Shown piece after piece: positions 1 to 64,000 of a DNA stretch of 64,000 nucleotides (positions are counted from its first letter, which is position 1; the number at the start of each line of letters is the position of its first letter). A program made the translations under genes and the position numbers. The DNA comes from Octopus vulgaris (taxonomy: Eukaryota), in NCBI GenBank assembly GCA_951406725.2, contig OX597815.1, positions 145,390,001 to 145,454,000 on the forward strand, in the 5' to 3' direction. The notes beneath the pieces were generated by a model. That model ran no database searches. It was given only the letters and a program-made list of their open reading frames with translations, and had not been told where the DNA came from.

Positions 1-132
1 CTTTAATGAATACTTGACACAATCCTTAAATGGCAGCCTTGGTTTCTGCTGGGATCTCTTTCCATACACAAGTTCCCGACACTTTATTAAAATGAAGGAT
101 AGCAGGATCCCTAAGTAGATGCTATATGGGGA
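1..132 (-). mobile_element. RTE-clade LINE fragment with an inverted 5' piece
   Basis: Minus 78->1 reads RELVYGKRSQQKPRLPFKDCVKYSLK. Plus 83-132 reads FIKMKDSRIPK*MLYG. Together they give the contiguous RTE post-RT motif (compare RMDDSRVPK*LFYGQL...RPLLRYKDKLK at 21.6 kb). Confidence 0.7.
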
Positions 133-148
133 CATACACACACACACA

Positions 149-216
<68 letters not shown>

Positions 217-263
217 TACATACATACATACATACATACATACATACATACATACATACATAC
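133..263. repeat. (CA)n + (CATA)n microsatellite
   Basis: Directly visible. Confidence 0.98.
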
Positions 264-584
264 GTATCCCAGGCGGCTGATATACTAAATGAACCCACAT
301 CGCAGTAGGAGGCTCAACGAAGAGCAACTTCACCCAACTCGCTACTTTCAAACAGTGCAGAAAATAAAACCAAACATACCGAAAGGTGGTGCTCCAGTAT
401 AGCCTCAGCTTCTGGTTGAAACCAGTCTCTGAAGACAGCCAAAAGAAAAAGAATGTTTTAAGCATGACATGGATCCATTACCGAAAGGCTTTTGACAGTA
501 TTCTCCACATGTGGATAAGGTAACACTAGCCATGATCAAGATAGCACCACCGATAATCAAATCTATAAAACATGTCATGAACAC

Positions 585-900
585 TGTACAACACACCCAA
601 ATGAAAGAGAAGATAAGGAAGGAATACTATAGACTAGTTAGATTAATACTTAATACTCGATGCGGAAAACAAGATAATAGGTATCAATACACTAGTTGTG
701 CTAGTTATAAGTTACTGTTACAATATTCTTAATTGGACACTAAATGAATGAATCAACCTAGACAGGAAAACAAGAAAAATAATGATGGAATTTAGAATAT
801 TCTACCCAAAATTTGACATAGATAGGTCATGTATACAACGAATTGAAGGTGGTAGAGGCTTTATACTACTACAAACTACTATAAAATAATCACCGTAGGA
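585..900 (+). mobile_element. R4/Dong-like non-LTR retrotransposon, RT thumb remnant
   Basis: Reads QHTQMKEKIRKEYYRLVRLILNT / NKIIGINTLVVLVISYCYNILNWTLNE*INLDRKTRKIM...YPKFDIDRSCIQRIEGGRG with a frameshift and a stop; typical of RLE-type R4 elements. Confidence 0.75.
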
Positions 901-1053
901 CCACTAATGAGGCTACAGAAGTGTGATGAAAGAACTTTGGACGAAATACAATTAATATGAAATAAAACTGAAGCAAGTGAATACCAAATATATATATATA
1001 TATAGCTATATATATATATATATATATATATAGTTTCAATACGTAGCGAATAG

Positions 1054-1474
1054 TTCACGAGAAAAATGATCTACGAAAAAATAAGATATTATTGACTCTG
1101 TTATTATCTAGTGTAGACGGGTTGGGGCTGAGGAAAGTGAGTCTATTATGCCAGCCCAGAAACCGGTCCACGTGAGTCCAAATACTTGAATGTATGCTGA
1201 GAGACTGTCTTAGTCCGTTTGCCTTCGGACGGTTGATTTCTGTTGATTTTGGCGATTTGAATAAGAGTTTTGACTGTTATTTTCAGTAGGTAGACATACT
1301 TAGTATTTCCTTTGATTAATTTTAATCATTCAGGTATCTACTGCCTTTTTCTGGGCCTGCAATCGACTATATTATTGATTCTGTTACTATCATTTTAAAA
1401 TTGTTACACTAGATAATAATAGAGTCAATGATATCTTCGCAAATTATCTTTTCGTGAATTATTTTTCTCGTGAA
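1054..1474 (+). mobile_element. Short PLE-type non-coding element with ~60-bp inverted ends and a degenerate hammerhead
   Basis: 1054-1114 is an imperfect reverse complement of 1405-1474. Inside is gtg-tagacg-ggttgg...ccagccc-a-GAAAC-CG-GTC-cac (1111-1171). Follows a (TA)n tract. Confidence 0.55.
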
Positions 1475-1847
1475 TTATTTGCTCCGTATTGAAAGTATTT
1501 CCACACTGGTGGCTGCCATGATTTCGGCGCAAAATGAATCAGTTGCAGCGTAGGGTGTTACTCGAAGAAATCGACCCCAGGACTTATTCTTTGCAAGCCT
1601 AGTACTTATTCTATCAGTCTGAGTTATGGGGTTATGAGGAATGGGTGAATGAATATAACATTGCATGCGTTTTTATCCGTTGGAGACATCCCCCTCCAGA
1701 TCCTCAATGATTACCGCCGCATCCATAAGAAAGAATGCATTCTTTGAGAACGCTGTACATAAGGTTTGAGTTGTGCACAAGACTATGTAGGTCTCTGTTT
1801 TTTTTCATGTTGAAATGAAAACATCTCTAATATTGATTTTAAATTTT

Positions 1848-2238
1848 GGCACAAGGCCAGCAATTTCGAAGGAGGGACTTAAGTTGGTCTGGAACTTATT
1901 CTATCGACCCTGAAAGGATTTAAAGCAGAGTTGACCAGGCTGGAATTTGAAATCAAGGACGTAAAGACGGAAGTGTTTTGCGCGGCGTGGTAACAGTTCT
2001 GCCCGCTCGCTGCTTTTATTTATCTTAAATATTGCCTTCAAATTTTTACCCAACACCTGCAACTTAGGAGGAAGAGGGTAAGTAAATTACATTACTCCAC
2101 CCCGAGTGTTCATCTGGTACGACTCTGAAAGGATGAAAGGCAAAGTTGACATCGGCGGAATTTGAACTCATTGCGCAAAGGCCGGTGAAATGCTGTTAGG
2201 CCCTTTGCCTGGCGCGTTGACGATTCCGCCAGATCGCC
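1848..2238 (-). mobile_element. Two tandem degenerate SINE family B copies (tRNA-derived, Meta-like central domain)
   Basis: Reverse complement of ggcgagctggcagaatcgttagc...gagttcaaattccgccgaggtcgactttgcctttcatcctttcggggtcgataa...ccttgtgcc, which recurs many times in the window. Confidence 0.75.
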
Positions 2239-2249
2239 ATTATACAACA

Positions 2250-2350
2250 TCTACTACTACCGCCACCACCACCACCATCACCACCGCCACCGCCACCGCC
2301 ACCGCCGCTGCCACCACCACCACCACCACCACCACCACCACCACCACTAC
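2250..2350. repeat. (CCA/CCG/CTA)n trinucleotide repeat
   Basis: Directly visible. Confidence 0.95.
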
Positions 2351-3038
2351 TCATTCCATGTCTCAGACTGAAAATAGAAACTAAAACTTGCTGTACGTCT
2401 GTGTTGGTACCTCAATCGGAAGTTTAAAATTAATGTAGAAAGAAAACCTCTCTACCTGCCCCAACCGTAGAAAACATCAATTCAGCACCGCAAAAGAAGA
2501 AAATAAAATTCTTAAAGATAAATAACAAAACTGAATATTGCAAAAAAAAAAAAACCAAAAAAAAAAAACGAAAATAACAACAGCTAAGAAGACTAACAAA
2601 CAGCAGCAACGAAAGAAAATAGAAAATCGTATAAACCAAGAAAAAAGAGGAAAAGTAAAAAAAAAAAAACAAAAACAAAAAAAAACAAACAAAAAACAAC
2701 TAAAACTCTGTCTTTTATCAGTCTCAATAGTGTTGATAGATTTATCAGTTTATGATTTGTGAAAAAACAAGAAAGAAATACTAATTTCAAGTGATTTATG
2801 AAGACATCCGTTATTAAATTCTTTAATAAACTTTTACAAGTTGTTGTTGCTGTTGTTGGTTCACATCATCTAACATTCACTTTGTGGTTCCTGCACTAAG
2901 AAGAGTTAACATGCCGATGCTTATAAACTTGTAGTAGTATACGCATGCGCTTATGCACGTATAACGCAGATTCACCGATATTTACAATACAGCCATGCGC
3001 AGTACTCATCCACAGATACATGCAGGCACGCATCTGGT

Positions 3039-3040
<2 letters not shown>

Positions 3041-3085
<45 letters not shown>

Positions 3086-3195
3086 CTTTCTCTCTCTCTC
3101 TCTATCTGTCAGTCTGTCTGTCTATCTATCTGTTTGTCTGTCTGGCCCTATCCCCCCTCTCTCTCAATCTATCCGTCCGTCTGTCTGCTTATCAA

Positions 3196-3255
<60 letters not shown>

Positions 3256-3516
3256 CTTAATCTCTTTCTTTGTCTGCCTATCTCTCTCTGTCTCTATCTC
3301 TGTCTGCCTCTCTCTCTCATTCTATATATCTATCTATCGCCTCTTCTCTCCCTTTGTCTGTCTGTCGCTGTCTGTCTGCCTGTCAGTCTCTCTGTCCGCA
3401 TGTCTTTTATTTTCTTTTCCTTCTCATCCCCAAAAGAAAAGCTCTACTTTGTATTTTGCCCCCTTTGAGTTCAGCCCTGTGTGGCCAATAAAGAAACATA
3501 TCTATCTATCTATCTT

Positions 3517-3579
<63 letters not shown>

Positions 3580-3627
3580 GCCTGCCTGCCTGCCTGTTAT
3601 TTATCTATATATTCTCTCCCTTTGTTA

Positions 3628-3680
<53 letters not shown>

Positions 3681-3727
3681 TCTATCTATCCATCCATCCA
3701 TCTATCCATCCATCTATCTATCCATCC

Positions 3728-3826
<99 letters not shown>
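3041..3826. repeat. Compound (TC)n/(TCTA)n/(TCTG)n microsatellite
   Basis: Directly visible. Confidence 0.95.
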
Positions 3827-4200
3827 CACCTGTAATTTCATAAGTCGTTGCTTTAAAATAAAAACCGTTTCAATCATTCAAAAATATTTATTCCCTTCTT
3901 GGAGTGTTACTCGAAAACCAAATTTCTCACAACACACAGCTTCAGCTAGAAACTCGTTATATTCGATAAAAATTGAAAAAATAAAAGCTGAACATCGACG
4001 TAAAAGCAGACGTCATCCATTGCAGCTGACGTAAACGATATTCAACTTTAGACATCAGGTATTGGCACGCATTCAAACACTACGGGGCACTGTGGAGAAC
4101 AGCGAAGAATCGATGCGAATAAATTGTTTGTGTATATGAATTTCACCCATGTTTTTCAATACTTAAAACAAAAATTTTCGGATACTGCTTTAAGAGAAAA

Positions 4201-4247
<47 letters not shown>

Positions 4248-4268
4248 CACACACATACACGGACACAG

Positions 4269-4311
<43 letters not shown>

Positions 4312-4645
4312 TACACGGACACAGACATACACACTCACAAACGTACACATGGACACACACACACGCACAAACACACACACAAGCACACACAAACATACAC
4401 ATACACACACACACAAACACATACACACATACACATTCACTGACACAGACATACACACACACACAAACATACACACTGACACACACACATACAAACACAC
4501 ACACACATGGACACGCATACACACAAACACGATACACATACACACAGACACGTACAAACACATACACACGGACACACACACACACGGACACACACACAAA
4601 CACATACAAATGCAAACACACACGGACACAGACAACACACACATA
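4201..4645. repeat. Degenerate (CA)n tract
   Basis: Directly visible. Confidence 0.95.
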
Positions 4646-5080
4646 TGAAGTGAGACAGAGTGAGGGAGAAAGAGCGGGGTGGAGTTTAACAGATTTATAT
4701 GCACACACACACATAACAAATGGATATGACAAGTCAAAAGATGAACATACAAACGTAGCATACATTTAATATTGGTTACAACTGATTCAGTACCTCCTCG
4801 CTTCAAACCACATGGAGTATAGTTGATTATAGCGCGATAAATTACACAGGTGCTGTATCACTTTATCCGTAGCTGAATAGTGTGGAGTGCCTCCCCATCA
4901 GGCACTTGCCAAACTTTATTATTTATGCTATCATACATCCATGCATGTATACATACGTACATACACACACATACATACATATATGTATATAATATCTCTC
5001 TATATATACATGTGTCACTTTCAGAATTATATATTCCGATCAAGAGTTTAGCAGCGCAATCTCTAACCGAGCAGTTACTC

Positions 5081-5121
5081 TGTGCTGACGAAGTGAAATA
5101 ACTCAGAAACCGCGGTACGCA
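5081..5121 (+). ncRNA. Minimal type I hammerhead ribozyme motif
   Basis: tgtg-CTGACGA-agt gaaata act ca-GAAAC-cgcg-GTA-cgca. Stem I tgtg/cgca; palindromic stem-loop III ACCGCGGT. Confidence 0.7.
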
Positions 5122-5334
5122 CGTATTGCTTTGTGCTGATTGGTGATGCTAAAGGACACAGATAGTATGTCGTATAGCCAGCTGGAGACGATGTTTCCTA
5201 GGGTTATATAACAGTAACATTCATCCTAACCAGGACTGCCACATTATGTTGGCAAATAATCATTACTCTCTCTATATATATGTGTGTGTGTGTATAAATA
5301 TGTACACACACATATATATAAATATATATATATT

Positions 5335-5395
<61 letters not shown>

Positions 5396-5397
<2 letters not shown>

Positions 5398-6005
5398 AGA
5401 GTTCACGAAAAAAACAACAAAAGACGAAGACAGGTGGTGTAGAAAACAAACAGATGTATTAGTATAACGCTCAGGAATTGAAAAAGTCTTTTGCGTTTCG
5501 AGCCTACGCTCTTCTACAGAAAGGGACACAGAAAGAAACAAGGAGAGAAAAAAAATGTGTGTAGTGGCTACCGATCTATCATGGCGACTGCCGGACAGAA
5601 GGGTCACACAGGCGATCGAAGAAGTAGGGGAGATAGCAAAGTAAAGATGACCCCCAAAACGAAGGTGTGTATGTGTATAAGAGAGTACGTATGTGCGTGT
5701 GAAAGAGGTTCTGGTGGTCTTGACGTGTGCGTGTGTGTATGTGTAGGTGTGAAATGTGGGGATGGGAATTGGTCAGTGCTGGTATGTGGGTGGTGTGTTG
5801 TGATGTGTAGTGTGGTATGGTGTAGTGTGGTGTGGTGTGATGTTGTTTGGAGGTGGGGGAGGCGAGAGTGGGGAAGCACAGGTGGGGTGTGGGTTAGGCT
5901 GAGGGTTGGGGTATGTGGGTAGGCAGAGGGTAGGGGTAGAGGTGGGGTTTGTGGGTAGGCAGAGGTTGGGGGTAGAGGTGGGGTGTGTGGGAGAGGGTAG
6001 CGTAG
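5396..6005 (-). mobile_element. Dispersed PLE-type repeat, family E (hammerhead-like core, GT/G-rich body)
   Basis: Homologous to 35181-35330 and 41010-41710. All start at or near a simple repeat and contain cgtttcgagcctacgctcttc. Confidence 0.7.
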
Positions 6006-6131
6006 CCATGATGTACTAATGATTTGATGAGCTAACTTCCTTTATCGGGACCGTTTTGTAAGTATACAATTTTGTTGTATAATGCATAGCATGCATATTA
6101 GCGCAGGCATGTAAACAATTTATTATACATG

Positions 6132-6300
6132 CCCCCCCATCATCGCTTGACAACCGATGTTGGTGTGTTTACCTCCCTGTAACTTCGCGGTTCGGCCAAA
6201 GAGACCGATGAAATAAGTATTAGGCTTGTTCGACTAAAGGCGGTGCTCCAGCATGGCCGCAGTCAAATGGCTGAAACAAGTAAAAGAAGATAAGAACAAA
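6132..6300 (+). mobile_element. SINE family A, 3' half
   Basis: catcgcttgacaaccgatg...taaaggcggtgctccagcatggccgcagtcaaat...aacaagtaaaag. Confidence 0.85.
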
Positions 6301-7278
6301 AGAATAATATATATTATAGTTTGTGCATGAAACACAAAAATGTATTTATATATACATGAAAAACGAGGGAAAGCAAAATATGGTGACCCCCCATACACTT
6401 GCTAGCTTCCGGTATACGGAGATTTTAACTGGTTGCACTTGCATGAGCAAGTTGTTTGCAAGACATAAAAAAAAATTGATATTTATATTAATAGATCCAA
6501 ATGACACAGAATAGAAACGACAGACAAAATTAAATGGGTGGGGGGCGCGTCTTATCCTTTGTTGATTATATCCATTATAACCGCATATCGAAATGAATTA
6601 CATCTACCAACATTATAATGGATCTCCAAACCCACAGAAACAGCTGTTGAATTTGTAACACCTTTCTTTCACCCCTTTGATTTTCTATGTCGTTTGAACT
6701 CTGTGTAAGTTGGAGCTATTAATATAAATAAATATCAGTATATCTATACTTAAAGTCTCCACACTTTTGCTTTCTCTCGTTTTTCACATATATTTATGTA
6801 CATATTTTGTGCTTCATGCCCTAACTAATATCTTATATTTAATATATCTGATGTGTTTCTCTGCATAATTGCCTCTGCATCCACTCAATTTCGTCCCTCT
6901 TACAGCCACTCTTTACTCTGTGAAATCAATCCCCTGTAAAGACTTCGGAGGCTCAGTTTGAATTTTTTTTACTACTGATGTCTTCTATTCAGAGAATCCC
7001 TGGATCTCATGTGTGGACTATATAAATATATATATATATATATGTATGTATATATTGTGTAAGATATGTTAGAGGTAATGTAACCATCTAAGGGATAGAT
7101 GTATCCAAAGGCAATCCTAGTGCATTGCCCCAGAATGTATGGTCCTTTACATAAGGTATACGGTAGTAGGTAATTTAAAAGGTAAAACCGTGGTTTAATA
7201 TATATAAAGAAAGATATGAAATGGAGCAATAATAACAGTTATAAGTAGATCATTGGTGTTTTAAAGTCATTCTCTCTC

Positions 7279-7331
<53 letters not shown>

Positions 7332-7334
<3 letters not shown>

Positions 7335-7530
7335 GGATTAAACACATAAATGGGAAACAAGGTGGAAAAAAGAGTACTCAAATACCAGTGGTAGAGTAAT
7401 ATGCTTTATTTAAAGCAGCAGAAAATTCAACAAAATCTGTTACTCTGAGTTTCTCGTTGCCGTTCATCAGACAGTTTTTGCTAGCAAAAACTGTCTGATG
7501 AACTGTCTGATGAACGGCTTTAAATAAAGT
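7332..7530 (-). mobile_element. PLE-type terminal repeat, family F, with hammerhead and fold-back end
   Basis: Homologous to 17732-17900 and 36513-36690. Flanked by (TA)n. Perfect 42-bp palindrome at 7462-7503. Confidence 0.8.
7437..7474 (-). ncRNA. Type I hammerhead ribozyme motif
   Basis: ctgt-CTGATGA-acg gcaa cga-GAAAC-tcaga-GTA-acag. Confidence 0.75.
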
Positions 7531-8436
7531 ATATATATATATATATATATCCGTTAAGTTCCTGTATTGGGAGCGTTTTGAATATGCATTTAAAAGCTCT
7601 TATTTTATTCTACCGGTTACAACCCAAAGATGCCAACTGATGATACCAGTTGTTTGCGGTCACAGTCAGCTGTGTCGATATAATGTGCGATAAATACAGT
7701 AATAAGAATAATGATCCTTGGATGGAATTTATGCATACATGCACACGCATATAGGGCAACAAAACTGACATAAACTAGAAACACCTAAATAAGTTTAACT
7801 CTAAGAATTAGAATTTTAATGCTAGATGAGTTAGTACCAGAACACAAGATACAAAATGTTCACAATAAATAAGCACTGAAAATGTATGCATCCATTATCA
7901 ACAACGATCTAACAGATATCATTACGGTTTCGACACAGGGGCAGTACCAGTCAACTCTGTGACGTCGATAGCGTTAAAGACAATTTATAACATATATAAA
8001 ACACGAAAACATAATTAGAACGAACTAAACATACTGACCTAGCGGAATTACATATCGTTTTAAAGCTTCAATCATCTTAGAGCAACACGACTTGGGAATA
8101 AGCCAATGTAGACCAAAATCTATTAAATATATACATCAAATGTGGAAGATATATTTAATCAAAAATTTTTATGTAAAAGAAAATAGATAACATGAAATTA
8201 ACTAAAAACCGACATCGTAATGAGAATATTCACAAACGAACTTAAAACATGAAAACATAATTAAAACGAACTAAATCTGAACCAGCGGAATGGCATATCA
8301 TTTTAACTCTCAAACAAACATCAGTCGCTTACGACATGGGAATAAAACAACGTAGGTCCGTAACTATTGAATATAAACTTTAATAATGGAATTTATATTT
8401 AAACCAATATATCCAAAAAAAAAACGTATGTACGTA

Positions 8437-8576
8437 GGCGTAGTAGTGGCTGTGTGGTAAGTAGCTTGTTTTGAGTATTGCGTGGCACCTTAGGCAAGAG
8501 TTTCTAGTATAGCCTCGGGTCGACCGAAGCTTTGTGAATAGATTTGATAGACGGAAACTGAAAGAAGCCCATCGTA
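8437..8576 (+). mobile_element. SINE family A, 5' part (tRNA head + CORE-like domain)
   Basis: ggcgtagtagtggctgtgtggtaagtagctt...ggcaccttaggcaagag...gacggaaactgaaagaagccc. Confidence 0.8.
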
Positions 8577-9399
8577 TATATATATATATATATAAATAAA
8601 TTAATAAATAAATAAAATATATGCATATATACATACATATATGTACGTACCTACCTCTACATGTATATATACATGCATATATGGGTACAGAACACCAAAA
8701 AAATGTCGAACACAATGAGAAACGAAAACATAAACACAAAACCAAGGAAATGGACATTTTTTTAAAACAACGAAAAAATAGAGTATAGGACATACAAAAC
8801 AAGGAAAATTCGCCTTAATTTCATCTACTCCACGTTTCGAAGGTCAAGGCGATACATGTCTTCAATGAAATTTTCCTTCCCGCGAAAATCAAATTAAATA
8901 AAATTTGAGATTTTTTTTCGGAGGGGTAAAAATGGTAACAAAAACAGGATAGTAACGACAGTACAAAATATAAACAGTAAAAGACAGGACACGGAGAATA
9001 GCAGTAGCACAAACAAGAAGGGCTGTTAAGCCAAACGAGATAAAAAATTTTTACGAACGCTATTGTTTGAGACGCGAGAGAGAACAGATTAACGTCTCTA
9101 CTTGACGGAGTCCAAGAAAGAAAAGACAGAAATAGCCGTCTCATCACGTGACCGCGACGGGAGGGAGGAGGAGGAGTAAGAGAAGGGGAGAGAAAAGAAG
9201 GGGAATGTTGGTAGAGAAAAAGAAAAGAATGAAGAATGAGAGAGAGAGGGAGAGAGAGACATAAGTGGAAGAAAAGGAAAACCCAAATAATGAAGGCTGA
9301 GAAAGGGAGGGGAGAGAAAGGTTAAGAGTGCGCATTAATTGATATTAAGAACAATCTTACTCAGAAAGGGATGCGGGTATACATATATGTGTGTGTGTA

Positions 9400-9625
9400 T
9401 CTTTGTTTGTGTGTCTGTGTTTGTCCCCCCCAACATCGCTTGACAACCGATGGTGGTGTGTTTATGTCCCCGTAACTTAGCGGTTCAGCAAAAGAGGCGA
9501 TATAATAAGTACTTGGCATCCAAAGAATAAATCACGGGGTCGATTTGCTCGACCAAATGTGGTGCTCCAGTATAGCCACAGTCAAATGATTGAAACAAGT
9601 AAAAGAGTAAACGAGTAAAGAGTGT
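9400..9625 (+). mobile_element. SINE family A, 3' half
   Basis: Matches the full copy at 40585-41002. Confidence 0.85.
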
Positions 9626-9852
9626 ATATATATATATATATATATATATGAAAGGTTATATCATTAATATATATATATATATGAACGGTTATATCATTAC
9701 TATTATGTTAAGCTGTCGTATGTCCAAATTTGACCAAATTCCGTTTTTTCAATATTCATTTCTGCTTGCAATAGCCGAAGGTCGCACAATGTCAGGCCAT
9801 TTTGCAATAGCAGTGTAAAAGAGATGAAAGAGGCTGTGGTATACGAAGTGAG

Positions 9853-11180
9853 AAAGGAGGAAGAAGAAAGGCGAAATGTACATTTGGTGCAATGTAGTCA
9901 TCAGGGATAGTGCCTGAGATGGGAGGAATATGTGATCACCCACAGAATATCATGGAAGGAACTTTGGGCTTGGAAACAAGCAAGAACATTCTTCCTGATC
10001 AAGTCTACCTTTGACGTTCTACCATCACTGGCGAACTTAGTCCGGTGGAACATAAAAACAACCGATGAGTGTCTATGCGGAGAGAAAGCGACGGTTAGAC
10101 ATGTTCTGTCAAACTGCAGACTAGCATTAGAAAGGTATACATGGCGTCATAATCAAGTCCTTGGCATCATAAGCGCAGCACTCAAAGGAGAAGATTGAGA
10201 GGTACGATAGGGGAAAGTACCCAAAAGTGGAAAAGCGCTGGAAAGTATACTTCCAGAAGGAGGGAAAAGGATATAAAACCAGGCCTACAAATAAAATATA
10301 CGAGATAGACGAAAGATGGAAGGGCCACGGATTTCGAGGTGGCCACGGATTTCGAGGTGGCCACGGATTTCGAAAGACAAGTAATATTTCCACTAATAAA
10401 AACGACAAAAAGATCATATTTAGTCCTATTTGACAGAGAACGGAGAATAGGAATTTTGCTAGAACTGACAGTGCCATGGGAAGAGAACATCGGCAATGCA
10501 GAGAAACGAAAAGAGAAGAGGTACGAAAAACTAATCGAAGAGTGCAGAGAACAGGGATGGAATGTCGAGTATTACCACCTGGCAGTGGGGGATAGGGGCT
10601 TCATTGAAAGAAAAATGACAACGTTATTCAAAAGAAGATTTGTTTTGTTTTAGCTCGGAGCTGCGAAAACTAATGAGAGTACAGGAGGCGGTCAAAAAAG
10701 CCAGCTTCTATATATGGCTGAAGCGGGAAGACCAAAAATGGCTTGAAAGTCATAACATGCCGGCGGAAATTAACATCACTAGGTGAGACAATCTGACACT
10801 GAATCAGCTTCGCTGACTGACAGCTGACGCTCGTTTAGAAAATGCGTGTGCTAAGACTACGCGCCTTCATTGGTCAGTTAGAGTTGAGACAGTGTCACGT
10901 GACAACTTGCTGCAAAAAAAATTAACAAGGCAGTCAGTCGCCCACTGACACTCGTTGAAGCTACATCGAAAAGGCCAGGGAACAAAAGAGAGAAGAAAGA
11001 AGACATGAACCCAACACCAAAGCTGAAGACACCTCCAAAAAAGGAGGCCCCGCCACGTCAAACGGTAGAGGAGTAGGGTCCGAAACCGGACGTGGTTCCT
11101 CCTGACAATGTCTTGAGTTAACTGGATCCTATAAAGGAGCTGTTGTGGTAGCAGACCACGAAACATGGTTGAAATTCCTG
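9853..11180 (+). mobile_element. HERO-clade (RLE) non-LTR retrotransposon 3' fragment with probable 3' UTR
   Basis: RISWKELW...FLIKSTFDVLPSLANLVRW; zinc knuckle CLCGEKATVRHVLSNC...RYTWRHNQVL; RLE LELTVPWEEN...KEKRY...LAVGDRGF; terminal ASFYIWLKRED. Contains frameshifts. Confidence 0.85.
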
Positions 11181-11337
11181 TCGTATCTCCAGCTGCTTCT
11201 GATGCAAAGGTATCAAAAGTCGTCAAAGTGAGTGTAGTACAGCGGTTTTGCTATGGAATTGTGAAACTATTTTTTCTTTTTGTGAAAAAGCAACATTTTG
11301 GACTTACGATACTTTTGCATGATAGCAACGATATATA

Positions 11338-11367
11338 TCTCTCTATATATATAAAACTGAGAATGTG

Positions 11368-11414
<47 letters not shown>

Positions 11415-11760
11415 GTGTTTCCTTAAAACTTGATAACTACGCAACCAATTTCATTCAAATTTCGCACATGCCTTACTTAGGGTCTGGGGAGTGTCATCGG
11501 CAAAAAAAAAATTTTGAACTTTTTGCCTAGGGCGAGCCCACAGTAATATCATATTCTCCACTCTGATTCCCTAAAACTTAAGAACTACAGAACTAGTTTC
11601 ATTCAAATTTTACACATGCCTTACTTAGGGTCCATGTAGTATCATGGGTAAAAAAAATGTTTAACTTCTTGCCTAGAGCGAGCCCACAGCAGTATCATAT
11701 CTTCTCCACTATTTCAGTATTACGTGTTAAAAGTGAAACAAAAACATCTCTCTATTGTAT
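11338..11760 (+). mobile_element. Non-autonomous Helitron-like 5' portion with ~145-bp internal tandem duplication
   Basis: Starts TC(TC)TATATATATAAAACTGAGAATG followed by (GTCT)n. 11420-11562 is repeated at 11569-11711. Confidence 0.55.
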
Positions 11761-11785
11761 GTATATGGATGTATATATATATATA

Positions 11786-11907
11786 TCACCGTGATCACCG
11801 TGACCGACCAGACTATCAGATGTTGCTACACATCGCTGGTCACAATGCGCTTCGCATTGTTTTAGCCTTCAAATGACGCCACCCCGCTGGCTAAGCGAGC
11901 AGGCCAG
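11786..11907 (-). mobile_element. SINE family D, 3' fragment
   Basis: tcaccgtgatcaccgtgaccgaccag...gctaagcgagcaggcca, shared with 29203-29500 and 41812-41975. Confidence 0.8.
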
Positions 11908-11922
11908 TATACATATATATGC

Positions 11923-11967
<45 letters not shown>

Positions 11968-12901
11968 TTACAAAATATAAAGTTATATCTTGAGAGCGTT
12001 AGTGACAACAACGCTCAAAATATATAACAGACTGGAACAGTAGTGCTCAAATGAGCTGTATACACTTTTTAATCCGAGGGGATGCAATGCGAGCAGCAAC
12101 TACAAAAGCACTACAAAATCCACAGAAAGATCAAACACATACATATATTCATATATTCATTTATATCTACAGAACAGACATAAAGACCGACGTTTAGAAA
12201 TATATACTAATATATAAATATATAAACATCATATAAAAATATATTGTACGTATAAGATCCACTCGACGTTCCATAAGAAATTTAGAAATAAAAATTGCAA
12301 TAAAAGTTAGAGGTAATAATAACAATTGAATTAAATATAGTAAATATAGTAAGTAGTAATTAAATATATTTTATTTTATTAAAATGGTAATTAAATTGTT
12401 ATATAACAATTAAAAGAAAAAAATAGCAATTAGTATAAAATGTATCAATGACTTGAACTCGAATATGTGGCTTTGCATGAATGAGAGAAATTAAAAGATG
12501 AAAAATTTAATTGTGTGCAGAAGTGAATTAGTCCAGATGGACATGTGCTCATACCATTTACTATAGCTGCTAGATTGAATTATATGCTTATAAAGTAGCA
12601 TTCAGTATCTAGGAAAATTTTTGGGAGTACGTAATGTCTGGTCTTTCGCATGTAGCAGGTATGTAATTGTGCATTTGTTTCCGTGTACTATGTGTTGTGT
12701 GTAAAAAACATCCTGACGAGGGGAGTGTCAATTTTAAATATATAATATGCTTCATATTAATTGATGCATCTCTGAAACTTTTATGAACTTTTATGTATTT
12801 TTGTAAATTTGTATATTTGTCTTCTATGTATTTTTCTCTGGAATTTTAATTCGTTTTTTTAATATGTCATTGTATGTTTTATTACCACAAATTTATACCA
12901 A

Positions 12902-12942
12902 ACTAGCACTATGACCCGGCAACGCCGGGTCATAATGCTAGT
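12902..12942. other. Helitron-type 3' terminal hairpin + CTAG, symmetric on both strands
   Basis: actagca-c-tatgacccggc-aac-gccgggtcata-a-tgctagt. Confidence 0.6.
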
Positions 12943-13596
12943 ATATATATATATATATATATATACTCTTTACGACAGACGCGTTACGCCCTACTTGTGG
13001 CTTGATAAGTCACAGAATCATGTCTTTCACCAATTTATATACATTTAAACGATACACAGACAGACATTTTAATTTTCATTTTATGCTGTTTCAAATGAGT
13101 TCAGCCAGTATCTCTCACTATCTATGCATATACATACGTATATACATACATACATACATACATACATACATACATACATACATACATACATACATAATAC
13201 ATACATACATACATACGTACCTACGTACGTACGCACACACACATACATGTACACACCCATACATACATATACACACATATACACACATATACCCACATAT
13301 ATACATACGCCACACACACACACACAAACACACAGATATATGTAGTAGCCAACCAGGGAACGTTGGCCTGCTCGCTTAGCCAGCGGGGTGGCATTGTTCG
13401 AAAGGTAAAAACGATGTGAAGCGCATTGTGACATCATCATCATCATCATCATCATCATCATTCAGGTCACTGTAAATAATGTACATAATTCCTCATCTCT
13501 TAAATATAGAACTGTATTACAAAAAATAAGTCCTGGGGTAGATTTGTTCAACTAAACGCAGTGCTCCAGCATGGTCGCAGTCAAATGACTGAAACA

Positions 13597-13659
<63 letters not shown>

Positions 13660-13660
<1 letters not shown>

Positions 13661-14102
13661 GAGGATAATATCGATATTTAAGTATTAAATTATCAAGTGG
13701 CCAGCATGAAAAAAATACCTTACAAAGGTAAAAAAATTTTTAACAATTAAAAATGAGGGTGTCTAAAAGACACCAACATGCCGAAATAGCAGTCGAAATT
13801 CTGACTATAAAACCACGTTAAATGTTCATATCGCATCATGAGGTAAAGCGGAGGGACAAAAACATACAAGCAAAAATTATTGAATAATTCAAGATCCAAG
13901 GATTTCTGGTTCTGCTTTAAATAAGCTTTACCGTCATCAATTGAATATATCAAGGGTACATAAATACAGATATATATATGCACAGCATAATACAGATATA
14001 TATATGCACAGCATAATATGAACATTTAACGTGGTTTTATAGTCAGAATTTCGACTGCTATTTCGGCATGTTGGTGTCTTTTAGACACCCTCATTTTTAA
14101 TT
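13660..14102 (-). mobile_element. PLE-type non-coding element: perfect 87-bp inverted repeat flanking a hammerhead
   Basis: 13745-13831 is the reverse complement of 14016-14102. Both outer sides run into (TA)n. Confidence 0.8.
13888..13945 (-). ncRNA. Type I hammerhead motif (C3U variant)
   Basis: ttcaa-TTGATGA-cggt...acca-GAAA-tcc tt gg-ATC-ttgaa. Confidence 0.65.
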
Positions 14103-14732
14103 ATATATATATATATATATCTTGCATACACCGATTTTTGTCTTCTGTTGCGTATGCAGTGTTTTTACTACAACTCAGCAAGCTTTCCACTGTATCAGTG
14201 AATGCATTATTCCCTGTTTCTTATATATTAAAGCATGAATTTCGTCGAAGCACGAAACAAATGGGTGCACAAAATTGACAAGGCCCCAGGTAGGGAAAAA
14301 CTCGTTCCTTCTCAAGTGTCACTAATGCATCGATGTTCCCTTCGGTCCGATATGTATATTGTTATTTTAACAGAACCATGTCTTTAAAGAGATTTTTTTT
14401 TATCTCAGGCAAAAGAACCACAGCATCATACCTTTCAATGGCGTGTATGCCTTTAGTATGATACACAGATAGCGACAATACGATGATAGCTGCTGAATTT
14501 GTATTTTATAAATTATATTGGTTTACCTTTGATATGTTGGCTTAGCAAACATTTCAGAAGTAATTTCTGTTTCTGAAAACCTATGAAATAGGAAATCACA
14601 CGTACAAACTAACACACGCGCTCTCCCGCTTTCTCTTTCTCAAAAAACAAACAAACAAAAAACAAAAAACAAAACACACACACACACACACACACACACG
14701 TATATGTATGTATGTCAGTATATAAGTGTGTT

Positions 14733-14770
<38 letters not shown>

Positions 14771-14825
14771 CGTGTGTGTGTGTGAGTGTGTATCTACGTA
14801 TTTATTATACATTTATTATATATGA

Positions 14826-14860
<35 letters not shown>

Positions 14861-14876
14861 CGTGTGTGTATTTGTG

Positions 14877-14915
<39 letters not shown>

Positions 14916-15346
14916 ATAGATATGTGTGTGCGTATAGATATGTGTGTGCGTATATATATACATATATATATATATATGTTCACATTAGATATGTTATATT
15001 GATGCAATTGACATAAGTTTTCTTGGATTAATTTCAGAGCACGGATTTCGGGGAGAGAAAATAAATAAATGAAATAAAAAGAAAAAACAAACACCTCAGA
15101 AAGAAACAAGTTAGAAACCAAAGAATTGCGACAAACTGAGAATTTAATTAAATTTCAATTTTTTTGTTTTTTTTATTGGTTTAATTTGTTTGTTGGAATT
15201 AAACCAAAGCCATAAAGATGACCTTTAAAGATTTCATCTCTACGTTCTAACTTAAATTCCTACATTCATTATTTAGAACAAATGTAGAGGCAGACATTCT
15301 TTTTTCGATTCTTCGAAGCGGAATGGTTATATGACAGTATCTCTGT

Positions 15347-15570
15347 GGCACTCAGTCGGTTATGACAACGACGAGGGTTCCATTTGATCCGATCAACGGA
15401 ACAGCCTGCTCGTGAAATTAACGTTTAAGTGGAAGATCACTCCACAGACACGTGTACCCTTAACGTAATTCTTGGGGTTCAGCGTGACACAGGGTGTGAC
15501 AAGGTTGGCCCTTTGAAGTACAGGTACAACAGAAACAGGAAGAGAGAGTGAGTGAAAGTTGTGATGTAAG
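15347..15570 (-). mobile_element. SINE family C, 3' part
   Basis: ggcactc.gtcggtt..gac.acgacgagggttcca.ttgatccgatcaacggaacag..., shared with 28997-29195. Joins the same gagtgagagaaagttgtgg body as family D. Confidence 0.75.
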
Positions 15571-15573
15571 AGA

Positions 15574-15609
<36 letters not shown>

Positions 15610-15837
15610 CAAACAGAAAGAAAGGGAGAGAAACAGATAGACAGACAGACCGATAGATACATATACGCTGTCAGACTGGGTAGATCAATTGCTTGATGAC
15701 AATTCGAACTAACTTTTATTGAGAAGGTGAGATAATCTGAAGAACCAGTTCTAGAAAACTGACATTTCAGTGAGGAAAAACAGTCTGATTGACTGAGGGA
15801 AAAGGACAGGTTTGGATAAGTGTGTGTGCGTGTGTGC

Positions 15838-15876
<39 letters not shown>

Positions 15877-16283
15877 GGTATATACATGTATGTGTATGTG
15901 TATATATGGGTATATACATGCATATATATTGTTGCTATTATGTTAAACTGCCGTATTTCCAAATTGGCCAAAAGCATTCTTTTTTTTCAATATTTAATTG
16001 TGCTTGGAATAGCCGGTTCTTTTGGTCAGACTATCGTATCTCTAGCTGCTTCAGATGGCAAGATATGAAAGTTGTCAAAGTGTAATACAACGGTTTAGCA
16101 TTTTTCAAAAGTGTAGTAAGTCCCACATCCGGCAGTTTTGTAAAAATATTTCTGGCTGAAAATATCATACATGCATGGAGTTACGATTTTATGCAACCAA
16201 CAAAATATTATTGTTAAGCTGGAACTGTTGCTAATATAAAAAGAAATGGAATGATGAAACTATTTCTTCTGAAAAAGCAACGA

Positions 16284-16813
16284 TATGCCACTGCTGGTGA
16301 TATCATCAATTTTAAAATTTATTCACAGATGATATGAACAGTAGTGACATCTGATTTCAAATCTCAGTGTTTGAATGTTTTGCTTATAAAATTTTATGCA
16401 CGATGTGCTCTGATTTTGGCGCAAAACAAAACCAGTTGCACAGTCAGAGTTTAACGTGACAGTTATGGATTATTACCCGGCAGGCCACACTGACAAGGTT
16501 CAGGGTTTAAATACCCAATAGCCGAAACCTGGTTTGCGGATATCCCTAACTGCATAATATTTTTATTTGTGTTGTTAAATGTTTTAATCCTTTCTGTTTT
16601 TCTCGCATACTGTTTTTCTCTGCTATCTTGGTGCGTTACGGTGGATAAATTTAAGACTTTAGCTCTTATTTCTAGCAGGTGGATGCTTGTTAAGCATCCT
16701 TACGCTTAGTGAAAATTTAAAATTCATAGCTATTTAATGCTATTGCGCCTGCGATCCATCTATGTCACTGCTGGTGATAACATCAAATTTAAAATTTATC
16801 CACAGATGATATT

Positions 16814-16818
<5 letters not shown>
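16284..16818 (+). mobile_element. Non-coding element with ~55-bp direct terminal repeats (477-bp period) and central hammerhead
   Basis: tatg.cactgctggtgata.catcaa.tttaaaatttat.cacagatgatat at 16284 and 16761. HHR ccaca-CTGACAA-ggtt...agcc-GAAAC-ctg-GTT-tgcgg at 16485-16539. Ends in (TA)n. Confidence 0.65.
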
Positions 16819-16869
<51 letters not shown>

Positions 16870-16873
<4 letters not shown>

Positions 16874-17712
16874 AAATAATTAGGGTGAAAAATTGAATAT
16901 TAATTTGATCAAAATCAATTTAAAACCAGTGGTCTAGCATATCGAAAAATATGAAGATTCAGAAAAAATGTGTTACATTTATATATATAAGAAGGATGAC
17001 CACTAAGTGGACATCCATGTGCTAGAAGTCACCCCCACCCCCATGGTCTTACCACTAAGAAAGGAATGTTCTCAAGAAAATTTAGCAAACGCCAGAACAT
17101 AAGCGAGCAAGACAAATGAAAAGATACAAAATATAAAGATTAATCACAAACCAGTTTCGTTGTTACTACTTACGTAATCACTTACGTAGAATGTTCGCAA
17201 CTCATCAGTGTGATCGTCATAGCAAAATATAATTTGAAGAACTATACACGAGACGTCCGCATGAGATTGAACATGTATATAGTTCTACCATTTACATTTG
17301 GGGTTACATTTCAAAAGTTTTCGTTTTGGCGCGCCAAAATACCGGAAATAATTCTGCAGAAAATAATTCTCTGCAGTGAATTTTGCCGGTCAGAGAACAT
17401 AGTTAGTTAAATTTAGATTTAAAATAATGGGTGAAAAGTTGAATATTAATTTGATTAATATCAATTTAAAACCAGTGGTCTAGCATATAGAAAAATCGGA
17501 AGATTCAGAAAAATTGTATTACATATATATAAGAGGATGACCACTAAGTGGACATCGATATGCTAGAAGTCGACCCGCTAAGGTTTTCACTTGTCTTGCT
17601 CACTTACGTTCTGGCGTTTGCTAAATTTTCTTGAGAACATTCCTTTCTTAGTGGTAAGACCATAAGGGTCGACTTCTAGCATATGGATGTCCACTTAGTG
17701 GTCATCCCTCTT
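16870..17712 (-). mobile_element. PLE-type non-coding element: ~550-bp unit, partial tandem copy and 5' inverted segment
   Basis: 16871-17032 is repeated directly at 17419-17576. 17584-17712 is an inverted copy of ~16985-17122. (TA)n on both sides. Confidence 0.8.
17143..17214 (-). ncRNA. Type I hammerhead motif with extended stem II
   Basis: atcaca-CTGATGA-gttg...caac-GAAAC-tg-GTT-tgtgat. Confidence 0.75.
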
Positions 17713-17836
17713 ATATATATATATATATACACCGGAGTAAGCACATAAATGTGAAACAAGGTGGAAACAAGAGTACTCAAATACCAGTGGTAGAGTAATA
17801 TGCTTTATTTAAAAGCATCAGAAAATATAACAAAAG

Positions 17837-17874
17837 CTGTTACTCAGAGTTTCACGTTCCCGTTCATCGGACAG
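17837..17874 (-). ncRNA. Type I hammerhead motif (family F, CCGAUGA core)
   Basis: ctgt-CCGATGA-acg ggaa cgt-GAAAC-tctga-GTA-acag. Confidence 0.8.
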
Positions 17875-17905
17875 TTTAGTTAAAATAGAACCGAAATAAC
17901 GATTT

Positions 17906-18131
<226 letters not shown>

Positions 18132-18279
18132 AGAGCCTCAGTTCAAATCGCACTTCCCTCGAATGGGCTGGAGTATTTCTATTTTGGATGTATTTGGGGT
18201 ACTTAGTTGTGCCCATGATTTAGTATTTGCTTCTTCCATGGGTGCGAGTAAGTATCTCATTTATTTCTTTTGCCACATG

Positions 18280-18337
18280 TATCACTGACGAAGAGAGAGC
18301 TCTTAGTAGCTAACTCTGAAATCGGTCCGATATGGTA
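18280..18337 (+). ncRNA. Type I hammerhead motif
   Basis: tatca-CTGACGA-agag...ctct-GAAA-tcgg t ccg-ATA-tggta. Confidence 0.75.
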
Positions 18338-18586
18338 ATAATGGAATTTTTTAGAAATTTCTGTCAGCCTTCTTTCGAGTAGCGTGCGTATTGTGAAAAA
18401 ATTATATGGTTAATGGACAATATGTCCAACTTTTCGGCATATTTGTCATTAGAATTTTTTTCCTTTGCCCTCATTTATGAATTGTTTATAAATTTAACCG
18501 TTAAAGGTATTTTTTAATATGCTGGCCATTGATAAAATTGTTTTCGAGAAAATATTTTTTTTCGAAAAGAATTTTATCCTCACATT

Positions 18587-18649
<63 letters not shown>

Positions 18650-18699
18650 TAAATATATGCATATATGTCTGTATAGAACTTTTCAAAGCTGATAAAGTT

Positions 18700-19240
18700 G
18701 AGCTATGATGCTATACTTCTCCATGGAACACAGATTACATCTCTTTACTCCATTTTTAATATTGACTTCCTGTTTCAATAATACTCCAGTTAATTGTAAT
18801 ATTGTTAATTCCACAATCCTTCAGTTTTCAGTCAGAAGTAGAATTCATTCTTGCTCTGGCTTTGAATGCATGGTCTTCTTTCTGTTAATCACATCTAATT
18901 CTTTTAAGTAGTCTCAGCAGTTTTATCTTTGTTTTATAAGAAAGCACTTTAGGAAATAGTTTCCGTTAAGTAGGCAAGAAGTGATATTTGAAACTGCATT
19001 TTCCCTGGATGGGCTTCTATTACTAGATTTTTTTCGTGTTGGTTTTATATTTGTGGTTCTCAATTATTGAAGCAGCTGTAGCTAACATTAACATTGTTCG
19101 TATTGAAGATTTTATTGAGAACTCTTAATCCACTTCAAGTTATACCTTGCAGAAATATTTAGTATTCGATATGTTCTACAAAAGGTTTGAGATATTGTCT
19201 GCCAGCAGGGATAAGAACAAATTCCACTTGAGAAATTCAG
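18700..19240 (-). mobile_element. Heavily decayed Naiad-type Penelope-like ORF remnant (thumb/GIY-YIG)
   Basis: Minus strand reads LNKIFNTNNVNVSYSC...SCLLNGNYFLK...GINNITINWSIIETGSQY/NGVKRCNLCSMEKYSII, colinear with the 38-kb element. Confidence 0.7.
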
Positions 19241-19339
19241 TAGTAGACTCAGTAATTATATTCACCAGCATGACCACTGCTACCTCACCATCTTCATATC
19301 ATCATTACCACCACCACCCACATAAACCAATTGATAATA

Positions 19340-19550
19340 TTGGTTTCAAAGTCCGACACAAATCCAGCAATTTTGGAGGAGTTAAGTTGATTACATCGAC
19401 CCCAGTGCTCAACTGGTACTTATTTTATTGATCCTAAAAGGATAAAAGGTTAAGTGAACCTCGTCGAAATATGAACTCAGAACCTGAAGAAGGACGAAAT
19501 GTTGCTAAGCATTTTTCCCGGCTTGCAACGTGTGGGCCAGCTCGCCACCT
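19340..19550 (-). mobile_element. SINE family B, degenerate
   Basis: atcgaccccagtgctcaactggtacttatttt...gaactcagaac...gccagctcgcc. Confidence 0.75.
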
Positions 19551-20282
19551 TCAATATGATAAAAATATTAACAAGAAGTGTAACTTGTGTTGGACTGCAA
19601 ACCGTTGTATTACGTCACATCTTGAAGGATATGTTTTTGTAATCCAAGAGAGGGAGATCGCGAAGATATATATATAAATGAGACAGTAAAGCCCTTAAAC
19701 TCCCAAGTTGAATCCGAAAATGTCGATTATATCACAGCTTTGTGGAAGATATACATATAATCAGCAATTATTAAAAAATGTTATAATTATTACTTTCCAT
19801 TGAGACATGCTGTTGTTGCTAAAACAATTTACAATTCCTTCTACACAAAACACTGCTCTAGCAGATGGACAACGCCCCTGTTAGTGAATATATGCATATG
19901 TATCAAGACAAGGAATTTTGGTGGAACATTGCCATGAAAACTTCTACAAAGTACAAATCTAAAATGTTTGACATAAACATTTGAAACACAAGCAGCATTT
20001 ACAACCATAGAAGTTAGCCATCTTGAAAATATGAACATCACTGAGAACATTTACAGCAGTGGCCAAAAGTTTGGAACATAGGTCAGAAAATTAGAATTTT
20101 AAAATTAAGTGCCCAAATGTAGTTCTGTATTTAAGAGATGAGGGATTATGTACATTATTTACATTATTTACATTTGAAGAATATGGATTTTATTACCAAT
20201 TTTTGATGCCTACTTACTTTTCACTCAACCTGTATTTCACATCTCTGGATTCAACAGTTGAGTCTGTCTGACTGTTGCCTCT

Positions 20283-20284
<2 letters not shown>

Positions 20285-20348
<64 letters not shown>

Positions 20349-20372
20349 ATATGTATATATATATATATATAT

Positions 20373-20420
<48 letters not shown>

Positions 20421-20519
20421 GTATATATGTATATATTATATATATATGTATATATATGTATATATGTATATCATCTCTGGATTCAACAGTTGAGTCTGTC
20501 TGTCTGACTGTTTGCCTCT

Positions 20520-20577
<58 letters not shown>

Positions 20578-20600
20578 ATATGTATATATGTATATATGTA

Positions 20601-20695
<95 letters not shown>

Positions 20696-20700
20696 ATATG

Positions 20701-20735
<35 letters not shown>

Positions 20736-20773
20736 GTATATATATATGTATATATGTATATATATATATATAT

Positions 20774-20804
<31 letters not shown>

Positions 20805-21041
20805 ATATGTATATATATATGTATATATTATATATATATGTATATATATATATATATATATGTATATATGTTATATATATATATGTATATATGTATATAT
20901 ATATGTATATATGTATATATATATGTATGTATATATGTATATATATATGTATATATGTATATATGTATATATATATGTATATATATATGTATATATATAT
21001 GTATATATATATGTATATATATATGTATATATATGTATATA

Positions 21042-21104
<63 letters not shown>

Positions 21105-21181
21105 GTGTATATATATATATATGTGTATATATATATATATATGTGTATATATATATATATGTGTATATATATATATATGTG

Positions 21182-21240
<59 letters not shown>

Positions 21241-21313
21241 GTGTATATATATATATATGTATATATATGTATATATATATATATGTATATATATATATGT
21301 GTATATATATATG

Positions 21314-21381
<68 letters not shown>

Positions 21382-21391
21382 GTATATATAT
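20285..21391. repeat. ~1.1-kb (TA)n/(TATATG)n tract with a ~50-bp duplicated unique flank
   Basis: catctctggattcaacagttgagtctgtctg occurs at ~20239 and ~20472. Confidence 0.95.
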
Positions 21392-21392
21392 A

Positions 21393-22133
21393 GCAGTCTA
21401 CAAATCTGTTGTTCTATCTACGCTTCTGTATGGTGCCGAAACGTGGACCTTGTATCGCAAGGATATCAATCAGCTTGATTCCTTCTATATGTGATGTCTG
21501 CGTTCTATTTGCAATGTTAAATGGCAAGATCATGTTCGAAATAGTGAGTTACTAGAGAGGTGTGAGATCACTGGTATTGAAACCTTTTTGATTAAGATAC
21601 AAATGCGGTGGTCTGGTCATCTCGTAAGAATGGATGACTCAAGAGTTCCAAAGTAGCTTTTTTATGGGCAATTGACAAATTCTTCCCGTCCAACAGGGCG
21701 TCCTCTTCTTCGTTACAAGGACAAACTAAAAGGCAATCTGAAGCGTTGCGACATTGCTCTGAGCTCCTGGGAGAGTGCAGCAGGGGATCGCAGCAAATGG
21801 AGGAAAAGGTATTTTCTAAAGACTAGAGAATTTGAAAGTAACCGTCTTCGTCATAGGGACGCTCTTCGTGCAAATTTGAAAGCAACGCATCAGCAAAATC
21901 CACCAAACAATGACTGTGTGTGTCACTGTGGGTTTAAAGCACGAAGCAAAGCTGGGTTAGCTGTTCACTCGAGAAGACATTTTGAACCAACGAATACATG
22001 CAGGTGTACCATTTGTGAGAAAGTGTGCAAGACATCTGCTGGATTGAAGGTACACATGCGGTGTCACAAGGCTTAGGAATTGTTGCAGGTTATTTACTGA
22101 ACCCTCATTCATCGTCTTCGATGAGAGAATCCA

Positions 22134-22137
<4 letters not shown>
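21393..22137 (+). mobile_element. RTE(BovB-like) LINE, 5'-truncated, ending in two C2H2-like fingers
   Basis: [20 protein letters not shown]...WQDHVRNSELL...RWSGHLVRMDDSRVPK*LFYG...[20 protein letters not shown]...[21 protein letters not shown]. Two in-frame stops and a short 3' UTR. Confidence 0.92.
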
Positions 22138-22186
<49 letters not shown>

Positions 22187-22251
22187 CATATATGTTGTAT
22201 GTGTATGAACATATTTTTTTGCGTATGTATATAGATATATATGTACTTGTG

Positions 22252-22309
<58 letters not shown>

Positions 22310-23159
22310 ACACACATATATATTGGTAGATATATAGATACATAAACTGATTCACAAAATGAAAGCTACACTGAGTAATATATATATATGTCTACCTATC
22401 CATCTACGTTTATGTAAGTGTATATATTCATCTACCTATATGTACACACACACCAACGCACACACACATTTACACACACGCGCACACGCACATACTAGGA
22501 TAAAGAAATGTGAAAATAGTGTGTCGGGCAAATTTTTATAGCAACCAAACGGAAAGGTAAATAATTAGACCAGAAGAGAGACAAATTGAAAAAAATGGGT
22601 GGAAAAGAAAAAGAAATAATGAAGAAAGAAATATATTGGAAGAACAGCAATCTAAACCTTTTGAAGTAAAAAGCAAAGAAAAAAATGTAAAAACAACAAA
22701 CAAAAAGGTTAACAGGATAACTGAAGTATATGAAAATACAGTCAAGGACGTAAGTTAAGAAAAAAATGGATAAGTAGGAAGGGAATAATGGGCAGAGGGA
22801 GAGATGAGAGGAGAGAGGGGAGAGTTAGTGAGAGAAAGAAGGGAAAGAGAGAGAAAGAAGAGAGGGAGGGAAGAAAGGGGGTAGGAAGAAGTTTATGTGG
22901 ACATGAATAATGATAAAAGAAAAGATGAGGAACGAGGATGCTCAAGTGTTTGGAAAACGAAGTGGATGCTTGACAGAGGACCTAGATTGGACGAAAGGTA
23001 GATAGATAGATAAATAGATAGACAGATAGATGGATTGCTAATTATATAGATAGATGGATAGATAGATAAATAGATAGGGATGAGGATAGATAGATAGATA
23101 GCTAGATAGTGAGGAGGATAGATAGACAGATAGATAGATAGATGGATAGATAGGTATTC

Positions 23160-23429
23160 TTACTTTTATTCTTATACTTCTTTCAGTCATTTCACTGCGG
23201 CCATGCTGGAGCACCATCTTAAACAGTTTTAGTCAAACAAATCGACCATAGGACTTTGTTTTCTAAGCCTAGTACTTATTCTATCAATCTCTTTGCCGAA
23301 CCGCTAGGTTACGGAGAGGGAAACACACCAACGTCGGTTTTCAAGCGATGGTGGTGGGGACAAACACAGACACAAACACACAAAACTTTGTGAGTGGATT
23401 TGGTAGACGGAAACTGAAAGAAGCCCGTC

Positions 23430-23496
<67 letters not shown>

Positions 23497-23699
23497 AGTG
23501 TTTGTGTCTCTGTATTTGTAACCAACCATCGCTTGACAACTGATGTTGGTGTGTTTAAATCCCCGTAACTTAGCGGTTCAGCTTAAGAGACCGATGGAAT
23601 AAGTACTTGGCTTGCAAAGAATAAGTCCTGGGGTCGATTTGTTCTAACAAACGCGGTGCTCCAGCATGGCAGCAGTCAAATAAGTGAAACAAATGAAAG

Positions 23700-23702
<3 letters not shown>
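23160..23702. mobile_element. Two SINE family A fragments in opposite orientation (minus 23160-23380; plus 23386-23702)
   Basis: Both match the family A body/tail. Confidence 0.8.
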
Positions 23703-23736
<34 letters not shown>

Positions 23737-23925
23737 CAATAATAATTCTCTAAAAGAGATATAGACAGTAACTGCTCGATAACATAAGGGACTAAAGCCA
23801 TCTGAATATGGCTAGGGACAGGGCAGGGTGGTGGGGGTGTTACTGTTGCATTTAGCCCCAGGCGAACATCGACGTCACCAGAAAGGCTAGACACCGTCAC
23901 GGTGTCCTTATCCTGCAAAGGGAGG

Positions 23926-24023
23926 TAATTCCCCGATGAAGCGGAAACCACACACGGACCATGGTTTCAAGGTGTATTGCCTATCATCGGCGTGTGGTAG
24001 GCTTCCGCCTCCTCGACGAATTC
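23926..24023 (-). ncRNA. Type I hammerhead ribozyme with long stem I (unit 1)
   Basis: gcggaagcct-accacacg-CCGATGA-tagg caataca cctt-GAAAC-catg-GTC-cgtgtgtggt-ttccgc. Predicted cleavage after C at 23957. Confidence 0.85.
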
Positions 24024-24287
24024 TCACTCTGCAGGATTTTCACATATAGATTTTCAAGCAAAATACATTTGCTGATTTCGAAAATCTGTTCGAAAGCAAT
24101 AATAATTCTCTTAAAAGAGATATAGACAGTAACTGCTCGATAACATAAGGGACTAAAGCCATCTGAATATGGCTAGGGACAGGGCAGGGTGGTGGGGGTG
24201 TTACTGTTGCATTTAGCCCCAGGCGAACATCGACGTCACCAGAAAGGCTAGACACCGTCACGGTGTCCTTATCCTGCAAAAGGGAGG

Positions 24288-24385
24288 TAATTCCCCGATG
24301 AAGCGGAAACCACACACGGACCATGGTTTCAAGGTGTATTGCCTATCGTCGGCGTGTGGTAGGCTTCCGCCTCCTCGACGAATTC
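24288..24385 (-). ncRNA. Type I hammerhead ribozyme with long stem I (unit 2)
   Basis: Same as unit 1 with core CCGACGA. Predicted cleavage after C at 24319. Confidence 0.85.
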
Positions 24386-24624
24386 TCACTCTGCAGGATT
24401 TTCACATATAGATTTTCAAGCAAAATACATTTGCTGATTTCGAAAATCTGTTCGAAAGCAATAATAATTCTCTAAAAGAGATATAGACATATTCAGATGG
24501 CTTTAGTCCCTTATGTTATCGAGCAGTTACTGTAAAGCCCATTACGTCTGAGAGGATGATGTCTAAATCAGCTGGTTTGTGAAGCTGTACGTTACCTTTT
24601 CACAGTGCAAACAGTTACAAAGCC

Positions 24625-26040
24625 TCATCCTAATACCTCTTGGTAGACAATATTTTTCGTTCTACCCCGGGGTGAGTAAACGAAGAGACTTTTCTTGCTT
24701 CCCAGCCGGGAACAACCGACGTATAGCTGACCGTGTGAGAAGCATGATTCATCTAAATGCAGCCCTGCCACCGATAGTGTCTGCCCCTGTGACTTACTGA
24801 TTGACATTGCAAAATATAGTCTAAGCGGGAACTGCAGACGGCGAAATGCAAAGGGAATATCTGCATCAGATGGAATGAGTGGGATTCTGGGGATGAAAAC
24901 GTCCTCTCCTTTGCAAGAGAATTAAGAAACTCCACTGGATATTTCACTGCCTGGTCGTCGTCGGGTACAGAATCGATTGACCCGTACACGTGCAGCCTTC
25001 CGGGAAGCTAATGCAGCAACTTAGCGCTGAGAGCGACCACTGTGCTGTTTTTTGGAGCCAAAATGGCTCTTTCAGAAATCCAATTCATGTCAAGGTAGTT
25101 CCTTTGTAGATTTGGAAAAACGTGCCTCTAGATCATCGGAATTACTGACAGTGGTGCAGAGGTGAGTTAGTGACAGTTCTCCGTTTTCATCGAGCGGAAC
25201 AACACCGTTTCCGATCAACAATATGTCAGATGCAAAATCTGATGCCATCTGGTCACCACGAAACCGCGCTCTCATGTTTGTTATGAGAGACAATGTTGTA
25301 ACATTTTTCCACAGTGGGGAGGACTTTAGACAGGCCTTGACTACATCTGCCCTAGTTCCCTTGAGTATTACAGGAAGCGTTTGTCGGAAATCGCCAGACA
25401 GGAGGAGAGTTATTCCACCCATCGTAGCGGGACAGTCTCTAATGTCTTGAAGAGTGGTGTTGAGAGCTTCGAGGGATCGCTTGTGGGCCATTGTGCATTC
25501 ATCCCAAACTATCAGCTAGCAACTCCGGAGAAGCAAACCCTTTTCAGACCTATCGGTGATGTTACAGGAAGGCACTTCGGACCTTGCCAAATCAATTGGT
25601 AGCTTAAAGGTTGAGTGCGCTGTCCTGCCACCGGGCAGTAAAGTTGCTGCAATGCCAGAGGAGGCCACAGCTACGGCTACGTCTTTTCGGTCTTTAGTAA
25701 GAAGCTGAATAACAAACGTTTTTTCCTGTCACTCTAGGTGCATCAAGAAAAGAACAATACCCCTTTTCGTTTCTGCATGTGGTCAAAGATGGTACTGTAA
25801 GCCCACTGTTGCTCAGGCAGAAGTTTGGGCTCATTTTGCTGGATGTATTGATTATTAAGGGCTTCAGTGTCATAGGACGTTTCACGTATTAACTCTGTTG
25901 GTATTAAAGGCGTCCCGTGGCGCAATGGGTGTTTGTGTCTGTATACATGTATATGTACATATGTAGACATATTCATACATACGTACATTATGGCTGCCCT
26001 CTCGTTATCGAGTAAGGCCATTGCACGAAGCTTAACTGTT
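24625..26040 (-). mobile_element. Helitron Rep/Hel remnant (PIF1-family helicase domain), pseudogenised
   Basis: FLDAP..TGK; AVASSGIAATLLPGGRTAHSTFKLP; IVWDECTMAHK; GGITLLLSGDFRQTLPV; LITNMR; RAILAPKN; YPVEFLNSL; IPRIPLIP; QFPLRL.FAMSISKSQGQTL; FSHGQLYVGCSR; TKNIVYQEVL*. Frameshifts and an internal deletion. Confidence 0.93.
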
Positions 26041-26299
26041 ACTGGTGCTGTGATCGAATGTGACTTTTTAGCCCAACTAAAGATCTACAATGTCTTGTAC
26101 AGAATTGGCTACTAAAACCTTTACCGGTAATAGCCGGCTGTTGTTGTAACTGGGCTTCATGTACCTTTTTGGTACATCATTGATTTTTTGCTTTTTAAGG
26201 CTACAGTCAGCCATTCAGTTGAGACTCACAGCGCCATCAACAATCATGCATTAGTTAATCAATTTAATCAATCAATCAATGTTGTTATCGTGCAATGCC

Positions 26300-26540
26300 T
26301 GTGCAAGACTGAATACCCGATCGCGCGGTTAAACCATTGGGTGTGAAGGACTCCTAGCCTTTGTTAGGGCATCCTTCTAGGAGAAGGTAACTCAGGTAAC
26401 TGGGATAACTCCGACATAAAACCTGCGGCTCAGTGGTTACCGATGATGTTGACTTGTTCTTCTTTTCGGATTATGGATGCTGTTGCTTAGTGAGTGGGAT
26501 TGACTCAGTGCACAGCCTTTCCTCACTTAAAAAAAATGTT
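26300..26540 (+). mobile_element. Possible LINE (RTE-type) 5' UTR fragment
   Basis: agggcatccttctaggagaaggtaactc...cataaaacct resembles a recalled RTE-group 5' UTR motif. Confidence 0.3.
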
Positions 26541-27539
26541 TAAGGGAGATAATTTAAGTAGGCCATAGACCGTACATCGTGAACTGAAATTTGCAAATAA
26601 AATGAAACATGGCCGTTAGCGGGAGAAAGAAAAGCGATCAGCAATTGTGAGCGACTCTCAGAGAAAGAAATTAAGATTTCACATAACTAATTTTCATGCA
26701 CAATGCATAGGGAAAATATGATACTCTTCCTTTTATTCTTCTTTGCATTTCAGCCCAAAGGCTATGGTCATGCTGGGGCACTACCAGTGAGATCAATGGC
26801 CATTCATAAGAATTTGATTTGGTTTCGATGAAGGAGGAAGTTCAATAGTGCTGCCCACTTTTTAGTTTCTTGCCGTGATCAGCAACATTGGAAAGCAGGA
26901 GGTCAAGTTGTTACTCCTATTTGGGTGAAGCCTGCTTAAACGAAATGAAATTAACATATACATATATGTGTGTTTTTGTGAGTATATTTGTATGGGTGTG
27001 TTTACATATACGAGTCTGCCTTTTCCGCGATGTGAAAGGCGTAATTCTGTAGTATAATGTAGCCCAGGGTCTCCTCAAGGAAAAAGATGGCAATGAAAGG
27101 TAAGACATCCATCGGAAGCCGGAAAGCGGCCTGTCCCTACTATAGGACGTTTGGGTGTAACATGGGCGCCCTAGCAGTTGTAAGTAATGTTTTAGCAGCT
27201 GTCTTACCACCGAGTCTAACCTAAAACTGATTATCGGGCGAAGCTACCGGAAATGTAATGACTAAACGTTCTGCAACTGGTTTTTTAAAGGTAGCATTAC
27301 ATTGATCCCTGGCAAATAAAGGGTAAGTGCTTCATTTATTGGGCCAAAAAATGTGCCAAAAGGGTAACTAAAGGTGCAAAACGTGTTTGTACATGAGCCT
27401 TTTTTCTCTTTCCCCCCAAACAACACATTAACGTGTAAAACGGAGCAATCAAAGCGTGAACAAAACTTCAGCAACACACGTGCGCATAAGGTCACTTTAT
27501 GTGTATGTCCCCGATCATGCGTGCAGGTCACGGGGGTGA

Positions 27540-27703
27540 TTTCTTCGCCATGACCTAGCTCTGACCTTATGGAGTATGGGTATAAAATTTGAGATCAATC
27601 GGACATTGAATGTGGATTTCTCTAAAAAACATAAATGTCTACACACACAGACTCACTGACACACAGACACACTGACACACAGACACACACACAAACTCAA
27701 TTT

Positions 27704-27715
<12 letters not shown>
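27540..27715 (-). mobile_element. Helitron-like 5' end
   Basis: Minus strand: tatatatttataaaattgagtttgtgtgtgtgtctgtgtgtcag...ccgattgatctcaaatttt. Same architecture as 11338 and same orientation as the helicase remnant. Confidence 0.45.
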
Positions 27716-27745
<30 letters not shown>

Positions 27746-27783
27746 TATACATGTACATATATATGTATATATATGTACATGTA

Positions 27784-27819
<36 letters not shown>

Positions 27820-27833
27820 TGTATGTATGTATG

Positions 27834-27898
<65 letters not shown>

Positions 27899-27936
27899 GT
27901 ATATACGTAGAAGGTTGAAAAGGAACACTCGAATTG

Positions 27937-28967
27937 ATAAGACAAGATAGAAAATGGTAAAATAATTTTATCATGAGGAACATTTCAATATCTGTTTTAG
28001 ACTTTGCGACTTTTTCAACTTAGAGGAAAGCATCAAAAACAATTAAATTGTGGAAAAGTTAAAATGTAATGCTTTTTAAAAATATTTCCATAGTTTTCAA
28101 ATACAAGGCACATTTTCCTTCTTTCTGTCAGTCTGTCTCTCTTTTTTTTACTCTTGTGAAGGCTTGGTAGTAGTCATCCTTGGTAGTAGGTAGTAGGCAG
28201 TAGCAGTCCTAAAAGAATATTTTATATGAGTTCTTGGTTTTGATTGTTTAAGGGGCAGTAGCCGAGGAAGGAGGCGGCGGTGGCGAAGAAGAAGGAAGAA
28301 GAAGAAGAAGAAAGAAGAAGAAGAAGAAGAAGAGGGAGTAGGAAAAGAAGAGAAAGGATAAGAAAAATACAGGAGTGGTATGACAGTAGTAGGATGTTGG
28401 TGGAATCCTCTTAAATGGTCAAGTGACCTATAAGTGACCTATTGTGGTTGTAATGGTAGTCATTGGCATTGTTCTGAATAGATTCATAGGTAGTGACTGT
28501 TCTGAATGTATCGTTTTTAATATTTGCGTGGGTATTATTCTAAGGCCCTTGTAACAGTGTCATTTATGGTGGGTTCATATTGAAAAGGGGTTTATATTTT
28601 GTAATAAAATACGTCGCTTTGCTAATGCGTTGATTATAGGCTATATCGTACCTGCTGCTTAAACAATCAAAACCAAAAACTCATATCAAATATTCTATTA
28701 AGACTGCCACTACCTACTACATACTATGAAGCCTTCACAACTTTAGAAGAATAAAAGAGAAAGAGAGAGAGAGAGAGAGACAAAAAAAGGAAAATGTCCC
28801 TTGTATTTGAAACTATGGAAATATTTTTAAAAACATTTCATTTAATTTTTCGACAATTTAATTGTTTTTTATGCTTTACTCTAAGTTGAAAAAGTCGCAA
28901 AGACTGAAACTGGTCCTAAAATGTTCTTCACGATAAAATCATTTTAGCATTTTCTATTTTGTCTTAT
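27937..28967. repeat. ~330-bp imperfect inverted repeat with ~380-bp spacer (PLE-type fold-back)
   Basis: 27937-28262 versus 28650-28967. Decayed HHR ttgaaaa-agtc gcaaa gact-GAAAC-tg-GTC at 28881-28920. Flanked by microsatellites. Confidence 0.8.
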
Positions 28968-28996
28968 TTTCATTATATATATATATATATATATGA

Positions 28997-29195
28997 GGCG
29001 GCACTCCGTCGGTTGCGACGACGAGGGTTCCAGTTGATCCGATCAACGGAACAGTCAGCGTGACATCGAGTGTGACAAGGCTGGCCCATTGAAATACAGG
29101 TACAACAGAAACAGTAAGAAAGAGTGAGAGAAAGTTGTGGTGAAAGAGTACAGCAGGGTTCGACTTACCTCTGCCGGAGCCTCGTGGAGCCTTAG
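28997..29195 (-). mobile_element. SINE family C fragment
   Basis: Homologous to 15347-15570. Confidence 0.75.
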
Positions 29196-29202
29196 CTGCC
29201 CT

Positions 29203-29498
29203 CCGTGACCGACCAGACTATCAGATGTTGCTACACATCGCTGGTCACAATGCGTTTTGCATTATTTTAGCCTTCAAATGATGTCACCCCACTGACTAAG
29301 CGAGCAGGCCAACAGAAGAAAGAGTGAGAGAAAGTTGTGGCGAAAGAGTACAGCAGGGACCGCCATCAACCCCTGCCGGAGCATCGTGGAACTTTAGGTG
29401 TTTTCGTTCAATAAACACTCACAACGCCCGGTCTGGGAATCGAAACCGCGATCCTACGACCGCAAGTCCGCTACCCCAACCACTGGGCCATTGCGCCT

Positions 29499-29500
<2 letters not shown>
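29203..29500 (-). mobile_element. Near full-length tRNA-derived SINE, family D (OR1-like)
   Basis: Minus-strand head ggaggcgcaaTGGCCCAGTGGttggggtagcggacttgcggtcgtaggatcgcGGTTTCGATTCCcagacc with Pol III A and B boxes. Confidence 0.88.
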
Positions 29501-29556
<56 letters not shown>

Positions 29557-29594
29557 GTATATATATATATATATATATGTATGTATATATATAT

Positions 29595-29812
29595 ACTCTT
29601 TTACTCTTTTACTCTTTTACTTGTTTCAGTCATTTGACTGCGGCCATGCTGGAGCACCGCCTTTAGTCGATCAAATCGACCCCGGAACTTATTCTTTGTA
29701 AGCCCAGTACTTATTCTATCGGTCTCTTTTGCCGAACCGCTAAGTGGCGGGGACGTAGACACACCAGCATCGGTTGTCAAGCAATGCTAGGGTGACAAAC
29801 ACAGACACACAA

Positions 29813-29843
<31 letters not shown>

Positions 29844-29981
29844 CATACATATATACGACAGGCTTCTTTCAGTTTCCGTCTACCAAATCCACTCACAAGG
29901 CATTGGTCGGCCCGGGGCTATAGCAGAAGACACAACCATGTGGTTGGTTAGCAAGCTACTTACCACACAGCCACTCCTGCG

Positions 29982-29983
<2 letters not shown>
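29595..29983 (-). mobile_element. SINE family A, near full-length with internal deletion
   Basis: Reverse complement of the 40585-41002 copy. Confidence 0.9.
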
Positions 29984-30042
<59 letters not shown>

Positions 30043-30070
30043 ATATATATATGTATGTATATATATATGT

Positions 30071-30111
<41 letters not shown>

Positions 30112-30132
30112 TATGTATGTATATATATATGT

Positions 30133-30173
<41 letters not shown>

Positions 30174-30420
30174 TGTATATATATATATGTATATATATAT
30201 ATGTATATATATATGTATGTATATATATATATATGTATGTATGTATATATATATATGTATGTATATATATATATATATATGTATGTATATATATATATAT
30301 ACATACATACATATATATATATATGTATATATACACGCACACTCTCTCACACACACACACATATATATATATGTATATATATGCGTATATACATACGTAT
30401 ATTACATATTTGTATATATA

Positions 30421-30476
<56 letters not shown>

Positions 30477-31074
30477 TAGGTAGATAGTCAGATAGATAAA
30501 TACGGAGAATGATAGACAAACAGTTAGATAGAGGGATAGACAGTCAGAGAGACAGACAGATAGGTTTATAGATAGGTAAATAGATAGGTAGATAAATAAG
30601 CGAAGTGATGGACAGATAGACAAATAGAAAGATCAACAGATAAATAAACGAATAGACACACAGGCAGATATAGAAATAGATGAATAAATGGATTTACAGA
30701 TAGAAAAACAGATAAATAGATTGGTTCCACATATAGGTGGATAGAATGATTGGTAGATATGTGAATTTGAGTTGAAAAGATGGAAGGAAACCGATGAAAG
30801 CTGATGAAAGGAAGGAAGGAAGGAAGGAAAAGCAACTTAAAAATTTGAGCAAACACAAGAAGAATTAAAAATATAAGACAGGTATGTAAAGAAAATGACA
30901 GTAGATAAGGAAGTGTCGGTAGATAAGGAGGTAGATAGGACAATAACCACACACACACACATGCATACATGTATATAAATATATATGTGTGTGTGTGTAT
31001 ATGTATATGTATATATATATATGTATATACATATACATATATCTATATATATATACATATACATATACATATAC

Positions 31075-31107
<33 letters not shown>

Positions 31108-31281
31108 CATATATATACATATGTGTACATATATATATATATATATACATATATATATGTATATATATATGTATATATCTATGTATATATATATACATAC
31201 ACACACGCAAACACACATGTATAAATGTATATATATGTGTGCGTGTTTATATATGTATATATATATACATATATATATATA

Positions 31282-31313
<32 letters not shown>

Positions 31314-31373
31314 AATGCATGTATCTATATCTCTCTCTGTATGTACACACACGCATACGCGCGCACACACACA

Positions 31374-31406
<33 letters not shown>

Positions 31407-31410
31407 TTTA
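29984..31410. repeat. Compound (TA)n/(TATG)n/(GATA)n/(CA)n field
   Basis: Directly visible. Confidence 0.93.
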
Positions 31411-32014
31411 TTTTATTTTTTTTATTTATACATATATATAAAAACAACAACAAAATGTTGATAGACCAACCAAACCAGAAGTGGTTTATTGAAAGATTTC
31501 TTTTTCCCGTCTATTGTTTCAACGACAACATTTCTTGGTGTTTATTGAAAACAAGAAACAATGAAATGATGATAATCACTCAAAACTGTCGTCTTATATA
31601 AATACGTTTCTTCACTTTCAGGTTTTTAAAAAAAAAAAAAAAAAACTAAATATTTTACTCTATCTTATTCTTCAATCAAAATAATCAGTCGTTTCCTAAC
31701 CTTATTGTCCAGTTTTAATGTAACAAATTAGTAACTTCAACGGCTGAAAGACGCAACAGAAAAGATATAGAGAAAACAGAAATATAAAACGAAAGAAACA
31801 TTTTTGAATTAGGAATGACTGTGTGGTTAAAAAGCTTGATTTGTAGCCTTGTTTTGGGTTCGGTCCTACTCCATAACACCCTGGGTAAGAGGCTATTGCT
31901 GTAGCTTATGGCCGACCCAAGCCTTGTGAGTGAATTTGGTAGGGGACTATCATATATTATACTGTATTATATTATATTATATTATATTATATTATATTAT
32001 ATATATGATGTCAT

Positions 32015-32845
32015 GGCAGCACCGCCGGGCGAAATGCTTAGCGGTATTTCGTCTGCTGCTTCGTTCTGAGTTCAAATTCCGCCGAGGTAGACTTTGCCTT
32101 TCATCCCTTCAGGGTCGATTAAATAAGTACCAGTTACGCACTGGGGTCGATATAATCGTCTTAATCTGTTTGTCTGTCCTTGTTTGTCTCCTCTGTGTGC
32201 AGCCCCTTGTGGGAAGTAAAGAAATAGGTATTTCGTCAGCGTGAAATGAAGTGCTCTGTTCAAGAACACAACGCAACGCCTGGTCTGGAAATCGAACCTA
32301 CGATCTCGCAATTGTGAGTGTAACACCTTAACCACTAAGTCATGCACCTTCACCGCACATACACACACACATATGTATGTGTGTGTGTGTGTGTCTCACC
32401 ACCCCATCTTATCACTTGACAACCAGTGTTGGTTTGTTTATATCTTTGTAACTTAGCAGTTCAGCAAAAGAGACCAGTAGAATAAGTAGCAGACTTTAAA
32501 AATCATAAGAACAGGAGGAGATTTGTTCGGCTAAAACTCTCCTAGGGTGTGCTCCAGCATGGTCACAGTCCAATAACTGGAACAAATAGAAGATAAACGA
32601 CAATTTGCAGCGAGCTGGTTGAATCGATAAAGCACAGGAAAAATGGTGTTCTGATATTTGTTCCGGCACTTTGTGTTCTGAGTTCAAATATTGCCAAGGT
32701 TATCTTTGCCTTTCATCCACACTAGGTTCATGAAACAAAGTGTCCTAAAAGTTATTGGCCTTGGGCCTAAATGAGAAACCATTATTATAATTAGGGAACT
32801 GAAGGCGGTGAGCTGACTGAATCGTTAGCGCATCGAAGAAAATAC
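32015..32845. mobile_element. Cluster of SINE fragments (family B plus 32015-32230 and 32605-32770; tRNA head minus 32255-32352; family A tail 32390-32590)
   Basis: Family diagnostic motifs visible. Confidence 0.75.
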
Positions 32846-32847
32846 AT

Positions 32848-33084
32848 ACTCTTTTATTTGTTTGTTATTTGACTGTGGCCATGCTGGAGCACCGCCTTTA
32901 GTCGAGCAAATCGACCCCAGGACTTATTCTTTGTAAGCCTAGTACTTATTCTATCGGTATCTTTTGCCAACGTAAACACACCAGCATCGGTTGTCAAGCG
33001 ATATTTTTTTTTGTGTGGGGGGGGGGGGGACAAACACAAACACACAAACATATACACACACATACACACACATACACACACACA

Positions 33085-33138
<54 letters not shown>

Positions 33139-33309
33139 CATATATACGACGGGCTTCTTTCAGTTTGCGTCTACCAAATCCACTCAGACGGCTTTGGTCG
33201 GCCCGAGGCTATAGTAGAAGACACTTGCCCAAGGTGCCACGCTGTAGGACTGAAACCGGAACCATGTGGTTGGTAAGCAATCTACTTACCACACAGCCAC
33301 TCCTACGCC
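32848..33309 (-). mobile_element. SINE family A, full-length
   Basis: Head (aggcgtaggagtggctgtgtggtaag), CORE-like ggcaccttgggcaagtgtcttct, internal microsatellite and tail. Confidence 0.9.
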
Positions 33310-33940
33310 TATGCAAAGCGGCATTTCTTCCGGCTTTACGTTTTGACTTGAAATTCCACCGAGGTCGACTTTACCTTTCATCCTTTCGGGGTCGTGGTAC
33401 CCTCGCTCTGGCGAGCTGGCAGAATTGTTAGCGCGTCAGGCAGGATTTCTATATTCCGACTTTTACGTTCTGATTTCAGATTCAGTTGAGGTTGACTTTG
33501 CCATGCATCCTTTCGGGGTTGATAAAATAAGTACCAGTTAAGTACTGGGGTCGATGTAATCGACTAATCCTCACCCATTAAAACTGTTAACCCTGCGCCA
33601 AAATCTGAAGCAAGTTTCTTTGAGCAGTGGATTGGAGGAACTGTTAGAGCATCAAACAATATGTCTTGTGACACCCATTCCGGATTATTTACGATCTGGG
33701 TTCAAATTCCACCGATGTCAAATTTACCTTTTGTTCTTTCAGGCTTGATAAAGTAAAGTAGCAGTCAAGTGCTGGGCTCAATGTAATCGGAAGACCCCAC
33801 ACTTCAAAACTGCTGGTCTTTTGCCAAAATTTTAAGGCAATTATTAAGGCGGTGAACTTGCAGAATTGTCAGCACGCTGGACAAAATGCTTAACGATCTT
33901 TACGTTCTAAGTTCAAATTCGGCTGAGGTCGACTTGGGTT
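33310..33940 (+). mobile_element. Head-to-tail run of ~4 SINE family B copies
   Basis: Repeated ggcgagctggcagaa..gttag...ttcaaattcc.ccgaggtcgacttt.cctttcatcctttcggg. Confidence 0.8.
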
Positions 33941-34224
33941 TCCTTGACCGGCCCTAGTTGGATGCTCTCTTGTAGCACGATAACTGTATCATATATGTGA
34001 TCATATATCTTGTGTACTATGTTTTCCTTTTTTATCTTATACTCATCCTCTTTTACTCCATTTCTTGCCCTCATTTGTTTATGTAAATTCACCTATATAT
34101 ATTGTAAGCTGGTCTTGTATTTCTTGGCTGCAGAAGTGAATCAAAGCCATCCTATCAGAAGCTATGTGATGGGCTAGAATAAATCATGTAGCGATCTAAT
34201 ATAACAGAGGTTACGAAGAAACAG

Positions 34225-34560
34225 TTACCCATGTTACTGCTTCGGCCGCAAACCCGGATATCGCCACCCGTAAGGCAGAGAAGAGATAAATAAACAAATT
34301 AAGGAACTTGATCGGCGGCTATCAGTTTGTGCCGGTCGCCGTCGAGACCTCAGGTATTTTAGGACCCTACACTGCTGATTACAGGATAACTGTAACCCGT
34401 CTGAGAAATGAGCCCTACGAGGTGGGATGCCTGTTACATGAAGTATCTCTGGCTATTCTTCGCAGCGATGCCTTTGCTATTATGGTCGCGAGACGCGACT
34501 AAACATACCTTTTCAATACTCTATCTATAGATGTTTAACAAGTTAAAAAACAAAACCACA
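34225..34560 (+). mobile_element. CRE-clade non-LTR retrotransposon, 3' RLE remnant
   Basis: ASAANPDIATRKAEKR*INK...GYQFVPVAVETSGILGP...EPYEVGCLLHEVSLAILRSDAFAIM*. Confidence 0.7.
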
Positions 34561-35133
34561 TTATATCACTCCTCATATACAGTGGGTTGGGTGTAACTGA
34601 AGGTGAAGGTATAACACCAGCCAGCTCTGAAGAATAGAGGCCATTGTGGTTGTGTGGTAAGAAATTTGAGTCTCAACCACATTGTTCCGGGTTCAGTCCC
34701 ACAGCATGTAAGCTTGGGCAAGTATCTTCTACTATAGCCTTGTGAGTGGGTTTGGTCGACAGAAACTGAAAGAAGCTCATCGTAGACACCTGCCCACTAC
34801 ACACAATCCGTTTCAAGCGCTACATGCCGCAAAATTAGGATTCTCCGTTCACTGATTAATCTTATAAGAGCCACTACGTTTTGTTAGCAGACCATGTGAT
34901 AGGGCCCTGTTTCCCAATTTTGGCTGATCTAGGGGAGACAACCCGTACTCACCAACACTGGAACTTTCTTTCTCTGATGGACGTTTGACCAATTGACCGT
35001 AACATTCTTCCTCCTCCACGAGGTGAAGAGTTAAACTTGTCTTTGTATAGAGTCTGGTAGCTGTTCACAAGGCTGCGGCTTTCATGGATGGGAAACCATT
35101 GATCACTCTATGACCAGACCTTAACTTCAGTGG

Positions 35134-35182
<49 letters not shown>

Positions 35183-35486
35183 TGGTGTAGACAACAAACA
35201 GATGTATTAGTATAACGCTCGGGAAGTGAAAAGTCTTTAACGTTTCGAGCCTACGCTCTTCCAGAGATAGAAACACAGAAAGAAAGGAGAGAAAATAAAG
35301 AAGGTGTTGTGGCTAGCGATATATCATGGCAAATATGAGTAAATGTAATGACAAGCAAGTCAGGCAAGTCGATATACACAGAATATTAAATACATTTAAT
35401 AAAAAATGTACATGTGTATAAATATAGAATAGTCCGACGTACAAAATATAAATGATATCGGGAGTTAAACGGGTAGAGTTTTACGA

Positions 35487-35578
35487 GTCCAACAGCTGTT
35501 TCTGGGACCTTGGTGGTCCGGAATAACGATAGTTACTTGGATCCATTATCGGATAATACCACCTCCATCTTCAGGGGA
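35487..35578 (-). ncRNA. Hammerhead motif with long branched stem II
   Basis: cc-CTGAAGA-tgga ggtggt...accacc aagg tccca-GAAAC-agct-GTT-gg. Palindromic loop III AACAGCTGTT; stem I is weak. Confidence 0.55.
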
Positions 35579-35692
35579 GAATTTTACATTGGCCTCCATC
35601 CTGTCAACACCTCAAATGTAAAATTCTACGGCTCAAGTCCAAATCTCTGGAGCACTTTGAAGTGTATGCTATATAGAGAACACCGGTCTCTA

Positions 35693-35764
<72 letters not shown>

Positions 35765-35766
<2 letters not shown>

Positions 35767-35971
35767 TCTTTTACTCTTTTACTTGTTTCAGTAATTTGAC
35801 TGTGGCCATGCTGGAGCACCGCCTTTAGTCGAGCAAATCGACCCCGGGACTTATTCTTTGTAAGCTCAGTACTTTTTCTATCGGTCTCTTTTGCCGAACT
35901 GCTAAGTAACGGGGACATAAACATACCAGCATCGGTTGTCAAGCAATGCTAGGGGGACAAACACAGACACA

Positions 35972-36061
<90 letters not shown>

Positions 36062-36226
36062 TACGACGGGCTTCTTTCAGTTTCCGTCTACCAAATCCAC
36101 TCACAAGGCATTGGTCGGCCCGGGGCTATAGCAGAAGACACTTGCCCAAGATGCCACGCAGTGGGACTGAACCCGGAACCATGTGGTTGGTTAGCAAGCT
36201 ACTTACCACACAGCCACTCCAGCGCC
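35765..36226 (-). mobile_element. SINE family A, full-length, young
   Basis: Nearly identical to 40585-41002. Confidence 0.92.
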
Positions 36227-36239
36227 TATAAATATATAT

Positions 36240-36500
36240 GAATTAAATAAAAAGGGTAGAAATTAATATTATTAAATAATATTAATTTAAACCAGTGACT
36301 AGCTTATTTTAAAATGTCCGAGTACTATGAATTATTACATATATTAAATAAGAGGAATAGCCACCAAGGTGGATTCCTAGTATGCTAGAAGAAAACGCCA
36401 AATCCCCTTACCACGAAGAAAATGTTTTCAAAAATTTTTAAGGCGGTTTAGCGTTTTCTAGCGTGCTAGAAATCCACCTTAGTGGCTGTTCCACTTATAT
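36240..36500 (-). mobile_element. PLE-type terminal fragment with inverted duplication
   Basis: ggaatagccaccaaggtggattcctagtatgctagaa (36354-36390) versus ttctagcgtgctagaaatccaccttagtggctgttcc (36456-36492). Related to the 16870 family. Confidence 0.6.
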
Positions 36501-36618
36501 ATATAAATATATACCGGAGTAAACACATAAATGTGAAACAAGGTGGTAAAAAAGAGTATTCAAATACCAGAGGTAGAGTTATATGCTTTATTTAAAAGCA
36601 GCAGAAATTTTACAAAAG

Positions 36619-36656
36619 CTGTTACTCGGAGTTTCACGTTCCCGTTCGTCGGACAG
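36619..36656 (-). ncRNA. Type I hammerhead motif (family F, CCGACGA core)
   Basis: ctgt-CCGACGA-acg ggaa cgt-GAAAC-tccga-GTA-acag. Confidence 0.8.
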
Positions 36657-37910
36657 TTTTGTTAAAATAGAACCGAAATGACAATTCGATCAAGACTAGC
36701 ATAAGCTACACACCTTTAAATATGGATTTGTTTGATTGGTCCTTTCAAATAACGGTCATATGCGAGCGATAAACAAAAATAAACAAAACAAATAAATGAG
36801 TTGAATGTAAAATTATAAAAATCGAGGAAAAACCTTAAATCGAAGATTTGATTCAAATGCATATTGTAATTAGTTATGGAGAAAATATAATTCGATTAAT
36901 ACAATTAATACATAAAAATTGAAATTAAAATACATTAAAATATATTAAAATATTTTACAACAGTATATACACATGCTAAACCATCAATATACATGTATAC
37001 ATCAAAATACACAGATAGATGTGCGCAGACCACATGCATATACAGACATATAAATGCAAAACGAAAATATACACACAAATACATGTGCACATATGTATAC
37101 GCAATCTTGCTCGCATGCAAAACTCACTTGGTGTTTACATATAGACTATGAGCAAAACCCAGGGAGGGAGAAGAAACGAAAGGTAACTATCTTATAAGCA
37201 ACAGGAAGCTAAAGACGTGAATAAGAAAGGAGAGGGGGGCGTAAAGTTACAGCATTCTATAAAAGTAACGAATTGGGAGAGAAAAAATAACGAAAGAAAG
37301 GAAGAAAGAAAAAAGAAAAAGAAAAAAGAAAAAAGTCTGACTATACGTAATGAATGTTCACAAGATAAAATTACGTATACAAGTGTATATAAAAGCGTAT
37401 GTACGCAGTAAATACACATATAAGAACACACATATATATATAGAGAGAGACAAGTATGCAAAAACATCCACACAAATCCAAGTGAATGCATACACATACA
37501 TCATACATACACGCTCACTAACACATATACATAGACGCATGCTTAGAAATATATATGCATGCCAATACAAACATAAAAACATGTCTAGGATCTGACGTAT
37601 TTACAAACAACATTATTTTTTTAAAAAATTGCTGAGTGCATAATAATAAAAATTTTAGATAAACGACATGCAAAATATAACACCCTATATTGGATTATCT
37701 ATAAATTAAATGACCAAAGTGAGTTTATACAATATGACAAAATGAAATAAACTAAGTCGAAGGTTTTTTCTTAAGAAAATATATCGAAATATAAACAAAA
37801 TATATACAAAACTTTGCGATGCGGAATAAAACCTGCATAATGCGAAACAAATCCAACAGTGTGATCAAAAACTAGTCCAAGAATAAAAAAATCAAAAACA
37901 AAAATATATG

Positions 37911-39280
37911 CTATTCATATGGGATATTGATGTTCGACATTTTGAATTTGGTTGCGTGCCTGCATGAGTTCAAAAGTTCGCTTCTTTGATTCAAAGAATT
38001 AATATCTTGGAATAATATGAAATATTTTTCTAATAAACAAAGATCGCATTTGAAATTCTTCCTATGTGCTCCGTGCCTTTATGGTGCCGCTCTATCTAGA
38101 ATGCTCCATTACACGTTGAAAGGTCGAGTTTCTTTTTTCTTTTAGTTCCCAGACATATTTCGCCAGGCTGGTCTTCGTCTTATTTTCTGGGTATCGAATG
38201 GAATTTTTGTGCGAATAAAACCGGGTTTTAAAAGGATTTTCAGAAGCCCTTGTATAAGTCTTATATTCAGGTGAGCCTTCTGTTTGCACCTTGGCTCTAT
38301 ATACGACTCCTTTTTCCAACCATTTCCCTTCCAACGGACAGGAGGATCCATCTTTGCAATTACATTTTTTTAAGAGGATCGGCACTATGTTTATATCAAT
38401 TAATTTCCTGTTGTGCTGGTTAACATAAGAGGTGAAGTTCCTGCAACATGAATAGCTTATCTTAAGGGTTCTTCTATTAAATATTCTATAAAATTTATGA
38501 TCCTGTTTAAAATGCCTAGAGACTAATTTCAAGAATTCCCTACCTATGTTTGTTTTTACGACCAAATTAAAAGCTGGGTTGAACCACAAAACTTTCCTGG
38601 TCCTAGTTCTACGTGTAGCGTTACTACTAGCATTAAGTCGGCTATACTGGATCTTCTCAGAAAATCCACTATTCCTTAATGCGCTATCGTAATAAGGTGC
38701 AGCATTATGGAATGCTGCCTCATCCGAAGAAATTGACGATATAAAATATATTTGCTAATAATGCCTATTGCAGTTTTAGCCAGGTTGATCAATCTACATT
38801 TGGGGTTTCTATTAAAATTGGCTTTATTGTCTCTCAGGGCCATAAAAGCGGGTCGTGAAGAAAGATATTCTATCCTATCGCTAATCTTAAGATTGTTAGC
38901 TATTCTTCTTGCCTCCAAATTCACCTCTTTGTATATATTTGTGTTATCTTTCTTGTATGTGTCTGTGACGCTATTCGAAATTAGACGCTTGTAAACGTCC
39001 TTATCAAGTGCATATAAGTTTCTTGTCTTATCAGAATTAACGAAGATCTTATTCGAGTTGTTAATTTCCTTAATTTTTTCTTTCATATTTCTCTGTAATT
39101 GGTTGCTATATTTACGGAATAAATAAGTTCGATGAAAATAGATGAAAATTTTCATCTGTCTTACACGCTTATATTCAGGTGTGTGCTGAATTTCTCTAGA
39201 GAACATTCTTTTTTGTGTGGTTAGATCGTAGATGATTTTCTTCTAGCATATTGGATATCCACTTAGTGGTCATCCCTTAT
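37911..39280 (-). mobile_element. Naiad-type Penelope-like retroelement, RT core deleted, GIY-YIG retained
   Basis: SDKTRNLY...NPKCRLINLAKTAIGIISK (RT N-part) is joined to ALRNSGF...WFNPAFNLVVKTNIGREFL...KISYSC; CNCKDGSSCPLEG (CxCx5C); VVYRAKV...FKTRFYSH...TSLAKYVWELK; CDLCLLEKYFIL...LNQRSELLNSCRH. Confidence 0.88.
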
Positions 39281-39298
39281 TATACGCATATATGTATG

Positions 39299-39330
<32 letters not shown>

Positions 39331-39494
39331 CTAGGCTTAAATAGAAAATAAGCACAGAGGTCGATCCCTTCAACTAAATTCTTCAAGGCAGAGCCCCAGC
39401 ATGGCTGCATTCTAATGACCAAAGCAAGTAAGACATAAAAGATATAGCAAGAAAAGAAGGAATTGAATTTGTGGAATGAAGTAGTTTTGATAAT

Positions 39495-39925
39495 CTTTTC
39501 TATTCTAGGCACAAGGCCCGAAATTTCAGGAGAGGGAGCCAGTCGATTAGATCGACCCCGGTAAGCAACTGGTACTTAATTTATCGACCCCAAAAGTGTG
39601 AACGACAAAGATCTATCTCGGCGGAATTTGATCTCAGAACGTAAATATAGACGAAATACTACTAAGCATTTCACTCGGCGTGCTAACGTTTCTGCCAGCT
39701 CGCCGCCTCAAAAGATTGCTGTAGAATCTTTTCTACTCTAGGAACAAGTCCCGAAATTTTTGAGGAGGGGGCCAGTCGATTAGATCAACCCTAGTACACA
39801 ATTGGCATTTAATTTAACGACCAACGACCCCGAAAGAATGAAAGACAAAAATCGACCTCGGCGTAATTTGATCTCAGAACGTAAAGATAGACGAAATACT
39901 GCTAAGCATTTCCCCCGCTCACTAC
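39495..39925 (-). mobile_element. Two tandem SINE family B copies
   Basis: 39495-39708 is full-length (head aggcggcgagctggcagaaacgttagcacgccg); 39725-39925 is partly deleted. Confidence 0.88.
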
Positions 39926-40481
39926 CTTATAGTAGTTTCGATAATATGATGGAAATAATAAGGTTGGTAGCTGTTATGCTTCTGTTTAACGGCATTGATA
40001 AGTTGCTGAGTAGATTTGCTAATAATTCAAGGTTATTTGGATTATAAGTGTAAAGGTGAGTTTGGAAGAGGACTTAGGAATGTCATTGAGATGCTTGGAA
40101 TGAATGAAGAAAGAAGTCTTAGAAAATCTAATTTAAAGGAAAGGACAAGCATTGTTACGTGTAAGAAGGAAAAGGACGAAGAAGAAAAAGAAGATGGGGA
40201 AGGAAGGAATAATTAAGATCTAAATGTAAAGAGAAAGAAATGAACAGCAACAGCAGCAACAACCAGAACACATAAGAAATAACAATAATAACTGAAACAA
40301 CAACAATAGGTGCAAGCGTGGCTGTATAGTAAGAAGTTTGTTTCTTGACCACGTAGTTTCAGGTTCAGTCCCACCGCGTGGTATCTTGGGTAAGAGTATT
40401 ACCCAAGATTCTTACCTGTAGAATCAGGCCGATGAAAGTTTTTTATATATATATATATATATATCTATTTTCTGTTACTAC

Positions 40482-40543
<62 letters not shown>

Positions 40544-40550
40544 ACAAGTA

Positions 40551-40584
<34 letters not shown>

Positions 40585-40587
<3 letters not shown>

Positions 40588-40750
40588 GAGTGGCTGTGTG
40601 GTAAGTAGCTTGCTAACCAACCACATGGTTCCGGGTTCAGTCCACTGCGTGGCATCTTGGGCAAGTGTCTTCTGCTATAGCCCCGGGCCGACCAATGCCT
40701 TGTGAGTGGATTTGGTAGACGGAAACTGAAAGAAGCCTGTCGTATATATG

Positions 40751-40785
<35 letters not shown>

Positions 40786-41002
40786 ATGCGTTTGTGTGTC
40801 TGTGTTTGTCCCTCTAGCATTGCTTGACAACCGATGCTGGTGTGTTTACGTTCCCGTAACTTAGCGGTTCGGCAAAAAGTGACCGATAGAATAAGTACTG
40901 GACTTACAAAGAATAAGTCCCGGGGTCGATTTGCTCGACTAAAGGCGGTGCTCCAGCATGGCCGCAGTCAAATGACTGAAACAAGTAAAAGAGTAAAAGA
41001 GT
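40585..41002 (+). mobile_element. SINE family A, full-length reference copy (tRNA-derived CORE-type, OR2-like)
   Basis: A box tggctgtgtgg, B box gggttcagtcc, CORE-like ggcatcttgggcaagtgtcttct, (TA)/(TG) middle, (gtaaaaga)n tail. Confidence 0.92.
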
Positions 41003-41009
41003 ATATAAG

Positions 41010-41710
41010 GGGAAGGTTTATGAAAATAAACAAAAGACGAAGGCAGGTTTACGAAAATAAACAAAAGACGAAGGCAGGTGGAGTACAAACAAATAATGTA
41101 TTAGTATGGCGCTCAGGAATAGAAATAAAACAAGTATTTTACGTTTCGAGCCTACGCTCTTCGACAGAAAGATACACAGAAAAGAAACAAAGAGAGAAAC
41201 AAGGAGAGAAAAAATTGCGTGTAGGGGCTAACGATTCAACATGGCGTTCTGATTTCAGAAGTCAGATATCGGAGGTCAAACGTTAGAGGCCAGACGTTAG
41301 ACACTAGAGGGATAGTAGGGGAGATAACAGGGTCAAGTGACCTCGCTCCAACCTGAAGGTGCGTGTGTGCATAAGAGAGTATGTATGTGCACGTGGAAGC
41401 GGGCTGGTGGTTTGGACGTGTGTATGTATGTATGTATGATGTGATGTGTAATGTCGTATTGTGTAGTGTAGTGTGGTGTAGGGGAGAGTGAGAGGGGGAG
41501 AGAAGAGAGAGGAGGGGAGGAGGGGAGGAGAGAGAGGAGATGAGGGGGAGAGGGGGGAGGAGAGGGAAGAGGGGAAGGGGAGATGAGGGGGAGAGGGGAT
41601 AAGGAGGAGGGAGAGGAGAAGGAAGGAGAGGAGGAGAAGAAAAGGAGGAGGGGAGGAGAAAGAAGGAGAGGAGGAGAAGGGAGGGGAGAAGGAGAGGAGG
41701 GAGAGGGATA
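41010..41710 (-). mobile_element. Family E PLE-type repeat with polypurine tract
   Basis: Colinear with 5396-6005. HHR-like ttt-CTGTCGA-a gagc gtag gctc-GAAAC-GTA-aaa at ~41137-41170. Confidence 0.7.
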
Positions 41711-41749
41711 TATATATATATATAAATATGTATATATATATATATATAA

Positions 41750-41807
<58 letters not shown>

Positions 41808-41811
41808 GTAT

Positions 41812-41975
41812 ATCACCGTGATCACCGTGACCGACCAGGCTATCAGATGTTGTTACACATCGCTGGTCACAATGCGTTCGCATTGTTTTAGTCTTCGAAT
41901 GACGCCACCCCGCTGACTAAGCGAGCAGGCCAACAGAAGAAAGAGTGAGAGAAAGAGTGGTGATAGAGTACAGCA
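41812..41975 (-). mobile_element. SINE family D, 3' half
   Basis: Homologous to 29203-29360. Confidence 0.85.
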
Positions 41976-43110
41976 GTTGATGTACCAGTTGATGACTGAG
42001 GCTTGATGTAATCAGCTTATCCCCTCCCCTGAAATTGCTGGCCTTATGCCAAAATTTGACATCAATATATATTTATAGCATCTTATCTGTTTCTTCTGAA
42101 AGCCTTTTGTACAGTTTCTGCCTGAAATGTTTTACTTAAAAAACACTGGTCGACTTAAAGCTATAATAAACGACATCTGCTGAATACGGTGCATTTGGAT
42201 CGAACCGGTAAGCTCTTGGTTGTGAAAAACGTTCCCAAACACATATCGATATTTGCGTCAAGAACTCAATATATTAAAGTATCCATCGATCTCACTCGAT
42301 ATAAAGTCTATCTGTCATTTATGGAGAGAAGCATTTTAAAAGAAAACCTATTATTCATTTATTTATATATAAAGTAACATCACACAAGAACCATAGAGAA
42401 AGAGAAAAAAGAGAAAGAAAAGCGAAGAGAAAAGAGGATTGCTACATTTTCTCAACGTCTACTCGAGAGGTTCTGCAATACAGAAGTCACGTGTCTTATA
42501 ATTTAGAAATAATTGTATATGCATAACAATGAACCCAAGCTGTCTACGTAATTGCCGTCAAATAAACAGTTATATCAAATTCCTGAATAGCTATAGGCTC
42601 TTATAAGACAATAACAACAAAAGCAACAACAGTAATAACAATAATGAAGAAAGTAGAGAGTAGAGAATAGAGAATATATGTGTGTATGTGTGGTTAGTTT
42701 TTGTCTTCATTTGTGAACGACTCTTAAAACTCATCTGTTACGTATTTTGTATGGAAGGCAAGACATGAATAAATTGACACTGACATGACAGGTTGACAGA
42801 CGGAAAATAATTCAATAATTTAAGAAATGTTCATCAGAAAAGAAACATTAAATCCATCCATTGCAAAGTTAGTTCAACGACGACGATCACCGACGTTATC
42901 TAGCTTTTGTCGAACGACTACACGGGAATAAATAATAGATGATGATGATGATAATAATTAATGACAACAACGGCAATAATCCATTCTGTTGTGGGCACAA
43001 GGTCCGAAATTTTGCGGGAGGGTCTTAGTTGATTACATCGACCGCAGTGTTCAACCGCTATTTATTATTAAGGTCACTGCCTGGAATCGAACTCGGAATT
43101 TTGTGACCTG

Positions 43111-43159
43111 AATAATAATAATAACAATAATAATACTACTAATAATAATAATAATAGTA

Positions 43160-43253
<94 letters not shown>

Positions 43254-43263
43254 CAACAACAAC
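43111..43263. repeat. (AAT)n trinucleotide repeat
   Basis: Directly visible. Confidence 0.97.
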
Positions 43264-43267
43264 CATA

Positions 43268-43452
43268 ACATCGAAAAATACCTTAGGAATGAGAACCCAG
43301 GTTCGAAATTTCCCCAAGATACCTTATGAAGGCTAGAGGGTATATCAGCTGAAGCGTTGTGTTAACAACAAACAAGATGAGGACAAATATCCGTCAAATG
43401 TAAATAGTATAAATAATGTACATAATTCCTCATCTCTTAAATATAAACTGTA
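43268..43452 (+). mobile_element. Short dispersed repeat with decayed hammerhead
   Basis: atac-cttatga-aggct...agct-gaagc-gtt-gtgt. The tail aataatgtacataattcctcatctcttaaatata also occurs at ~13474 (+) and ~20120 (-). Confidence 0.6.
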
Positions 43453-43693
43453 ATACCTACATATATAATTGTACCTACCGTTATAATTATACCATATGTT
43501 ACATATTTATTATATCATACCTTGATACTGTGTGGACTAAGATCCCTGTTGACAAGCCGCTGGTATTTATAGAGTGTTAAACACTTTCGGTATGCAAATT
43601 AGCGACTCCTTCAAAGAGTAACTGCTGCATTTTTTTTAGTATATAAGCAGTTTGGCTGCTTGTTTCTCAGAAGAATGTCAGATTGATGTGGAC

Positions 43694-43736
43694 GCCTCTG
43701 ATGAGAGCCCAATAAGTTTCGAAAATCGATTAACGC
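43694..43736 (+). ncRNA. Hammerhead-like motif
   Basis: gcct-CTGATGA-gag...ttc-GAAA-atcga-TTA-acgc. Palindromic AATCGATT; one stem I mismatch. Confidence 0.55.
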
Positions 43737-43827
43737 TTTTCATTTTTTTTCAGTCTGCGGATAAATGGCTAAAATTTGCCCTGTTTATAATTACACCATA
43801 TGTTACATATGTTACACGCGCGTATGC

Positions 43828-43903
<76 letters not shown>

Positions 43904-44120
43904 TTACTTTTATGTGCCGCATTTTCTGGCATGATAAACGCTGCATCAAAAGAGGCGCACATTGGTTTTCGAAATGTAATTCTAAGAAAAGAATATAATG
44001 CCACCGTCCAGATCACATGATCGAATTGTGGCCGGCGTGCACACATTAAAATGTCTGTCATCGGACAAAATTAGCAGGAAAACCAGCAGAGTGCTAATGC
44101 TTATTGTTGAGCAAAACCAC

Positions 44121-44193
<73 letters not shown>

Positions 44194-44294
44194 GTTGGTT
44201 TGGTTCCGTCAGTTAAAAATCACTCTGTAGTGAATTTTGTCATCTCCAGTGGTTTTAACACTCTTTGATTTCACTCCGTTTTATGTTTTGTCTT

Positions 44295-44494
44295 CTGCTT
44301 GTTTCAGTCATTAGACTACGGCCATGCTGGGGCACCGCCTTCAAGAATTTTAGTCCAACAAATCGACCACAGTACTTTTATTTTAAAGTCTGGTACATAT
44401 TTTATTGGTCAATTTTGCCGAACCGTTAATTTACGGGGACATTAATACACCAACACCGGTTGGTAGCAGTGGTGCAGGAAAACACAGACATAAA

Positions 44495-44550
<56 letters not shown>

Positions 44551-44749
44551 CACACACACACATGCACACACACACATGCACACACACACATGCACACACA
44601 CACATGCACACACACACATGCACACACACACAACACAGAGACCCGAGTTTATAGTAGAAGACACTTGCCCAAAATACCACGCAGTGGGATTGAGCCCGGA
44701 ACCATGTGGTTGAAACTTTAACTTCTCACCACACTGCCACGCCTGCGCC
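44295..44749 (-). mobile_element. SINE family A, older copy
   Basis: Tail, (CA)n middle and tRNA head are recognisable. Confidence 0.85.
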
Positions 44750-45545
44750 TATATTTACACTTTTATTAGACAGCACATCAAAAGTCAAAGGGACTGTATC
44801 CATATTCTCAATCCGATTCATTTTGGGACAACTCTGTGTTGAAACATTAATCATATATTTATCTTCATACTCTGTAGGTATTTTCTGAGCTAGCTTTCAA
44901 GTGACTCACTGACATAAGCCATTTCACTTCATGAAACGTAAATAGCAACAAACAGTTCCTTTGAAATCATTCACTCCTGTGTTTGCTGCCAACCTTCTTG
45001 TTACGAAAATGATCATCTTCGTATTCTCTCAATATTCCAATTTTCTTTGATCTAATATCCATGTTTTTAAGTTTTCTTCTAAGTATGGCCATTTTGTTAG
45101 TACCCTATGAAAATTATGCTTCTGTTTATTCACTTAAAAAAAAAAATTCTTCCTCCTACTTCCTCCTGCTTCCTCCATTGGCGAATCATCATCCCAGCAG
45201 GTGGAGGCCTGACGTTTCTCTTTGCTGCCCTGTTTCCATGTTCTTCGTCATGTTGTCATATTATATTTACCCCCTCCTTGATGCATCCAACCCTGTTGTG
45301 GATGAGGGCAATATCTTGTAGAACTGTAAATGGTTTTCTACCCCAATCAAGAGTTGGTAGCAAATGAATAATGGTTTAAGAACTCAAATTGGAGAAAATG
45401 ATAAATAAATAAACACATAAACAAATCAATAGGCACGGGTGTGACAGTATGATAAGAAGTTTGTTTTCCAACTACATGGTTCCGTATATAATGTTGTTAC
45501 ATTATATATATAATCAAAATAAGAAACAGGATATAAAGAGGTGAT

Positions 45546-45628
45546 GGAGTACGACCGTTTCAAGCGGCTCCATTTAATTGAACAATGCAATCATTACATC
45601 AATTTAAATGCTGGCTATCCTCAGCTGC
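45546..45628 (-). ncRNA. Hammerhead motif with long stem II
   Basis: gcag-CTGAGGA-tagc...atttaaattga...tcaattaaat...gctt-GAAAC-ggtc-GTA-ctcc. Confidence 0.55.
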
Positions 45629-46177
45629 ATAAATAAAATTCTTTAATCAGTTGGACACATTAATATAATTTTACTCAAATTCTTTAATAGAGCAAGAAGA
45701 GGGAGAAAGTCCATGTTGCTACTAATGTTATTCAGAATATACTACACTTCTTAGAACTGTATGAATTTTGTTAGGGTCATAGCTTGTAAATGATTGTGGT
45801 TCACTTTTAATTGATTAGTCTTTTTTTTATCAACTACCAAATCTAAGGCTAGAGGACAGTGTCTGTTTAAAATGGATAGACAGAGTGAGTTGACAGTTTA
45901 TGGTTGGGTACGGTCATAAAGACTGTCAGGATTTAGAAAATGTATAAGTAACTATCTATAAAGGAGGCTGGGTAGGGGAAAACCCCAAATCAAGATGTTA
46001 ATTACCAGTTAAAAGGGCAAGACGCTAATAAAACCTATGATGTTAATACAGAGGAAATTATGGAGTACAATGGATGATTGTATATAAACATTATTGTTAT
46101 GTTGTATGAAGATCAAATTTAAGATTACTAAAAATGATATCATAGCCAGAATAGATAAACTGTATATACATACATAC

Positions 46178-46233
<56 letters not shown>

Positions 46234-46919
46234 AATTTTTTGCGTAATAAGATAAAAACCAAGACTGTATAAATATTAGAGCATTTATAGATAGGTCTTA
46301 CTGCTGCTTCTAGGATATTAATTAATAATATCCCTTCATTGGAGATAGTGTGAGAGGAAAAATTAAGTCATAGTTAGTTTCGATGTGATACAAAATAGAG
46401 AGTGAGGTGGAAGAAAGAAAATAGATGTAAGATATGTATGGGTATTGAATTTGTAAATCCGTTTTACAGGCATAATGGTATACATGCAATATTCCAATAT
46501 CCTTTGAGTAAAATCCAAATGTCTAACAGAGTTTGATATGAGTCCTTCCAAATATAGAGTTTATAAGCAATGTAATATTCCCTTATGAGTGAAATCCAGT
46601 AGATATTTAAACTTGGTCATTCCCAGTAAGGAATTTATATACAGTGTTGCAGAGTCAAGGTTTGCATTTAAAATGACCTAGAAATAGGGAGTGTATTAGT
46701 ATGGTTAAATTGAAAACAGGAAGAGAGGAATATATAAAGTGGTTTTAGAGTCATGTTTAACTGCTGTCTCTAGCATGGAGGTATCTCTTAGATACCCTTA
46801 ATTATAATTTTAATACACACAGACACAGACACAGACACTGACACAGACACACACACAGACACACACATACACACAGACAGACAGACAGACAGACACACAC
46901 ACACACACACACATACGCG

Positions 46920-47065
46920 ATAGGCTACATTCAGTTTCCGCCTAGTAAATCCACTCATAAGTCTTTGGTCGGCCCGAGGTTATGGTAGAAGACACTTACC
47001 CAAGGTGCCAATCGATGTTATCGAAATTGGAACCATGGGGCCGGAAAGCAATCTTCTTACCACAG
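46920..47065 (-). mobile_element. SINE family A, 5' part
   Basis: ttcagtttccg...aatccactca...agaagacacttacccaaggtgcca...cttaccaca. Confidence 0.8.
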
Positions 47066-47069
47066 TGAA

Positions 47070-47212
<143 letters not shown>

Positions 47213-47549
47213 TCAATTATCCAGCTGATGTAAATACCTCTTCGAAAATCAAAACAGAATTACAGACAAATGTTTCGAAACATTCATTCCTTTTGTTAGT
47301 AAATGCCAGCTAAGATTTTTCAGAAAAGAAATCAACCAGGTAACATGCATATTACAAACGGAAACCGTAAGCGGAACAATAAAAATATGCAAGACTTTTC
47401 TCAAGTTCAAAATGTGACATTGCTTCTGTTATCTTTATTCTATAAATGGAGCATTGTTTCTTTGTTAGAAACCAAATCCTTCTGCAGGCGAAGAATACAA
47501 ATAAGCAAAAATTGAAGAGTCCATGCGCAAACTCATTCGTACGAGCATG

Positions 47550-47642
47550 CACAGATACATACGTAGATGCACAGATACATACGTACATACGTACAGATAC
47601 ATACACACACGCACACATACACTCATATATATGTACAAATAT

Positions 47643-47680
<38 letters not shown>

Positions 47681-47697
47681 GTATATATATATATGTC

Positions 47698-47769
<72 letters not shown>

Positions 47770-48693
47770 GACAGATATATATATACATATACATACACAC
47801 ACATATATATTTATATATATATATATACACTTACATATATATATATACACACACATACATACATACATACATATGTATATATATATACTGTATACACTCA
47901 CACCCATACCCACACACGCATATATATGTATACACACACATATATATATATATATAAATGTACATGTCTATGTATATAGGTATATACATATAGATATATA
48001 CATATGTATACATACATGCGTACGTACATACATATATACATTCATGTATACTTACATGCATTCATGCAAAGATATATACATGTATACATATATACAAACA
48101 AATATAGAGTCGTACATACATGGAAATATAATATGTGTATATATTTATATACATATACATACATATCTATACATGTGCGTGTGTGTGTGTGTGTGTGTGT
48201 ATGCGAGTGTACGTGTGCACATACTTATGTAACAGCAGGAAGCAACGTCGATGCCAGCGAGACAAAGAAACTACCGTATCGTGAAATGAAAACCTTAAGA
48301 AAAGAACTAAGTTTTCAGCTGGCAACAGAGAGGCGTGTGTTGCTGTAGAGTAAAGCTTCTACAGTTCCCGGCTAATATAAGAGTCAAAGATGAAAACAGA
48401 CAAGTTAGTGTAAGAATGGATTTGCACCGCTACCAGTGAATATATCGAACCAGCAAAAAATTAGTAGCTACCGTTTTTTCATGACGTTTATTTGCTTGCT
48501 TGATTGGTTTGTTAGCTCAGAAACTAGTGGAGCAAGGAAGTCAAAATTGTTTTATTAATGCACACACACACACGCACCTGCACAGGTACACACACACTCT
48601 GTCACAAACACACAAGGCAAAATACACACATACACACACACACGCATACGGAGACACACACATACCAATCTTTCTATCTTTTGATATTGATAA

Positions 48694-48745
<52 letters not shown>

Positions 48746-48818
48746 GCATATATACATACATATACACATTTATGGATATATGCATCTATATGTTTATAAA
48801 TATATATCTCTATATATT

Positions 48819-48872
<54 letters not shown>

Positions 48873-48917
48873 GACAAGTTATTGGCTAAACTGGCAACAT
48901 GACCATCCCCAAATACA

Positions 48918-48956
<39 letters not shown>

Positions 48957-49049
48957 CATATACACATACATACAATCTCACAGACAATTCTCCCCACAAA
49001 TATGCACATATACATGTGCATGTATGTGTGGGTGTGTATAAATAAATAA

Positions 49050-49117
<68 letters not shown>

Positions 49118-49422
49118 TACACACATACATACACATGCACACACATGCACACACACGCACACAGACACACACACACACACATATATAGACATATACGCAT
49201 ACACACACATACGCACGCACACATATATTTCATTTGTACACCCGTTCACTTGTGTATACACATATATGCACAAATGGACAGGTGCACAAATAAAATAACA
49301 TTCAACACGTCATGTAAGTTCATATGATAGCCTTAAGAATGATTAACTCCCAAGCTACACACACAAACACACACACACGTACACACATAAAAGCACACGC
49401 AGAAAAGAAAAATATATATATG

Positions 49423-49460
<38 letters not shown>

Positions 49461-49482
49461 TATACACATATATATATACATG

Positions 49483-49567
<85 letters not shown>

Positions 49568-49585
49568 GTATATATATATATATAC
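47550..49585. repeat. Microsatellite-dominated field ((TA)n, (CA)n, (TACA)n) with short unique islands
   Basis: Directly visible. Confidence 0.85.
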
Positions 49586-49683
49586 AAAATGAGAAAATGG
49601 AGAAATATATCTAAATCAATCATCAACTATCAGATAATACCCAATCACATACTTTATTAAAACACTACACAATAGCAATGAGA

Positions 49684-49831
49684 TTTCATTAATAGATTTA
49701 ATCTTAATATATTTAATCAGTTCTCAATTTGTATCTTAGTGAATGCGGGTGATCCAGTGGTCATGGCATCGCAAGATCGTGGTTTCAATTCCCGGAACAA
49801 GCGGTGTGTTGTGCTCTCGAGGCAAAACACA
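49684..49831 (+). repeat. Exact ~148-bp duplicate of 54692-54840
   Basis: tttcattaatagatttaatc...ctcgaggcaaaacacat is identical by eye at both sites. Confidence 0.92.
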
Positions 49832-49881
49832 TACAGTACAATAATTACAATCAATATGGTGAGATATAACTAAATAAATAT

Positions 49882-49945
<64 letters not shown>

Positions 49946-50029
49946 TATATATATATATAAAGGGATGTAACTATACTCTATACTTTCCCACCCTTTTCCC
50001 GTTCTTTAAAAAAAATAGCTTTTTTAATA

Positions 50030-50734
50030 GTAAATCTCTCCATAAATCGCGTAACTCTGGTAAAACAAATATCTGGTTGATTGTTCCATACGGAAAACAA
50101 GCTAAAATTATCCTTCCCCACCTATTTCGTCAAGCTATCGAAAGGAACTTTCTCTTAAATTCCAGGTATCAGAATTGGCTTCCCCAACACCAGTAACCTC
50201 CTGCAAATTATATCCTCGCATAACAACTACATTCTCAAAGTTAATAGAATTCCTCTTAATAACTGTAGTAACATTAATGATATTAACGATAATCTCTCCT
50301 TGAATAATAATATCAATGATATTAGTCCTTGTTACTGTGGCCCGAATATAATTTGCGTCCTCAATGGGAATTGAAGAATTGAAAATGTTGTTTACCAATG
50401 CAAAATTACCTCTGGATCTAAAGAACTCTTTTATACGTAGTTGAAAAGCTGTATCGCAAACCATCTTTCCACTTTTAAATACAGTCATAAGCGTGATTCT
50501 ACAGGACTTAGTAAGCTAATTTGGCACCTCAAAGATTCTAGTAAATATTTTTCTTTAGATTGGAAAATTTTATCAAGATCATATCCCTATAACAAAGGGA
50601 AATCTTTCTGTCTTCTTTGTACAGACGAACAACTATCTTTTCTCTTTTTTAAACATAAACTGGTCAACACCTTTAATGAACGTGCTTACAAGTGTTTGCA
50701 TTGGAAAAAACAATCATTTGCCTTTTTTAAATAA
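50030..50734 (+). mobile_element. Naiad-type Penelope-like ORF remnant (linker + GIY-YIG)
   Basis: IWLIVPYGKQ...RIGFPNTSNLLQIISSHNNYIL...CYCGPNIICVLNGN*RIENVVYQCKI...IANHLSTFKY...STGLSKLIWHLKD...WKILSRSYPY...CLLCTDE...KCLH. Confidence 0.82.
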
Positions 50735-51081
50735 TATCTACCTAATAATAATTTCTGCAACTTACCCTTATTCTTTATTCTTACTTCCCATAACCCCTAT
50801 TCTTCCCTTCATCTTTTCCTTCCATCTATCATTTATTCTCTATTTGCTCGTTCCTCCCTTTCTCCCTTAACTTTTGTTCTTTCGTTCCCTCTTTCTTCCT
50901 CTATACCTTCTCTTCTTCTCTTGCCCTATGGCGCCTGTATAAGATCGCCATGTCGCACACATATAGTTTTGATGCATGTGCATGGTGTAATTTTATCAAA
51001 CGGGTAGTCATGATGGGTATATTGGGCTTTCATATGTTTGTACCCCAGTGTTACTTTGATGGCATGCACTGCTCTCTCACT

Positions 51082-51164
51082 CAACAACAGCAACAACAAC
51101 AATAATAATAATGATAATAATAATTATGATAATAATAATGATGATGATAATAATAATAGTAATA

Positions 51165-51218
<54 letters not shown>

Positions 51219-51229
51219 TAATAATGATG

Positions 51230-51269
<40 letters not shown>

Positions 51270-51301
51270 TAATAGTATTAATAATAATAATAATGATGAT
51301 G

Positions 51302-51375
<74 letters not shown>
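51082..51375. repeat. (AAT/GAT/AAC)n trinucleotide repeat
   Basis: Directly visible. Confidence 0.97.
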
Positions 51376-51379
51376 TCTT

Positions 51380-53955
51380 TACCCTATAGGCACAAGTCCT
51401 GAAAAGTTTTTGAGGAGGTCGTTAATCGATTACATTAGCCCCAGTGGTGCTTAATTTATTGACCTCAAATGGATGACAGACAAAGCATTTGAACTTAGGA
51501 TACACAGTGACGGAAAAAATGCCGCTAACGGTTTTGTCCAGTGCGCTAACGATTCTACCAGCTTTCTGCCTTAAGAATAATTTCAAATTTTGGCACAAGG
51601 CCAGCAATTTTATGAGAGGAGCATGTCGATTATATCGATCCCAGTTATGTTATCCTACTTATGTTATCAACTCCGACAGGAGGCAAGGCAAAGTCGACCT
51701 CGGCGGAATTTGAACTCAGATCGTAAAGACAGACGGAATGCCGCTAAGCCTTTCATCCAGCTTGCTAGCGATTCTGCCAGCTCACTGCCTTATTTCAACT
51801 AACTATTAAGAACTAAGATTTTCGTCTTAACTTAAAAAGGTAAACCAGAACAGTCCTAATTAAAAACACAGTTCATTAGCTCTAGATCAGTTCTGCTTGA
51901 TCAAAACTAACCTAGGGCTAAACGATAAGAGCAACAACAGTTTCCTTATAATTTGATCTTGTAATCCACCCCCATATTTTACATCCCGAATTCCAAATGC
52001 AGTTAAGGCTTAAATAGCAACTCATAAACCCTATCATGAATAAACTATGATATACGAATCCAAAGATCAGGTCGTCAGCGAGACATTGAATACAAATAAA
52101 TGATTCTTTGTAATTTAGACTTCATGGAAATGCCAGCAATTTCAAGAAGAAATAAGTTGTTTATCGATGATTCTAGTACTCGAATGATACTTTATTACAT
52201 CAACCTTGGAAAAATAAAAGGTAAAGTTGATTTCGTTGGGATTTGAACTCTGCATGTAAAGAAGCGGAATGAATGTCACAAACTATTTTCTCCACGGTTC
52301 TAACCATTCTGCTGATTTGAAACCGATTTAGGAAAAAGGCGGCGAGTTGGCAGAAACGTTAGCACACCGGGCGTATTTCGTCTGCCGCTACGTTCTGAGT
52401 TCAAATTCCGCCGAGGTTGACTTTGCCTTTCATCCTTTCGGGGTTGATTGAATAGGTACCAGTTACGCACTGGGGTCAATGTAATCGTCCTAACCCGTTT
52501 GTCTGTCCTTGTTTGTCCCCTCTGTGTGTAGCCCCTTGTGGGCAATAAAGAAATAAGAATAGTTAGCACGCCGGACAAAATGCTAAGTGTTATTTCTTCC
52601 GACACTTTACATTCTGTGTTCAAATACCAACAAGGCCTTTAACACTTCGGGGTCGGTGAAATAAAGCACCAGTCAAGTACCGGAGTCAATGCAATCGACT
52701 TGTTTCCTTCCTCAAAAATTGCTACACTTGAACCCTGCAACGAGATGGTTTCCTGTTCAGGGTAACGTTGTGATATCAGTCATTTTTACCGGATGGAAAC
52801 AAGATTACTGACCTCATGAGTCTTAGTGCTCAAGAAACAAAAGAAAAAGAAATAAGAACAAGGTCTGCGATTTTGAAGAAAGAGTTAGTCGTGACACTCG
52901 AACCTGGTATTTAGCTGGGTATTTTATTTAATCGCTCGAAAGGATAAATGGCAGGGTTGACCTCTGTAGAATTTGCACTCAATACGTGAAGAGTCGGAAA
53001 AAAATAATACCGCTGATGGTCCACTACCCTCAAGATACTAATACTAATAGTACTGGATATCCGTCAGTTTCCACGATGATTATTTAGTTGTTCTATCAAT
53101 CAAACCGCCTAGTTCTAAATTCATCTTGTAAATGGCCGAACATAAAACAGTCACGTAAATCTTTGATGCAGTTCTCAGATGTACTCAACGTGACACGGTG
53201 TGAATTACTGGTATAATTACTCTGACAGTCGTCCGCGCAGTTTTCGGTGACACGCGTTCACTCATAAGGCCTGGGTCGACCTAATGCCGAAGGAAAAAAA
53301 GACACTTGTCCAAGATGCTCTGTTGCGGAGTCGAACCTCGGATCTAGCGATTGCGAAGCGAACTTCTTAACCATTCTGCAATGCTGTAAGCTATTTTAGC
53401 CAGGCAGCACCCCAATATTTCAACCACCGAACCTCCTTCTCTGTTCAAATACTACTTGGTATTTGGTTGTTGCTAATCTGTTTACAAAACCCTCTTCTAA
53501 TTTAATACCAATGTTATTTCAACTAATTTCCTGAGATAATGAAATCATTAATAAAAAATAATTGCGAAAACTATTGATTGGGATCTCGGTGATTACAAAC
53601 TGATGTAAGTTAATGGAAGATATAAATTCTAAATTTGAAACTCATTCCACAAATGAAAAGCTGGTTTATTACCATCATCTTGGATAGACTAGTTTATGAC
53701 TGTCACCAAAGACTTGTTTTCTTTACAGGCTCAACTAAAATCATTTCAAACTAAACACGACGCCAGCAAGTTCGGGGAAGGTGTTAAGTTGATTATATTG
53801 ATCCTATTGCTGAACTGGTACTTATTTTATCGAACACGAAAGGATGAAAAGAAAAGTCAAGTACGACGGAATTTGAACTTTGAACGTAAAGACGGACGAA
53901 ATGCCGTTAAGCATTTTGCCCGGCGCGCTGACGATTCTGCCAGCTCACCGCCTTA
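51380..53955. mobile_element. Dense cluster of SINE family B copies (minus 51380-51572, 51590-51792, 52130-52300, 52858-53000, 53755-53953; plus 52337-52560, 52560-52730)
   Basis: Family B diagnostic motifs on both strands. Confidence 0.78.
53459..53627 (+). repeat. ~165-bp near-identical duplicate of 56894-57059
   Basis: tatttggttgttgctaatctgtttacaaaaccctc...aactgatgtaagttaatg.aagatataaa. Confidence 0.9.
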
Positions 53956-55599
53956 TTTCAACTAAATGTTAAGAACTATGATTTTCATCTTAACTTATAA
54001 AAGGTAAACCAGAATTGTGTTAACCCATTAACTGCCAAATTGTTTTATTCATATTTTTTTGATTTGCCAGGTGTCTTAGAAGTTAGAATTGTTTGTTGTT
54101 TGTTCCTTCTCGAGCCACGCCTGGTTTATAAGTGCCGGTTTCTCGGTTTCCTTGGCGTATAGGTTTCCCACCTGGACGGGACGCCGGTCCCTCGCAGATG
54201 AGCTGCAAGAGGAAAGAGTGAGAGAAAGTTGTGGCGAAAGAGTCAGCAAAAGTTCGCTGTAAATTTTCTATGTGACTTGTTTTGGAAATTACGATAATTT
54301 TTTTCGAAAAGTCCCAAATGGGGATCACTGAAAAAATGCATATTTATCCCTTTCTATTTAATTGCAATAATAAACATTTTAGTTTTTTTTTGAAACTATA
54401 GTATGAAATGCGAAAGCATATAAAATATCAATGAATGATATAGACAGGAAATGCAAAAAAAAACAAACCTTTTCAAAACTGTCAAATTTTTGTAGTTCAA
54501 AAATTGCAATTTATGACATAAAATGTCCTCTAGAATTAACCAGAATTAATAATGACAAACTTTAACTACTAAATATTGTTAAACACACCTCTGCATACAC
54601 AATGTACAGAAGCAATTCACTTTAAATGCAACGAACAACCGGCAGTGAGACTGATTTTAGCATGGCAGGCGACGGGTTAATTGAAAACGCATTTCATTAA
54701 TAGATTTAATCTTAATATATTTAATCAGTTCTCAATTTGTATCTTAGTGAATGCGGGTGATCCAGTGGTCATGGCATCGCAAGATCGTGGTTTCAATTCC
54801 CGGAACAAGCGGTGTGTTGTGCTCTCGAGGCAAAACACATTTCAATTCACGTTTCTTCAGCCCGTTCAGCCCTAAGTGAAAATCCCTGCGACAGACTGGC
54901 CCCTGTTTAGGGGGGATGTCGTGATCTTGGTCACTTATATGCACCATAGAAACTGGGTAACCGGCCTTGTGCGTCCAAGGAATCAAGACAATAATTCAAA
55001 GGGGCTGAAGCTGCTGCTGCTACTACTGCTGCTGCTGATACTGCTGCCGCGGATGATGAAGAATTTGTGTCAAAAGGGCATTATGTTAATTCACAAAGAA
55101 TTGACTAATTTTAGGCTTTTTAAAGAAGCATTTACGACTTTTATGATCCTGGTAAAGTTAGATCGATGAAATTGAGGCTTCATCTGAACTTCCTTACGTG
55201 CGCAAGGTGCATCTCTCGGGAAAGTCGAGGTGCATTAATAGTGATGTGTGATGGGGGGGTCATCGGGTGTTTTGATCTTTCAACATTAGGCATCCTCGCC
55301 TAGGTCGGTTAGCTCCAGTCAGGGTTAATCAGACCCTGAATTGCATCACAGCAGCAACAGTACGTGGATCAGCTCCCAAGCCAAAATTCCACCTAATGCT
55401 TTTTCTCTGCAGCTTCATTTACAGACTAAATGACCTTCTTTTTTGCACCCTTGCAAAGTCCAATCGGTTAAGGACCGTGCAAACAGATCGTCTCGTAAAG
55501 CTCACTTTTATCGATTCATATGTTTATTTTTGATTCCAATGTATATGAGAGAAAAAAAAAGGTAGGTAATATTCGTGAAGAATGTCTTTGACGGTTTTG

Positions 55600-56560
55600 A
55601 AATGAAAAGGGATTAGTTGAGGGTATGAGCGACGATAACCTAGGATTGACGTTGAGCACCGACGAGAAGAGCCGGAGTGTTTTCTTCCGGAGGACATTCA
55701 GCTCGAAGACCATGGACAATTTCCAGAGGTCTTTGGGATGGTAGTGCTACAGGGGATCATTGCCCTTTCGAAACTAGATCTTCAAGTATAGAAGCGCCAA
55801 CAGCCAAACCTGCTCGAGATGCATGCAGGCGGACGAATCCATCCTGCACGTAATTGTTTGGTGTCTGTGCATTAGCGACTTGTGGGTTTCTGTCGAGATG
55901 CAGCTGTCTTGTATTAGACGAATCAAGCTTTCCGCCGAATGTATAGTGAAGATGATCATTGCATCATCTTCCTTTGGAAGAGAAAGGATGATAGATTTCT
56001 GCTTAATGGCTGTGACAAAAAAAAAAGACTTTGGCGAACCCATCTGAAAGGGTTGAGGACAGGCACTTTCCTACCAGGTCAAGCTCTCATTAAATTTCTT
56101 CAAATATCATTTGCAGAGGAAAGTCGGGGTCAAGAGGGAGGTGCTGCTTTCTAGTGTGTTTATCGGAAAGTAGATGAGAGTGGCATGATTGGTGTGACTG
56201 AACGGATCTACTCTGAGTATGCTTTCTTAAGTAGGAGGAAAGAATCTGGAAGAGGGCACTTCCCAAGTCTTGGAGAAAGGAAAGTAATCTGAGATATTGT
56301 GTTTGGATTTTCCTTGAATTACCCTCAGTGAACTTCCTCACCATTGAGAGGCGGGGGTCTGTTAATTAATTAATTATTTATTTATTTTGTTATGGTTTTT
56401 ATATTCTTTTGCTATATTCTTATCGTTGCAGTATCTCCTCTTGATCGATGTAAGCCTCAACGGTCTGTGCGTTGTACCTTGTCCTTTGATTATTGCCCCT
56501 CCATGTCTTTGGGCTCCTGTGGTTAATAAAAGAAATCATCATCATTATCATCATCATCAT
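55600..56560 (+). mobile_element. L1/Tx1-like LINE 3' remnant
   Basis: FQRSLGW*CYRGSLP...QTCSRCMQADESILHVIVWC (Cx2Cx8Hx4C knuckle)...ISDLW..VE...LWRTHLK. Ends aataaa + (CAT)n. May extend upstream to ~55130. Confidence 0.65.
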
Positions 56561-57088
56561 TGTAAACTTTTATACTTCGACTATCTGAAACGAAACAAAA
56601 GCGAATGCTAACTTCACAGAAACACAAACGACAATATACAGTCATCGACAAGCTTCTTCTTTTCCTTCTTCCTTTTCATCACTCCCCCCCTCCTCCCCCC
56701 TTCGTCTTCTTCTTCTTCTTCTTCTTCTTCTTCTTCTTCTTCTTCTTCTATCCCTCATCTTTCTCCGCCTTCACCCCTTCTCCCACAACATCTCCTCCTC
56801 AATATAACAGACAACGTTGTACACACATCGCTGACCAATAGATATCACAACATTTAGTGAGAAAGCTCTTAAGCGTTTCTCCCTTCAAATAATATTTGGT
56901 TGTTGCTAATCTGTTTACAAAACCCTCTTCTAATTTAATACCAATGTTATTTCAACTAATTTCCTGAGATAATGAAATCATTAAATAGTAATAATTACGA
57001 AAACTATTGATTAGGATCTCGGTGATTACAAACTGATGTAAGTTAATGAAAGATATAAAAATCTGCTGACATCTCTCTCTTTCTCTTC

Positions 57089-57185
<97 letters not shown>

Positions 57186-57558
57186 GCTTGCTAGCTACCT
57201 ATCTATCTATGTACTTGTCCATCTGTATGTATGTGTGTTATGGGTTAGCATGGGTTAGCACATAATGGTAGGCAGTTCTGCAAGAAATTGCAGAACAACC
57301 TACACAGATTACTTGTTTATATGTGCGGCGTATTAACTCAATCCCTGCATCCAATCGACGTTGCCTGAACAGGTTCACGCTGTACCACACGTGAGATATC
57401 GAAGTGATCGAAGAATAGCGTGAGATAAAGTGTTTTGTTCAAGAACACATCGCAACACCTTAACCATTAGGCAATGCGTCCTCGGGTTAACACACCCATA
57501 CATCCACATGCACACATACAGATATGTACACACATACACTACGTTTCTAACGGGATAC

Positions 57559-57652
<94 letters not shown>

Positions 57653-57871
57653 GCGAATTCCGTTAGAAACGTAGTAGAGTGCGAGACAGTATATGAGAGA
57701 CCAAAGTGTACGCACGCCGCCATATGTATATAAAAAGTATCATCTAGACAGCTAGATGATACAAAAAGGGACAACAAAACATCTAGACAGATGATACAAA
57801 TGAGAGACAAGAAAAAAACACGGACGGGTCATTCGAAGTTTTCTTTCCTCAGTCGAGTTCCAGATTATCTT

Positions 57872-58082
57872 TGCAATTTCGGTTGGTTATACTTGAGATT
57901 GCTCCAATCTGGCCAGCCCCAAGGAAAAACTAAGCTAAGAGCATCAGATTCCTTGGAAGAAAGCGACAAATATATACAAAAATAAGGGCGGAAAAATACG
58001 GAGAAATGGTACACAAATACAAATACAATCCTTGGGGCTGGCCAGATTGGAGCACTCTCGAGCAAAACCAGCCGAAATTGCA
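57872..58082. repeat. ~54-bp imperfect inverted repeat (PLE-type fold-back)
   Basis: tgcaatttcggttgg...gctccaatctggccagccccaagga (57872-57925) versus tccttggggctggccagattggagc...cagccgaaattgca (58029-58082). Confidence 0.8.
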
Positions 58083-58189
58083 AAAATAATCTGTATGTAT
58101 ATACTTGTATATATGCACTCTTCACTTCGATTTTACTCCTTCTTTCGAGAAAACATTCTAAAGTCTCAAAAACAATATGGTAATACAAA

Positions 58190-59100
58190 ACCTCAAAAGC
58201 TTCAGAGCCAGAAAAAACCAAGAATGAAACCTAAATATATATGAAAAACATTTAAGGCCTGAAAAATTTCACTGCACTCACCACATTTACAATTACTGCT
58301 TATACCAGAATCTGGAAACAAGGCAAAATTACAATTATTGTAACTCCTATCAAAGACCCCCACCTAAAGGAATTCTATATAGACCATCACACTCTCATAT
58401 AAACATTAAATATTTTTAGTCTACAGCGGTAACAATCTTTTAATTTTTAAAATATAACAGAAAGAATACATTGAAATTGTATCTAACGTTTCGGACAGTG
58501 TCTTTTTTTCAAAGTAAACATGATACTAGGAAAATAAAAGAAAGACAGCAGCGTTTTACATTGTCTTAGTTTGAGAAACTGGTTGCATCTGTTCGAATCA
58601 TAGGATGCTCTACTCTCTACAGAAATATATTTGAATACATTATGTCTCTTTTTCCAAATAATACGCGTTAGATTCAACGTCAAAAGTCCCCCCAAATTAG
58701 CATTCTAACTATCTACGACATAAGCAAAAATTTCGACTGCACTATTTAATATCAAATCAGGCAAAAGATACTTAACATTACTTTAGGAACCATCACAAAT
58801 CATTGGGCAGCAAACTACAAGTCAATTTAAATTGTGTTTACGAGAACAACACTTCCAGAACTTGAAATGCTCCGAATGGATTACTAAATGGAACCGTTCT
58901 CTCGTCCGATTTTTGAAACTAAATTCACACAACCTTAATTTACACAACTAAATTTACAAAATACCGTCACAACAAAAAAACTACAGCAAACTTCAAAGAA
59001 CACAAAACAATGCTCTAAGAAAATCAGTGTTTGTACACAGACCATACTTCAGTCAACATTATAGTTTGTACACGGATCATACTCTCAGACCTAGACAAAA
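58190..59100 (+). mobile_element. Heavily decayed I/Jockey-group LINE RT, interrupted by a probable PLE 3' end (minus ~58440-58690)
   Basis: IWKQGKITIIVTPIKDP....FY/RP; YDISKNFD; NGLLNGTVLS; LYTD, in the order expected for RT motifs. Confidence 0.5.
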
Positions 59101-59180
59101 GAAAGATACTCGAAATAACAGACTACCAAGACATGGTGGGCCACAGTTCATGTCCCTTTGTGTAAAACTCCTCTAACCCC

Positions 59181-59229
<49 letters not shown>

Positions 59230-59554
59230 AGCTTCCTAAAAACACTATATCACTCAGTTCTGACAAACAAAGAATATATAGACACACAGAAGTTGCTGCG
59301 GCATCAAAAGTTTCATTGGACCTTAATTCTATATTACGATGCACATCAACAACAATAATTGCATACAGGTAGCAACTGTCACTGTCTGACTGAGTCCACT
59401 TTTGTCCGCCCTCATTCTGGTCAGCATAAGAATCTACTACCGAGCAGAACGAGATTGGACAGTGGTAAGAAGGTAAGATATTTAGATATCGTAAAATCAC
59501 GATTTATCACTCAGCTCATAAAACTTATATATATATACACATACATATGTGTGT

Positions 59555-59765
59555 GTATCTTTGCACTTGTTTTTGCCTCTCACCACTGCTTGACAACCGG
59601 TATTGGTCTGTTTACGTCCTCATAACTTAGTGGGTGGTTTGGCAAAAGTGATGATAGAGTAAGTATCACACTTAAATAAACACTAGGGTTAATCTGTTCG
59701 ACTAGAAGCTCTGAAAGCAATGCTCCAGCATGGCCGAAATCAAATGAGTGGAACAAGTAAAAGTA
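59555..59765 (+). mobile_element. SINE family A, 3' half, old
   Basis: gcttgacaaccgg...taacttag...tgctccagcatggcc...aacaagtaaaag. Confidence 0.75.
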
Positions 59766-60358
59766 AACGGGAAAAAGCTGTTATAAAATGATTATTGATA
59801 AACGATTAAAAAATACAAATGGTAGAAAAAAAAAACCCAAAATGTTTCTCGAAACACCCGCCGAGGTTTCGAACACTGAAATACAAAATTATCGAAACCG
59901 CGCACTCACTTACCGAACCATTAAGCTGTCCGTAACAAAAATACATTTAACTTCAAGACTAACAAGTTTTTCAGGAATCTCAAGTTATTATCTACTTCAA
60001 AAAGACTAAAACCATCTCCAAGCTTTTTAAGACTTGCATTGAAACGAAGCCGGCATAAAGTACGGAACCAAAGCAACAGCACATTACCTTCTCCAAACTG
60101 TTTACAACACTATCGCATGTCTTTGTGAAGTAGCAGGGACTAACACATGCACGGAACTTAGTAATGCTTTTACTATTTGATTGCTTACATCTAAACATGA
60201 TAGCTTGTCTATCTCCGAACCAACTTGCATAGTAACAACTCAGAATTTACATTATTATCAAAGCATGGCACACCCGACTTGGTTTTAAAAGCTAAGTGGT
60301 GAGATTAAGATGTAAGAGTCAAGATGAATAAGATGAATAGTAAATGCATCACTTGATA

Positions 60359-60970
<612 letters not shown>

Positions 60971-61347
60971 TATAGTGTAGACTATATACATGTTAGGGAA
61001 TATTTGATAGTGTCTACACATCTTTGAAAGTTGTCATCAAACAATATTCAGTGAGGGAAATAAATAAAATGCAAAACATACATTTATTGTGAGAGGACAT
61101 CCCTATTACTGGCTGCCATTTCAAAACATTTCGAATATATATGGATGCGGAAATCTATCCATGTAATGGAGAAATAATTTATTTTCTCATATCTATTACC
61201 TATCGTCTGCTTTATTCAATCTTTCAAAGTAGAACTTTTCTCAAAATGAAGCGAGACATTTACTTTTTTTTTCACTTTGGAAATTAAACTTTTGTTGTTA
61301 CTCATTACGTAACTACACACACTCTTACTTTTCTTTGATATCTATCA

Positions 61348-61426
<79 letters not shown>

Positions 61427-61569
61427 GATCTTTTTATCTACCGATCCACTATGTGACATCATTGTTCACTTACCGACGCATTTGCTTACTTTTAATACAG
61501 ACGTATTAAGTACGCAGGCGAACGTGATTGACAGACGTGTCCAGTACACCAGAGTGGAGTCATATTAGA

Positions 61570-61651
<82 letters not shown>

Positions 61652-62135
61652 TTGCCTTTGCACAGCTTGTAACGCTGGAGATGTACTACAGTGTCAGCTT
61701 TTCACTACCAGTGAAGAAAGGTAACACCCCTTATTTTTCGAGCACTTTCCGGAGTATTCGAGCGGTTCCAAGCAGTGCTGTTTTCTGCAAGTGCACCACC
61801 CTTATTGCAGCCCCTATTTGTTCCATGTACTTCTCGAGATTTTTGCTCACTGTTCTCAGGGCTCCGACAATTATTGGTACTACCACCACCTTTTTCATGA
61901 ACTACAACTGCTTAACTTCCCAAGCTAACCTATCGTATCTATCGTCTTTTCTTTCCTCCTTATCGCATACCTTGTCAGCTAGGTATGCTATTTCTATGAT
62001 CCAGCACAGTTTGTTTTCTTTCTCAATTAAGAATATGTCCGGCTTCCTATTCTCTATCTCATGGTCGCACTGAATCATAAAATCTCACAGGAACTTTGCA
62101 TCATCATTTTCGATGATGCCGTTGGGTCGTACTAA
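61570..62135 (-). mobile_element. R4/Dong-like non-LTR 3' end (RLE domain, 3' UTR, (TAG)n tail)
   Basis: Minus strand: IIENDDAKFL*DFMIQCDHEIENRKPDIFLIEKENKLCWIIEIA...KEERKDDRY...VVVPIIVGAL...LQKTALLGTARILRKVL, then (agt)n. Confidence 0.88.
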
Positions 62136-62226
62136 TTTTTTTCTGTCAAGACAATACTTGTTCCAAAGTATTCTTCTTCTTCTTCTTCTCGTCCTCCTCC
62201 TACTTCTTCTTCTTCTTCTTCTTCTT

Positions 62227-62762
62227 CTAAAGGCTATCCCACTGATGAAAACTGGCCTTCAGCGAATAGTTAGAAACCATGGTCTGGGAAATAGTTGAGA
62301 AGGTAAACGTTTTTAATTTTCCCTCCTTTCGAGAATTTATCCTTTTTTTTGTGGTTTTTGAGATTTCTACTGCTCTTTCTAGCACAACGCTTTCCTATTT
62401 GGAAGCCTCTTATTGTATTTCTATATGAATGACTAATTAGTCTAATGACTAATTCGTTTTTTGTGCTAGGCCACTGGTAATAATAACTTATTATTACCCT
62501 AGTTATTATGTTTAAATATTGTTTGATAAATTTGTTCGAAATTTTTACTGGCATCCTCTCTGTCGCCGGGTATAATCTGCGTCTGCGCAGTGGTTTGAAA
62601 AGTTAGGATATACAAACCGTTAGTTCTACATATGGATCTGGCTGTCTGTATGTCTGAAATCTAAAGGCTATCCCACTGATGAAAACTGGCCTTCAGCGAA
62701 TAGTTAGAAACCATGGTCTGGGAAATAGTTGAGATGGTAAACGTTTTTGAGATTTCTACTGT
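62227..62762 (+). mobile_element. Non-coding element with two identical hammerheads 434 bp apart (retrozyme/pLTR-like)
   Basis: ctat-ccca-CTGATGA-aaact...agtta-GAAAC-catg-GTC-tggga-aatag, with cores at 62242 and 62676. Confidence 0.82.
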
Positions 62763-63209
62763 TCATATTTAGTAACTGTATACCTACTTTTTCCCACGCC
62801 TGTATATTATACGCAATATTGTATTAATATGATGCAAAAATAACTGTATACATGCGAATCCTCGGGTGACCAGAAGTCAAAGCACTGCTATATCAAATTT
62901 AGTTTCCCAATATTTCATACCTTTAGCAAAATACTATTTCTAGTATTTCTCTGACAAAGAGGAACAAGGATATGCAAAGAGACACAAATGAGAAAAGATA
63001 CGAACATATGTTGTTTTGCAAACAACATGCACAAGCAAGTGCTACCAGTGGAGAACTTCGCATACCGGAAGCCAGCAAGTGTATGGGACCATCAGGAGAG
63101 AATGCGCGCCGTTTTGGGGGCCTATCTCTCGATGGCATCATGCGTACCGAACCACGTACACTGTTATCATTTGCTAGAACAACTGGTTATTGAATATAGC
63201 TCAATACTC

Positions 63210-63780
63210 TTCTAGCCATCGCTCATCGTCTCTTTTTAACCAAACCCAGTGGTAGCCTTTTTCACTGGAGTTAGGACATCGGTTACGGTGGTATTTACTT
63301 TACGATGAGTTAGGCCTAACGATAACAACAGTCGTCTCACACTGTGTCCAACAAACCCTCTATATCCGACTTCAATTGGAAAATGCTCCGCTTTCCAACC
63401 TACGTCTTCACATTTCTCGAGGAGGTTTACGTAACGGTCAATCTTTCGAGCCCGAGCGGTATCCATGTTATTTTCATGAGGAACCGTTAACTCAACTAGA
63501 TTCACAACTTTCTTTCCTTCACACCATATTAAAATGTCTGTTTTTTTTCGTAACTGGGATGAGAAAGAGTCCCTGACTGCCTCGGTAAATCTGCAGTCAC
63601 CTCCCAATAGCCGTTCCACTTTTCATCGCTCACAGGAAGTTTGTTGTTCTTGAACCGGACCCCTTGTCCTGAGCGCACGAAGGTAATGAAACCTCTAGTT
63701 CGTACTTTCAACGGATATTTTTCACTGTTGTTGAGATCAATTTGGTTCTTTATAGCATTGAAGATAACCTTAAGGACATA
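63210..63780 (-). mobile_element. HERO-clade non-LTR 3' fragment (second family)
   Basis: FITFVRSGQ...WEVTADL...TDILIWCEGKKVVNLVELTVPHENN...KIDRY...FPIEVGYRGFV...HWVWLKRDDERWL. Confidence 0.85.
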
Positions 63781-64000
63781 TGCTTATATTAGACTTAAGA
63801 TAGTCATTCCTATCTAAACTTAAATTTGTGAGGGACTCTTTTTTTCAGTACTTGGTACTCCGTAGAATAGACATGTTGGCTTTCTTTAATCTTTCATATG
63901 AAAAACGTGGCCCAAATTTTCTCAGTCTATTACTTCACAAGACTGCTTCTCTATTTACTATATTTGTAAACTTCAAGACCTCGACATCACTCACATAATC

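Follow-up and report, generated by a model that had tools for sequence, protein, structure and literature searches.

A hammerhead-bearing tandem insert in Octopus vulgaris with retrozyme-like units and Penelope-like ends

Tandem units and a variant hammerhead motif

We identified a non-coding insert of approximately 800 bases in the window, the whole 64,000-nucleotide stretch of Octopus vulgaris DNA analyzed here (contig OX597815.1). The insert consists of two head-to-tail units, a partial third unit and an inverted piece. Unit 1 (23735..24094, 360 bp), unit 2 (24095..24456, 362 bp) and the partial third unit (24457..24489, 33 bp) all lie on the minus strand, and the last of these, which comprises a tail sequence plus 3 nt, forms the 5' end of the direct body. 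TRF reports the tandem (23735-24489) with a period of 362, 2.1 copies and 98% matches. Units 1 and 2 are 98.99% identical, differing by one substitution and two single-base indels that include position 24348 and the A-run at 24278. These differences fall at a CpG site and in a homopolymer, both of which are hot-spot types, and they may have arisen in place or reflect assembly error. The original prediction of two near-identical units plus a partial third, carrying no credible ORF, holds on both points. The longest ATG frame (94 aa) is present in unit 2 only, starts in loop III, has no Pfam match, and is disrupted by the A-run allele in unit 1 and in the public sequencing runs X19, X2 and X8. 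No RT or GIY-YIG frame was found within or beside the insert.

A descriptor search identified one type I hammerhead motif on the minus strand of each unit. The unit 2 motif (24304..24369) has the core CCGACGA at 24352-24346 and C17 at 24319. In unit 1 (23942..24007, limits set by the 362-bp offset from the unit 2 motif) the core is CCGAUGA at 23990-23984 and C17 is at 23957. Stem I begins with six base pairs, CACACG/CGUGUG, followed by a bulge and eight further pairs. Helix II is only 3 bp with a U-U at its base, and the GAA that comes next leads into helix III, ACCAUGGU, a 2-bp perfect palindrome that is able to pair between units. With C17 found at both 24319 and 23957, the predicted cuts lie 362 nt apart, as was first proposed. 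The monomer predicted between them (23957..24318, minus strand, 362 nt) is 46% GC and has a folding z of about -5 as a linear molecule and -5.4 as a circle compared with shuffles. A comparable hammerhead match on either strand occurs in one of 3000 dinucleotide shuffles of the unit.

The core carries a C at position 4 (U4C) in both units. The motif was originally described as a textbook type I hammerhead, and while the type I assignment stands, U4C and the U-U closing helix II are not textbook features. A strict CUGA descriptor would miss the U4C core. Rfam likewise returned no hammerhead for the unit motif at E<=10. However, this result says little, because Rfam was equally blind to a canonical-core hammerhead at 62242. 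The latter belongs to a second hammerhead pair on the plus strand (62226-62764), for which Rfam identified no hammerhead. It consists of two 89-bp copies 434 bp apart, with a canonical CUGAUGA core, a 5-bp stem I, and a helix III, GAAACCAUGGUC, as in the octopus unit. The pair begins right after a (TTC)n tract and otherwise bears no clear likeness to the unit; it is likely a second retrozyme family or a pLTR pair. A single weak hammerhead-like match on the plus strand at 18285-18332 (CUGACGA core, 5-bp stem I) may be due to chance.

Three sets of observations bear on how well the octopus hammerhead may work. U4C considerably lowers activity in vitro, with viroid infectivity still possible, according to the account in PMC3088659. 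The axolotl hammerhead HHR_Amex2 has the same build as the octopus unit, a U-U-closed helix II and a 2-bp helix III; as described by Cervera and de la Pena (2020, PMC7229834), its monomer cuts 22% in an hour, its dimer cuts better, and multimers remain in vivo. In our folding calculations the active fold of the monomer lies 7-9 kcal/mol above the MFE, and helix III pairing is predicted to be near 0 in the monomer. Based on the U4C core, the HHR_Amex2-like build, and the cost of the active fold, the octopus hammerhead is predicted to be slow or dimer-dependent. Self-cleavage of a transcript of the unit is plausible. Among the Xenopus dimers reported by Li, Clavereau and Pollet (2026, bioRxiv 10.64898/2026.07.22.740005), eight of nine did not cut.

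A core look-alike, CCGAUGA-AGCG-GAAAC, is also present on the plus strand at 23933-23948 and 24295-24310, again with C at position 4. It arises from the complement of the 3' arm of stem I, and 13 of 3000 shuffles yield such a motif. By inspection stem I cannot form, and we do not regard the look-alike as a second ribozyme. An "off" hairpin with the complement of the plus-strand motif was also rejected, being less stable than the active fold. The look-alike may be what is left of an inverted duplication.

A pattern scan for the variant core matched four viral loci and at least 120 metagenome loci. Among the matches listed, one of 124 loci satisfies a relaxed hammerhead descriptor, and the rest look like chance. 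This single locus (L120), on the minus strand at an offset of about 300 in the reverse complement, has a CCGAUGA core, a 5-bp stem I, a 4-bp helix II and, as in the octopus unit, a CAUG loop III.

Insert ends and flanking elements

The 3' end of the insert abuts a (TA)n microsatellite (23705..23734), as originally noted. This tract is likely the nicked target, is present on one side of the insert only, and has an inverted-repeat, MITE-like element (about 23155-23704) around a TA tract directly to its left. The direct (3') end carries a 30-nt tail (23735..23764, minus strand), following the definition of a tail in PMC8557442, PMC3846280 and PMC11167929, which is absent from the inverted end. 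The opposite, 5' end is an inverted truncated copy (24490..24533, plus strand), and the 44-bp inverted piece noted earlier proves to be an exact reverse complement of 24126-24169. It begins at the inner boundary of the tail and extends for 44 nt, or 46 nt when a 2-nt inward overlap is included, with no outward extension. A 2-nt microhomology joins the inverted piece to the body at 24488-24489.

In unit coordinates the outer ends of this one copy are 30 nt apart. The tail lies in a predicted stem-loop whose base would join both ends. The direct body is 755 nt in length and spans two hammerheads; the 3' end of the insert follows the cut site by 222 nt, and both ends are about 200 nt from a cut. 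The 5' end of the body falls at most 3 nt from the inner of the two putative start sites, an arrangement with a chance of about 2%. We found no homology between target and RNA at either start site, and the flanks share no target site duplication (TSD) of at least 3 nt.

The 5' inversion was originally attributed to twin priming. L1-type twin priming is characterized by a poly(A) end and by primer homology at the internal site. The insert lacks an L1-type poly(A) end, and no complement of the flank, which ends in CTTT, was found 3' of the internal start site. [quoted passage not shown] In the anole PLE, the tail reportedly corresponds to the segment of a stem-loop that separates two internal sites of RT initiation; the enzyme cleaves both strands of the target, extends them without homology, and acts mainly on uncut RNA (Frangieh 2024, PMC11167929). 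Additionally, (TA)n is a listed target of the octopus Naiad and Hydra PLEs. Two primers therefore remain likely, as twin priming implies. However, with no poly(A), no primer homology, and ends that match the PLE signature, we reject the L1 route, and the inversion is better read as a Penelope inverted copy without a tail.

The flank to the right of the insert, outside the element, contains decayed PIF1 helicase frames (24534..26084, minus strand; PF05970, E 2.8e-28 and 4.2e-13), which we take to be of Helitron type. The flank protein is 98% identical to O. sinensis LOC115224828 and about 60% identical to O. bimaculoides entries. The insert lies about 90 bp after the helicase stop, on the same strand, and ends at (TA)n, as might be expected if the adjoining Helitron carried the repeat at its 3' end as cargo. 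However, the Helitron has decayed and carries frameshifts, in contrast to units that are 99% alike; the insert terminates in CTAT with no CTRR, and no intact Helitron 3' terminus was seen beside the insert. Furthermore, the sequencing depths of the unit and the Helitron differ about 1000-fold, and no contig among those listed joins the two. An origin as Helitron cargo is extremely improbable.

The window also contains an internally deleted PLE remnant (38095-39242, minus strand) with the DKT and CxCx5C motifs of the Hydra clade. PLEs of this clade are defined by these two motifs, target (TA)n, and carry canonical hammerheads. The remnant has 21 relatives (407-934 aa, 32-46% identity) and by eye resembles Hydra-1_Obim. 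No hammerhead was found behind it by descriptor. The remnant shows that such enzymes were once present in this genome, but it is not identified as the donor. No donor PLE was recognized by a sequence match to the unit elsewhere in the window, and six short motifs of the unit are absent from the Naiad/Chlamys/Hydra consensus supplement. A frame at 50441-50731 (plus strand) resembles by eye the C-terminal portion of the GIY-YIG endonuclease of a PLE, and Pfam gives only a sub-threshold unrelated match for it.

The family in public sequencing runs

Part of the unit is present in 20 of 24 listed runs, representing 10 studies. We compared the contigs of four runs (X1, X19, X2 and X8) with positions 24065-24760. 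In the DNA-like run X1, 1458 contigs match this region, 576 of them at 99% identity or above. The summed depth in X1 is 2e5-1.2e6 over the unit compared with 170-720 over the Helitron flank; depth is not equal to copy number, but the contrast indicates a family of very high abundance.

The unit-to-unit joint (24472 -> 24112) is found in X19, X2 and X8, and head-to-tail organization thus exists outside 23735-24533. The X8 contig of 390 nt corresponds to a 360-nt loop plus a 30-nt overlap, in a run that is only guessed to be RNA. X2 is likewise a guess, and no run is on record as RNA. X19 contributes a single contig with a depth of 3.4 in a 2.3-Gb read-out, which is probably trace DNA and is not counted as a second host. 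In closed-loop contigs of this kind, circular RNA is not separable from tandem DNA or multimeric RNA. Among the contigs listed, none spans the inversion or the junction with the flank, an absence that carries no information on polymorphism.

Seventeen variant sites are listed in the unit. Only one lies inside the 66-nt hammerhead, at the free position N7, which is a CpG, and this scarcity is not significant by itself (P 0.15). No variant at C4 is found among the sites listed in the four runs, and U4C therefore looks family-wide. The copy in the window and the X1 majority disagree at six of the sites listed. Taken with the similarity of the two units, this distance fits a family that is young or homogenized, as judged from sequence comparison. 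At 24250, 24371 and 24405 the two units have the same letters, all of them infrequent in X1; this fits either a single template or a population difference, and X1 may come from another population or species. Contigs of X2 on 24195-24489 have loose ends that are homologous to the unit by eye, with 8-9 differences per piece; these diverged relatives suggest older subfamilies.

It is conceivable that there is no separate family and that the repeats are pseudo-LTR fragments of an autonomous coding PLE, produced by template jumps and 5' truncation. Every end feature of the insert is also found in autonomous PLEs, as described in PMC8557442 and PMC3846280, and retrozymes are related to pLTRs according to bioRxiv 10.64898/2026.07.22.740005. 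One loose end in X1 (24199, three contigs) enters non-unit sequence, and the loose ends listed number only 11 out of 90. However, most of those listed look by eye like diverged unit. The tail continues directly into the next unit twice, without a change of register, three other runs show the unit closed by this joint, and the insert has no ORF. An origin as debris of a coding PLE is thus quite improbable. Rather, by sequence criteria the insert is likely a member of the metazoan non-LTR retrozyme class with the insertion anatomy of a PLE.

Template of the insertion and comparison with known systems

Given its units and its ends, the insert is very probably a non-autonomous retrozyme mobilized by a PLE. 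We propose that the PLE would nick both strands of AT-rich DNA and that its RT, needing no primer homology, would initiate at a pair of internal sites separated by about 30 nt, both steps being modeled on the biochemistry in PMC11167929. The nick in (TA)n would prime at the outer site (23735) and give a 755-nt cDNA across two hammerheads, while the second nick would prime at the inner site, which corresponds to 24126, to give a cDNA of 44-46 nt. The two cDNAs would then be joined by the 2-nt microhomology at the point where the first had reached the second start site. The missing TSD and the unlike flanks suggest that the target DNA between the nicks would be lost. Some transcripts may cut themselves in dimeric form, paired by the palindromic helix III, yielding monomers of 360-362 nt that are perhaps circularized.

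A cleaved linear monomer is excluded as the template because the 3' end of the insert lies 222 nt past the cut and the body crosses two hammerheads. The latter observation agrees with the original proposal that the template was read through the cleavage site twice. The position of the 5' end of the body near the inner start site is simplest to explain if the second primer engaged the same linear RNA at a point two units further upstream. At 24348 and in the 24278 A-run, where the units differ, either allele is frequent in X1 (60% and 30% of depth), which is what the transcript of a mixed array would give. Together, the geometry and the differences between the units agree no less well with a linear multimer than with a circle. 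If the insert is indeed a PLE-mobilized retrozyme, a linear multimer is probably the explanation, rather than a circle or a later duplication. On balance we favor, with some reservation, a young non-autonomous hammerhead retrozyme that was copied in trans by a PLE, most likely from an uncut linear multimer.

The original prediction envisaged rolling-circle reverse transcription, as proposed for other retrozymes in PMC7229834, with the RT passing twice around a circular 360-362-nt RNA. Such a template would account for an insert that exceeds unit length and has ends far from the cut site, for the X1-rare letters common to both units, and for the assembly of X8 as a 360-nt closed loop and of X19 as a 407-nt loop. 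The monomer is also predicted to fold stably as a circle (z -5.4), and abundant circles of mussel, coral and axolotl retrozymes are described in PMC7229834. However, tandem DNA or multimeric RNA would also assemble into a closed loop, and X19 is DNA-like. The inner start site would be met after 30 nt on a circle, and the RT would need to continue past it on two occasions before ending there on the third. Additionally, the units are not identical and the ribozyme is predicted to be slow. A circular template is possible but doubtful. The retrozyme-like, PLE-type and read-through elements of the earlier model are retained, and the circle gives way to a linear multimer that fits at least as well.

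The second unit could also have been added to a one-unit insertion by later DNA duplication or gene conversion, or it could be an assembly artefact. A one-unit insert would already contain a direct repeat of 33 bp from which unequal exchange could start, and the indel differences between the units are of homopolymer type. Satellite-like amplification has been argued by Li, Clavereau and Pollet (2026, bioRxiv 10.64898/2026.07.22.740005). However, the three differences between the units argue against a pure assembly duplication, and head-to-tail joints are general in the family, which speaks against a later event at this locus. We consider such an origin improbable.

It may be that a slow hammerhead, attenuated by U4C and the U-U-closed helix II, became fixed in this very high-copy octopus retrozyme because Penelope enzymes need uncut multimers, with transcripts split between circles and integration substrates, although we consider this idea speculative and unlikely. 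If it is true, the insert is a direct record of the two sites at which a PLE starts on a retrozyme that has no ORF.

The retrozyme class and the outline of its mechanism have already been published, and the gain made here is moderate. The original prediction of a probably uncatalogued cephalopod family stands in that the unit is a high-copy family in an octopus. We found no cephalopod retrozyme family in the literature, searched mostly as titles and abstracts, and supplementary species lists may include cephalopods. The words "hammerhead" and "ribozyme" are absent from the main text of the O. vulgaris repeat paper, and the host group of the octopus unit is not covered in the text consulted of PMC7229834 and bioRxiv 10.64898/2026.07.22.740005. 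The octopus family extends the class to cephalopods. Mobilization of animal retrozymes by PLEs has so far been argued from co-occurrence and from relatedness to pLTRs, whereas here a retrozyme itself bears the PLE tail-and-inversion footprint, which names two candidate PLE start sites on retrozyme RNA. This footprint and a family-wide U4C core that strict descriptors miss are two modest points of interest.

Metazoan non-LTR retrozymes are described in PMC7229834 as tandem units of about 150-450 bp with a GC content under 50% and no LTR, PBS or PPT. The octopus units, at 360 and 362 bp and 46% GC, fall within these ranges for size and composition and are similar in size to the mussel units of 350-390 bp described in the same source. 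Like other metazoan retrozymes, the octopus family is non-coding, multi-copy and head-to-tail with one type I hammerhead per unit. The definition given by Li et al. requires a hammerhead in two consecutive units (bioRxiv 10.64898/2026.07.22.740005), and the octopus insert has one in each of its two units, with the variant U4C core. A TSD of more than 4 bp is optional in the account of PMC7229834, and the octopus insert has none. Metazoan retrozymes co-occur with PLEs, and a PLE remnant is present in the octopus window as well. The octopus unit differs from metazoan retrozymes in the C at core position 4, and cleavage and circles, which are described for those retrozymes, are a matter of prediction for the octopus unit.

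On the PLE side, the hammerhead of Hydra-1_Obim differs from that of the octopus unit, the tabulated Hydra cores all being CTGA, and the insert has no sequence tie to the catalogued octopus PLE families. EN+ PLEs have an RT/GIY-YIG ORF that the insert lacks. A closer parallel is provided by the non-autonomous Chlamys PLEs such as MRC1 of a green alga, which are ORF-less and form multicopy head-to-tail insertions through PLE enzymes, like the octopus insert (PMC8557442). MRC1 is described as sharing its 3' sequence with an autonomous partner, whereas such a partner was not found for the octopus unit. In its anatomy the octopus insert resembles the PLE insertions described in PMC8557442, PMC3846280 and PMC11167929, which combine a partial tandem, a 5' inversion and a tail at one end. 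As with the EN+ PLEs of PMC11167929, the target is AT-rich or (TA)n, and the start sites lie on a stem-loop without primer homology.
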